Assembly: GCA_045430285.1 (NCBI GenBank)
Contig: JAILXV010000001.1
Coordinates: 236,387-300,386, forward strand
Origin: Agarilytica sp.
GTDB taxonomy: Bacteria; Pseudomonadota; Gammaproteobacteria; Pseudomonadales; Cellvibrionaceae
Direction of reading: 5' to 3'
Length of the DNA: 64,000 nucleotides
The stretch's first letter is position 1, and every line of letters begins with the position of its first letter. Shown in pieces: positions 1-64,000 of the stretch. The notes beneath the pieces were generated by a model. It did not search any database and was not told the origin of the DNA. It worked only from the letters and a program-made list of their open reading frames with translations. The translations under genes and the position numbers were made by a program.

Positions 1-12
1 GAATCTTGCCTT

Positions 13-1881
13 TTAGTCCCGATAGTAGAGCCATATACCTTCAATATATTTCCATGCACCGATACCATGCAAACCTTCTGAGCGAAATCGATAGTATACA
101 ATTCGTATTTTTTCTGGTGGCGTTGGGTTCCCATGTGTATGACGGTAATACGATTTCGAACTGAGTTGGTTGGGTGTTGGAAAAGGACTACCGCCAACCT
201 TAAGTTGAATATGCGATTCGCCGGAATTTGTTGTAGTAAAATGCTGCCACGGTCCGTTTGAATTTACTTTGTATTCGATGCGAGTTTTGGCGCTCTGAGA
301 TATTTCCCAGCTAGCATAAAGGGTGTAAGTATCATCTAAATTATGGGAATACAAAATGTTGTTTGTTTCTGTTTCTATTAGCTCAGGGTAGCCATCATAA
401 TTTTCATTATTATCGATAAATAAATTCGTTATTTCCGTAGAATCCGCTTCCATAAATTCCGCACTTATTTCACGAGACAACCCACTATCCGTCAGAGATA
501 TGTCAATTTCACAAGTATTATTTACGACTCGGTCACATCCCGATACCCATACTCCGTCGGAGTTTAGACCAAATTTATAAATGCCTTCTCTTCGTACGGA
601 AATAGTGCATAAACGATTTCCTTCTGAGTGACAAAATTCTGCGTCGGTTTTGGGGGATATATAGCTAAGAGATACTTCATCGTCAGTGTCTGAGGTGATA
701 CTAAAAGAGATACTGCCTTCTTCAAAAGATGGAATGTTTACGCCGGTTAGGCTATCTAAGGTTTCTGCTATATCAATAATGCCCGCACCACAGGATGCAA
801 TGGTACATGTTGAATTGTTCGGAAAAGACTTTGCACCATTCCATAATGCAGATCTAACACTACCAAAGTTCATGGTTTCCGGTGAGATTTGGTAAAGAAG
901 TGCTGCGGTGCCGGCTACTAACGGGGCCGATAGGCTTGTTCCATCAGAGTAGTTATCATATGAGTCCGTTAAACTTGTCGTTTGGCCAGTATTACTTAAC
1001 GTAATTATATCTTCGCCAGGAGCGCTAATAATAACCTGTGGACCGCTTTGACTGAATGTGGCTAGGTCGCCGGACTGATTAGTGGCAGCAACGGTGATCA
1101 CATTATCACAATTAGCCGGTGGATTAATCGGGTTTCCTGGAGTATTTCCAGCGCTAACAATAATCGTAATGTCCTGTGTGTCGGCGATATTTATTGCTCG
1201 TTGAAGATCGCTGGGACAATTAATGTTTGAGCCATTAAAACTTAAGCTTAAATTTATTATTTCTGCTCGGCGATTTTGAGTGGGGGATGGTTGGCTTAAG
1301 TTGAGGTCAGAAAGAGATACGCCTGATACCCAGTAAATTGCATCTATTAGGTCATTTACTGCAATTTGTCCGTTGCATCGTGTTCCAGATACTCGAACGG
1401 GTAGTATGGTGCTCTCTGGCGCTACTCCAATAATGCCTGTTGAGTTGGAACGTGCTCCGATCAGCCCAGAAACGTTCAGTCCATGCCAAACACTTGGCTG
1501 AAATTGCCCTTGGTCGTCATCACAGTAGTTGCCAGGATCTGTAGCATCTGAATCTCTACCGTTTCCGTCGTTGGCGTTTATGGTGTCGCTAATAAAATCG
1601 TAGCCCCCAATAAAAGCACCATTTAAGTCACTATGTAGTACATAACCACCATCTATTACAGCGACGGTTACGCCTCTGCCCGTAAATTGTTGCCAAACTC
1701 TCTCTGCGTTTGTTCCGCCAATTCCGTCATGTAGATACCACTGGTTTTTGTATTCGCTATCTTCAGGGCACCAGCTAGGCCTAGTGTCAACGTTGTAATC
1801 GGTGCATACGTCCGCTTGTTGGGCTAATGTAAAAGGAGTGAATATTATAGATAACAAAAAAAATTGAATTAAGATTCGCAT
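13..1881 (-). CDS. Secreted S8 (subtilisin-like) serine peptidase with C-terminal InlB-B-repeat-like and Fn3-like domains
   Basis: Triad motifs VAVIDGG, WHGLNVSG and GTSLSAP plus oxyanion SAGN; the GYDFISD..ANDGNGRDSDATDPG loop is typical of AprV2/StmPr-type proteases. Start moved to ATG 1881 (AAGGGA RBS, signal peptide MRILIQFFLLSIIFTPFTLA). Confidence 0.9.
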   Translation of the reverse strand: MRILIQFFLLSIIFTPFTLAQQADVCTDYNVDTRPSWCPEDSEYKNQWYLHDGIGGTNAERVWQQFTGRGVTVAVIDGGYVLHSDLNGAFIGGYDFISDTINANDGNGRDSDATDPGNYCDDDQGQFQPSVWHGLNVSGLIGARSNSTGIIGVAPESTILPVRVSGTRCNGQIAVNDLIDAIYWVSGVSLSDLNLSQPSPTQNRRAEIINLSLSFNGSNINCPSDLQRAINIADTQDITIIVSAGNTPGNPINPPANCDNVITVAATNQSGDLATFSQSGPQVIISAPGEDIITLSNTGQTTSLTDSYDNYSDGTSLSAPLVAGTAALLYQISPETMNFGSVRSALWNGAKSFPNNSTCTIASCGAGIIDIAETLDSLTGVNIPSFEEGSISFSITSDTDDEVSLSYISPKTDAEFCHSEGNRLCTISVRREGIYKFGLNSDGVWVSGCDRVVNNTCEIDISLTDSGLSREISAEFMEADSTEITNLFIDNNENYDGYPELIETETNNILYSHNLDDTYTLYASWEISQSAKTRIEYKVNSNGPWQHFTTTNSGESHIQLKVGGSPFPTPNQLSSKSYYRHTHGNPTPPEKIRIVYYRFRSEGLHGIGAWKYIEGIWLYYRD

Positions 1882-2063
1882 GGCAGTCCCTTGGTAAGGT
1901 TGGTTGTTTACGTTTTCATTTGTATTAGGTTGAAATGACGTGTTGATGGCCAAAAGTAACATAATGTTGTTGCTGATATATTTCATGTTAGTGTGGGGAA
2001 GGAATAGCTAACAAGATGATTTATGTTCGAATAGAAAGGGTTTTCTGAAGTGTGTCGGTGGCA

Positions 2064-2088
2064 TAAAAAAGCCGCGCAGAGCGCGGCT
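2064..2088 (-). terminator. Rho-independent terminator of the TonB receptor operon
   Basis: Minus strand AGCCGCGC-TCT-GCGCGGCT followed by TTTTT(T), 20 nt past the TBDR stop. Confidence 0.85.
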
Positions 2089-2108
2089 GTGATAAAAAGA
2101 GTTGGGAT

Positions 2109-4850
2109 CTAGAAGTCGTATTTAACACTCAAGCTAACAGTTTGTCCGACAGTTTTTTCGAATGTGATGATATCACCTTGTTTAATTTCCACATTTTCGC
2201 CCAGTAGATTTTTCGCTTTGAACTTAAATGTGAAGTTGTCGGTTGGATAATACGAGTAGATCAGATCCAAGGAATTGAAAGGCTGTTCAAACTCATCTGG
2301 TTGCGAAGATATTCCTGCTGCAAATATACGTTCACCAAACACATTATATACAAGTGTGGAGGCGTGCTTCCCTTCGTTGGAGTCGTAACCAAACTGGATG
2401 TTAGCCGCATAGTCCGATGCACCACGCAAAGCGCGTTGACGGTTTGTTGCAGGTGTGAGCAGGTCATCACCGGCTTCAATTTCGGAATCTGCCAAGGTTA
2501 AATTTCCAGAAATATAGAAAGGCTCACCTGCATCGCCAAAGATGCGCTGCATGCTGTTCAACCACTCAAATTCAATACCATGAATAGATCCCGTTTCCGC
2601 GTTTTCGATAGAAGCCGTGCGTCCACCTTCACCGGCAGGTGTCTGGAAGTATTCGATTGGATTTTTAATATCTTTTAAGAAGAGAGACACTGTAAAGCTA
2701 TCGCCATTGGTAAAGAACCATTCACCACGAATGTCGAAGTTGGTTAACTCTGATGGTACAACATCAGGGTTACCATTGACGATAATATCCGTTAAAGGGT
2801 CTTGGTAGCTAGCATCCGCAACTTCCCGAAGGTCTGGCCGCACAACCGTTTCACTAGCGGCGAAACGAAGGTTGAAGTCTTCTGCGCCGAAGTTTTGTGT
2901 CGAATAGGTTAAAGAGATCGCGCCGTAGACGTCATCTTCATAAAAGACAAAATCTGGGTTCTCTGGGTCGATCAATAATGGGCTACCTGTTCGACGGTAT
3001 GGCTGCCAGGGAGCGCTGAACTGCTTGTATTCTTCGTAGCGTGCACCAGCAACAAGTCGCCAGTTATCATTCCATTTGATATCCATTTGTCCATAGTAAG
3101 CATCCGTTGTGTTTGCCGCTAGGTAGCTTCTTGATAGACCGCCTTGATACGTTAGTGTGTAGCCGTTAACAGGGTCTAAAATGTTTGCGTCAGAAAGCGC
3201 TGTCGAAGTGCTAGCCGCGTCAGCGATATTATTAAACGGTGTGCCAATCGAGAGGTCTAGCTGTTCAAAAGTTCTCGTTTTCTGATCATACTTTCCGCCG
3301 CTCAATAGCTCAATTTCAACGTCAGAAATGTTAATAGGTAATGCAAATTCAAAACCGTTACTTTCAACTTGATCTTCTAGCTCAGTATAACGAACATCCA
3401 TCATTTGAAGGCCAGGACGCAAGTTTGAACTGGTGATTACTCCTGAGTCTCGGTTTCGTGTAATGTCGGCTTGGATATTTGTTTCTGAGGGAATATCAGT
3501 GTTTGCCGTTGCATTGGAGTAGAACCAACGAAACTCTAGGTCGTCCAAAAATGTGTCACCTAATCCTAGGGCTTCTTTGGTTTCGTATCCGAGAACATGC
3601 TTTCCGTCTATTTGGTAAACCTCTAACTCTCGTTGTTCAAAACGATAATCGAATTCACGATCACCCAAACCAGAGTCGAACGATTTGTTTCCAGTATAAA
3701 TATTGGTAATCGAAACATCATCGTCTGTATTGCGAATGAAGATATTTTTGGAGGATATTTCATGCTCTTCCCCCCAGCGTAAACCGAAGTTTGCGGCAAA
3801 AGTTAGGTTGGTCGTTTCCGTTGACTTGGTTTGTTCTGACAATTCGTTCGTTGGATCAGTATATTCCCGAACGGTCTTTTCGCTTGTACGGGCTGATTCT
3901 TCGTAGTTTGCACTAAGAAGGTAACCGAATTCGAAGGAGGAACCCAAACCATGAAGGTTTCCTAGAGAAATTGAAAAATCAGTGTCGCTGATGGACTTGC
4001 TTTTAGTGCTGACATCTAAGTCTCGATACACGCCAGTTATGAGGTTGGCGTTGATGGCTTGAGCATCCGCAAGTGAAATATCAGTACCTTGCCGCTCCAG
4101 TGTCGAACGGATCGACGAAGCGGTTAAGCTTGCCTCTGGAGATGTAAGGGTGCTGCTATACGTGCGTAATGCCGTATCAATATCACCGCTAAATGCACGT
4201 GTTCCGTCGTCATCACCATAGTCGTCTCCGCCTTTATAGCTAAGAACATCGTCTGATTCAGAGTTAATCCCGGCTCCGACTTCCAGTGAAAATAGGAATT
4301 CCTCTGGTATGCCTTTCGTGCGGATATTAACGTTGCCACCACCAAAACTAGCGGCCATATTCGCACTATAGCCTTTTTGTACGGCGATAGATTCAACGAT
4401 CGACGTTGGGAATATATCTAGCGGTAAAACGTTTCGGGTTAAATCGGGGGATGGGACAGTCGCGCCGTTAAGTGTCGAGCTGGAATAACGCTCACCTAAA
4501 CCGCGAACGTAAATAAATTGGCCGTCAACTAATGTTACGCCAGGTACTCTTCGCAAAGCGGCCGCGACGGTTGAATCACCCACGCGACTAATTTGTTCCG
4601 CGCCGAGTAAATCAACGACGGTTTCAAACTCCATTCTTTCAAGCACTAAATCTTGCGCGGCACTTTGTAGCCGTCCTAACACCATTACTTCTTCAATGGG
4701 GCTAGAAATTTGGAGCTTTTGCTTTTCTTTTGTTGGTTGATTTGCAGCATCTTCAGTTTGAGCTATAGCTACTGAGCTAATTGCTAAGCTCAAAGCGCTA
4801 AGAGGAAATGCTGCAAGCAATGCTTTCTTTTTGCTTACATAGTTTTTCAT
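2109..4850 (-). CDS. TonB-dependent receptor
   Basis: Signal peptide, TonB box (EEVMVLG), plug motif LRRVPGV..YVRGLGERYS, C-terminal aromatic strand ending VKYDF. Confidence 0.93.
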   Translation of the reverse strand: MKNYVSKKKALLAAFPLSALSLAISSVAIAQTEDAANQPTKEKQKLQISSPIEEVMVLGRLQSAAQDLVLERMEFETVVDLLGAEQISRVGDSTVAAALRRVPGVTLVDGQFIYVRGLGERYSSSTLNGATVPSPDLTRNVLPLDIFPTSIVESIAVQKGYSANMAASFGGGNVNIRTKGIPEEFLFSLEVGAGINSESDDVLSYKGGDDYGDDDGTRAFSGDIDTALRTYSSTLTSPEASLTASSIRSTLERQGTDISLADAQAINANLITGVYRDLDVSTKSKSISDTDFSISLGNLHGLGSSFEFGYLLSANYEESARTSEKTVREYTDPTNELSEQTKSTETTNLTFAANFGLRWGEEHEISSKNIFIRNTDDDVSITNIYTGNKSFDSGLGDREFDYRFEQRELEVYQIDGKHVLGYETKEALGLGDTFLDDLEFRWFYSNATANTDIPSETNIQADITRNRDSGVITSSNLRPGLQMMDVRYTELEDQVESNGFEFALPINISDVEIELLSGGKYDQKTRTFEQLDLSIGTPFNNIADAASTSTALSDANILDPVNGYTLTYQGGLSRSYLAANTTDAYYGQMDIKWNDNWRLVAGARYEEYKQFSAPWQPYRRTGSPLLIDPENPDFVFYEDDVYGAISLTYSTQNFGAEDFNLRFAASETVVRPDLREVADASYQDPLTDIIVNGNPDVVPSELTNFDIRGEWFFTNGDSFTVSLFLKDIKNPIEYFQTPAGEGGRTASIENAETGSIHGIEFEWLNSMQRIFGDAGEPFYISGNLTLADSEIEAGDDLLTPATNRQRALRGASDYAANIQFGYDSNEGKHASTLVYNVFGERIFAAGISSQPDEFEQPFNSLDLIYSYYPTDNFTFKFKAKNLLGENVEIKQGDIITFEKTVGQTVSLSVKYDF

Positions 4851-4899
4851 CTGAACTCACCTATATTAAATTAATTCCTAATGGTTAGCCTGGAACAGA

Positions 4900-4921
4900 A
4901 AGGGCGCCGTAAGGCGCCCTT
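4900..4921 (-). terminator. Intercistronic hairpin (weak terminator or mRNA stabiliser)
   Basis: 9-bp stem AAGGGCGCC/GGCGCCCTT with a 4-nt loop; short, broken U tail on the minus strand. Confidence 0.6.
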
Positions 4922-4953
4922 CAGTTACGGCTCGCAAGGTTGTGTCGTCAGAT

Positions 4954-6741
4954 TTATTCGAACCACAAAGCTTGGCCGCGGTTGCCATCTACAAGGCCGT
5001 AGACCCAGCCAGCAGTCCAGTCTGAAGAAGCTTGAACAGCACCCACTGCCGATACTGATGTGTCATCGAATGAAATCGCAGCACTATTCACTACCATTTC
5101 AGCGAGGGGTACTGAGTAGTAACCGTTAAGAATGTTAAGTGAAGATGATCCGTCTGGGGTTTCTGAGCCATCGGCTGCTGCTTGGTATACCACGTTGTCT
5201 TGTGCTTCAAGAAAAGCTTGGCCAGAAATTGCGCCGTGAGTGGTACCTGCTACAAGTGTAATGTCGGCATCACGTGCTTTGTTTGAAGATATAATATTAC
5301 AGGCGAAGATAGTTGTATTGATGTTGATAAACCCGTTACCCGCATTTTCACGATCTTCAGTATCTTCTAATTGGAAACAGTAGTTCTGGAAAGAACGATC
5401 AATTGGATTTCCGTCTCCATCAACAGTTGCTAGAGCGTCGCCGTTAGCGTCTACAGTTGCATCAGCATAAGCTGTTGTAACGATAGAACGGTTCAACGTG
5501 AGCATGTGACCTTCTTCAACGTTGATACCAGCGCCTGGGTCACCGTTACCAGCAACACCAGGTGCTTTAGCACTCGTGATGCAAGTAAGGTTGTTAATGG
5601 TCGCTTGCGTAACATAGTCGTTAGCGATGTTGGCTGCTTTGTTTGAGCCGTCAGAACCATCTGACTCAACACAGTGAGCGCCAGTGCGAGTTGCGCCAGC
5701 AGGAAGACCGCCGCCTTGAATGACGAGCGCGTTAGTGATTGTGCCGTAGTAACCTTGGTCAAGGTCAATTGAGTCGTCTTGCACGTACATAGCAACGTAG
5801 TTGGTTACGTCTGCACCACCACCGAAGAATTCAATGCCGTCATCTTTGTTGCTATAAACTTCGATGTTGTTAAGCTCTGTGCCAGTACCTACTGCACCAA
5901 AAGTAATTCCGTTCAATTCGTTGTCAGTTGCAACTTCGAAACCCGCGTGTTTAACAACTACGTAGCTCAATTCACCAGAGTCATCATTAGGAACTGTTCC
6001 ACCATAGTTAAGTTCTTTACCGCCTTCTAAACCTTCAAGTTCCCCCGAACATGATTGTCCAGCTTGAAGCGTAAGAGGGGAGTCGTCTGCGAAATCCCAG
6101 CCTGGTTCATAGTTACACAAGTTTAGAAAGCCAAAACCAGCGATGGCTAGGCCGCCCCAGGTTTGGACTGCTTCTGGCGAAGTAATGTCGCCACGAATAT
6201 CCGCTTCAGAAGTGAAGGTGATCGGAGCGTCTGCACGACCACGCGCAACAAGACGTGAACCGCGGGTGATTGCAATTGCGCTGTCTGGATCAGAAAGGGC
6301 AACGGTGGCACCAGCACGAACAGTTAACGTTGCGCCGTCGCCGCCTTCAAAAATGCCGGCCGCATTTGCGTCGGCTTCTGTTTCGTAGTTTTGACCTACG
6401 TAAACAGAACCCGTAAAGATGTGGGCGCCGTCGCCGATGTCGGTAAGTGTAACGTCTGAAAGAAGAGGTTTATCAAAGTTTACGAATTGAGTGTCGTATA
6501 CGCAGTTGTCGCCTTCCTTCTGTCCTGTTTGCACTTCATCATTTGCATCTGTGTACGAAGCACATTCGAAATCTGAAGAGCCCGTATCGCCAGTAATAAC
6601 TGTAGCGCCATCGCCCACAGAGTTATCTACCGTGCTTGTTGTAGAAGATTGATTTTGCGCATCAATATTAATGTCGCCACCACCACATGCCACTAGAGCA
6701 GTAGTAAGAGCAGTTAAGCTTACAAGTGTGTTAATTTTCAT
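4954..6741 (-). CDS. Secreted beta-helix-like lipoprotein, phosphate-starvation (ElpS-like) family
   Basis: AGGAG RBS before ATG 6741; lipobox LVA-C; motifs PITFTS, WGGL, DSGELSYVVVKHAGF, ELNGITFGAVG, DDGIEFFGG, DDSIDLDQGY. Confidence 0.75.
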   Translation of the reverse strand: MKINTLVSLTALTTALVACGGGDINIDAQNQSSTTSTVDNSVGDGATVITGDTGSSDFECASYTDANDEVQTGQKEGDNCVYDTQFVNFDKPLLSDVTLTDIGDGAHIFTGSVYVGQNYETEADANAAGIFEGGDGATLTVRAGATVALSDPDSAIAITRGSRLVARGRADAPITFTSEADIRGDITSPEAVQTWGGLAIAGFGFLNLCNYEPGWDFADDSPLTLQAGQSCSGELEGLEGGKELNYGGTVPNDDSGELSYVVVKHAGFEVATDNELNGITFGAVGTGTELNNIEVYSNKDDGIEFFGGGADVTNYVAMYVQDDSIDLDQGYYGTITNALVIQGGGLPAGATRTGAHCVESDGSDGSNKAANIANDYVTQATINNLTCITSAKAPGVAGNGDPGAGINVEEGHMLTLNRSIVTTAYADATVDANGDALATVDGDGNPIDRSFQNYCFQLEDTEDRENAGNGFININTTIFACNIISSNKARDADITLVAGTTHGAISGQAFLEAQDNVVYQAAADGSETPDGSSSLNILNGYYSVPLAEMVVNSAAISFDDTSVSAVGAVQASSDWTAGWVYGLVDGNRGQALWFE

Positions 6742-6925
6742 GAGAAAAGACTCTCCTAAATGGTATTTCAAAAGTTTTTAAAATCTGGGATGGTCATTTC
6801 ATTGATGACCATCGGGTATGAAGCAGCGCGTTATATTTTCGAAGAGGCAACGATCATGACGTCCTTATCGATAGCGTTTGTTTGGCGCGATATGCTTTAT
6901 GTGCGGCATAGTGTCGGCGAGTTTT

Positions 6926-6965
6926 GTGACGTTAAAACGACAAAAATATGAAGGTTCTATTACAG
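6926..6965 (-). promoter_or_regulatory. Pho box (PhoB site), four direct repeats at 11-bp period
   Basis: Minus strand CTGTAAT-AGAA-CCTTCAT-ATTT-TTGTCGT-TTTA-ACGTCAC, compared with the consensus CTGTCAT-(A/T)4. Confidence 0.75.
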
Positions 6966-7166
6966 CCTTATGGCGCGCAAAATAAAGCCTTTAATGGTCG
7001 CGTTGTTAGCGTAAGCTTTCACTGACTAAACAGATTTCTAAAATTTTGGAGGCAAGAGGAGAGGAATGTTGTGGCGCGGGGCATCTGTAGGCTAGCTGTA
7101 TGTTTAAGCTAACGGTGGAAATATCTCGGTATTTTTTGGGGAGGGGAGGTGGTTTTGGCGGCGGTG

Positions 7167-7736
7167 TTAGCACTGCCAAAACTGAATGCGGCTCTCTATT
7201 TCCGGACGCACGCGTTCATTTGGTTTGCAATGGGTTGAGCCAATGTAAATAAAGCCCGCAATTTTTTCTGGTTCAGAAACTTCTAATGAAGCAAGCACGT
7301 TATTGTCATACGCATACCATTCCGTTAGCCACTGAGCTGCGAAACCAAGGCTCTTGGCCGCATGAAGTATATTTTGGCAAACGGCACCCGCGCATAACCT
7401 TTGTTCCCATTCGGGGACTTTATGTTCTTGCGGTGAACTGATAACGGCGATCACTATTGGGGCTCGGGTAAAGCGTGCTTTCTCAAACGCGAGGAGTTTA
7501 TCGCTCGCGTCAGGGTTGGCTTTCGCGAAAGCTTCGGCGAGCACTTCACCAAAATCTTGCCGAGCGTTATCTTCAAACACAATAAACCGCCATGGGCCTA
7601 TTTTTCCGTGATCGGGTACACGATGACCGGCAGCTAGAATGCTGCGTAATTCATCAGAAGACGGGCCTGGGGCACACATGTCTTTTGCGACGGTTGAACG
7701 GCGAGAGAGAAGGGCGTTTAGTGTATCGTTGCTCAT
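7167..7736 (-). CDS. Nitroreductase, YdjA family
   Basis: LLSRRS, RVPDHGKIGPWRF, GFAAQWLTEWYAYD, IAGFIYIG motifs. Confidence 0.9.
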   Translation of the reverse strand: MSNDTLNALLSRRSTVAKDMCAPGPSSDELRSILAAGHRVPDHGKIGPWRFIVFEDNARQDFGEVLAEAFAKANPDASDKLLAFEKARFTRAPIVIAVISSPQEHKVPEWEQRLCAGAVCQNILHAAKSLGFAAQWLTEWYAYDNNVLASLEVSEPEKIAGFIYIGSTHCKPNERVRPEIESRIQFWQC

Positions 7737-7805
7737 GTACAGCACTACATTTGATTGAGAGTAGGTCGCAATAGTGGCCTAGCTGCACGTGAAAGTAAAC
7801 GTGCG

Positions 7806-7819
7806 TATAATGCCCGCCC
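7806..7819 (+). promoter_or_regulatory. Candidate gltX sigma70 -10 box with GC-rich discriminator
   Basis: TATAAT at 7806-7811 followed by GCCCGCCC; weak -35 (CTGCAC) 17 nt upstream. Confidence 0.55.
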
Positions 7820-7847
7820 TTTAGTCCCTTCCCAAAGAGGTTTGTTC

Positions 7848-9353
7848 ATGACGGTGAAGACCCGCATCGCACCATCGCCCACAGGCGACCCCCATGTTGG
7901 TACCGCTTATATAGCGTTGTTTAACCTGTGTTTTGCCAAACAACACGGTGGCAAGTTTGTGCTTCGTATTGAAGACACAGACCAATCACGCTCCACAGAT
8001 GATTCTGAACAAGCGATACTCGATTCGTTGAGATGGTTAGGGTTGGAATGGGATGAAGGACCTGATGTCGGTGGCGATAATGGCCCTTACCGTCAGAGTG
8101 AACGTAAAGACATCTATATCAAGTATGTGGATCAGCTCCTAGAGGCGGGGCATGCGTTCAAGTGTTATCGCACAACAGACGAGTTAAATGCCTTACGCGC
8201 CGAGCGTAAAGAAGCGGGAATTCATACCGCATTAAAACCGAGCGATCTGTATCTCCCTGAAGATGTTGTTGCAGAGCGTGCATCAGCAGGTGCCCCTTAC
8301 GTTGTCCGCATGAACGTACCCACCGACGGCATATGCGAAGTGCAGGACCTTTTGCGTGGCACCATCGAATGTGATTGGGCCCAGGTGGACGCTCAGATTT
8401 TGATGAAATCGGACGGAATGCCGACCTACCACCTCGCGAACGTAGTGGACGATCACCTTATGGAGATCACACACGTTATTCGTGGTGAGGAGTGGATTAA
8501 CTCCGCGCCTAAGCACATCCTTCTATATCAATATTTCGGTTGGGATCTCCCCATATTTTGCCATTTACCTTTGTTACGAAACCCCGACAAAACGAAACTC
8601 AGTAAACGTAAAAATCCCACAAGCATTCTTTACTATAAAGAAATGGGCTACATGCCAGAAGCCTTAACGAACTACTTAGGTCGTATGGGATGGTCTATGC
8701 CGGATGAGCGTGAGAAGTTCTCGCTACAAGACATGTTAGATAACTTTGATATCAAGCGTGTATCTCTGGGCGGTCCCATCTTCGACGTGGAAAAACTGAA
8801 CTGGTTGAACGGTTTGTGGATCCGTGAAAATTTGGATGCTGAATCCCTCGTGGAGCGCCTAAAAGTGTGGGCCCTGGATAACGACAAACTCACCAAAGTT
8901 CTACCGCTTGTTCAACCAAGAATGAGTACCTTTTCTGATTTTATTCCAGCCATAGCGTTTTTACTCTCTGGTAAATTGAAGCTAACGGAAGCTGATTTCG
9001 CGGCAAATAAGCTCGATGTTGAAACACAGAAAAAAGCCCTTCAATTTGCGCTTTGGGAGCTTGAAAAAACGACGCAATGGCAACGCGACAGCCTATTTGA
9101 AGCGATCAAAACTTTAGCGGGCAACATGTCTATTAAATTGGGTGATTTTAATGCGCCCCTGTTTGTGGCGGTTGTTGGTACCCCCGACTCCTTCTCGGTG
9201 ATGGATGCGATGGAAATCCTCGGTTCAGACATGACCCGAGCTCGTTTACGCGACGCGATCGAAGTGTTGGGTGGGGCAGGTAAAAAAGTGCTTAAGCGCT
9301 ATGAAAAGGAATACGCGCAGTTAGGCAAAGCCCCAGAACCAGCCGGTAGTTGA
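7848..9353 (+). CDS. gltX: Glutamate--tRNA ligase
   Basis: [13 protein letters not shown] (HIGH-like) and KLSKR (KMSKS-like) motifs; ATG 7848 after AGAGG. Confidence 0.97.
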
Positions 9354-9386
9354 CACTCCAGGGAGGCTTGTTACAATGCGCCTCCC
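9350..9386 (+). promoter_or_regulatory. tRNA sigma70 promoter
   Basis: TTGACA (9350-9355, overlapping the gltX stop), 16-nt spacer, TG-n-TACAAT (9369-9377), GC-rich discriminator. Confidence 0.85.
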
Positions 9387-9395
9387 TCGGAATTT

Positions 9396-9471
9396 GGGGC
9401 CTTAGCTCAGCTGGGAGAGCGCAACACTGGCAGTGTTGAGGTCAGCGGTTCGATCCCGCTAGGCTCCACCA
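9396..9471 (+). tRNA. tRNA-Ala(GGC)
   Basis: 76-nt cloverleaf, G3:U70 acceptor pair, anticodon arm CAACA-CT-GGC-AG-TGTTG, GTTCGA T-loop, encoded CCA. Confidence 0.98.
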
Positions 9472-9479
9472 AATAGAAG

Positions 9480-9508
9480 ACCCTCGCTCGGAAGAGCGGG
9501 GGTTTTTT
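9480..9508 (+). terminator. Rho-independent terminator after the tRNA
   Basis: ACCCTCGCTC-GGAA-GAGCGGGGGT followed by a T run. Confidence 0.85.
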
Positions 9509-9614
9509 ATATGGAAAAGTATGCAGTAGCATCATCATTGGCAACGACTTAACGATCGATCCATAATTTACGATCATTCGCGTTGTCTTATTACACATCG
9601 AGCAGGATATAAAC

Positions 9615-18802: not shown

Positions 18803-19384
18803 ATGAAGTGGCACCGAGTTTCAAAATATTTCGTTCTGGCTATTTTGTTTATCAATACATGGCTAATGTCAGCGTATGTGGCTGCCGATGCCCCTGAGAC
18901 CTTGAGTGTACGTATGCGTTCTATTTTGGATGCACATGTGGAATTGGTTAAGCAGTGGGCTACGCATCCCACACTTGTTAATGAGGTGGTTAAACATAAC
19001 TACGTTAAGCAAAACCTCGACGACATTAAACAGATTGATCTGCTCTGGATTGAAGGCAAAAAAGAGGCGTTTGCCCGCGCCTTACAAGAAAATAAGTCGG
19101 GACGTTTTCTTAAAAAGCGCGTGTTAAATAACCGTTTATATACGGAAGCGTTTGTGTGTGATAACCAAGGGGCCGTGGTGGGGGAGTACCCCATGACATC
19201 GGATTATTGGCAAGGCGACGAAGACAAGTTTTTGAAAAGCTTTAATGGCGGTAAGGGGCAAGTGTATATCGGACCCATTGAGCTGGACGAAAGCTCAGAT
19301 GAAATATCCGTGCAAATCTCTGTGCCGGTGAGCAGCCAAGGTGAGGCCGTGGGTGTGTTGGTTGTGGGTTTAAAAAATATCTAA
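18803..19384 (+). CDS. Secreted stand-alone PDC/Cache sensor-domain protein
   Basis: Hydrophobic N-terminus; EAFVCDNQG..TSDYWQGDEDKF..IELDESS..QISVPV..G.AVGVLVVG; no output domain. Start uncertain (18779 TTG or 18803 ATG). Confidence 0.75.
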   Translation: MKWHRVSKYFVLAILFINTWLMSAYVAADAPETLSVRMRSILDAHVELVKQWATHPTLVNEVVKHNYVKQNLDDIKQIDLLWIEGKKEAFARALQENKSGRFLKKRVLNNRLYTEAFVCDNQGAVVGEYPMTSDYWQGDEDKFLKSFNGGKGQVYIGPIELDESSDEISVQISVPVSSQGEAVGVLVVGLKNI

Positions 19385-19886
19385 AGCATTTAGTGCAAAT
19401 CTATACTGAAGGGTACTGGATTAAAACGGGTAACTTTCAGGTCTCGTCTGAACTACTACATCTGAGCACTTCAATTCATGTTATACCTAAACTTTTGTGT
19501 GACGATGGTGTTACGCCTTCCTCTTTTGTTTTGATCTCGTGTTAATTTTTCACTTTATCTTCACCGCGGTCACCTTATAATGCGCCCGTATATTTGCGGA
19601 AGGTCAGCGTTACATTGTTATAAAGCATCATGATTTAGAATGCTAGAAAACAGTTGGCGTCAAAAACATCAAAATCTTCCTTTGACAATATTTATATCCA
19701 TTTCGTAACCATAATCGGCATCACTTATCATCGGAATACGATTACACTGCGCTCCGTGAATTATGCGCCATTGTAGTCGAATGTGTATGTGCGCTTTGGT
19801 GTGATGGATCATAAGCACGATATAACAACAATCAGAAAGCAACAAACTATACAAAAAATGGAATATGGATTTTGGAGTGTAATAAA

Positions 19887-22685
19887 ATGAAAAATACGTT
19901 GTCGTCACGTATCCCCAGTCTCGTACTATTGAGCGCTTTGTGCTCTGGTGAGCTGTTTGCCGAAAATAGCGCCTCAGAGAAGAGCCTAGCGAATAAACCA
20001 GAAAATAAACAAGATAAAATTACCGAAGAAGTGTATGTGACAGGGTCTCGCAACCCCTTGTCTAATGCTTCATCTTCATTTCCCTTGTTAACTATTGATT
20101 CGCAGGATTTGAGTCTTTCATCCAAGCCTGTCTTGTCGGACGTACTAAACCGCTTACCTTTAGCGGGTACCCCCTTAACTTCACAAACAACGACCAATTT
20201 TGGGTTCTTTGCGCCTGGCATCTCCTCCGTTGATCTACGTAATTTATCTCCAACAAGAACCTTGGTATTGGTGAATGGCCGCCGCTATGTCGGTGGCGAT
20301 AGTGAACGCCCGAATGTTGTTGATCTGAATAGTATTCCATCCGCAATGGTCGAACGTATTGAGGTCGTGACTGGCGGTGTCTCTGCGGTATATGGTTCAG
20401 AAGCCGTTGCAGGGGTAATCAATATCATCACCAAAAAAGATTTTAATGGGACGCATATAGACGCGCAGTGGGGGCAGTCATCCGAGGGCGATGGCGACGA
20501 GAAAAGCGTATCGCTGACGAATGGTTTTGGCTTTAATGAAAACGCCGGTCATGTGACATTTAACTTGGGGTATACCGAATTGGGCGAAGTGTATTCCAGG
20601 GATCGTGCATTTTCTGAGAATGATGAATTTCTTGGCGATTTCCAAGATTACAGCGTGTACACACCGCAAGGTACGATTACGGCGGACAATGCGAATTTTT
20701 TTACAGCGGGTGATGATGGTTTATGGACCGCGCCTTTCGATGTTGCAAGCGATGGTTTTAATCGCGCTGACTATAGATTGTTGAGCGTACCCCTTACGCG
20801 TGAAAGTTTTGCATTGAATGCAGATTATACATTTAGTGATAAGCTCAATAGTTTTGTAGAGCTAGGTTACACATCCACAGATTCTTTTTCGCAAACTGAA
20901 CCCACTGGCGCCGGTGCAGTATTCGGGCATTTCATCTTGTCTGACCACCCGAGTATTCCTGCCGAAGCGTTAACAACGTTAACGGGTTTTTATGGCGAGT
21001 TACCAGGGATTGTCAGTTTTACTCGGCGCCTTCCTGAGCTTGGTTCAATACGCGCCGAGCAGGAACGCACGACACAGCGTATCGCTTTTGGTTTTGATGG
21101 CGATATTAAGGGCTGGCTCTGGGATGCCTATTACCAATGGGGGCAGAATGAACGCAAGCAAACAACTCAAGGCAATTACAATATTCTATCTTTTCAAAAT
21201 GCGTTAGATATCGAAGCGGATCCCGAAAATAATGGCGGGTTTCGTTGTGTTGATGTTCAGGCGAGGGCAGAAGGGTGTCTGCCTATCGATGTATTCAGTG
21301 CTGATGGTATCAGCGATGCGGCGATAAACTATGTTGCTGTTCCGTCATTCGATTCCTCCACTATTGAACAAGAAGTTTTTTCGATGACTTTGCGCGGTCA
21401 ACTCGAGAATATATTACCAGCGGGTAATATCGGAGTGGCGACGGGGTTTGAATGGCGGCAAGAATCACTTAACACAAAAGCTGATGAATTTGCGTTGGCG
21501 GGTGTTAGTTCTTCAAATGCGATTGCTGCAGAAATAGATGATGATTATGAGGTGAGTGAAGTATACGCCGAGTTAAAATTGCCTATTCTAGCGAATACAG
21601 CAGGCGTTAAATATTTTGGTGCTGACTTAGCGTACCGGTATGCGGATTATACGACCCTTGGTACGCATGGTAGTTGGCAGTTTGGTTTAAACCTCGCTTT
21701 AGATAAAGCCTTTTCTTTTAGATCGATGGTGTCTGAATCCGTACGTGCGCCCAATATCGTAGAATTATATGACCCAGGCGTAATAACCGGCATAGAATTT
21801 TTTGACCCTTGTGAAGTTGGCGGTGTTGGTAGCACCGAAGCAAATTGTAGTAGCCTTGGAATACCTACGGACTATGTGTCGGGCCCATTCGGTGGCTTTT
21901 CTGCGGGCTTAGTTTCTGGGAATGAAGACTTAGAGGAAGAGACTGCCGATACAATGAGCGTTGGGGTTTCATTTACCCCCATTGAGACCTTATCTGTGTC
22001 GTTTGATTACTTTGATATTTCGATCGATAACGCCATTGAGCAAGTAAATCCACAGATTAAACTTAATCAATGCTATGCCGCAGATGACTTCCCTAATAAC
22101 GAATCATGTGTCGGTATTGCTCGAGATGGCGCCGAGTCTAATTATTTGATCTCACGTTTGGATATTGATCTACAAAACATTGGGTCGCTAGAAACGAAAG
22201 GCTGGGACTTGGCGGTTAACTACAATACAGATGCGTTTGGTGGTAGCTTGGCGATGAATGTATTGGTAACACGTACTATTGATTGGGAGTCAACCATTTA
22301 TGATGAGCCCTTCACTAAGCTAGAAGAGCCTGGTTATCAAAAGTGGAAAGCAAATACGCAGCTAGCCTATCGTAAAGATGCAGTGACCTTCACCTGGGCA
22401 ACTCGTTATCTTGGAAGTGGCGTTGTAGATAATACCTTTGATACAAGTATTTGGCCTGCGAACGAAGATTTACCTTCGGTGTGGTATCACGACTATAACG
22501 TTCGGTTTAACCTAAAAGACCAAGCCAGTTATACCTTTATCGTCGGCCTTAATAACGCAACAGATAAAAAACCACCTTATATTCCTTCGCCTTCGTTTAA
22601 CAATATTGCCGGTACGAATACTGCGGCTGGTGTTTATGATGTTATCGGTCGGTTTTTCTATGTGGGTGCCGAGGTAAGCTTTTAG
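19887..22685 (+). CDS. TonB-dependent receptor
   Basis: EEVYVTGSR TonB box, DLRNL..RTLVLVNGRR plug, VYGSEAVAGVINII, terminal GRFFYVGAEVSF; GGAG RBS before ATG 19887. Confidence 0.93.
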   Translation: MKNTLSSRIPSLVLLSALCSGELFAENSASEKSLANKPENKQDKITEEVYVTGSRNPLSNASSSFPLLTIDSQDLSLSSKPVLSDVLNRLPLAGTPLTSQTTTNFGFFAPGISSVDLRNLSPTRTLVLVNGRRYVGGDSERPNVVDLNSIPSAMVERIEVVTGGVSAVYGSEAVAGVINIITKKDFNGTHIDAQWGQSSEGDGDEKSVSLTNGFGFNENAGHVTFNLGYTELGEVYSRDRAFSENDEFLGDFQDYSVYTPQGTITADNANFFTAGDDGLWTAPFDVASDGFNRADYRLLSVPLTRESFALNADYTFSDKLNSFVELGYTSTDSFSQTEPTGAGAVFGHFILSDHPSIPAEALTTLTGFYGELPGIVSFTRRLPELGSIRAEQERTTQRIAFGFDGDIKGWLWDAYYQWGQNERKQTTQGNYNILSFQNALDIEADPENNGGFRCVDVQARAEGCLPIDVFSADGISDAAINYVAVPSFDSSTIEQEVFSMTLRGQLENILPAGNIGVATGFEWRQESLNTKADEFALAGVSSSNAIAAEIDDDYEVSEVYAELKLPILANTAGVKYFGADLAYRYADYTTLGTHGSWQFGLNLALDKAFSFRSMVSESVRAPNIVELYDPGVITGIEFFDPCEVGGVGSTEANCSSLGIPTDYVSGPFGGFSAGLVSGNEDLEEETADTMSVGVSFTPIETLSVSFDYFDISIDNAIEQVNPQIKLNQCYAADDFPNNESCVGIARDGAESNYLISRLDIDLQNIGSLETKGWDLAVNYNTDAFGGSLAMNVLVTRTIDWESTIYDEPFTKLEEPGYQKWKANTQLAYRKDAVTFTWATRYLGSGVVDNTFDTSIWPANEDLPSVWYHDYNVRFNLKDQASYTFIVGLNNATDKKPPYIPSPSFNNIAGTNTAAGVYDVIGRFFYVGAEVSF

Positions 22686-22758
22686 GCGTATTTGAAATCC
22701 TGAAAGGGCGTTCTTTTAATGTTTTCCCAATTAAGCTATCAGGAAAATTGATTATAAA

Positions 22759-22796
22759 AAGCTTACCCACGCACCTGGTGGTACGTGGGTAAGCTT
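22759..22796 (-). terminator. Terminator between convergent TBDR and second phaZ
   Basis: 13-bp perfect stem AAGCTTACCCACG/CGTGGGTAAGCTT; T run on the minus strand. Confidence 0.8.
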
Positions 22797-22855
22797 GTAT
22801 AAAATTATATTCCAATCTTAGTGAGTGTACTTAAAAGTGTAAGTAAAGCTGTAAG

Positions 22856-24106
22856 CTAAGTACACGGCCCTGCAAAATAAACATCTGGGCCAACGTGTAT
22901 AGAGTGTCTTACGGTTGTGTTTGTAAAGAAGCTATAAAACCCCAAGTATTGATCTGAACCGTTTGCGTAGACTAATCCAAAATTAACATAAGCTCTGTCT
23001 TGCATAACATGAATGACATTGCTGCTAGTGAAATCTTCACAAGGTTCGGGGTAGGGGGTTATGACCGGTGTTGGAGTTGGGGTAGGAGTAGTGGTTGGTT
23101 CTGGTGTTACAATTGGTCCGTTCACTCGGCGGTTATTATCAACAAAAAACTGACTGATATAGTCAGGATAGTTAATATGAGTGTGATCAATGTAGTTTGT
23201 GCTGCCACTTGATCCTTGCCCTGCGGGCCACGCATGTCCCATTCCATTTACCATAACTTTTGATATACGTGGGCCAAAGCTATCACAGTAGGTTGTTACA
23301 TCTCCGTTACCTGGTAAGGTGCTAACACCGCACTCCGTTGTTTCTCCTGTGGGGTCACCCGCGTAAGCTGCTCTGAAAATTTGAGTGTTACGTTCTGCGT
23401 GTGAGGGTGAAATAATATTATCGTTTGTACCGTGTACATTGTTATACACTTGTGAATAAAGTGAATCTTGGAACGGCCCTGCGAGGGTATAGCAATTCTC
23501 TGCGCCTGGAACGATTTGGATGATTGGGTTAGCGAGGTCTGTGCCGTCTGAGCCAGGTGCAGGTCCTGCGTTGATCCCGACTCCGGAAAACACATCGGGA
23601 GCCAAACAAGCCATCTGGTTCGCCATGCCAGCGCCGGACGATAAGCCAGTAATGTATACCTGATTAGCATCGATGTTCAGTGATATATCCGCAAGTAAAG
23701 CATTTACCATATCAATAAGGTATTTTGCATCAGTTTTATTTCTGTCCGCATCCATACCCAAATGAAAATTCCAGCAGCCTGATAGCGTGCCGTATAAACC
23801 TTCTTTTGACGCAAGGGGGAGAGCGACCACCATTCCGTGTTCGTCTGCAGGCGCTTGCCAGTTTGCGCCGCTTTTAAAGTCGTTGTGTGTCTGTCCACAG
23901 CCATGAAGGCTAACCATTAAGCCTCTTTTATAATCCTGCGCCGGTTCAGTATTGGGAACATAAACGTGGGCTCTAAGCTTGCCGCCCGCTACTTGTTCAG
24001 TGCGCCAGCTACCGGCGGAAGCGATATGAGACATGAAGGTCATGCAGGATATCAAAAATATAATTTTGTATATTAGAAAGGTAACGTGCGGGGTGTTTTT
24101 ATTCAT
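22856..24106 (-). CDS. phaZ: Extracellular PHB depolymerase (catalytic domain, Pro/Thr linker, C-terminal binding domain)
   Basis: Signal peptide ending ASA; LHGC, GLSSG, HGTND, GMGHAWP; linker TPEPTTTPTPTPTP; SBD SSNVIHVMQDRA..GSDQYLG..YFAGPC. Confidence 0.9.
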   Translation of the reverse strand: MNKNTPHVTFLIYKIIFLISCMTFMSHIASAGSWRTEQVAGGKLRAHVYVPNTEPAQDYKRGLMVSLHGCGQTHNDFKSGANWQAPADEHGMVVALPLASKEGLYGTLSGCWNFHLGMDADRNKTDAKYLIDMVNALLADISLNIDANQVYITGLSSGAGMANQMACLAPDVFSGVGINAGPAPGSDGTDLANPIIQIVPGAENCYTLAGPFQDSLYSQVYNNVHGTNDNIISPSHAERNTQIFRAAYAGDPTGETTECGVSTLPGNGDVTTYCDSFGPRISKVMVNGMGHAWPAGQGSSGSTNYIDHTHINYPDYISQFFVDNNRRVNGPIVTPEPTTTPTPTPTPVITPYPEPCEDFTSSNVIHVMQDRAYVNFGLVYANGSDQYLGFYSFFTNTTVRHSIHVGPDVYFAGPCT

Positions 24107-24425
24107 TATTATCATCCTTTGTTAGCGCGATTTTTATTGGGAAATTGTTTGCGTGAGAGGATGGATTATTTGACTAAAATATAAGTAAATCTAGCTCCGT
24201 TTGCGACATATAAACCGTGGGTTAATAGAAGGTTCTCGTTATGTGAAATACTCGTGCTATTGGTCTTTGATGGGAGACTGGCTTAGAGAGCCTGAGGGGC
24301 GGTTGTCTTTTTACCGTTTTTAGTTTTTTGATGACAGCTTGTCTCTCGTAAAGTCATGTTAGCGAGACAAGCACGTGGCTATGCACATTTCTGTGTAGAT
24401 CTTCGAAGGCCTGTTGATAACGCTT

Positions 24426-25964
24426 TTAGGGGTGCCACCCAAAAAACCTCAAAAACCACAACATATCACTGCCGTACCAATTGATCCCGTAGGTGAGCGG
24501 ACTCATCATTAGAAAACCGGAGACTAAGATCAATAAATAACTTCGTCGTACGTATTTTTGAAGCGGAATTTTATCGAGTAAATAAGCGGTTAATAACATA
24601 GAAAAGCACAAGCTTGTGAGGTAGTGATACATGAACATTACACGCGTCACGATCATAAATGGCAGTAAGTTCGCGCAGGCGCCGACGGTCAAAATCCAAA
24701 AAGCTTCAGTGTTGCGTAATGCCCTAAACCACAGTTGAGAGAGGAGTAAGCCAATTACTGCAAGTGTACATAACCACCATACAGCAGGATTACCGATGGA
24801 ATAGATACGAGCGCCGTCGTTGTACCAATAATAAAGCGGTTTATGCATGAGGGGCCACATATACCAAGGGCTGGAATCTGGATGGGTTTGAGTTAAACCC
24901 TGATTGGTGGTGTACATGGTTCGGTTGAGTTCAACTAACTTCTGGAAAAAGTTAGGTGCGGTGAATGGCTCATTGTATTCAATTTTACAAACAGTCTCTT
25001 CGGCGGGTTTTACTTCTGTATTCGGCATGCCATATCGAAGGGTATGTACATATACAGAGGGACAATGAAAATTATATACAGTGGTAGTTGCCCCCTCGTA
25101 TTCGCTGCCTATTAAGGTTGAGCGAAAAGCTGGGGTCATAAATTGGTCGCCCTGATGATGAGAAATAGGCAGCAAGGCGAAGTGCGCGTAAAAAACGGCC
25201 ATATAGGTCACGATGGATATGGCGAGGAATGCGCTGCCTTTATAGAAGGGCAGTACAACCCAGCCCTGTTTCCAAAGTTGTCGAATCCAATCAATGATTA
25301 TGGTGAGGCCAATGAGCCCCAAAAAAGAAACGCCAATCCATTTAATCGAAAAGCTACAGCCGGCAAAAATAGCCGATAAACACCACAGCGTGATATTGTT
25401 GGATTTTCTCGCAATTAAAAATAAGTAGAGGCTTAAAAAACCAAAGCCGAGCAGCATGGCATCTAATAGAATAAGGCGTGATTGAATTAGCAGGGCGTTA
25501 TCGAAGATGGCGATTGCCCCCGCCACAAAGGCGGACTTAACTCCAATATTTAGTTGCCGAGCGATTAAGAATAATAGTACGGGGAGCGCCGAACCAAATA
25601 TGGCGGGTAGAGCCCGCATTGCGATATAGCTAGTATTTGGATAGGGCGTGCTAATGGTCCTTACGACATCTTCCGGCGCGATGCCGCCAAATGGCCATGC
25701 GCTGAGCGCAATAAGCAGTTTACCTAGGGGCGGATGGATGTCGTAATAATATTGGCCGGTGTAATAGAAGCCAGCAAAATAATTAAAATGGACCTCGTCG
25801 AAAACGGCGGATACAGGGTGGTGTATCATTAAGAAGCGAGTGAGTAGCGCGGCTACGAATAAAATAATAACTGCGGTACGACCAGGGTGTTGGCCGATCC
25901 AGTCGCACACTGATTTCGATAGTGTGTTGTTTACAAGCGGCGAGATAAAAGCAGGTTTTTGCAT
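24426..25964 (-). CDS. Protein O-mannosyltransferase-like GT-C enzyme (GT39/PMT)
   Basis: VFDEVHF..YYDIHPPLGKLLI, DNALLIQSRLILLD, HP.SSPWYMWP, GNPAVWW, LLPF...RVMFMYHYL; many TM segments. Confidence 0.85.
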   Translation of the reverse strand: MQKPAFISPLVNNTLSKSVCDWIGQHPGRTAVIILFVAALLTRFLMIHHPVSAVFDEVHFNYFAGFYYTGQYYYDIHPPLGKLLIALSAWPFGGIAPEDVVRTISTPYPNTSYIAMRALPAIFGSALPVLLFLIARQLNIGVKSAFVAGAIAIFDNALLIQSRLILLDAMLLGFGFLSLYLFLIARKSNNITLWCLSAIFAGCSFSIKWIGVSFLGLIGLTIIIDWIRQLWKQGWVVLPFYKGSAFLAISIVTYMAVFYAHFALLPISHHQGDQFMTPAFRSTLIGSEYEGATTTVYNFHCPSVYVHTLRYGMPNTEVKPAEETVCKIEYNEPFTAPNFFQKLVELNRTMYTTNQGLTQTHPDSSPWYMWPLMHKPLYYWYNDGARIYSIGNPAVWWLCTLAVIGLLLSQLWFRALRNTEAFWILTVGACANLLPFMIVTRVMFMYHYLTSLCFSMLLTAYLLDKIPLQKYVRRSYLLILVSGFLMMSPLTYGINWYGSDMLWFLRFFGWHP

Positions 25965-26171
25965 AACACGGTGTGTCTTTCGACATTCCTTATAATAATT
26001 ATTAGCGTATTAAGTTGTTATGGTGAGGCTTGATCGGGGTGTTTGACATGGCGGTTTGTTCTAGTTTATTTTTCGCCAGACCAATGCTAACACCGACTAA
26101 ACCTGTGGCTGATGATAATGTTTGCCCATAATAATAAATTTTATACATAGGGGCCTCTCCAGGTTAAGACT

Positions 26172-28064
26172 ATGGAATATATCATACTTATTTATATCGT
26201 GTTGCTTACGGGCACGCAGTATGCGGCTGGTTATATTTTGACCCGACACGTCAGCCGGTGTGTGCCGGTCGCAGCCAAGGGAGAGGCGTTTGATTTGGCG
26301 GCTATGGTGCCCTTCTATTGGTTATTGGGTTTGCTTTTTCATATTGCTATTACGTTTTTTATAAAATGCCTTGGCGCAAATTGGTGGGTGGCGACTTTGT
26401 TACCACTGACGATTTTTATCCCAGGCTGGCGGTTCTTGGGTCCCTGTGCAAGCTTACTTTTTTCGTCGGTTAAGCATCTGCTTAGTATTCCGTTTTTAGT
26501 GTGGTTACTGGTTCATCTGTTTATTGGCAATAGCTTGTTTTCCGTGGATGATGGGATTTTTACACCCTGGGTTAATAATTACGGGGATCTTACTTTCCAC
26601 CTGGGGATGATCAATCATTTTACGTGGCAGGGCGATTTTCCTCCTGAATATCATATATATGCCGGTGAGACATTATCCTATCCATATTTTGTCAACGTAT
26701 GGTCGACGATGTTATGGCATCCAGCGGCCTCGTTTCTTCATACGCTTCCCGTTGTATTTGCTGCTCAATGGGTACTGATCTGGAGCGCAGCTTACGCATT
26801 TTTAACCTTTGGTCGCGCGCGTATTTTACCTTGGGTATTGCTGTTTGGTGGCGGCAGTTTGCTAGCTATCACTCAGCAGCCTGAAGTTTTTTCTTGGAGT
26901 TTGATCAACGAAGGATATCCCTGGACGACGTGGCTCAGCACCATCTGGGTGACACAACGCAGTGCATTGATGGGGATGGTGGTGTGCTTAGCGAGCGCAG
27001 CCCTGGTTCTGAATTTACCGCGTTTTACTCGTTTTGGCGCATTACACTGTGCGATTGCCGGACTGCTCTTAGGCTTATCACCGCTGGTACACACGCATTA
27101 TTTTATGGTGACCGCGCTTTTTTTAGGCGGGTTATTATTCGTCCAGGCAGGTAAGGCAATTTATTTGACATCAAAGAGCGCTGGCGCGCTTTCTTTTCGT
27201 GCGGCCGTGTCTTTAAATGAAAGTAAGAATTTTCTTCTGTTGTTTGTATTAACCTGCATTTCCATCGTGTTTTTCCCCCTGTTAATGGGTAAGTCAGGAA
27301 TGGCGAGCATAATGCTTGGCTGGACGGTACCTGTTAACACTATTGGCTGGGGTTCTGTATCGGCCAGTATCACGATGTGGGTAAAAAATGCTGCGCCCTG
27401 GTTTTTTGCGATGGGGTTTGTATGGGCGGTTGCGAAAACACATATTCAGTTCATGCTTTTGTTTAGCCTTTTTTTGCTGGGTAATATTTTAAAACTCGCA
27501 ACTTGGGATTGGGATCAACTAAAGTTTTTCTTGGCGGTATTTACGCTTTTTGTGGTGGTATGGAGTGATGCCTTTCGGCAGGTTTTATCCTGGAAACTAC
27601 GCGCACCACATTACGTATTGGCGATATTAATGATGCTTCCTGGGGTATACGAGGCCAAGCGCATATGGGAAAAACCACCGAACTACCAAGTTTATAATAT
27701 TCGTAAATTAGAACTTGCGGAGTTGATTCGTCGTAATACCTCGCCAAATGCGGTGATTGCAAGCCCTGCGGATCACAACAGCGCTGCGACATTAGGTGGG
27801 CGAACGTTGTTTTATGGCTACCCTGGAACGTTGGCAAGTCATAGTTTAGCGTATCAATCTCGGGAGTATATTCAGCTCAACCTGCACAATATCAGTCAAT
27901 GTAAAAGCCTTGGAGGCATTGCTCAACACTTATGTCCTACGCACGTGATTTGGGATGATGCGAGTAAGAAATACTGGCACCGAGTTGTGCCTGACGATAG
28001 GTTTAAAAAGATTGCTTCAACCCACGACGGGCAATTTGGTTTGTATGAAGTTGTTCAGGAATAG
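26172..28064 (+). CDS. Polytopic membrane protein, probable GT-C glycosyltransferase
   Basis: Many TM segments; first external loop NYGDLTFHL..FPPE..YAGETLSYPY; soluble C-tail GRTLFYGYPG..SH. Confidence 0.6.
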   Translation: MEYIILIYIVLLTGTQYAAGYILTRHVSRCVPVAAKGEAFDLAAMVPFYWLLGLLFHIAITFFIKCLGANWWVATLLPLTIFIPGWRFLGPCASLLFSSVKHLLSIPFLVWLLVHLFIGNSLFSVDDGIFTPWVNNYGDLTFHLGMINHFTWQGDFPPEYHIYAGETLSYPYFVNVWSTMLWHPAASFLHTLPVVFAAQWVLIWSAAYAFLTFGRARILPWVLLFGGGSLLAITQQPEVFSWSLINEGYPWTTWLSTIWVTQRSALMGMVVCLASAALVLNLPRFTRFGALHCAIAGLLLGLSPLVHTHYFMVTALFLGGLLFVQAGKAIYLTSKSAGALSFRAAVSLNESKNFLLLFVLTCISIVFFPLLMGKSGMASIMLGWTVPVNTIGWGSVSASITMWVKNAAPWFFAMGFVWAVAKTHIQFMLLFSLFLLGNILKLATWDWDQLKFFLAVFTLFVVVWSDAFRQVLSWKLRAPHYVLAILMMLPGVYEAKRIWEKPPNYQVYNIRKLELAELIRRNTSPNAVIASPADHNSAATLGGRTLFYGYPGTLASHSLAYQSREYIQLNLHNISQCKSLGGIAQHLCPTHVIWDDASKKYWHRVVPDDRFKKIASTHDGQFGLYEVVQE

Positions 28065-28076
28065 GGACGGGTAGGA

Positions 28077-30221
28077 TTATTTGGCTTTATAGTTGTGCCA
28101 GCGAATGTCTTTGCCTTGCTTGTTAAATATTCCACCTTTTGATTCTTGTCGGATACTAAATTCAGCGCCGTTAATGGAAATTGTCGCGTTAGGGAAGGTG
28201 CTCTTTTTAACGCTCACTTCGGCTTTTTTGGATTCTTTAAAGTGTCGATTTATCTTGTCGATTGTGGTCGTCATTTTATCGATCTCGCCAGTCAACTCCT
28301 TGAAGACCGTTTTTATCGCTTCAATTTTTTTCGCTTTTCCTATGTCTTGGGGGTTTTCTGTCAGCGCTTTCTTGTATTTCTCAAGCATATCAGAGAGCTG
28401 CGCTGCTTGAGTCTCACGGTTTTTGTGATTTGTAAGTAAGGTCTCGAATTGTTTTTGTTGCTCCGGAGGTGTGCCGGCACAAATTAAGGTTTTAATCCCG
28501 CCGTTTGCGCCGATTTCATTTGCATATACCCCCGCTCTGCCATAACAAACACCGCCAAAGACTTTCCCTTTTCCGCCTTTTTGACCGATCAGTACCTGCT
28601 CTTTTGCTTCTACGTTACCGTGGCTGATGTACTCGCGAATTGCAACGTTACGACCTGCATGAACTTCAGCAAGGTTAACGTATTGCGCCGTCACATCACC
28701 ACCGGCTTTTAATAAAGCGGGGGGGGATTCGTCGCCGTCCTTTGCAGGGTCAGAACCAATAATGCCACATTCCACGGTAATGTTGTTTTTGGCAATCAGT
28801 GTCGCTTTGGTGACCACGCCTTTGATTATAATGTCCCCCGTTACTTTAATTTTCATGCCGGCTTTTACTTCGCCTTTCACCAGCACCGATCCGTCGTAAG
28901 TAATATTTCCGGTACTCATATCGACATTATTGACGACGATCGAGTTATCCACTTTCACACCCTTGGCGAGTATGACGGGGTGCCCCTTACAGGTTGAGAC
29001 AAGTAAGTTGGAATCTTTATCGGATACTTTTGCGCCTAAAAGGTCTTCTTCAAATGAGGAATCATCCGCTTCTGCCGCCGTGATGACTTGGCCTTTCACG
29101 TTGCGCCCGTTTTCACCTGGTTTAGCCGGTGTGCGCCGCATGAGTGGTGTGTCACTTTCGATGAGGGAAAAGCTAATGACTTCTCTAAGGTCTATTTTTC
29201 CGGTTTTACTTTCTTTTGGCTTACTGTATTCAACTTCTTGAACGAGGGGTTCAAAAGTCGCGTCAATGCCATCCACGGGTTCAGTACCGTGAGCAAATTC
29301 AACATCTTCCGCCGTTTTAGCTTTTAGTATGTTATTTAATGCCTCTTGGTCGCAGCAGGCGGCGTATATGCCTTCATTGTCGAGCGCTAGTTTTAGAAGA
29401 TTTTCGTCGAGGTCTCTTCCTCCTTGTGGCGGCGACACCGTCATCCGCGCACTCATAAATTCTTCGTCACAGGTAATTAGAATTTGAGCGTCTCGCTTTT
29501 CACCGATAATAAAACGACCGCGTTCATTCTTACTGGCCTGGTTGTAAAGTTTGTCTAGCGCGTTGGGCTGAAAAAAGAAATCTGAAAAACCTAAGGCCTT
29601 AAGTTCATCCTGAATTGATGATCGGCTGATGAGATTTTCTTCCTCTGTCGCAGAAAGGTCAGCATAAAGGGAGCCGCTGGCTTCGTCTAAAGAGAAACTT
29701 ATCGATGTGTATTCGGGCTTTTTACCTAGTGCGTAGCGTCCATATTGGCGTTGTTTCGCCTTGACGAGAATACCTGAGATATCGTTGTTGTTAATTTCAA
29801 ACTTACTATACCCCTGTTTATCGAGCAGTTCTTTTACAAACCCAAAACTTAGAGGCGGTGCATTTGAGGATTCTGCGAGTACGGCGTATAGGCTTCGAGA
29901 TTGGTGTTCGTACTCCAAAGACAGCCCGACGCCGGCTTGTAATTCACCGAGCTCTACATCCCCAAGTTCTTTGTTTTTGACTTTTCTGACAAGTCCAACA
30001 AGCGTTGCATCATCGACTTCTATTTGGCTATAGCCTTCAGCTTCTAAACGCGCTTTAACGCTTTTTAAATTGATTTCGTCTGCATTTTCACCTGGCGTGA
30101 CCACAGCACGAAGCAGTCTTGAATCTGAGTCCAAAACGAGTTCGTAGGTCACGTGCGATACTTCTGTATCGTCGTTTACCATGTTCTTAGAGAGAGAATC
30201 ACTGGCCACGAGCGTTTGCAT
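28077..30221 (-). CDS. DUF342 / FapA family protein with expanded N-terminal repeats
   Basis: HGTEPVDGIDA, KIDLRE, VDMSTGNITYDGSV.VKGEV, beta-helix repeats and a C-terminal coiled coil. Confidence 0.85.
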   Translation of the reverse strand: MQTLVASDSLSKNMVNDDTEVSHVTYELVLDSDSRLLRAVVTPGENADEINLKSVKARLEAEGYSQIEVDDATLVGLVRKVKNKELGDVELGELQAGVGLSLEYEHQSRSLYAVLAESSNAPPLSFGFVKELLDKQGYSKFEINNNDISGILVKAKQRQYGRYALGKKPEYTSISFSLDEASGSLYADLSATEEENLISRSSIQDELKALGFSDFFFQPNALDKLYNQASKNERGRFIIGEKRDAQILITCDEEFMSARMTVSPPQGGRDLDENLLKLALDNEGIYAACCDQEALNNILKAKTAEDVEFAHGTEPVDGIDATFEPLVQEVEYSKPKESKTGKIDLREVISFSLIESDTPLMRRTPAKPGENGRNVKGQVITAAEADDSSFEEDLLGAKVSDKDSNLLVSTCKGHPVILAKGVKVDNSIVVNNVDMSTGNITYDGSVLVKGEVKAGMKIKVTGDIIIKGVVTKATLIAKNNITVECGIIGSDPAKDGDESPPALLKAGGDVTAQYVNLAEVHAGRNVAIREYISHGNVEAKEQVLIGQKGGKGKVFGGVCYGRAGVYANEIGANGGIKTLICAGTPPEQQKQFETLLTNHKNRETQAAQLSDMLEKYKKALTENPQDIGKAKKIEAIKTVFKELTGEIDKMTTTIDKINRHFKESKKAEVSVKKSTFPNATISINGAEFSIRQESKGGIFNKQGKDIRWHNYKAK

Positions 30222-30878
30222 ATCACTGAAAGAGATAACTCAAGTATAGATGATTGATCGTGAAAAGGAGTTCGGGATCTGGTCCGCAAGGAGATAGAGC
30301 GCGTATGAAGACGTATTTTTTGATGTGACCCGTATGACGCGTTGATTTGCTTAATCGATAGTCAGTATCGATGTTTTTAATGATGTATATGACGTCATTC
30401 TTCTGGTTTTGACGATTTCTGAGTATGAGCCAGATTTGAGATAGTGATACACGGTTTTGAATTAGCCTCGGATCATCGGGTGATTTGGCGAAATATTTAG
30501 CATTTGGATTAGATTAATTTTGATTAAGCTAAGAGGCTTTCATACAAAATAAGCATTAGGGGGGATCTTCGGTTTTTAAGCTTGTCTATTATCTGCTCAG
30601 TATTTCGATCTATTCGATGGCTATTATGCTCAAATTCATAATTTTTCGTTTCTTTCATAGGCTTTTTAGATAAAAACTACGCAATGTTAATTTTATATTC
30701 CTTAACCCCATAATCGAATGAGTTTATAACGTATAAGCATTATGAAAAGGATGGGGTTGTCACCTATATTCACATCAAGATGTTTTTTTGAAGTAGTGCA
30801 CATTTTTATCTATATAAATATGTAAAGCAGTTGTTTGTGCAAATGTCTCTACAAACTTTTTAAAGAGAGTCCAAGTCT

Positions 30879-31841
30879 ATGAAAAATTTGATCAACGCCA
30901 TTGTTGCCCTAGTTGTTGTGGGCTTTTCTTCAGCTGCGATTTCTGCAGAGCAGTGCTCCGCAATTAGTTGTGATTGTGCAAGCCTACCCAGTAAGTCGTG
31001 GGTGGAGACCTGTAAAAATCAGGAAGCCAGGATTATCGCTGATTGCGTAAAAGATTCGAGTAAAGAGCTTGGATTCTGTTCGTTACATGGGCCACTTGCG
31101 AATCGTTTACCTCTTTCACTTAACCTAGAGAAAAAAGAAGCGTTAGCGCTCGAAGAGATTCCCAAGCTTAATAACAAAGTAGCGGCATTGTATTGGGCGA
31201 TTATTAAAGATTTTGAAAGCTTCGAATCAAGAGTTAAATCGTTAGATTTAGATGCAGCACAGGCAAAACTCGATACAGTATCAAATAATGTAGACACTTT
31301 ATTTGGTATTCAACAACAGGTCTCAGCGAGTCTGTTAGCGGATAAAAAAGAGAGTTTGGCTCAATTGGCATGGCGCGATTATTCTGCTGATACTTTGAGT
31401 TTTGGGTCGGACTTCTATATTCGCGGAGAATCTATTTTAAACAGCTATGATGAAATGACGGTTGCGCGTGTAAAAGATCAGTATCGCGACTTGGGCGTAC
31501 AGTTGATGGAGTTATCCGGTAAGGTATATGAACAAGTGGGTTACGCTTACGCAAATGGTATGCGTCATAAGCACGCTGCCCAAGCGTGGAAAAACGCTGC
31601 TTCCGCCTCGGTACTTGTGATGGCACACAATGCAGACAGAGAATCTGCCAAGTTTGAGCGCTTTCAGTCTGCAGCTCGCCTACATCGCGCTAGCTACCAC
31701 TGGGTTTTGGGTACAGGCCGTGGCGGCGCTGAAGAAAGCTTAGCGGAATCTCAAAAGTTTATGGACGATGGCTCCGCGATATCTGGCCTTGTGGAAGAGG
31801 AGCGTCAAATGAAAGCCTCTCGTCCTTATTGGTCAAAATAA
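30879..31841 (+). CDS. Secreted hypothetical protein with a Cys-rich N-terminal domain and helical body
   Basis: Signal peptide ending AISA; five Cys in CSAISCDC..C..C plus CSLHG; AAGAGAG RBS-like run; followed by a terminator. Confidence 0.8.
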   Translation: MKNLINAIVALVVVGFSSAAISAEQCSAISCDCASLPSKSWVETCKNQEARIIADCVKDSSKELGFCSLHGPLANRLPLSLNLEKKEALALEEIPKLNNKVAALYWAIIKDFESFESRVKSLDLDAAQAKLDTVSNNVDTLFGIQQQVSASLLADKKESLAQLAWRDYSADTLSFGSDFYIRGESILNSYDEMTVARVKDQYRDLGVQLMELSGKVYEQVGYAYANGMRHKHAAQAWKNAASASVLVMAHNADRESAKFERFQSAARLHRASYHWVLGTGRGGAEESLAESQKFMDDGSAISGLVEEERQMKASRPYWSK

Positions 31842-31870
31842 TCTTTTTCTTAGTTGTTGGGTTTTAATGT

Positions 31871-31898
31871 AAAAAGAGGGCTTCGGCTCTCTTTTTTT
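31871..31898 (+). terminator. Rho-independent terminator
   Basis: AAAAAGAGGGC-TTCG-GCTCTCTTTTTTT. Confidence 0.85.
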
Positions 31899-32001
31899 GT
31901 TTATTTCTTAGGATTACTCTTTTTGATTTGATGATGAGAATAGGTTACTTTTGTGATTCAATAAAAAGTCACGCCGTTAAGTCTCATAAAACAGGTTATT
32001 C

Positions 32002-32238
32002 ATGTCTAGAAGTTACGCGACTATTCTTCAGCGTCTATGCCAGGATTATGCAAACCACAAACTCAATTTTGACGAGTACAGGAACCGTCGTCGCTTATTA
32101 TTGGTCAAAATTGATGAGCAATTTAATGGCAAACAAGACGATACTGAGGGTGAGCTGACCTCGCCAGGATTGCCTTCAGATGCGTTTGGTATCGCGTCGT
32201 TTTCACCCCCTGACATAACTAGGAAGCCGCGACATTGA
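32002..32238 (+). CDS. Small hypothetical protein (78 aa)
   Basis: Helical N-terminus L..DY..H.L.FDEYR.RRR.LL..ID..FNG; stop overlaps the next start (TTGA). Confidence 0.6.
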   Translation: MSRSYATILQRLCQDYANHKLNFDEYRNRRRLLLVKIDEQFNGKQDDTEGELTSPGLPSDAFGIASFSPPDITRKPRH

Positions 32239-32927
32239 TTGAGCTCAGTCCCATAGAAGCACGTGTTCTTGGATCGTTGATTGAAAAAGAGGTGACAACA
32301 CCAGATCAATACCCTCTATCCCTTAAGGCTGTTACGGTTGCCTGTAATCAAAAAAGTAACCGTGAGCCAGTAATGAACCTTTCGGAGGACGAGGTTCAAA
32401 ATACCTTAGATGCTCTCTCTCACAGAAACCTTGTTGCGGAGGTTCTTTTTGGTGGCCGAGTGGCTAAATATAAACACCGTTTTTGCAATGCTGAATTCAG
32501 CACCTTACACCTTAATCCTCGGCAGTTAGGCGTCGTATGTGTGATGTTATTGCGTGGTCCTCAAACCTTGGGCGAGCTGAGGACACGTACTCAGAGGTTA
32601 TGTGAATTTGCTGATGTTACCGGTGTTGAGTCATGTTTAGATTCTCTCATCCATTTTGACAAGGGGGCGCTTGTTGCAAAATTAGATCGAGAGCCTGGTC
32701 GCAGGGAATCTCGTTTCACCCACCTTTTTTCTGGCCCTCCTATTAACTCCGGTACGAACATGCCTAGTGAGACAAGGCCAGATTTTTCAGAGCCCAGCGG
32801 GACGGAATCAACGATAGAAACTGCCTCCAGTCAATCACAGCGTATTCATGATCTTGAGCAGGAGTTACAGGCACTTAGGTGTGAGTTTGACGCACTCAAA
32901 GCAGAATGGTCTGCGTTTAACGAATAG
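32235..32927 (+). CDS. YceH family protein (DUF480)
   Basis: EARVLGSLIEKEVTTPDQYPLSL, CNQKSNREPVM, LLRGPQTLGELRTR, HLFSG. Confidence 0.93.
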   Translation: MIELSPIEARVLGSLIEKEVTTPDQYPLSLKAVTVACNQKSNREPVMNLSEDEVQNTLDALSHRNLVAEVLFGGRVAKYKHRFCNAEFSTLHLNPRQLGVVCVMLLRGPQTLGELRTRTQRLCEFADVTGVESCLDSLIHFDKGALVAKLDREPGRRESRFTHLFSGPPINSGTNMPSETRPDFSEPSGTESTIETASSQSQRIHDLEQELQALRCEFDALKAEWSAFNE

Positions 32928-33163
32928 CGCATAGTCAGCATAATATCTCCAGTGTTGCATTTTTACTTAGAACTATAGTCCTGTAGCCGTGAGCGCTGCT
33001 TAGAATCATTGCTTATATGTTGAGCGAAATAGTACTTTCTCCTTGTGTATTTTTACACCATAAGGTGAAATTGGCGCTTGGGGAAGAATCTTGATATTCA
33101 TTTCATAAATGGATTAAATCGCGCCTTCTATTTTTTGTCTTTGGCCCTGAATATCGTGTAAGG

Positions 33164-34003
33164 ATGTTCAAGGCCAAAGCAGGTTTACATTCAGATATTA
33201 CGGTTATTGATGTGGTAGAACAAAATGAATTTGCTCGGCTCACAGAGGTCGTTTGTGATCATTTGGCAAGTATTCAGGACGCGCTTAGAGCCTATCAGAA
33301 AGTTGATACGCCACATGATACGACCGTAAGTGAGGAGCTACAGGCGGTTTTGGCTAGAGTTCGCCTCATTGAGAAAGAGTCGGATCAGACAAAAGATTTA
33401 CTGAAAACTGAAAAACATAAGTCTACTCACGATGAATTGACAGGCCTGCCGAATCGCGCGGCCTACAACGAGCGGGCTTTTCATGAGTTAAGGCGGTTCA
33501 AGCGCTATCATCGCCCACTTTCGCTTGCTGTATGTGATATTGATCATTTTAAAAAAATTAATGATCAATACGGTCATCGGGCAGGGGATAAGTCTTTAGC
33601 GCTTATCGCGAAATATCTTGAGTCAAAGTTTAGAACTGTCGATTTTGTCGCGCGTTTAGGTGGGGAGGAATTTGTGATGATTCTACCCGAGACGAACGAA
33701 GATCAAGCGGCCCGAGTGTTAGATAAAATTCGTGACGCCATTGCTAAGATTCCATTCAAATTTAATAAAAAACCTTTTCAGATCTCCGTATCATTTGGTA
33801 TTTCGCAGTTTGTTGCGGATGATACGATGGAATCTGTTTTTGAACGTGCCGATAAAGCCCTTTATGCGGCCAAGACCAACGGCCGGAACCAAGTACGGAT
33901 TGAATCTGCGCCAGAGAAAAAAAAAGATAAACATGTTATCTCGGTCTTAAATAGAAAGACGGCCTCGTCCGATGTTACTCCTGCGATTGTGTCGAAGTTT
34001 TAA
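33164..34003 (+). CDS. Diguanylate cyclase (GGDEF)
   Basis: DELTGLPNR, DIDHFKKIND.YGH..GD, RxxD I-site (RTVD), GGEEF. Confidence 0.93.
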   Translation: MFKAKAGLHSDITVIDVVEQNEFARLTEVVCDHLASIQDALRAYQKVDTPHDTTVSEELQAVLARVRLIEKESDQTKDLLKTEKHKSTHDELTGLPNRAAYNERAFHELRRFKRYHRPLSLAVCDIDHFKKINDQYGHRAGDKSLALIAKYLESKFRTVDFVARLGGEEFVMILPETNEDQAARVLDKIRDAIAKIPFKFNKKPFQISVSFGISQFVADDTMESVFERADKALYAAKTNGRNQVRIESAPEKKKDKHVISVLNRKTASSDVTPAIVSKF

Positions 34004-34132
34004 CCGCTTGGTTTTGATCTAGAGTATTTCCCCTCAATCCTATTGAATGACTGGCGTCATTGACGTCCTACCGCCATAATTCCAGCCCTCGAGTTATATT
34101 CCAATACAACGATATCTAAAGCGAAACCTGTT

Positions 34133-35056
34133 ATGACAATACAGTGGTACCCAGGGCACATGCATAAAGCCCAAAAGGAAATCAAAGAGTCGTTATCGCA
34201 GGTTGATATTGTTATTGAGGTGCTGGATGCACGTATTCCTTTTAGCAGTGAAAACCCTTTAATTGCGAAACTTCGTGGAGAGAAGCCTTGTGTAAAGGTG
34301 TTAAGTAAAAGTGATTTAGCTGATTCTACAGTGGTGAAGTTGTGGCAAGAATACTTTGAGCAAGAGCGTTCGGTGAAAACACTGCCTATTACTAAAGATG
34401 ATCCAAATCACATCAAAAACATTCCTAGCCTATGTAAAAAAATGTTGCCGAACAAGGCGCGGGGGGTGAAGACACGCGCAATGATTGTCGGTATTCCAAA
34501 TGTTGGAAAATCGACGCTTATCAATGTGTTAGCCGGCAGGATGATCGCAAAGACAGGGAATGAACCTGCAGTCACCAAAACGCAACAACATATTCAATTG
34601 GAAGAAGATTTTTTGTTACTGGATACGCCAGGTATTCTTTGGCCAAAACAGGAATACGAAAAATCCAGTTATCGTTTGGCGGCCACTGGCGCCATCAAAG
34701 ATACCGCAATGGAGTATGAGGATGTTGCCTTCTTTACCTACGATTATTTCAAGCAGGCATACCCTGATTTATTAAAAGAACGTTTTCAGCTGGAGACTTT
34801 GCCTCAAACTGAAATAGAGTTTTTTGAAGTTGCTGGGCGACAGCGAGGTTGTCTGGGGCGAGGAGGGCGCGTAGACCTCACAAAAATTTCTGAGCAGTTT
34901 GTTCACGAGTTACGCGCTGGTATGTTGGGGCTTATATGTATGGAAACCCCGTCTATGGTGAGCGCTGAAGTGATCGAGGCAGAAGAAAAAGCAGAGCAGA
35001 AGCGCTTGGCCAAAGAAAAAGCTTTAGAGCGAAAGAAAAAGGGAAAACGTAAATAA
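34133..35056 (+). CDS. ylqF: Ribosome biogenesis GTPase RbgA/YlqF
   Basis: IQWYPGHM, DARIP, GIPNVGKSTLIN, DTPG. Confidence 0.95.
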   Translation: MTIQWYPGHMHKAQKEIKESLSQVDIVIEVLDARIPFSSENPLIAKLRGEKPCVKVLSKSDLADSTVVKLWQEYFEQERSVKTLPITKDDPNHIKNIPSLCKKMLPNKARGVKTRAMIVGIPNVGKSTLINVLAGRMIAKTGNEPAVTKTQQHIQLEEDFLLLDTPGILWPKQEYEKSSYRLAATGAIKDTAMEYEDVAFFTYDYFKQAYPDLLKERFQLETLPQTEIEFFEVAGRQRGCLGRGGRVDLTKISEQFVHELRAGMLGLICMETPSMVSAEVIEAEEKAEQKRLAKEKALERKKKGKRK

Positions 35057-35064
35057 AGTAAGCT

Positions 35065-35126
35065 TAGGCCTTTCCCTCAACACATTCAGGTGCCATATAC
35101 GGCTGAGTTTACGAGGTAAAGGCCTA
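35065..35126. repeat. Inverted repeat between convergent ylqF and hpf
   Basis: TAGGCCTTTCCCTC / GAGGTAAAGGCCTA, 13 of 14 paired, 34-nt spacer. Confidence 0.5.
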
Positions 35127-35152
35127 TCCTGGATGTTTTATTTAATCCAAAT

Positions 35153-35497
35153 TTAGGAGGCGGCGGATTCTTTTTGTGCGGCGGCATCGGCCAAACTTGG
35201 ACCCTTGTGACGCTGAGATTTAGCCGCCCCTTTTTTGTGCGCTAAAGATGCATCCAATTTCTTGACGGCATCGGCCACTGCGGAGTACAAATCGTCGTGA
35301 CTGGCGTCAACAGAAAAGGTTGTGCTCATATACTGCGTATTAATTTCCGCTTTTTGTTCGTTTTTTTCTACGGTTAAGATTACGGTACAGGATTCAATTT
35401 GAGGGTAATGCGATTCAATTTTACTCAGCTTTTGTTTTACGGCGTCACGAATACTGTCGGTAATGTCCAAATGGTGACCAGAAAGCGCAATTCGCAT
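35153..35497 (-). CDS. hpf: Ribosome hibernation promoting factor (HPF/RaiA family)
   Basis: MRIALSGHHLDITDSIR..V..KL..I, DLYSAV...VKKL; GAGAGGA RBS. Confidence 0.9.
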   Translation of the reverse strand: MRIALSGHHLDITDSIRDAVKQKLSKIESHYPQIESCTVILTVEKNEQKAEINTQYMSTTFSVDASHDDLYSAVADAVKKLDASLAHKKGAAKSQRHKGPSLADAAAQKESAAS

Positions 35498-35744
35498 AAT
35501 GTCCTCTCTATTCAATATTGATAAACGTGCTGCTGATTCTAGCACCTCCTCGCCGTTGAAGCTTGTTGATTTGAATCAAGCAGGCATAAAGTCAGCTCTG
35601 CGCCTTCATTTTCGTGAATACAGGCTAAAATTGAATTACATATAACTTATACCGTACTGCGTCATGTATCAGGCCGGTATCCTAGTGCTTCAAACAGATG
35701 TTCGTAACAAAGCAGAGTGTATATTGATTATTTATCGTCCCCGA

Positions 35745-36389
35745 ATGCAAGTGTTGCTCGGGCTGTTCGCCCTGTGTGCGCTTGCGTTTCCTGCTTATTC
35801 AGAGTTTTCAATTAGCGAGAAAGTCTTACTCGCAGTCAGTAAAAAATATGGTGATGGTGCAGTTGAGCGTCTTCACGGCTGGGAGCGTCTTGTTCGTGGT
35901 CATTTACGTACCAAGCCTGCGATAGAGTCTTCTTTAAGGCTTACTAACGATTATTTTAATCAGGTCCGTTGGCTTAGTGACCTAGAGCATTGGGGCCAAG
36001 AGGACTATTGGGCGACGCCCATAGAAACGCTTGCCAGTAACGCGGGAGACTGTGAAGACTTTTCTATTGGAAAATATTTTTCCTTGCTCGAGGAGGCGTT
36101 CGATCCGGAAAAATTGCGTATCACTTATGTTAAATCTTTAACGTATGACCAAGCTCATATGGTCTTGGCGTACTACGAACAGCCGGAATCAGAACCGCTA
36201 ATTCTGGATAATATCAATAAAACGGTGTTGCCCGCGTCTCAGCGTCCTGATCTTGTGCCGATCTATAGCTTTAACGGTAAAAGCATATGGCTGGCGAGGG
36301 ATCGTGGCCGTAAATTGAAGGGCGATAGCCAAGTAAGCTTGCCAAAATGGAAGCAGTTAAATACTCGGATGATGGAAAGTTTAAGGTAA
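35745..36389 (+). CDS. lapG: Periplasmic transglutaminase-like cysteine protease (LapG/BTLCP family)
   Basis: DYWATPIE, GDCEDF, AHMVLAYY, ILDN; hydrophobic signal after ATG 35745 (start uncertain). Confidence 0.9.
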   Translation: MQVLLGLFALCALAFPAYSEFSISEKVLLAVSKKYGDGAVERLHGWERLVRGHLRTKPAIESSLRLTNDYFNQVRWLSDLEHWGQEDYWATPIETLASNAGDCEDFSIGKYFSLLEEAFDPEKLRITYVKSLTYDQAHMVLAYYEQPESEPLILDNINKTVLPASQRPDLVPIYSFNGKSIWLARDRGRKLKGDSQVSLPKWKQLNTRMMESLR

Positions 36390-36423
36390 ATATGCGCGGT
36401 ATAAAGGGGTAAAACGCCAGACG

Positions 36424-36453
36424 AAAAAAAGGCTGCATATTTTGCAGCCTTTT
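36424..36453. terminator. Bidirectional terminator between lapG and gltA
   Basis: AAAAAAA-GGCTGCA-TATTT-TGCAGCC-TTTT. Confidence 0.85.
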
Positions 36454-36472
36454 GGGGTATTTAGACAAACTA

Positions 36473-37783
36473 TTAGAATTGAGGATTTGTCTTTGGGCGA
36501 CTCTCTCGAGAAGATGTTTTACGAGAGGTTTCACCAGTATATAGCTGACGAGGACGACCAATACGGTAGCCTTCAGACGACATTTCATGCCAGTGAGCAA
36601 TCCAGCCAACGGTGCGGCCCGTAGCGAAGATTACGGTGAACATATCAGTTGGAATGCCGATAGCCTTCATGATGATGCCTGAGTAGAAATCAACGTTTGG
36701 ATAGAGTTTTCTTTCTACGAAATACTCGTCTTCCAGCGCGATTTGCTCAAGGCGTTTCGCAATGGCTAGCAATGGATCGTTCTCGATACCAAGCTCAGCA
36801 AGCACTTCATCACATGTTTCTTTCATCACTTTAGCGCGTGGGTCGAAGTTTTTATAAACTCGGTGCCCGAAGCCCATTAGGCGGAAAGGATCGTCTTTGT
36901 CTTTTGCTCGCGCGATAAACTTGTCGATGTTCGACACATCGCCGATTTCGTTAAGCATCGTTAATACGGCTTCATTAGCTCCGCCGTGAGCTGGGCCCCA
37001 CAAAGTGGCAATACCTGCAGCAATACACGCAAATGGGTTAGCGCCAGATGATCCGGCTAAGCGTACTGTTGAAGTAGACGCGTTTTGCTCATGATCAGCA
37101 TGTAACAAGAAGATCTTGTCCATTGCCCGTGCCAATACAGGGTTAACTTTAGGATCATCACAAGGTGTTCCGAACATCATGTGCAGGAAGTTCTCAGAGT
37201 ACCCAAGCTTGTTATCTGGGTACATGAAGGGCTGGCCCTGAGAGTGCTTGTAACACATTGCTGCCAATGTAGGCATTTTTGCAATGAGACGATGAGCAGA
37301 GATGATTCGGCTGCGTTGGTCCGATACATCCAAGGAGTCGTGATAGAAAGCAGATAGTGCTCCGACGATGCCACACATCATGGCCATTGGGTGGGAGTCG
37401 TAGTGGAAGCCACGGAAGAAGCGAGAGATGGATTCATGAACCATAGTGTGGTTACGAATAATGCCAACAAACTCCTCGTATTCTGATTGGTTGGGTAGCT
37501 CACCGTGAAGGAGTAGGAAGCATGTTTCCAAGTAATCGGAATTTTCAGCGAGGTCTTCGATGGGGTATCCGCGATGAAGCAGCACACCTTTGTCGCCATC
37601 GATATAAGTAATGGCAGATTCACAAGCTGCTGTGGATACAAATCCAGGATCGTAAGTGAAAAAGCCTTTTGCCGTTAGCGCTCTCACATCAATAACGTCT
37701 GGGCCAACAGAGCCAGCGTACACCGGTAATTCAATGGGTTCGTCCAGGCCATCGACCGTAAGCTTTGCTTTCTTATCAGTCAT
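36473..37783 (-). CDS. gltA: Citrate synthase (type II)
   Basis: [41 protein letters not shown]. Confidence 0.98.
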
Positions 37784-38429
37784 TAAGGACTCCTATATGT
37801 AAAGTGAAAAACAAATTGGACTGTCTAAATCAGAGTAAAACCAAAATCAGTTTTTGACCGAAATCTGGCTAGCCTGCATAAAAGATAGTCAATCTCGAGG
37901 GTTTAGGTCGGCCAACTATATATCGCTCTCGATTTATGTCAATCCGATATTGAGTTTCTATAGTTGTTGAAAATTGCCTATTTTGCGCTCAACGGGTGTT
38001 GAAAAGCGTCGATCTTCCCATTAAACTTAGAACAAATAGCCGGTCTCTGCTAGAAAAAATCGATCAAAAAGCATATTAAATTTTTTTCGCTTCCAAAATT
38101 TTGGGTGCGGAAGTTTTTGGCGTCCGTGTTTTTTCTTTGCCCAATATTGGTGCTTTTTCCACGTGTAATTTGCTGTATATATCATAGTCAAAAACCACAT
38201 AAGTTCTTATAAACATTTGTAATTTTCCCTCCGCATCACTATAATTCGCGCGGACTTTTGAGGCATGAAGTGTAAGTGTCTTTATCGTGAAGTTGGCGTC
38301 TCTAAAGTTATTTAAATGCACATTCAAGCCAGCACGTCATTTTTGTTAGCCTGTTGATAATTGTATTTGGTTTATCCTCTAAACAGTCTTCCTGCCTAAC
38401 AGAATTTAAATATAAGGTGTTACACAAAC

Positions 38430-38804
38430 GTGAATACTAATCGACCTGTAAATCTCGATCTTTCTACTGTTAAATTTCCAATTACCGCTCTTGTCTCTAT
38501 TACTCACCGAGTTTCCGGTGTGGTGTTGCTTGGCGGCATATTGGTGCTTATGTGGATGTTAGACGTAAGTTTGTCTTCAGAAGAAGGCTTCAACTCCATT
38601 AAAGAGACTCTTCAAGCGCCATTAGCAAAAATTGTGCTTTGGGGTGTGCTCGCTGCCCTTGGTTACCATTTGGTTGCTGGTGTTCGGCACTTAATTATGG
38701 ATTTAGGAGTTGGTGAAACTCTAGAAGGCGGCAAGCGCGGCGCAGTGATAAGCGTAGTGCTAGCAATTGTACTGATTATTTTAGCGGGGTTATGGGTATG
38801 GTAA
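38430..38804 (+). CDS. sdhC: Succinate dehydrogenase cytochrome b556 subunit
   Basis: RPVNLDL, SITHRVSG, YHLVAGVRHL.MD; operon position. Confidence 0.96.
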   Translation: MNTNRPVNLDLSTVKFPITALVSITHRVSGVVLLGGILVLMWMLDVSLSSEEGFNSIKETLQAPLAKIVLWGVLAALGYHLVAGVRHLIMDLGVGETLEGGKRGAVISVVLAIVLIILAGLWVW

Positions 38805-39166
38805 CTGCAGTAACAACTTTAGGTCGAAGTGGACTTTCCGACTGGCTTATCCAACGTTTTTCTGCTGTGGTATTGGCTGCGTACACAATCTTTATTGTGG
38901 CGTATATTGTCCTAACTCCTCAGTTGAGCTACGACCAATGGTCATCTTTATATTCACAGTTGTGGATGAGAGCGTTTAGTTTCTTGGCGCTTGTATCAAT
39001 AGCTGCTCACGGGTGGATAGGTTTGTGGGGTGTTCTCACCGACTACGTCACTACTCGTTTTATGGGCGGAAAAGCGTTGTTTCTGCGAATGGTTGCTTTA
39101 GCCGTATACGCGTTAGTAACAGTTACCTACCTCGTTTGGGGTGTTGAAGTTTTGTGGGGGTTTTAA
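38798..39166 (+). CDS. sdhD: Succinate dehydrogenase membrane anchor
   Basis: GRSGLSDWLIQR.SA, HGWIG.W.VLTDY. Confidence 0.96.
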   Translation: MVTAVTTLGRSGLSDWLIQRFSAVVLAAYTIFIVAYIVLTPQLSYDQWSSLYSQLWMRAFSFLALVSIAAHGWIGLWGVLTDYVTTRFMGGKALFLRMVALAVYALVTVTYLVWGVEVLWGF

Positions 39167-39169
39167 GTA

Positions 39170-40942
39170 ATGGCTAATATTCGGACAATGTCTTTTGATG
39201 GCATCGTAATTGGTGGCGGCGGCGCTGGTATGCGCGCAGCACTTCAACTTGCTCAGTCAGGTTACAAGACGGCTGTAATTACAAAAGTTTTCCCTACGCG
39301 TTCTCATACTGTATCGGCACAAGGTGGTATTACCTGTGCGATCGCAAGTAATGATCCGAACGATGATTGGCGCTGGCACATGTATGACACCGTTAAGGGG
39401 TCAGATTATATTGGTGATCAGGACGCTATTGAGTATATGTGTTCAACCGGACCGGAAGCGGTTTATGAGCTTGAGCACATGGGCTTACCCTTTTCTCGAA
39501 CAGAAGAAGGCCGTATTTACCAGCGCCCATTCGGTGGCCAGTCTAAAGATTTTGGTCGTGGTGGTCAGGCTGCGCGTACATGTGCTGCTGCGGACCGTAC
39601 GGGTCACGCATTGTTGCATGCTTTGTATCAAGGCAATGTAAAGAACGAAACTGTTTTCCTGAATGAGTGGTTCGCGGTTGATATCGTGAAGAACCAAGAC
39701 GGCGCTGTATGTGGTGTTGTTGCTATTAACATGGAAGACGGTGAGACCGTTTTTATTAAATCTAAAGCGACTGTATTCGCAACTGGTGGAGCAGGCCGTA
39801 TATTCGCGTCTACTACTAACGCCCACATTAATACTGGTGACGGTGTTGGTATGTCTCTGCGCGCGGGCTTCCCTGTTCAAGATATCGAGATGTGGCAGTT
39901 CCACCCGACCGGAATCCACGGTGCAGGTGTACTCGTTACTGAAGGTTGTCGTGGCGAAGGCGGTTACCTCGTCAATAAAGACGGCGAGCGATTCATGGAG
40001 CGTTACGCTCCGAATGCTAAAGACTTGGCTGGTCGAGATGTTGTTGCACGTTCAATGGTGCAGGAAATTCTTGAAGGTCGAGGCTGTGGCGAAAATGGCG
40101 ATCACGTATTCCTGAAATTGGATCACTTGGGTGCAGAGACGTTGAATCAGCGCTTGCCTGGTATTCTCGAATTGTCTCGTACTTTTGCTCACGCAGACCC
40201 AATTAAAGAGCCAATCCCTGTTGTACCAACGTGTCACTACATGATGGGTGGTATACCAACGAATGTTGATGGTCAGGCCCTAACTCAAGATGCAAAAGGT
40301 AATGATCAAGTGATCGACGGCTTTTATGCATGTGGCGAAGTGGCATGTGTTTCTGTACATGGTGCAAACCGTCTTGGTGGTAACTCTCTACTTGATTTGG
40401 TTGTATTTGGTCGTTCGTCGGGTATGTTTATCGAGCGCTCATTACGTGAAGGTATTGAGTTGCGTGATCCAAGCGAGTCTGATTTTGAAGAAGCGATGTC
40501 TCGTTTGAGTACACTTAACAATTCAACCGGTGGTGAGAGCGCGTCAGCGTTACGTACTGAGTTGCAAGGCATTATGCAGAATCACTTTGGTGTATTCCGT
40601 AATGGTGAGTTCATGCAAGAAGGCATCAAAAAGCTTGCTGATATGCGTGAGCGCATGGCCAATATCCACTTGGACGATAAGAGTAACGCGTTTAACACTG
40701 CGCGAATTGAAGCGCTTGAAGTTCAAAACCTTTTTGAAGTGGCTGAAGCAACGGCTATTGCTGCTGAGGAAAGAAAAGAATCTCGTGGCGCTCATGCTCG
40801 TGAAGATTTCCAAGAGCGTGACGACAAAAACTGGCTTTGCCACTCAATGTTCTTCCCTGAAGATAAGTCGATTGGTAAGCGTGGCGTCAACTTTACGCCC
40901 AAGACTGTTGATAAGTTCGAGCCCCAAATCCGTACTTACTAA
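39170..40942 (+). CDS. sdhA: Succinate dehydrogenase flavoprotein
   Basis: [19 protein letters not shown] attachment motif, [11 protein letters not shown]. Confidence 0.99.
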
Positions 40943-40978
40943 TTGTTAGGCGAACTAATTTAAAAAGGTTGAGTAAAA

Positions 40979-41683
40979 ATGCTTAAAGTTGAAGTTTATC
41001 GTTACAACCCAGAGACCGACGCCAAGCCTTACATGAAGTCGTATGATGTTGATACGCAAGGTAAAGACTTGATGGTCTTAGATGTCCTTGAGATGTTAAA
41101 AGAGCAAGATCCATCAATTGCGTATCGTCGTTCATGTCGTGAAGGTGTATGTGGCTCTGATGGTATGAACATTAACGGAAAGAATGGTTTGGCATGTGTT
41201 AAACCACTTTCTGAATGTGTGAAAAACAACAAGTTGATTTTGCGTCCTTTGCCAGGACTGCCCGTTATTCGTGATCTCGTGATCGATATGGCGCAGTTTT
41301 ACGCTCAGTATCGTAAAATCGAACCATTTTTGCAGAACGATGCACCTACACCCGCAATTGAGCGCCTTCAGTCTCCTGAAGAGCGTGAAAAATTAGATGG
41401 TTTGTATGAGTGTATCTTGTGTGCGTGCTGTTCAACTAGTTGCCCATCTTTCTGGTGGAACCCAGATAAATTTGTTGGACCTGCTGGTTTACTTCAAGCT
41501 TATCGCTTCTTGGCTGATTCGCGCGACACTGCGACAGAAGATCGTTTAGCTAATTTGGATGACCCGTTCAGTGTTTTCCGTTGTCATGGCATTCAAAACT
41601 GTGTGGATGTATGTCCAAAAGGTTTGAACCCAACGAAGGCAATTGGTCATATCCGTAACATGTTGCTACATCGCGGAACCTAG
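40979..41683 (+). CDS. sdhB: Succinate dehydrogenase iron-sulfur subunit
   Basis: SCREGVCGSDG, CILCACCSTSCP, CHGIQNCVDVCP. Confidence 0.99.
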   Translation: MLKVEVYRYNPETDAKPYMKSYDVDTQGKDLMVLDVLEMLKEQDPSIAYRRSCREGVCGSDGMNINGKNGLACVKPLSECVKNNKLILRPLPGLPVIRDLVIDMAQFYAQYRKIEPFLQNDAPTPAIERLQSPEEREKLDGLYECILCACCSTSCPSFWWNPDKFVGPAGLLQAYRFLADSRDTATEDRLANLDDPFSVFRCHGIQNCVDVCPKGLNPTKAIGHIRNMLLHRGT

Positions 41684-41892
41684 TTTTTAGGTTGCGTAAT
41701 AAACAGCGGCTGCATTCGCCGCCGCTGTGATAACTATTTCTATCCTATACTGGTCGGTAACCCTCGTATAAAGGAATCGATGCTTTTCTCTGCATAGATG
41801 CTATTTTTGGGTTAAGACTTTAGCTTTTTCGGTGAAATACCGAACAGGGGAGCTCTTATCTTCTACGTGCGCCCTTAACCATGGTGAGAAAC

Positions 41893-44730
41893 ATGCAAGA
41901 AAGTTTGATGGAATTGTTATGGAGCACTTCCCATATCTCTGGCGGGAATGCTTCGTATGTCGAGGACGTGTACGAAGCTTATTTGAATGATCCGAACTCA
42001 GTATCCCAAGATTGGCGCGACTACTTTGATAAGTTGCCCCGTGTAAATGGTGCTGTAGGCAACGATGTCCCGCATTCTGAAATTATTGAATACTTTGAGT
42101 TACTTGGCCGTAACCGAGCTCGCCCACTTGTCGCGCCAGGCGAGGGCAGTGGCAACGTCGCTCATGAACGTAAGCAGGTTGAAGTTGTACAGCTTGTTAA
42201 CGCCTACCGTTTAAACGGTCACCAAAATGCCTCTTTAGATCCGCTTCTATTACTTGAGCCGAAGAGTCCACCCGATTTAGATCTGGGCTTTCATAACCTC
42301 AATACACTGGATTTAGATTCGGTCTTCCAAACAGGTGATTTGTCCTTTGGCTATAAAGAAGGCCTTCTTAAAGACATCATCTCTGATTTAGAAAAGACTT
42401 ATTGCAGCACGATCGGCGCTGAAGTCATGCATATCACTAACTACGATGAGCGTCGTTGGTTATTGCACCGCCTAGAAAGTACGCGCTCAGAACCTCAGTT
42501 AGATGAGTCCGCAAAGAAAAGTATTCTTGGGCGTTTGACTGCAGCTGAGGGTTTGGAGAGGCATCTTGATGGCAAATACCCTGGGACAAAACGTTTCGGT
42601 TTAGAAGGTGCTGAAAGCCTTATTCCTTTGCTTGATATCCTGATCAGTAAAGCAGGTTCTGACGGAGCAAAAGAAATGGTATTGGGTATGGCTCACCGTG
42701 GCCGACTAAATACCTTAGTCAATATTCTGGGTAAAAACCCTGCAGATCTATTCGATGAGTTCGAAGGTAAAAAACTTGTTGATACATCGGGTGATGTTAA
42801 ATATCACCAAGGCTTCTCCTCTAATGTCATGACGCCTGGTGGCGAAATGCATTTGGCGCTCGCGTTTAACCCATCTCACCTCGAGATTGTTGCACCGGTT
42901 GTCGAAGGGTCAGTTAAAGCCCGTCAAGATCGTCGTGACGATCCTGTCGGCGAAACGGTTATTCCTGTTGTGATTCACGGTGATGCCGCGTTCGCAGGCC
43001 AAGGTGTCGTTATGGAGACATTTCAAATGTCCCAGACACGCGCCTATAAAACAGGCGGCACGATCCATATTGTGATCAACAACCAAGTGGGCTTCACCAC
43101 TAGCCGTAAAGAAGATGCGCGTTCGACAGATTACTGTACAGACGTGGCGAAAATGATTGAAACACCCATCTTCCACGTGAATGGCGATGACCCAGAAGCA
43201 GTTGCCTATATCTCAGCGCTTGCAGTGGATTACCGTCATGAGTTTAAGAAAGATGTGGTGATAGACCTTGTGTGTTACAGACGTCGCGGTCATAACGAAA
43301 CAGATGAGCCATCGTCGACTCAGCCGACGATGTACAAGGCTATTCGTAACCACAAAACGACCCGAACGCGCTATGCAGAGCAGCTGGTAGAAGAAGGTAT
43401 CATCACTAAAGAAGAAGGTGATGAATTATCTAACGGCTATCGTGCTGCGTTGGATCGTGGTGAGCATGTTGCGCAGGGCTTAGTTAGCGAGCCGGACCGT
43501 TCTTTGTTTGTCGATTGGTCTCCGTATATTGGGCACGATTGGCAAACGCCGAGTGATACCTCATACCCGATTAAAGATTTACAAGCCTTGGCAGAGAAAA
43601 TTAGCAGCATCCCAGACGGTGTTCAGGTTCAGCGTCAAGTCGCTAAGATATATGACGACCGACGTAAAATGGCCGGTGGTGCCGTCCCAATTAACTGGGG
43701 AATGGCTGAAACACTCGCGTACGCGACCTTGTTAAAACAAGGGCATAAAATACGATTGACTGGGCAGGATGTTGGACGTGGTACGTTCTCCCATCGCCAT
43801 GCGGTGGTACACAGTCAAAAAGATGGTGAGAGCTATATACCATTAGAAAATGTGGATAGCGATCAGCCAAAATTTGAAATATATGACTCATTCCTGTCTG
43901 AAGAAGCGGTATTGGCTTTTGAATATGGTTATGCCACGACCTCCCCGAGCGGTATGGTTATCTGGGAAGCCCAGTTCGGCGATTTTGCTAACGGGGCTCA
44001 GGTGGTTATCGACCAGTTTATTACCAGCGGCGAGCACAAGTGGGGGCGTTTATGTGGTCTTACCATGTTATTGCCTCACGGGTATGAAGGGCAGGGTCCA
44101 GAGCATTCATCTGCACGGTTAGAGCGTTTCATGCAGTTATGTGCGGAAAACAACATTCAAGTGTGTATTCCGACTACTCCCGCTCAGGTTTATCACATGA
44201 TACGCCGGCAAGCGATTCGCTACATGCGTCGCCCCTTAGTCGTAATGAGTCCAAAGTGGATCTTACGTCATAAATTGGCAACATCTTCTTTGGAAGAGTT
44301 GGCTGATGGCAAGTTTGAGACCGTACTTGGGGATACTTTTGTAGAACCGAAAGACGTTAAACGCGTTATCTTGTGTAGCGGCAAAGTGTATTACCATCTT
44401 CTTGAGCAGCGAGAAGAAAACGAGCAAAAAGATGTCGCCTTGGTGCGTATCGAACAGCTTTACCCCTTCCCTGAAGAGGACCTTCGCGCGAAATTGAAAG
44501 CGTACGAACACGTCTCTGACTTTATTTGGTGCCAAGAAGAGCCCAAAAACCAAGGTGCTTGGTATGCCAGCCAGCACAGAATGCGCCGCGTTCTTGATCG
44601 ATTGAACTCAGATATTTATCTGCGTTTTGCCGGTCGAGCAGCGTCTTCTGCGCCTGCAGCTGGGTATATGTCTCTCCACCTTGAAGAACAACACAAATTT
44701 ATTTCAGCGGCATTGGATACAAGCGTATAG
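41893..44730 (+). CDS. sucA: 2-oxoglutarate dehydrogenase E1
   Basis: KRFGLEG, GMAHRGRLN, HGDAAFAGQG, WEAQFGDF. Confidence 0.99.
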   Translation: MQESLMELLWSTSHISGGNASYVEDVYEAYLNDPNSVSQDWRDYFDKLPRVNGAVGNDVPHSEIIEYFELLGRNRARPLVAPGEGSGNVAHERKQVEVVQLVNAYRLNGHQNASLDPLLLLEPKSPPDLDLGFHNLNTLDLDSVFQTGDLSFGYKEGLLKDIISDLEKTYCSTIGAEVMHITNYDERRWLLHRLESTRSEPQLDESAKKSILGRLTAAEGLERHLDGKYPGTKRFGLEGAESLIPLLDILISKAGSDGAKEMVLGMAHRGRLNTLVNILGKNPADLFDEFEGKKLVDTSGDVKYHQGFSSNVMTPGGEMHLALAFNPSHLEIVAPVVEGSVKARQDRRDDPVGETVIPVVIHGDAAFAGQGVVMETFQMSQTRAYKTGGTIHIVINNQVGFTTSRKEDARSTDYCTDVAKMIETPIFHVNGDDPEAVAYISALAVDYRHEFKKDVVIDLVCYRRRGHNETDEPSSTQPTMYKAIRNHKTTRTRYAEQLVEEGIITKEEGDELSNGYRAALDRGEHVAQGLVSEPDRSLFVDWSPYIGHDWQTPSDTSYPIKDLQALAEKISSIPDGVQVQRQVAKIYDDRRKMAGGAVPINWGMAETLAYATLLKQGHKIRLTGQDVGRGTFSHRHAVVHSQKDGESYIPLENVDSDQPKFEIYDSFLSEEAVLAFEYGYATTSPSGMVIWEAQFGDFANGAQVVIDQFITSGEHKWGRLCGLTMLLPHGYEGQGPEHSSARLERFMQLCAENNIQVCIPTTPAQVYHMIRRQAIRYMRRPLVVMSPKWILRHKLATSSLEELADGKFETVLGDTFVEPKDVKRVILCSGKVYYHLLEQREENEQKDVALVRIEQLYPFPEEDLRAKLKAYEHVSDFIWCQEEPKNQGAWYASQHRMRRVLDRLNSDIYLRFAGRAASSAPAAGYMSLHLEEQHKFISAALDTSV

Positions 44731-44785
44731 TGAATCCAATTTTATTTAACTTATAGCGCCTTAAGCACAAAGGACACGACTGGAA

Positions 44786-46009
44786 ATGACCATAGAAATA
44801 AAAGCTCCAACCTTCCCTGAATCCGTTCAAGACGGCAGCATTGCAACCTGGTACAAGCAGCCTGGTGAAGCTGTATCTCGTGATGAGCTGTTAGTGGATA
44901 TCGAAACAGACAAAGTTGTACTGGAGGTGGTTGCACCTGCAGATGGGAGTCTGGCGGACATTAAAAAGGGAGAAGGCGATACCGTACTGAGCAATGAGGT
45001 TATTGCTATCTTTACTGCTGGCGATGCACCTGCTGCTGACGCCTCTGGTGCAAGCGCTGCTGCAGAGCCTGCTGCCTCCTCCGCTGCTGAAGTGATAGCT
45101 GCTCCAGCTGCTCGCAAGCTAGCAGAAGAGCGCGGTATCGACTTGTCGCAAGTTAAAGGTACTGGTAAAGATGGGCGCATCACCAAAGAAGATGTGTCTA
45201 AGTATGAAAAACCTGCTGCAGCTCCCGCACCTACTGCTGTGGCACCACAGCCAGCGGCCAAAGCCGCTGCAAGTGCTCCTGCAGGATTCGAATTGCCTGT
45301 CGGTGATCGTGTAGAAAAGCGTGTACCAATGACGCGCATGCGCGCACGTATTGCTGAGCGTCTATTAGATGTAACAAGCAGCACGGCAATGTTGACCACC
45401 TTTAACGAGGTGAACATGGCGCCTATTATGGCGTTGCGTAATCAATACAAAGATAAATTTGAAAAAGCTCACAATGGAACACGTTTGGGTTTCATGGGCT
45501 TTTTTGTAAAAGCAGCTGTTGAAGCGCTTCGTCGTTTCCCTGAAGTGAATGCTTCACTTGATGGTAATGACATCGTATATCATGGCTATCAAGATGTAGG
45601 CGTCGCCGTTTCTACTGATAAAGGTCTTGTTGTCCCTGTATTGCGTAATACAGAGCACAAAAGCTTGGCCGATATAGAAAATGGCATCCGAGACTTCGGC
45701 CTTCGTGCGCGAGATGGTAAACTAGGCATCGACGAGATGACTGGCGGCACATTTACTATCACAAATGGCGGTGTTTTCGGTTCCTTGATGTCAACACCTA
45801 TATTAAACCCACCTCAATCAGCTATTCTCGGGATGCACAAAATTCAAGAGCGTCCGATGGCTGTGAATGGCGAAGTGAAAGTTTTGCCAATGATGTATTT
45901 AGCCATGTCGTATGATCACCGTATCATCGATGGTAAAGGGGCGGTACAGTTCTTGGTGGCGATCAAAGATATGATCGAAGATCCAGCGAGAATCCTATTA
46001 GAAATATAG
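44786..46009 (+). CDS. sucB: 2-oxoglutarate dehydrogenase E2 (dihydrolipoamide succinyltransferase)
   Basis: Lipoyl motif [22 protein letters not shown]. Confidence 0.99.
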
Positions 46010-46026
46010 CGTTACACATAACGTAA

Positions 46027-47610
<1,584 letters not shown>

Positions 47611-47653
47611 TTTTATTTTTACGTAGTTAAAGAATTCGAGTAATCGAATAAAC

Positions 47654-47682
47654 GGCTCCGAGCCGACACTTGGAGCCTTTTT
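47654..47682 (+). terminator. Terminator or attenuating hairpin after lpdA
   Basis: GGCTCC...GGAGCC followed by TTTTT. Confidence 0.55.
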
Positions 47683-47747
47683 ATTAGGGGTTTGGTACAA
47701 ACTCACGTTTGTACTGCAAGATGAAAATTTCTCAACGGTAAATATCT

Positions 47748-48911
47748 ATGAATTTACACGAATATCAAGGTAAGCAACTATTCCGCGAGTACGGCTTACC
47801 CGTTTCCGAAGGTGTAGCTGCGGAAACGATACATGAGGCTGCTGCGGCTGCGGATATTATCGGTGGCGATAAGTGGGTGGTTAAAGCGCAAGTGCATGCA
47901 GGTGGCCGTGGTAAAGCCGGCGGAGTTAAGCTTGTTTCTTCAAAAAGTGAAATTGAAGAATTTTCCCAAAAATGGTTGGGCAATAACCTTGTGACGTATC
48001 AAACAGACGAGAATGGCCAGCCAGTTAGCCGAATTCTTGTTGAGTCATTGACTGATATTGCGCAAGAGCTTTACTTGGGCGCAGTTGTTGACCGTTCTAG
48101 CCGACGTATCGTATTTATGGCATCTACCGAAGGTGGTGTTGAAATCGAGAAAGTTGCTGAAGAAACACCAGAGAAGATCTTAAAAGCTGAGATCGATCCT
48201 TTGTGTGGTGCTCAGCCTTACCAAGCTCGTGATCTTGCTTTTAAGTTGGGGCTTGAAGGCAAACAAATTCGTCAGTTCACTAAGATTTTCTTAGGCTTGG
48301 CGAAAATGTTCGAAGAAAAAGATCTCGCTTTGCTTGAGATTAACCCGCTTGTTATTACAGAGCAGGGTGATCTTCATTGTTTGGATGCGAAAGTGACTAT
48401 CGACGGCAACGCAATGTACCGTCAGCCAGGCTTAAAAGAAATGCACGACCCTAGCCAAGAAGATGAGCGTGAAGCTCATGCTGCGCAATGGGAACTTAAC
48501 TATGTTGCGCTTGAAGGCAATATTGGTTGTATGGTGAATGGTGCGGGTCTTGCGATGGGTACCATGGACATCGTGAAATTGCACGGTGGTAAGCCAGCAA
48601 ACTTCCTCGACGTAGGTGGCGGTGCAACCAAAGAGCGTGTAATTGAAGCATTTAAAATCATCCTTTCTGATGACAATGTGTCGGCAGTATTGATTAATAT
48701 TTTCGGTGGCATCGTTCGTTGTGATTTGATTGCTGAGGGTGTTATTGGCGCAGTTGAAGAAGTTGGCGTAAAAGTACCTGTTGTTGTTCGTCTTGAAGGA
48801 AACAACGCTGAGCTTGGTGCGAAAGTGTTGGCCGATAGTGGATTAAATATTATTGCTGCGACAAGTCTTACAGACGCGGCAGAGCAAGTTGTAAAAGCAG
48901 CGGGGAATTAA
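47748..48911 (+). CDS. sucC: Succinyl-CoA synthetase beta subunit
   Basis: [39 protein letters not shown]. Confidence 0.99.
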
Positions 48912-48914
48912 TCA

Positions 48915-49787
48915 ATGAGCGTATTACTTAACAAAGATACCAAAGTTCTCTGTCAGGGTTTTACCGGTTCTCAGGGTACATTCCATTCAGAGCAAGCCAT
49001 TGCATATGGTACAAAAATGGTGGGTGGTGTTACACCTGGCAAAGGTGGTCAAAAGCACCTAGGTCTACCAGTTTTTAATACTATGGATGAAGCTGTTGCG
49101 GATACAGGTGCAGATGCGTCTGTTATTTTCGTTCCAGCACCTTTCTGTAAAGACTCTATCTTGGAAGCTGCAAACAGTGGCGTTAAGTTAGTGATCTGTA
49201 TTACAGAAGGCATTCCAACAATGGATATGCTTGATGCCAAAGTAAAATGTGATGAGCTGGGTGTTCGTTTGATCGGACCTAACTGCCCAGGTGTTATCAC
49301 GCCAGGTGAAAGTAAGATCGGTATTATGCCTGGCCATATTCATAAGCCTGGTAAAGTGGGTATCGTATCGCGTTCTGGTACGTTGACTTACGAAGCAGTT
49401 AAGCAAACGACTGATTTCGGTTATGGCCAATCTACTTGTGTTGGTATCGGTGGTGATCCAATTCCTGGTTCTAACTTCATCGACATTTTGACCTTGTTCC
49501 AAGAAGATGACCAAACGGAAGCAATCGTGATGATTGGTGAGATTGGTGGTTCTGCTGAAGAAGAAGCTGCTGCGTTCATTAAAGAGAACGTTACTAAGCC
49601 TGTTGTTTCTTACATTGCAGGTGTTACAGCACCTCCTGGAAAGCGTATGGGTCATGCTGGTGCAATCATCTCTGGTGGTAAAGGTACTGCTGATGAGAAG
49701 TTCGCTGCATTAGAAGATGCAGGTGTGAAAACTGTTCGCAGCTTAGCGGATATCGGTAACGGTCTTAAAGAGATCACTGGTTGGTAA
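48915..49787 (+). CDS. sucD: Succinyl-CoA synthetase alpha subunit
   Basis: QGFTG, GPNCPG, RMGHAGA. Confidence 0.99.
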
Positions 49788-49812
49788 GTTGTTCAGTATT
49801 TACATTGAAACC

Positions 49813-49846
49813 AAAAAGCCGCGGTACTAACCGCGGCTTTTTTTTT
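49813..49846. terminator. Bidirectional terminator after sucD
   Basis: AAAAAGCCGCGGT-ACTA-ACCGCGGCTTTTTTTTT. Confidence 0.92.
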
Positions 49847-49935
49847 GCCTGCTTCTTGCTGGGTTAAGTGGTCTGAGCAAGAGGGCTATATAACTTAAGC
49901 GTGCCGGAATGTGGGCACAGCTTGTGATTTTCGTT

Positions 49936-50016
49936 TTATTTTTCGCTCTCTAGCGTGCCTAACACCATAAAGCCAAAAACCATCAACATGATAAACACTA
50001 TATCGAGCCCGGACAT
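49936..50016 (-). CDS. Candidate 26-aa single-helix membrane peptide (not in the ORF track)
   Basis: MSGLDIVFIMLMVFGFMVLGTLESEK; purine-rich GAGATGGGGAAAAG upstream; points toward the bidirectional terminator. Confidence 0.5.
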   Translation of the reverse strand: MSGLDIVFIMLMVFGFMVLGTLESEK

Positions 50017-50299
50017 TGTCTTTTCCCCATCTCATTTTCTGATTCAATGGTGATATTGTACGTATGATGAGAGAATCCGTTGAGAGGATATTCTCCCGAC
50101 GGTTTGTAGGAGATTGACCATATTAGGCCGCTATATTCGCTTTGTTTCTAGCGATTTGCCAGAATGAACCTTAGTCATTGATTACAGTCCCAAGCTTGGG
50201 TGGGGTTAGCGCTAGCCAAGCGTTGAATCATCACCAGTTTGATCGAGATTCCACCTAAATTTTTCACCTAGATCTACTTTAAGCAGGCACTCCGTATTC

Positions 50300-50902
50300 G
50301 TGATGTTTGACCCTATCCTTGAGCTTTCTTCTCACTCTGTGTCATTGTTTTTGGCCGTCATCGTAATCTCATGGATCTGGGAAGATGCCGCTCTCGTAAC
50401 GGCAGCGCTATTGGCCGTTGATGAGCGCTTGTCCATACCTGTTGCGGTGCTTTCGGTATTCGTTGGAATATGCAGCGGCGACCTTGCTTTGTACTACCTG
50501 GGGCGCTTGGCTCACAGGTGGCGGCGTTTACGTGGGTGGATCCTCACAAACCCAAGCAGCAGGGCGCTCAGTCGCCGTTTCCGCAGAAGTACGATGACCA
50601 ATATTATGTTGATTCGCTTTGTACCAGGGCTCAGAACACTCGGCTTTACATTATGTGGGCTCTGGCGCATTACCCTCTATCGATTCCTTGTTGCTATGAT
50701 GGTCGCCGGTGCTTTTTGGATAGCGGTTATTTTCACCCTGGTTTATCAGCTCGGTTCAAGTACGTGGTTTGAGAGCGCTCATTGGAAGTGGTCCCTCATG
50801 CTTATCGCCTTGTCTTTATTGATATTTAATAATGTGTGGGTGCACCGCAAAGCGAAACGAATAAAAAAGTTAAGTCTTACTGATGAAACGACTATAGAGT
50901 GA
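50300..50902 (+). CDS. DedA/VTT-domain membrane protein
   Basis: WEDAA..AALLA, GDLALYYLGR, RFVPGLR. Confidence 0.88.
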   Translation: MMFDPILELSSHSVSLFLAVIVISWIWEDAALVTAALLAVDERLSIPVAVLSVFVGICSGDLALYYLGRLAHRWRRLRGWILTNPSSRALSRRFRRSTMTNIMLIRFVPGLRTLGFTLCGLWRITLYRFLVAMMVAGAFWIAVIFTLVYQLGSSTWFESAHWKWSLMLIALSLLIFNNVWVHRKAKRIKKLSLTDETTIE

Positions 50903-50965
50903 GTTGAAGTGAGACAGATAAAGCAAGGCGCAGTAATTATGTCGTTAATAGGGGCGTATAGATAA

Positions 50966-52183
50966 GTGGATACGGTTGCAGAACCAAATGACGTGGCAAG
51001 TACGAAAAGTAAGTCTCCTCCAGTGGAGCCCTCCAGTACGGAGCGTGCGTCCATAGAGAGTGCTGAGTCTTATAACGTTGGTTTGCCGCTGTTGTCACTC
51101 TCAGATAAGCCGGTTTCCTTTTTCGAGTTTTGGCCTGCCTGGGTGCTTTACATTCCCATTGGGCTCTACTGGGTTTTATTATCTTTACGTTACCGGAGTT
51201 TTGGTCTGCCTATGGCCGTAAACCCCAATATAGCGTTAGGGGGAATGGTCGGTGAATCCAAATATGAAATACTGGAACAGGGCGGTGATCTAGCTCAGTC
51301 ATACATTCTTCCCTATGTGATAAGGGATCAACATCATGACGCCTCGTTACACAATTGTGATGAAACACTTCTCCGTCATGTGGAGAATGACCTTATCGCT
51401 GCGAAGGAAAAGGGCATAAGCTTCCCTTTTATCGTTAAGCCAGAGCTCGGTTGCCGTGGTGCGGGTGTTCAGGTTATTTCGTCTGGTGATGAGCTGCTGC
51501 AATACCTCAGAGGCTTCCCGCAGGATAGACGTTATTTGTTACAGGAATTGGCCCCATATTCAGCAGAAGCAGGGATCTTTTACGAACGGTTTCCTGGTAA
51601 AAATGGGGGGCAGGTCACATCAGTTACATTGAAGTATCGCCCTACAGTGATCGGGGACGGCAAAAAAAGTATCAAATCATTGATTTTAAGTGACCCTAGG
51701 GCTTCAGTATTGCGTGAGCAATATTTAGAGAAAAACAACGACCGCCTTCATGTGATACCAAAAGCGGATGAAGAGATTGCGCTCGCTTTTGCTGGAAGCC
51801 ATTGTCGGGGCAGCATATTTCGAAATGGGAACGAATATATTACTGATACTTTGACTAAAAAAATAGACGAAATCATGTTGGATTTCCCTGACTTTTACTA
51901 CGGACGGCTGGATATAAAATTTAAAGATATTGCGTCACTTAGCGATGGTAATAATTTTGTCATAATCGAAGTGAATGGCGTGAGCAGTGAAAAAACTCAT
52001 ATTTGGGACAGCCGAACGTCATTGTTTGAGGCGTTTTCTACTTTATTTGAGCAGTATACGACACTATTTAAAATGGGGTATGCCATGAGGGAACTGGGGT
52101 ATAAGATCCCTTCAATTAGGGTGCTCATAAAAACATGGTGGCAAGAACTTCAGCGCAGTAATACATATCCTTCGACGGACTAA
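50966..52183 (+). CDS. ATP-grasp ligase (D-Ala-D-Ala-ligase-like annotation class, function unknown)
   Basis: FPFIVKPELGCRGAGV, LLQE, GRLDIKF, IIEVNG. Start uncertain. Confidence 0.8.
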   Translation: MDTVAEPNDVASTKSKSPPVEPSSTERASIESAESYNVGLPLLSLSDKPVSFFEFWPAWVLYIPIGLYWVLLSLRYRSFGLPMAVNPNIALGGMVGESKYEILEQGGDLAQSYILPYVIRDQHHDASLHNCDETLLRHVENDLIAAKEKGISFPFIVKPELGCRGAGVQVISSGDELLQYLRGFPQDRRYLLQELAPYSAEAGIFYERFPGKNGGQVTSVTLKYRPTVIGDGKKSIKSLILSDPRASVLREQYLEKNNDRLHVIPKADEEIALAFAGSHCRGSIFRNGNEYITDTLTKKIDEIMLDFPDFYYGRLDIKFKDIASLSDGNNFVIIEVNGVSSEKTHIWDSRTSLFEAFSTLFEQYTTLFKMGYAMRELGYKIPSIRVLIKTWWQELQRSNTYPSTD

Positions 52184-52206
52184 ATTTTTTAGAGAGGCTT
52201 TCGGCT

Positions 52207-52656
52207 ATGAAAAACTTTATTCAATATAGTGCGCTTATCGGCTTATTTGTATTGTCGGGCAGTGCCTTTTCTGAAGCGGTTTATACTGATTTTTTTAGCA
52301 ATAAAGCCCTTAGCGGTTACGATACGGTCGCCTATTTTAAAGAAGGGAAGCCAGTAAAAGGGAAAAAAGAACACACAAGCGATTACCTCGGTGCGAAGTG
52401 GTTTTTTAGCAGCGCTAAAAACAAAGCACTATTTGATAAAGAGCCAGATAGGTATCGTCCACAATTTGGTGGCCATTGTGCCTGGGCTGTTGCCGAGAAT
52501 AATGCAAAAGCTAAGGGTGACCCTCAGTATTGGAAAATTATTGACGATAAGCTGTATCTTAACTTCAACGCGGATGTTCAGAATAAATGGTTGAAGGATA
52601 TTCCTGGTTTTATTGTTCAGGGCAACAAAAACTGGCCTGGATTGGCTGCAGAATAA
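52207..52656 (+). CDS. Secreted YHS-domain (seleno)protein family member, Cys form
   Basis: Signal peptide; ALSGYDTVAYF, W.F.S..NK.LF..P.RY.PQFGGHCAWA, KLYLN. Confidence 0.85.
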   Translation: MKNFIQYSALIGLFVLSGSAFSEAVYTDFFSNKALSGYDTVAYFKEGKPVKGKKEHTSDYLGAKWFFSSAKNKALFDKEPDRYRPQFGGHCAWAVAENNAKAKGDPQYWKIIDDKLYLNFNADVQNKWLKDIPGFIVQGNKNWPGLAAE

Positions 52657-52671
52657 TAATTATTAAAGTGG

Positions 52672-53136
52672 GTGAATACGATGGTTTTTTTTAAGAAAAA
52701 TTGGCGATGGTTTGCTGCTACGTGGATAGCCTTTGTTTTTGTCCAGTCATTATTTTTTAAGTTTGCAGGTTCGCACGAAACTCAACATATTTTTGGTGTG
52801 TTAGGGGAGTTTTTGGGCATGGCGTGGTTTGCCGCATATGGCGGCTATATCATTGGTGGGTTAGAGCTTGTGGCTTCAGTTCTCCTTTTTCTCCGATTCT
52901 GGCCATGGGGGGCTCTTCTCGCTTTTGAAATTATGTCGGGTGCGATAGTATTCCACTTGTTTACGCCCTTAGGGGTTGTCATGCCTGCATTCGATGAAAT
53001 GGGGAGCAAGGTTGGTGATGACGGTGGCGTATTGTTTATTATGGCGTGTATCACGTGGGTCTGTTCGCTGGCACTTGTTGTAAAAGACGTGACAGCGGAA
53101 GAGAGTCTGATTCGTAGTGTATTGCCTCGTAGGTAA
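52672..53136 (+). CDS. DoxX-like membrane protein
   Basis: FVQSLFFKF, IG..ELVASVLL, M.GAI.FHLFTPLG, DGG.LF.MA. Confidence 0.82.
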   Translation: MNTMVFFKKNWRWFAATWIAFVFVQSLFFKFAGSHETQHIFGVLGEFLGMAWFAAYGGYIIGGLELVASVLLFLRFWPWGALLAFEIMSGAIVFHLFTPLGVVMPAFDEMGSKVGDDGGVLFIMACITWVCSLALVVKDVTAEESLIRSVLPRR

Positions 53137-53139
53137 CGT

Positions 53140-53754
53140 ATGACAATGAACATAGACGCGGTTCGCTCAATCATCATTGGAAACATTGAAGCGCTTGATC
53201 AAGGTATTCACTTGGTTAATGCATTAAGCGATGCACAATACCGCTTTACCGATTCTTCCTATACCCAAAGCAGTATTGGTCAGCACTTTCGGCATATTAT
53301 TGATATGTATATGGTGGTGTCTTATCCCGATGACTCGTCGATCATAGACTATGATACGCGACGCCGAGGTGCCGATGTTGAAACGTGTTGTGATACCGCT
53401 ATTCGCGAATTAAATGTAATTAAAACGTACATCAGTGCGTACTTAAATAATTTGGATGAATCAATTGCCCTGTTGGATCAGGATGTAGACATCAAAACAG
53501 AAGTGACAATAGATGAGACTCACTCTGTTGTATTGCGCTCAAATAAACTACGAGAACTTGTTTTTACAAGCAGTCACGCGGTGCATCATTTTGCGTTGAT
53601 ATCCATGATCGCAAAAATCCAGGGAATAGTATTAGATAAAAATATTGGTGTTGCTCCTGCGACAGCAACATTTTTACGTAGTGAGGCTGAGGAGGTGCGA
53701 GAAATGCGAGTAGAGGGAGAGTCTGAGATTACAGAGGCACTTTCCGAGCAATAA
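53140..53754 (+). CDS. DinB/YfiT-like family protein
   Basis: SSIGQHFRH, YD.RRR, REL.F..SHAVHHFALI metal-binding His set. Confidence 0.85.
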   Translation: MTMNIDAVRSIIIGNIEALDQGIHLVNALSDAQYRFTDSSYTQSSIGQHFRHIIDMYMVVSYPDDSSIIDYDTRRRGADVETCCDTAIRELNVIKTYISAYLNNLDESIALLDQDVDIKTEVTIDETHSVVLRSNKLRELVFTSSHAVHHFALISMIAKIQGIVLDKNIGVAPATATFLRSEAEEVREMRVEGESEITEALSEQ

Positions 53755-54530
53755 TGTGTACCATTAGTTGGTTTATTTCTTCTGAAGGGTATCGGGTTTT
53801 TTTTAATCGCGACGAACAAGTTACCCGTCCTAAAGCAATCCCCCCAAAAGTTATTGTCGAAAATGATATTGGTACGATTATGCCCGTTGATCCTCAGGGT
53901 GGTGGCACCTGGTGTGCGGTTAACGAATATGGCTTTACATTTGCGTTACTAAATTTTTATCAGGGTCGTTTACCTAAAGGTCGTTTGATTTCAAGGGGGA
54001 AGTTGGTCCGAGCATGTGCGGGTTTCCGTCGTGCGGAGCATGCTCATGAATATGTTTCCGCATTAAATCTTGCCAAATACGCACCGTTCTCTCTGCTTTG
54101 TTTTTCTCCTCGTTCAGAACTTGCTGACGTGAACAATACGCTGAACACACCGTTGCAAGAGGTTGCCCGTGTGACCATGATGCGTTGGACGGGAAAAGAG
54201 CTAATCGAAACGGAACAGAGCTGCCCATTAATTTCATCTGCCGTTCGCTACGATGAAGTGTATGAAAGCCGTTTAACGGTATATAAAACGATTTTTGACG
54301 GGAAGTCGACGGAAAACAAAACCGTGGAGGATTATCAAGAATTACACGCCTCTCACCTTCCAGGTCGCTCTTCTCACTCTATTTGTATGCATCGTGATGA
54401 TGCGCAGACGGTAAGTTTTTCTCAAATTGAAGTAACGGATAAGGATGTTCAGTTCTTCTATTCAGATGGTCCGCCTTGTGAGGCGGCTATAGAAAAATAC
54501 GCAAGCTTGAAGCGTGCTTTTCCATCTTAA
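53754..54530 (+). CDS. NRDE/TANGO2 family Ntn-hydrolase-like protein
   Basis: MCT N-terminus, NRDE motif, P.DP.GGGTW, SRG; TAATG overlap with the DinB gene. Confidence 0.9.
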   Translation: MCTISWFISSEGYRVFFNRDEQVTRPKAIPPKVIVENDIGTIMPVDPQGGGTWCAVNEYGFTFALLNFYQGRLPKGRLISRGKLVRACAGFRRAEHAHEYVSALNLAKYAPFSLLCFSPRSELADVNNTLNTPLQEVARVTMMRWTGKELIETEQSCPLISSAVRYDEVYESRLTVYKTIFDGKSTENKTVEDYQELHASHLPGRSSHSICMHRDDAQTVSFSQIEVTDKDVQFFYSDGPPCEAAIEKYASLKRAFPS

Positions 54531-54566
54531 ATTATTACGCGATAACGAGGGTTTGAATTTTCCGCG

Positions 54567-55415
54567 TTATATCGTTTCCGCCATCGCGCCTTTTTCAATA
54601 CCTTCAAACGCTTTTACCACAAAGTGTGTTTTTTCTTCAGCAACAACCTGTTTCGTTAATTCAGACAGTATATGTTGCGTGATAAGCTCGATGGTGGAAT
54701 CTGTCGTAATAATGTCACATTGCGCTTTAGGCAACTCTAGATAAAATTCACCTTGTTGTGCGGTATAGCGAAAGCCAATATTTTCTTTATATTCGGCTGT
54801 AACGCAGTCTGATTGCGTACCAATATAAATGTCTTGCCAGCGCTCCGCCCAATACCGCATGTCTTCCAGGCTTAGTTCCCCGTTACGCCAAATAAGTATG
54901 CGTGAGCGATGACCGTGAGCGATACGTTGACAGTTGCCATCATGTTTCTTAAGCCCATGACTATAGTGGTAATAGGGGCCTTCAATGTGCTCTGGAGTGA
55001 AGGTAATAACAAGTTTTTCAACCGAAGCGGGAAATTCTTTTAGTAATTGATCAACACAATATTGAGCAACGGAATCTGTTGTTACGACATCGGCATCAAT
55101 CAATGTGAGCGCCTGTCGAGGACATGTCGTTTTGATGACGTGTTCTTGGTAGGACCAGGTGAGATCTTGCGTGCCTTCTTTATCTTCTAGATTGGCGCAG
55201 GGAGAATTAATTGGCACAACCAGACGATGGTCCACTTCTTCGTCTAGCCAGCGCTTAATTCTCTTTTTGACGTGACCAAAATCGACCACCATGCCTTGTG
55301 AATCCAATTCACCGTGTAGCTCAACGTTTACTTGCCAGGTTTCCCCGACTAAGCCGCGTGACGGATGTAAAAAACTGAAATCAATGGTGGTGAGTTTGTC
55401 GACAAACAATCGCAT
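54567..55415 (-). CDS. Tandem-domain 6-carboxytetrahydropterin synthase-like (QueD-like) protein
   Basis: DFGHVK...IDHRL, HYSHGLKKHDGNCQRIAHGH. Confidence 0.82.
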   Translation of the reverse strand: MRLFVDKLTTIDFSFLHPSRGLVGETWQVNVELHGELDSQGMVVDFGHVKKRIKRWLDEEVDHRLVVPINSPCANLEDKEGTQDLTWSYQEHVIKTTCPRQALTLIDADVVTTDSVAQYCVDQLLKEFPASVEKLVITFTPEHIEGPYYHYSHGLKKHDGNCQRIAHGHRSRILIWRNGELSLEDMRYWAERWQDIYIGTQSDCVTAEYKENIGFRYTAQQGEFYLELPKAQCDIITTDSTIELITQHILSELTKQVVAEEKTHFVVKAFEGIEKGAMAETI

Positions 55416-55543
55416 AAAATTAGGCCTATTACTGAACGGCAATAGTACGCGAAAAAATGTAAGCTTGTTAGCGCCAGTTGTTTCAATCTGCGGGAATACT
55501 TTGTAAGCACTGCGGTTTAATAGAATTTGTGAGGAGAGTACCC

Positions 55544-55855
55544 ATGGTTAAAATTTGTTTTTTTGTCCCGCCGAGTCATATCGAAGACGTGAAGCTCGCC
55601 ATGTTCGATGCTGGGGCGGGACGTATTGGGAACTACGATCAATGCAGTTGGCAAACCTTGGGGCAGGGTCAATTTCGGCCATTAGATGGGAGTCAGCCTT
55701 TTATTGGGGAAAAAGGGCAGTGTGAAAATGTAGAAGAATACCGAGTTGAGATGGTGTGTGATGCCGCGTTAGCGGCAAATGCTGTATCGGCATTGAAGCA
55801 GGCGCATCCCTATGAAGAGCCTGCTTACGATGTGATACAAGTGTTAGCAATGTAG
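55544..55855 (+). CDS. Stand-alone NIF3-associated (YqfO-like, PII/CutA-like) protein
   Basis: F.VP.SH...VK.AMF.AGAGRIGNYD.C, HPYEEPAYDV; GAGGAG RBS. Confidence 0.9.
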   Translation: MVKICFFVPPSHIEDVKLAMFDAGAGRIGNYDQCSWQTLGQGQFRPLDGSQPFIGEKGQCENVEEYRVEMVCDAALAANAVSALKQAHPYEEPAYDVIQVLAM

Positions 55856-55887
55856 TGGTTGAGAAGCTGTCACGAACAAATGTTCTA

Positions 55888-56220
55888 CTAACTTACGAAT
55901 GGAATCACATTGCTTTGTTGTCGTTCATCATATGAGTCGTAGGACGGTTGCGAGTACGAACCATTGAGGACAGCTTGAAGCTTAGCAAGAGACTCATGCA
56001 TCATCTTGGATATAGCGATACAGGAGCCGAGAGGTGATTTGTGAAGCTGCCGCTGACAGTTCACCTGGAACTGAAGCCCACGTAAACGGCGCTTTAAATG
56101 CTCTGGAGCCCGAGCGATAAGTGCTTCGATTTCCCTTGTTCTGAAAGCCTCTAGGCGCTCGGGTGATTGCTCTGCCAATCGCCTCAATTCATCGAAGCTT
56201 GGCCACTCTTTTCTAACCAT
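55888..56220 (-). CDS. DUF3135 family protein
   Basis: PSFDEL..LA...PE.LE..R..I.., RLRGLQFQ. Confidence 0.8.
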   Translation of the reverse strand: MVRKEWPSFDELRRLAEQSPERLEAFRTREIEALIARAPEHLKRRLRGLQFQVNCQRQLHKSPLGSCIAISKMMHESLAKLQAVLNGSYSQPSYDSYDERQQSNVIPFVS

Positions 56221-56403
56221 AACGTTACCCCGTACTTTACTCCCATGGTGCAACTTGTCCTTTGGGCACCAGGATAACTGTATTCCCCCGAATAACAGGC
56301 TAACCCGAGCTGTGGCGCAAAAAACAAACTGCGTACAAAAAACATACTATCAGATACTTTGTGGCTATGTTAAGGGTTTTAAATAGTATTAAAAGTTATA
56401 AGC

Positions 56404-57069
56404 TTGTCTAGTCCTATTGAATTTAGACTTCTGAGAACATATACCTGTTATAAGGGTCAATGTACGATAGGATTAGAGCACATAAGAGAGCCCATGAACG
56501 TGCACGCAAAGCAAATAAGAGATCAAGCCGCAGTGTTAATCGCCATCGCTAAGGAGAAGGATGGTCAAGAGTCCGTATTACTCACCGAGCGGGCTAAGCA
56601 CCTCTCCATTCATAGTGGGGAAGTTGCATTTCCAGGAGGTAAGCGTGAGATTGATGATGGCAGCCTACTTGATACAGCGCTTAGAGAAAGCCATGAGGAG
56701 GTTGGGCTAGAGCCTTCTCGTGTGGATATCATCGATGAACTTCCAGTGAGTTATACCCGTCACGGTATCTCCGTTACGCCTTACGTCGGTCGCGTAGATT
56801 CAAATAAAGGGCTTGTCGCTAACGATGGCGAACTACAGTCAATGTTCTGGGTGCCGGTCGAATTTCTGCTTCGCGATACTCGCGAGCGTACCGATATTTT
56901 TACCTTAGACGGTCGCGAATACTGGGCGCCGGTATATGACTGGATGGGTTACACCATCTGGGGTTTTACTGCGCGGGTGCTTGTAGATTTTTTAAATCGT
57001 GTTTATGGGCAGAATATTGAGCGTGCGAGTGAGGCGCCAGAGGTCCTTTATCAGCGGCCGGTTAAGTAG
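56404..57069 (+). CDS. nudL: CoA pyrophosphatase (NudL-type Nudix hydrolase)
   Basis: LLTERA..LS.HSGEVAFPGG, Nudix box TALRESHEEVGL, IWGFTA. Start uncertain. Confidence 0.88.
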   Translation: MSSPIEFRLLRTYTCYKGQCTIGLEHIREPMNVHAKQIRDQAAVLIAIAKEKDGQESVLLTERAKHLSIHSGEVAFPGGKREIDDGSLLDTALRESHEEVGLEPSRVDIIDELPVSYTRHGISVTPYVGRVDSNKGLVANDGELQSMFWVPVEFLLRDTRERTDIFTLDGREYWAPVYDWMGYTIWGFTARVLVDFLNRVYGQNIERASEAPEVLYQRPVK

Positions 57070-57134
57070 CTGTCGGTGTTTGGGATATTGCGCGCTTGGT
57101 TTTGCGGTCTTTCGTCTTATCAATGGTTTGAGTT

Positions 57135-58412
57135 TTAGAAGGGCTTTTCCAGAACTAAGGCTTTTTCGATACGCGTTTCACCAATCTCTTTAATCTCAAG
57201 TCGGTAGTTTTTTATTTCAAAACTAACGGTCGCGTCTGGAATGCGTTCGAGAAACTCAACAATAATACCGTTGAGCGTTTTGGGTCCATCTGTAGGTAAA
57301 TCCCAGCCAAGATTGCGATTGATATCTCGTATGGATGCAGAAGCATCTATTAAGAACCAATTGTTGTCTTGTTCTATTATCTCTTCTCGTTCATCTTCTG
57401 CTGCGTCTGTCGCGAAATCGCCGACGATTTGCTCCAGTAAGTCAACAAGTGTGGCTAGCCCCATAACTTCGCCATATTCGTCTACCACTATCCCCATGCG
57501 TTTTTTTGCTTTTTGAAAATTCAAAAGTTGGGTTGATAGTGGTGTGGACTCGGGAATAAAGTAAGGCTTAGAAGAAAGATTTTTTATGGCGTCATGAGTG
57601 ATGGCGGTGGAGCCTTCGCTCTTTAAAAACTTTGCAATATTACGTTGGTGCAGAACGCCAACAATTTTATTGATATCGCCAATATAAACCGGAATGAGCG
57701 TGTATTCTGCGTTTTGAATATCATCAATAATCTTGTCGATGTCGTCTTCTAAATCGATTCCCATAATTTCATTACGAGGAATCAAAATATCTTCAACCGT
57801 GGCTTTTTCTAAATCTAAAACATTCAATAACATGCCTTGGTGCTGATCGGGAATTAAATCGCCCGCTTCATCCACGACCGTGCGTAACTCGTCAGGGTGT
57901 AAATGGTCACCCAAACTGGAGGCTGATGTATCTAGGCCAAAAATACGGGCAATGCCGTTGGATATGCCATTAATTAACCACACTACAGGCAGTAGCAACC
58001 ACAGAAGCGGCATTAAGGCAAAGCTGGCAGGGAAGGCAACTTTTTCGGGGTAGACAGCTGCAACGGATTTTGGAGTGACTTCGGCAAAGATTAAAATAAC
58101 CACCGTGAGCACAATGGGGAGCAGCCAAACGGTTGCCCATTCTCCGATGAGACGTGCAGTTAAAACGCCCGCGACCACGGTTGCCATTATATTGACGAAA
58201 TTATTGCCGATAAGGATTACGCCAATTAATCGATCAGGTCGGTTAAGGAGTTTTGCGGCGCGTATGGCGCCTCGGTTTTTATTTTTGACCAGATGTTTTA
58301 GGCGATAGCGGTTAAGCGAAAGCATTCCAGTTTCAGAGCTGGAAAAAAATCCGGAAAGGAGAATAAGAAATGCCAGTATGCCAAAAAGCAGACTTGTAGA
58401 GAGGCCGTCCAA
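57135..58412 (-). CDS. HlyC/CorC (CNNM-CBS) family transporter, YfjD/CorB type
   Basis: FFSSSETGM, ILIGNNFVNI, CBS pair, VVDEYG..GL.TL.DLLE.IVG, GPKTLNG. Confidence 0.93.
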   Translation of the reverse strand: MDGLSTSLLFGILAFLILLSGFFSSSETGMLSLNRYRLKHLVKNKNRGAIRAAKLLNRPDRLIGVILIGNNFVNIMATVVAGVLTARLIGEWATVWLLPIVLTVVILIFAEVTPKSVAAVYPEKVAFPASFALMPLLWLLLPVVWLINGISNGIARIFGLDTSASSLGDHLHPDELRTVVDEAGDLIPDQHQGMLLNVLDLEKATVEDILIPRNEIMGIDLEDDIDKIIDDIQNAEYTLIPVYIGDINKIVGVLHQRNIAKFLKSEGSTAITHDAIKNLSSKPYFIPESTPLSTQLLNFQKAKKRMGIVVDEYGEVMGLATLVDLLEQIVGDFATDAAEDEREEIIEQDNNWFLIDASASIRDINRNLGWDLPTDGPKTLNGIIVEFLERIPDATVSFEIKNYRLEIKEIGETRIEKALVLEKPF

Positions 58413-58489
58413 AAGAAGGTGTAACCTATATTTTTATGAGGCTAATAATATTAGAACGAGAGCTTAGGTAGATTCAAGGGAAACTTTGA

Positions 58490-59293
58490 TTACGGTGCCG
58501 TTGGATGCCCAATAATGACTTCTATCACGAATTTACTCCCAAAATAGGCCAGCATTAATGCGGCAAAGCCCCCCAAAACCCACCGAACCGCGGAAGCACC
58601 ACGCCAGCCATAGATTTGATGACCTGATAGAAGCACGGCATAGATAAGCCAAGAGAGCACCGAGAAAACGGTTTTGTGAGAAAGCTTTTGAACAAAAATA
58701 TCGTCGATATAAATCACGCCAGTCACAATTGAGAGTGTAAGGAACAAAAAACCCGCCCAAACGATATCGAATAGTAGGGTTTCCATCGTTTGAAGTGGCG
58801 GCAAAATGCCCATCATACCGTGAAAGTGTTTAGATTTGAGTTGGCGGTTTTGATACGCCAATAACAAGGCTTGAATACTCGCGATGGTGAGCAAGCTGTA
58901 GGCAAGCACAGACAGGAGAATATGGGCCACCATGCCAGGGTGAAGTGCGTTGCCTGCATTGGCTGGACCACCATACAGTCCGCTAACAAGCAAGCTAATA
59001 ATGGACAGCGGCATTAAGAATACAAAGAGATTATGCAAAGGCTTTCGCAAGCTACTGAGTAGAACCAGAAGATTCATGACGAAAAAGAACAGTGAAGCAA
59101 CCTTAAAGAAACTGAACGTTATGCCTTGATCGCTGACGAGGGCGTTGTAAACGGAAAGGCCATGAAAACAAAGGCCTGTACCAATAATACTTAATATTAT
59201 GCGTGCAGCAACACTCTGTTTTTGGCGTACTAGAGTGTCTAGCATATAAGCCCAGGCACAGATGTAGAGCGCTATTGTTATGTAACTTGTCAT
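58490..59293 (-). CDS. ypjD: Inner membrane protein YpjD (cytochrome c assembly family)
   Basis: HILLSVLAYS, LPPLQTME, HKTVFS, GSKFV; divergent from ffh. Confidence 0.92.
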   Translation of the reverse strand: MTSYITIALYICAWAYMLDTLVRQKQSVAARIILSIIGTGLCFHGLSVYNALVSDQGITFSFFKVASLFFFVMNLLVLLSSLRKPLHNLFVFLMPLSIISLLVSGLYGGPANAGNALHPGMVAHILLSVLAYSLLTIASIQALLLAYQNRQLKSKHFHGMMGILPPLQTMETLLFDIVWAGFLFLTLSIVTGVIYIDDIFVQKLSHKTVFSVLSWLIYAVLLSGHQIYGWRGASAVRWVLGGFAALMLAYFGSKFVIEVIIGHPTAP

Positions 59294-59485
59294 CAGCTTG
59301 TATGAGTAATGCGGACTGGAGACCCAAGATTAGGGCTTACGCTGTTTAATGGCAAGCGTATTCGCTGTAATTCCACTTAGGCATTCGCCGTAAAGTTAGC
59401 ATCTTAGGGCCTCGTTTTTCCTTAATAGAATCATTATACTGGCGGCCGAATATTACCCGTGATAACTAAACGTTAAGTCCTTCAT

Positions 59486-60886
59486 ATGTTTGAAAATTTA
59501 TCTGACCGCCTGTCGAGATCGCTCAAAAAAATCAGTGGAAAATCTCGACTTAACCACGACAACATTCAAGACACCCTAAGGGAGGTCCGTAAGGCGCTTC
59601 TTGAAGCGGATGTTGCACTGCCCGTGGTGAAAGAGTTTACCAATCTTGTGCGTAAGCGCGCGCAGGGTGTTGAAGTCTCTCGGGCACTGAACCCAGGTCA
59701 GCAGTTTTTAAAGATTGTTGAGGGACAGCTCGTCGAACTTATGGGCGAAGCCAATCAAAGTTTAGATTTGGCGCAGCAGCCTCCGGCTGTGGTATTAATG
59801 GCGGGCTTACAAGGTGCGGGTAAGACGACCTCTGTCGCGAAACTAGCGCGCTTCCTAAAAGAGAAAGAAAAGAAAAAAGTCGCGGTAGTATCCGTTGACA
59901 TATACCGACCAGCAGCAATTAAACAGCTAGAGACACTTGCCGAAGAGGTCGAAGCTGACTTCATACCGTCTTCTGCAGATGATAAGCCACTTGATATCGC
60001 AAAAGCGGCAATTAAACACGCCAAAAAGACCCATGCTGACGTGCTGCTTGTCGATACCGCGGGCCGTTTACACATCGATGATGAGTTGATGGATGAGATT
60101 AAAGGCCTGCACGCGGAAGTAAATCCCGTTGAAACCTTATTCGTTATCGATGCCATGATCGGTCAGGATGCGGTTAATACAGCCAAAGCATTCAATGATG
60201 CATTGCCGCTCACTGGGGTGATTCTTACCAAAACTGATGGTGATGCCCGTGGCGGTGCCGCTTTATCTGTCCGTCATGTGACCGGTAAGCCGATCAAGTT
60301 TATGGGGTCGGGTGAAAAGACTGATGCCTTAGAGCCGTTCCACCCAGAACGTATCGCTTCGCGTATTCTTGGTATGGGTGATGTGATGACCCTTATCGAA
60401 GAAGCTGAGGAAAAGATCGATAAGGAAAAAGCGGCAAAGCTGGTTCAAAAGGTTCAAAAAGGGAAGAAATTCGATTTAGAAGATTTGCGTGATCAGTTAC
60501 AGCAAATGAAAAACATGGGCGGCATGACCTCCATGCTGGAAAAGCTCCCTGGTATGGGCAATGTTGCTCAGATGGCCGAACAAGCCAACATGACGTCTCA
60601 GTTCAATAAAATGGACGCGCTGATTTGTTCGATGACGCCAGCGGAACGTAAAAACCCCGATATATTAAATGGTTCACGCAAACGTCGTATTACTCAAGGT
60701 TCTGGTTCCGATATTCAAGACCTGAATCGCCTCATCAAGCAGCACAAGCAAATGGCTAAAATGATGAAGAAAATGAAGGGCGGTGGCATGGCAAAAATGA
60801 TGCGCGGCATGGGAGGAATGCTTCCTGGTGGCGGTGGGGCAGGAGGAATGCCTCCTGGCGGTCTCCCTCCTGGTTTTGGCTCTTAA
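59486..60886 (+). CDS. ffh: Signal recognition particle protein
   Basis: GLQGAGKTT, DTAGR, TKTDGDARGG, Met-rich M domain. Confidence 0.99.
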   Translation: MFENLSDRLSRSLKKISGKSRLNHDNIQDTLREVRKALLEADVALPVVKEFTNLVRKRAQGVEVSRALNPGQQFLKIVEGQLVELMGEANQSLDLAQQPPAVVLMAGLQGAGKTTSVAKLARFLKEKEKKKVAVVSVDIYRPAAIKQLETLAEEVEADFIPSSADDKPLDIAKAAIKHAKKTHADVLLVDTAGRLHIDDELMDEIKGLHAEVNPVETLFVIDAMIGQDAVNTAKAFNDALPLTGVILTKTDGDARGGAALSVRHVTGKPIKFMGSGEKTDALEPFHPERIASRILGMGDVMTLIEEAEEKIDKEKAAKLVQKVQKGKKFDLEDLRDQLQQMKNMGGMTSMLEKLPGMGNVAQMAEQANMTSQFNKMDALICSMTPAERKNPDILNGSRKRRITQGSGSDIQDLNRLIKQHKQMAKMMKKMKGGGMAKMMRGMGGMLPGGGGAGGMPPGGLPPGFGS

Positions 60887-60977
60887 TAAAAAACCTAATG
60901 TTTTCAACGGCTTAGCTGAAGCTAAAAACTCTTTAAACGTGCCATTTAAAAAAAATGTGGCGCGCTGAGTTATCCCC

Positions 60978-61014
60978 TATACACAGCCATCTCTTTCCTT
61001 TAAAATACGCCGCC
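60978..61014 (+). promoter_or_regulatory. Candidate rpsP operon promoter
   Basis: TATACA-N17-TAAAAT followed by the GC-rich ACGCCGCC. Confidence 0.55.
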
Positions 61015-61126
61015 TTTCGCAGGTGGCTTCCTCGCCAATCCCAGGTAAATCAAGGGTTTACCTTATTTAGAAGAGGCGAGTCGTCAAAATAGCGTTATAA
61101 CTAAGAACTCATAGGGTTAGATATCC

Positions 61127-64000: not shown

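Follow-up and report, generated by a model that had tools for sequence, protein, structure and literature searches.

We identified, on the minus strand of a 64,000-nucleotide stretch of DNA (the window), a two-gene operon that is likely to be activated by PhoB and to provide an ElpS-family capture lipoprotein together with a TonB importer for a phosphorus-containing ligand. A Pho-box array, the family match of the lipoprotein and reports of induced, PhoB-controlled homologous pairs place the locus as a gammaproteobacterial (Cellvibrionales-like) member of a known module. Our own computations cover the array, how it scores and how far it is conserved, the geometry of the promoter, the assignment to a family, the pairing of the genes and a hairpin between them. 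The features are given below in the direction of transcription.

6926..6965, minus strand: Pho-box array, four 7-mers at an exact 11-bp period with A/T-rich 4-bp spacers
6965-6959, minus strand: half-site 1, CTGTAAT, followed by spacer AGAA
6954-6948, minus strand: half-site 2, CCTTCAT, followed by spacer ATTT
6943-6937, minus strand: half-site 3, TTGTCGT, followed by spacer TTTA
6932-6926, minus strand: half-site 4, ACGTCAC, the last unit of the array
6908..6915, minus strand: predicted -10 region, GACACT (6915-6910) or the overlapping CACTAT (6913-6908)
6742..6903, minus strand: 5′ untranslated region of about 160 nt, counted from a predicted start
4954..6741, minus strand: putative surface lipoprotein of the ElpS family, 595 aa, with PF28492 (Beta_helix_4), a lipobox and a beta-helix model
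4894..4920, minus strand: intergenic hairpin AGGGCGCC-TTAC-GGCGCCCT (4920-4901), then TTCTGTT
2109..4850, minus strand: TonB-dependent receptor, 913 aa, with Plug and barrel, a signal peptide and the TonB-box-like IEEVMVLG
2070..2088, minus strand: strong intrinsic terminator AGCCGCGC-TCT-GCGCGGCT, then TTTTTT, ending the operon

An earlier note on this DNA had described four CTGTCAT-like repeats with an exact 11-bp period about 185 nt upstream of a lipoprotein that is followed by a TonB-dependent receptor. We confirmed the repeats, on the minus strand and in the orientation of the gene, and measured 184 nt from the end of the array to the ATG at 6741, with the receptor 103 nt beyond the lipoprotein gene. 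The half-sites are degenerate, matching CTGTCAT at 6, 5, 5 and 4 of 7 positions, and the spacers are A or T at 11 of 12 bases. Scored with a PhoB-type half-site matrix, built ad hoc from the E. coli consensus and not taken from a curated source, the array reached 27.7 bits on the minus strand, the next independent site in the window scoring 6.9; random 64-kb controls (n = 300, first-order Markov) had a mean maximum of 9.1 (sd 2.8) and a highest value of 19.5. The PWM scoring that the earlier note had proposed returned a value far above background. Two-repeat boxes with 3 mismatches are singly not unusual in the window (3 observed against 4.5 expected), and it is the array that was confirmed as more than chance. 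It is a predicted binding site for two PhoB dimers. No Fur box was found, the best match being 11/19. The distance from array to ATG exceeds that of most homologues (mode 57-90 nt), so that other control elements may sit in the leader.

In PhoB promoters of E. coli (pstS, phoA, phoB, ugpB), 7-mers resembling CTGTCAT recur every 11 bp, with A/T-rich spacers of 4 bp, in the orientation of the gene; the repeats replace the -35 element, the -10 starts 10 nt past the last repeat, and pstS has two adjacent Pho boxes. The window promoter shares the repeat type, spacing, orientation, apparent -35 replacement and 10-nt offset, but its half-sites are more degenerate, its -10 is weak and its leader is unusually long. 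Both candidate -10 hexamers are weak; GACACT begins 10 nt beyond the array and CACTAT 12 nt beyond it, and a promoter scan found no sigma-70 -35/-10 pair at the array position. The Pho box appears to take the place of the -35 element in a PhoB class-II layout, and we infer a transcription start near 6903. The same geometry recurs in related loci: in about 20 of 24 arrays, as in the window, an nAnnnT hexamer starts exactly 10 nt past the last of the four half-sites.

Arrays of at least 20 bits were located upstream on the coding strand at 24 of 83 loci compared with 3 of 83 on the opposite strand, and those of the closest relatives (Agarilytica, Teredinibacter and locus L084) score 25-26 bits. 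Pooled half-sites from related arrays have T at position 4 in 89, A at position 6 in 90 and G at position 3 in 79 of 96 cases, in agreement with the E. coli Pho box, and among the fetched loci the matrix also picks the promoters of phoB, a PstS-like gene, porins and gspD. Microbulbifer homologues have a weak or absent array; the promoter of the Caulobacter sp. locus scores only 9 bits by this gammaproteobacterial-type matrix, with which proteobacterial-type Pho boxes were not detected upstream of Bacteroidota homologues. Control by PhoB, as suggested in the earlier note, therefore draws support from the outlying score, the conservation, the coding-strand enrichment, the class-II -10 spacing and the match of the matrix to the phoB promoter. 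The sequencing runs that hold the window sequence are DNA metagenome runs only; in the source organism the operon would presumably be induced by phosphate starvation.

The leader contains a perfect 9-bp inverted repeat, GATGGTCAT-N7-ATGACCATC (6813-6789), and folds at -34.4 kcal/mol (z = -2.1). Long leaders were also present in Agarilytica (210 nt) and Teredinibacter (269 nt), and comparison with these two detected no conservation of the leader sequence or of the palindrome. Just 3′ of the lipoprotein stop, hairpins across 82 loci have a median of -22.6 kcal/mol compared with -10.7 for shuffles, and 88% of the loci compared with 40% of the shuffles have one at or below -12 kcal/mol. This conserved terminator-like hairpin between the genes is a new detail of the present analysis. 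It is probably a leaky terminator or RNA-stabilising element that raises the lipoprotein over the receptor; in Caulobacter, RNA-seq counts upon induction are about 300,000 for elpS and 130,000 for the receptor (PMC11208175 supplement).

The open reading frame list starts the lipoprotein at a TTG at 6771, which is probably wrong, as the ATG at 6741 has a ribosome-binding site (AGGAG, 6757-6753) and fits the N-termini of homologues. The predicted protein begins with the lipoprotein signal peptide MKINTLVSLTALTTALVAC, with lipobox LVAC and Cys19 (a lipobox is present in 80 of 83 homologues), followed by a conserved motif, CGGGDINI, and a tether of some 35 residues that is disordered. The AlphaFold2 model is a right-handed parallel beta-helix (mean pLDDT 82, pTM 0.85), residues 1-55 having pLDDT below 50. 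Eight cysteines in the beta-helix body are invariant among 22 close homologues. Invariant across phyla are W195, G196, G197 and the ten polar residues E236, E275, N277, D300, D301, E304, D322, D323, D326 and E359, the acidic members of which form a putative ladder that is a further new detail here.

Membership of the ElpS family, which the earlier note had proposed, held up. In the precomputed annotation the window protein carries PF28492, as does every listed match of three homologue searches, and a C. vibrioides-labelled protein, KSB90040.1, belongs to the same family. Direct searches of the lipoprotein gave no match in NCBIfam or, even at E = 10, in Pfam, the copy used being one that lacks the PF28492 model, and no significant sequence or profile match to a solved structure in the PDB. 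For the comparison with ElpS we used protein P0159 of Caulobacter sp. NIBR1757 as a stand-in, to which the window lipoprotein matches at E 3e-36 with a core 36% identical over 233 aa. The layout of the P0159 locus, lipoprotein-TBDR-gspCDEFGHIJK, follows the published elpS locus of cc0170 (elpS), cc0171 and gspC-N (PMC2996285), and ElpS is stated to be homologous to BT4056 (bioRxiv 10.1101/2023.03.17.533168); P0159 is taken as the ElpS counterpart on the strength of this gene order and the published homology. By analogy with ElpS, the window lipoprotein may be expected to be surface-exposed.

The receptor has matches to PF07715 (3.6e-11) and PF00593 (8.3e-26), a barrel of the 22-strand type and a score of 203 bits against TIGR01782, below the cutoff of 310. 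Sequence and domain searches found no N-terminal signalling extension or ECF-type signalling domain. Compared over the full length, it shares 30% identity with the receptor beside P0159 (E 2e-81). Of 84 loci, 79 carry a receptor homologue on the strand of the lipoprotein gene, almost always immediately downstream, and the five loci without one are cut contigs. Within 8 kb of the module, 16 loci have phoB, 9 have PstS-like genes and 7 have PstB, with type II secretion genes near it in 7-13 of the 84 other loci. What recurs beside the module elsewhere is not phosphatases but phoBR, pstS/pstB, porins, ExbBD and type II secretion genes, and this pattern of phoBR, pstS/pstB, ExbBD and type II secretion is also a new detail of this analysis. 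The module neighbourhoods have no recurrent glycoside hydrolase, sugar transporter or sugar regulator. No other Pho genes and no type II secretion genes are present within the window, and the S8 protease adjoining the module is a conserved neighbour in 0 of 84 loci.

The literature on homologues is our source for phosphate-starvation induction, PhoB dependence and surface exposure. ElpS is induced by phosphate starvation, exposed on the surface and later cleaved (PMC2996285), and its promoter needs PhoB (PMC5172544). CCNA_00169 and CCNA_00170 are direct PhoB targets, with read counts up roughly 100- to 1000-fold (PMC11208175 supplement). In Flavobacterium, Fjoh_0545 and Fjoh_0546, inside the phoBR operon, are induced by log2 8-10 on phosphate depletion (PMC8115612). 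BT4055/BT4056 has been proposed as a receptor plus lid pair conserved in 621 genera, of which 171 are proteobacterial (bioRxiv 10.1101/2023.03.17.533168), for which AlphaFold-Multimer gave few high-confidence contacts (Price and Arkin). The original ElpS paper called cc0171 constitutively expressed (PMC2996285), which conflicts with the later RNA-seq.

Under low phosphate, phosphorylated PhoB would occupy the four half-sites, that is two Pho boxes, from 6965 to 6926 and, bound at the -35 position 10 nt ahead of the weak -10, would recruit RNA polymerase. The transcript would run through the leader, the lipoprotein gene and the leaky hairpin before reaching the receptor gene, leaving the lipoprotein more abundant than the receptor. 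The lipoprotein would be lipidated at Cys19 and displayed on the cell surface by its disordered tether, with the acidic residues of the beta-helix laddered on successive rungs. Three points are our inference, namely the role as a capture subunit, the bridging by metal and the kind of ligand: the lipoprotein would sit over the receptor as SusD, BtuG or TbpB do and bind the phosphorus-containing ligand, probably through divalent metal ions, and the receptor would import the captured ligand with TonB energy.

The main alternative keeps the same regulation and family and makes the lipoprotein a metal-dependent hydrolase or lyase on a beta-helix scaffold, which at the cell surface would cut a phosphorus-bearing polymer (polyphosphate, teichoic-acid-like phosphoglycans, nucleic acid or phospholipid head groups) for the receptor to import the product, and which might in addition be released into the medium. 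A catalytic site would account equally well for the acidic constellation. The ten polar residues are invariant in Proteobacteria, Bacteroidota and Myxococcota, and from E275 to E359 their spacing is about one rung of the helix, as it is in the active sites of such enzymes; against an enzyme, acidic residues alone would repel phosphate. All top Foldseek matches listed are beta-helix proteins and all are weak (E 5e-3 or worse, TM ~0.2), with GH28, GH110, alginate epimerases and tailspike depolymerases as the best of them, and no enzyme family or solved structure is matched significantly by sequence or profile. ElpS release accompanies more alkaline phosphatase activity in supernatants (PMC2996285) and in Flavobacterium the secreted fraction is rich in the homologues (PMC8115612), but the ElpS-linked phosphatase activity is indirect, and a strict one-to-one pairing with a receptor, as seen here, is what capture lipoproteins typically show. 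We regard an enzyme as possible but rather unlikely. The earlier note had left the choice between surface enzyme and binding protein open; its pairing of a surface protein with an importer for an unknown phosphorus source fits the published work (PMC2996285, PMC8115612, bioRxiv 10.1101/2023.03.17.533168), but the Foldseek comparison it proposed gave no pointer to a phytase, nuclease or phosphatase. A GH/PL beta-helix enzyme (GH28, PL1 and others) was rejected as an assignment for the lipoprotein, with no Pfam, NCBIfam or PDB match by sequence or profile and weak structure matches.

It is very unlikely that the array is not a PhoB site at all, being a chance A/T-rich periodicity or the 11-bp direct repeats of another OmpR-family regulator, in which case something else than phosphate would be the signal for the operon. 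Direct repeats spaced about one helical turn are the general target of winged-helix response regulators, each two-unit box taken alone is within chance expectation, the half-sites are degenerate and the window is without Pho genes; however the four-unit score lies far beyond random, TGTCA-core arrays recur with fixed -10 spacing before homologues of different families and classes, the pooled half-site bases fit the E. coli Pho box, the matrix finds the promoter of phoB itself and the Caulobacter homologues are direct PhoB targets. Least probable of all, in our view, is a Cellvibrionales carbohydrate-scavenging locus, comprising a polysaccharide lyase or hydrolase lipoprotein and an oligosaccharide receptor with an incidental link to phosphorus. 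The pectin-lyase-type fold, the degradation of polysaccharides by this group of organisms and the best NCBIfam match of the receptor, to the TonB-Xanth-Caul subfamily of which many members import carbohydrates, would suit it, yet Pfam and NCBIfam profiles matched no CAZyme family (GH28, PL1 etc.), the Pho boxes are conserved and the genes recurring nearby are phoB, pstS, pstB, porins, ExbBD and those of type II secretion, none of them a glycoside hydrolase, sugar transporter or sugar regulator. Moreover, the Flavobacterium homologues answer phosphate depletion, and nitrogen limitation and iron limitation repress them (PMC8115612).

Returning to the PhoB-activated capture lipoprotein and importer, a more specific and rather doubtful proposal is that the pair forms a TonB-powered high-affinity outer-membrane route for orthophosphate, pyrophosphate or polyphosphate, held as metal complexes on the acidic ladder. 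It would explain the ties to phoBR, pstS, pstB, porins and ExbBD-TonB and not to phosphatases, as well as an induction that in two phyla is among the strongest of any PhoB target; the neighbourhood pattern points to inorganic rather than enzymatically released phosphorus. If true, energised outer-membrane phosphate uptake would be a missing step upstream of PstSCAB in phosphate-poor waters, and ocean and soil models of bacterial phosphorus acquisition would change. The gene pair itself is already known and widespread, and the present finding is confirmatory, not surprising. Such pairs are among the strongest phosphate-starvation responses in Caulobacter and Flavobacterium and occur in hundreds of genera; the literature searched reported no structure or substrate for them. 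The locus extends the module, with a textbook double Pho box, to marine polysaccharide-degrading Gammaproteobacteria as a stand-alone two-gene unit apart from other Pho and type II secretion genes. Experimental handles are the fixed promoter geometry, a short list of invariant acidic residues and the conserved attenuator hairpin, which predicts the ratio of lipoprotein to receptor.

Among the closest known systems is the Caulobacter pair of ElpS (CC0170 / CCNA_00169) and CC0171 / CCNA_00170, with which the window operon shares the lipobox, a Gly-rich disordered tether, the PF28492 beta-helix core, a receptor immediately downstream, an intergenic hairpin (seen in Caulobacter sp. locus L081) and control by PhoB, known there from the direct regulon and predicted here from the Pho-box array. 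The window protein is about 105 aa longer than the protein of the Caulobacter ElpS locus, with a longer C-terminal part, an extra N-terminal Cys-bonded module at about 60-100 and insertions at about 205-235 and 343-352. In Caulobacter gspC-N lies directly downstream and ElpS release is linked to a type II secretion-dependent protease, whereas the window has no type II secretion genes adjoining the module or elsewhere. The Bacteroidota pairs BT4055/BT4056 and Fjoh_0545/Fjoh_0546 (‘hypothetical lipoprotein FII’) likewise combine a non-SusC TonB-dependent transporter with a pectin-lyase-fold lipoprotein, and NE(L/I)NG(I/L), DDG(I/V)E(F/M)FGG and DD(S/A)(I/L)D are invariant motifs common to the window protein and the fetched Bacteroidota loci. 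The Bacteroidota proteins are shorter (about 425-475 aa), some have the export signal CSDD after the Cys instead of the CGGGDINI of the window, and the F. johnsoniae genes lie within the phoBR operon whereas the window module stands alone.

The proposed logic, in which a surface lipoprotein hands a scarce ligand to an adjacently encoded TonB barrel under the control of a nutrient-starvation regulator, is that of SusCD / PusCD, BtuB-BtuG, HmuR-HmuY and TbpA-TbpB, and import of organic phosphorus by complexes of this kind is shown by PusCD1 and PusCD2 (bioRxiv 10.64898/2026.09.03.749221). The proteins are unrelated in sequence and in fold, as the window lipoprotein is a predicted beta-helix whereas SusD/PusD is alpha-helical and TPR-like, BtuG a beta-propeller and TbpB a bilobed beta-barrel. 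ElpS-type pairs are likened to these two-part importers in proposed logic, with a putative complex and a putative ligand.

We utilized sequence scoring, comparison of related loci and structure prediction to characterise a minus-strand operon in the window, which encodes a predicted ElpS-family lipoprotein and a TonB-dependent receptor. Its features, with those of the upstream region, are as follows:

7745-7167, minus strand: nitroreductase gene, upstream of the lipoprotein gene and on the same strand
6965-6926, minus strand: four half-sites, CTGTAAT agaa CCTTCAT attt TTGTCGT ttta ACGTCAC, at an exact 11-bp period, ending 184 nt before the ATG
6741-4954, minus strand: lipoprotein ORF of 595 aa (ATG at 6741, stop at 4954), with AGGAG ahead of it at 6757-6753
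4920-4894, minus strand: intergenic hairpin AGGGCGCC-TTAC-GGCGCCCT-TTCTGTT, directly after the lipoprotein stop codon
4850-2109, minus strand: receptor ORF of 913 aa, 103 nt downstream of the lipoprotein ORF, with Plug and TonB-dependent-receptor barrel domains
2088-2070, minus strand: strong intrinsic terminator after the receptor ORF

The lipoprotein N-terminus, MKINTLVSLTALTTALVAC, reads as a lipoprotein signal peptide with predicted lipidation at Cys19. The receptor carries no N-terminal signalling domain and has no solved relative by sequence. The half-site array lies within the 425 nt that separate the nitroreductase stop from the lipoprotein start, and a divergent gltX is found upstream beyond the nitroreductase gene. 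Other genes near the operon, also for secreted or outer-membrane products, include a 1059-aa PHB-depolymerase-type esterase with fn3 domains (10949-14128, plus strand) and a 392-aa protein (14375-15553, minus strand) whose aerolysin match is weak and sub-threshold. A second TonB-dependent receptor (19872-22685, plus strand) has no Pho array upstream and no BLAST-detectable similarity to the operon's receptor (E<1e-5).

The earlier note had described the repeats accurately in every detail and had proposed that they place the operon under PhoB control. Single 18-bp boxes with up to 3 mismatches are not unusual in the window (3 found against 4.5 expected). With an ad hoc half-site matrix modelled on the E. 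coli Pho box (CTGTCAT followed by four A/T-rich bases), we obtained a score of 27.7 bits for the four-unit array, above both the next independent four-unit site in the 64 kb (6.9 bits) and the highest score among 300 first-order Markov random sequences of equal length (19.5; mean maximum 9.1, sd 2.8). The best two-unit Pho-like site of the window, CTGTCGTAATAATGTCAC at 54701-54718 (plus strand, 16.7 bits), falls within a PTPS-family ORF coded on the opposite strand (54567-55442, minus strand) and is most likely a chance match. No Fur box was found, the best match of 11/19 being at background, and iron regulation of the operon was therefore ruled out. The window sequence was matched only in three aquatic metagenome runs, all of them DNA.

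Conservation of the array was assessed in 84 loci carrying relatives of the lipoprotein, 80 from species-representative genomes and four from exact-protein look-ups, with gene starts placed by the lipobox; 83 of these had sufficient upstream sequence. The three closest relatives (an Agarilytica MAG, Teredinibacter purpureus and a JGI contig, 61-69% protein identity) all have a four-unit array on the coding strand that scores 25-26 bits. In the 400 nt upstream of the gene, arrays of at least 20 bits occur on the coding strand in 24 of the 83 loci and on the opposite strand in only 3, and at a threshold of at least 25 bits the figures are 17 and 1. The three opposite-strand arrays are from Rheinheimera loci, where the array serves a divergent gene identified by NCBIfam as PhoB (TIGR02154 375 bits, cutoff 296). 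The matrix also flags other promoters in these loci (those for a PstS-family gene, Porin_4 porins, gspD, and a DUF3450 gene heading an ExbB-ExbD cluster), an internal check that it finds real Pho promoters. A -10-like hexamer of the form nAnnnT (TAATTT, TATTCT, TAGTGT, TACTGT and others) begins exactly 10 nt past the fourth half-site in approximately 20 of the 24 related arrays; in the window the candidates are GACACT, 10 nt from the array, and CACTAT, 12 nt from it. The same arrangement, with a Pho box in place of the -35 element, is seen at E. coli pstS and phoA. The outlying score of the array, its retention in relatives, the coding-strand enrichment and the fixed -10 spacing together bear out the proposed PhoB control, and we predict with high confidence that the array is a PhoB-dependent promoter.

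The predicted leader of approximately 160 nt contains a perfect 9-bp inverted repeat, GATGGTCAT-N7-ATGACCATC (6813-6789, minus strand), which could form an RNA hairpin or act as an operator for a dimeric regulator. This palindrome was not found in the Agarilytica and Teredinibacter leaders and is thus not counted as part of the conserved system. A search of the leader and promoter region (6600-7200) against Rfam gave nothing credible, the sole match being AsdA with an E of 0.76.

The local Pfam and NCBIfam libraries gave no match for the lipoprotein, Pfam even at E = 10, and the family name PF28492 (Beta_helix_4) is taken solely from precomputed annotation, under which all listed matches among more than 1,100 relatives in a large protein database fall. 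The closest relatives are from Cellvibrionales (Agarilytica 69%, Teredinibacter 62%, Spongiibacter 59%), followed by Alteromonadales, Woeseiaceae and SAR86, and then by Alphaproteobacteria, Bacteroidota and one Myxococcota MAG. Starting from a partial Caulobacteraceae homologue (locus L053), we reached many 480-510 aa proteins of Caulobacter, Phenylobacterium, Brevundimonas, Sphingomonas and Xanthomonadales, each of them PF28492; KSB90040.1, labelled C. vibrioides, belongs to the same family. One of these homologues, P0159 of Caulobacter sp. NIBR1757 (489 aa), is followed by an 881-aa receptor and by gspC, D, E, F, G, H, I, J and K, which is exactly the published layout of cc0170 (elpS), a lipoprotein of approximately 50 kDa encoded directly upstream of the TonB-dependent receptor cc0171 and gspC-N (PMC2996285). 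The window lipoprotein is 36% identical to P0159 over a 233-aa core (E 3e-36), and the two receptors are 30% identical over their full length (E 2e-81). These alignments and the matching layout uphold the assignment to the ElpS family made in the earlier note, which on sequence grounds we regard as secure, the comparison being with P0159 in place of the CB15 ElpS.

ElpS is produced only in phosphate starvation, is palmitoylated and surface-exposed, and is then cleaved at residue 38 and released by a type II secretion-dependent protease, its release accompanying higher alkaline phosphatase activity in the medium (PMC2996285). An S8 subtilase of 657 aa with a long C-terminal extension (1986-13, minus strand) was considered as a candidate for such a protease and rejected; it is without a Pho array, is separated from the operon by the terminator, and none of the 84 loci has it as a neighbour. 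The elpS promoter requires PhoB (PMC5172544), and the supplement of PMC11208175 lists both CCNA_00169 (elpS) and its receptor partner CCNA_00170 as members of the PhoB regulon and as direct targets by the ChIP data of Lubin et al. 2016, with read counts rising from hundreds or low thousands to approximately 300,000 for elpS and 130,000 for the receptor. In Flavobacterium johnsoniae the transporter Fjoh_0545 and lipoprotein Fjoh_0546 sit in the phoBR operon, are induced by log2 8-10 when phosphate is depleted and predominate among the secreted proteins (PMC8115612). ElpS is also homologous to Bacteroides BT4056, a pectin-lyase-superfamily lipoprotein; BT4055/BT4056-type pairs are adjacent in 621 genera, 171 of them Proteobacteria, and their lipoprotein has been proposed to be the lid of the transporter (Price and Arkin, bioRxiv 10.1101/2023.03.17.533168). 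Within the literature searched no ligand has been reported for an ElpS-type pair; the SusCD-like PusCD1 and PusCD2 have been called the first functionally characterised organic-phosphorus receptor-lipoprotein complexes (preprint, September 2026, 10.64898/2026.09.03.749221).

In 79 of the 84 loci a homologue of the window receptor is encoded on the same strand, and nearly always it comes immediately after the lipoprotein gene. Cut contigs account for the five loci without one, and in one Myxococcota locus the order is reversed. In both Gamma- and Alphaproteobacteria a strong GC-rich hairpin, often followed by a T run, lies just past the lipoprotein stop in nearly every locus. The median of the best hairpin energy is -22.6 kcal/mol against -10.7 in shuffled sequences, and hairpins at -12 kcal/mol or lower occur in 88% of loci and 40% of shuffles. 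The stem sequences vary between lineages, so that conservation is of the structure. Its probable role is that of a leaky terminator or an RNA-stabilising element, setting the lipoprotein above the receptor in abundance, which agrees with the Caulobacter read ratio of approximately 2:1 and may explain the different behaviour of the two genes in the 2010 ElpS paper.

Neighbouring ORFs were clustered across the loci and the cluster representatives annotated. Recurrent neighbours include phoB (16 loci, at least 50% identity), PstS-family binding proteins (9) and PstB (7), the type II secretion genes GspD (11), GspE (9) and GspC (7), DUF3450, ExbB and ExbD (9-10) and porins (7). Phosphatases, nucleases and phytases did not recur among the clustered neighbours. 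None of the recurrent types (phoB, PstS, PstB, type II secretion, DUF3450/ExbBD, porins) was found in the window, so that the array is its sole link to phosphorus. In Alteromonas (L031, L032, L036, L059) and Idiomarina (L024) a DUF3450 gene heads an ExbB/ExbD cluster after the receptor, and in L024 and L059 this gene has its own Pho-box array, which points to a dedicated system for energising TonB, controlled by phosphate starvation. On their upstream side the Alteromonas loci have phoB, a PstS-like gene and a 2OG-Fe(II) oxygenase. Strong Pho-box arrays also lie directly upstream of type II secretion genes adjoining the module, gspD in L027 (~13358) and gspC in L081 (~14253), in line with published work on Caulobacter, in which type II secretion is reported to be controlled by PhoB.

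An AlphaFold2 model of the lipoprotein built with 22 homologues is confident (mean pLDDT 82, pTM 0.85), with residues 1-55 disordered and a beta-strand-rich body thereafter. Sequence and profile searches of the PDB gave no meaningful match and no solved structure, and Foldseek against the PDB returned only right-handed beta-helix proteins (GH28, GH110, alginate epimerases, phage tailspikes), all weak (E 5e-3 or worse, TM ~0.2). Eight cysteines are invariant among 22 close homologues, suggesting four disulfides and a location outside the cytoplasm. Few positions are invariant among 20 aligned members (Gamma- and Alphaproteobacteria, Bacteroidota, SAR86 and Myxococcota); they include W195 G196 G197, E236, E275, N277, D300 D301 E304, D322 D323 D326 and E359. 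Those from E275 to E359 are spaced by 22-37 residues, about one helix rung, and on this spacing the acidic residues should form a stacked ladder on one face of the beta-helix. The motif CGGGDINI, which begins at the lipidated cysteine (residues 19-26, window ~6664-6687, minus strand), is almost invariant in gammaproteobacterial members, where it is followed by a low-complexity tether, while some Bacteroidota members have an acidic export-signal-like CSDD in its place; it may be a cell-surface sorting signal or a receptor-docking strand.

Certain annotations within the family did not hold. The NCBI name 'serine/threonine protein kinase' of homologues P0002, P0011, P0022, P0032, P0049, P0073 and P0087 is unsupported and looks like a propagated annotation error: Pfam found no kinase domain in the window lipoprotein, which is 49-69% identical to most of them. 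P0281, an apparent fusion of PF28492 with a PstS-like domain, contains an internal signal peptide and lipobox and results from gene calling that ran on from a pstS-like gene upstream. Members of roughly double length occur in Alteromonas (L031, L032, L059, ~1356 aa), Oceanicaulis (L050, 1047 aa) and SAR86 (L074, 989 aa), and the L050 ORF holds a whole beta-helix unit tandemly duplicated within one lipoprotein.

We propose that in low phosphate PhoB~P would bind the two Pho boxes and activate a promoter without a -35 element. After transcription of the leader of approximately 160 nt, the lipoprotein would be made in excess, with a fraction of transcripts continuing past the hairpin into the receptor gene. 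The lipoprotein would be lipidated and held at the cell surface, as is ElpS, on a tether of approximately 35 residues, with the acidic ladder of its beta-helix body facing the medium or the receptor mouth, where it would catch a phosphorus-containing ligand, probably a metal complex, and hand it over for TonB-driven import. The regulation, the family and the pairing are well supported and we consider them very probable.

Whether the lipoprotein is a capture subunit or an enzyme is evenly balanced. The acidic ladder would bind metal ions and, via the metal, an anionic ligand; it could equally be catalytic. The earlier note had suggested structural comparison with phytases, nucleases and phosphatases, and no likeness to any of these emerged, the Foldseek matches being generic beta-helices alone. 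The nature of the ligand is speculation; since the neighbours are rich in phosphate handling and free of phosphatases, we lean towards an inorganic or small phosphorus species over a polymer needing surface hydrolysis. That the module serves for energy-driven uptake of inorganic phosphorus species across the outer membrane is unlikely, and would be of high interest if true.

Judged by its sequence, the locus adds a new gammaproteobacterial member to the known ElpS/BT4056/Fjoh_0546 module of lipoprotein and TonB-dependent transporter, with a canonical predicted PhoB promoter. As a discovery this is ordinary, and its worth lies in the open question of the family and in the experimental handles it offers. 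In contrast to the Caulobacter archetype, the lipoprotein is approximately 105 residues longer, type II secretion genes are not adjacent and the operon stands alone amid housekeeping genes. The proposed two-part logic of receptor and surface lipoprotein is like that of SusCD/PusCD, BtuBG and TbpAB, although the fold is unrelated.
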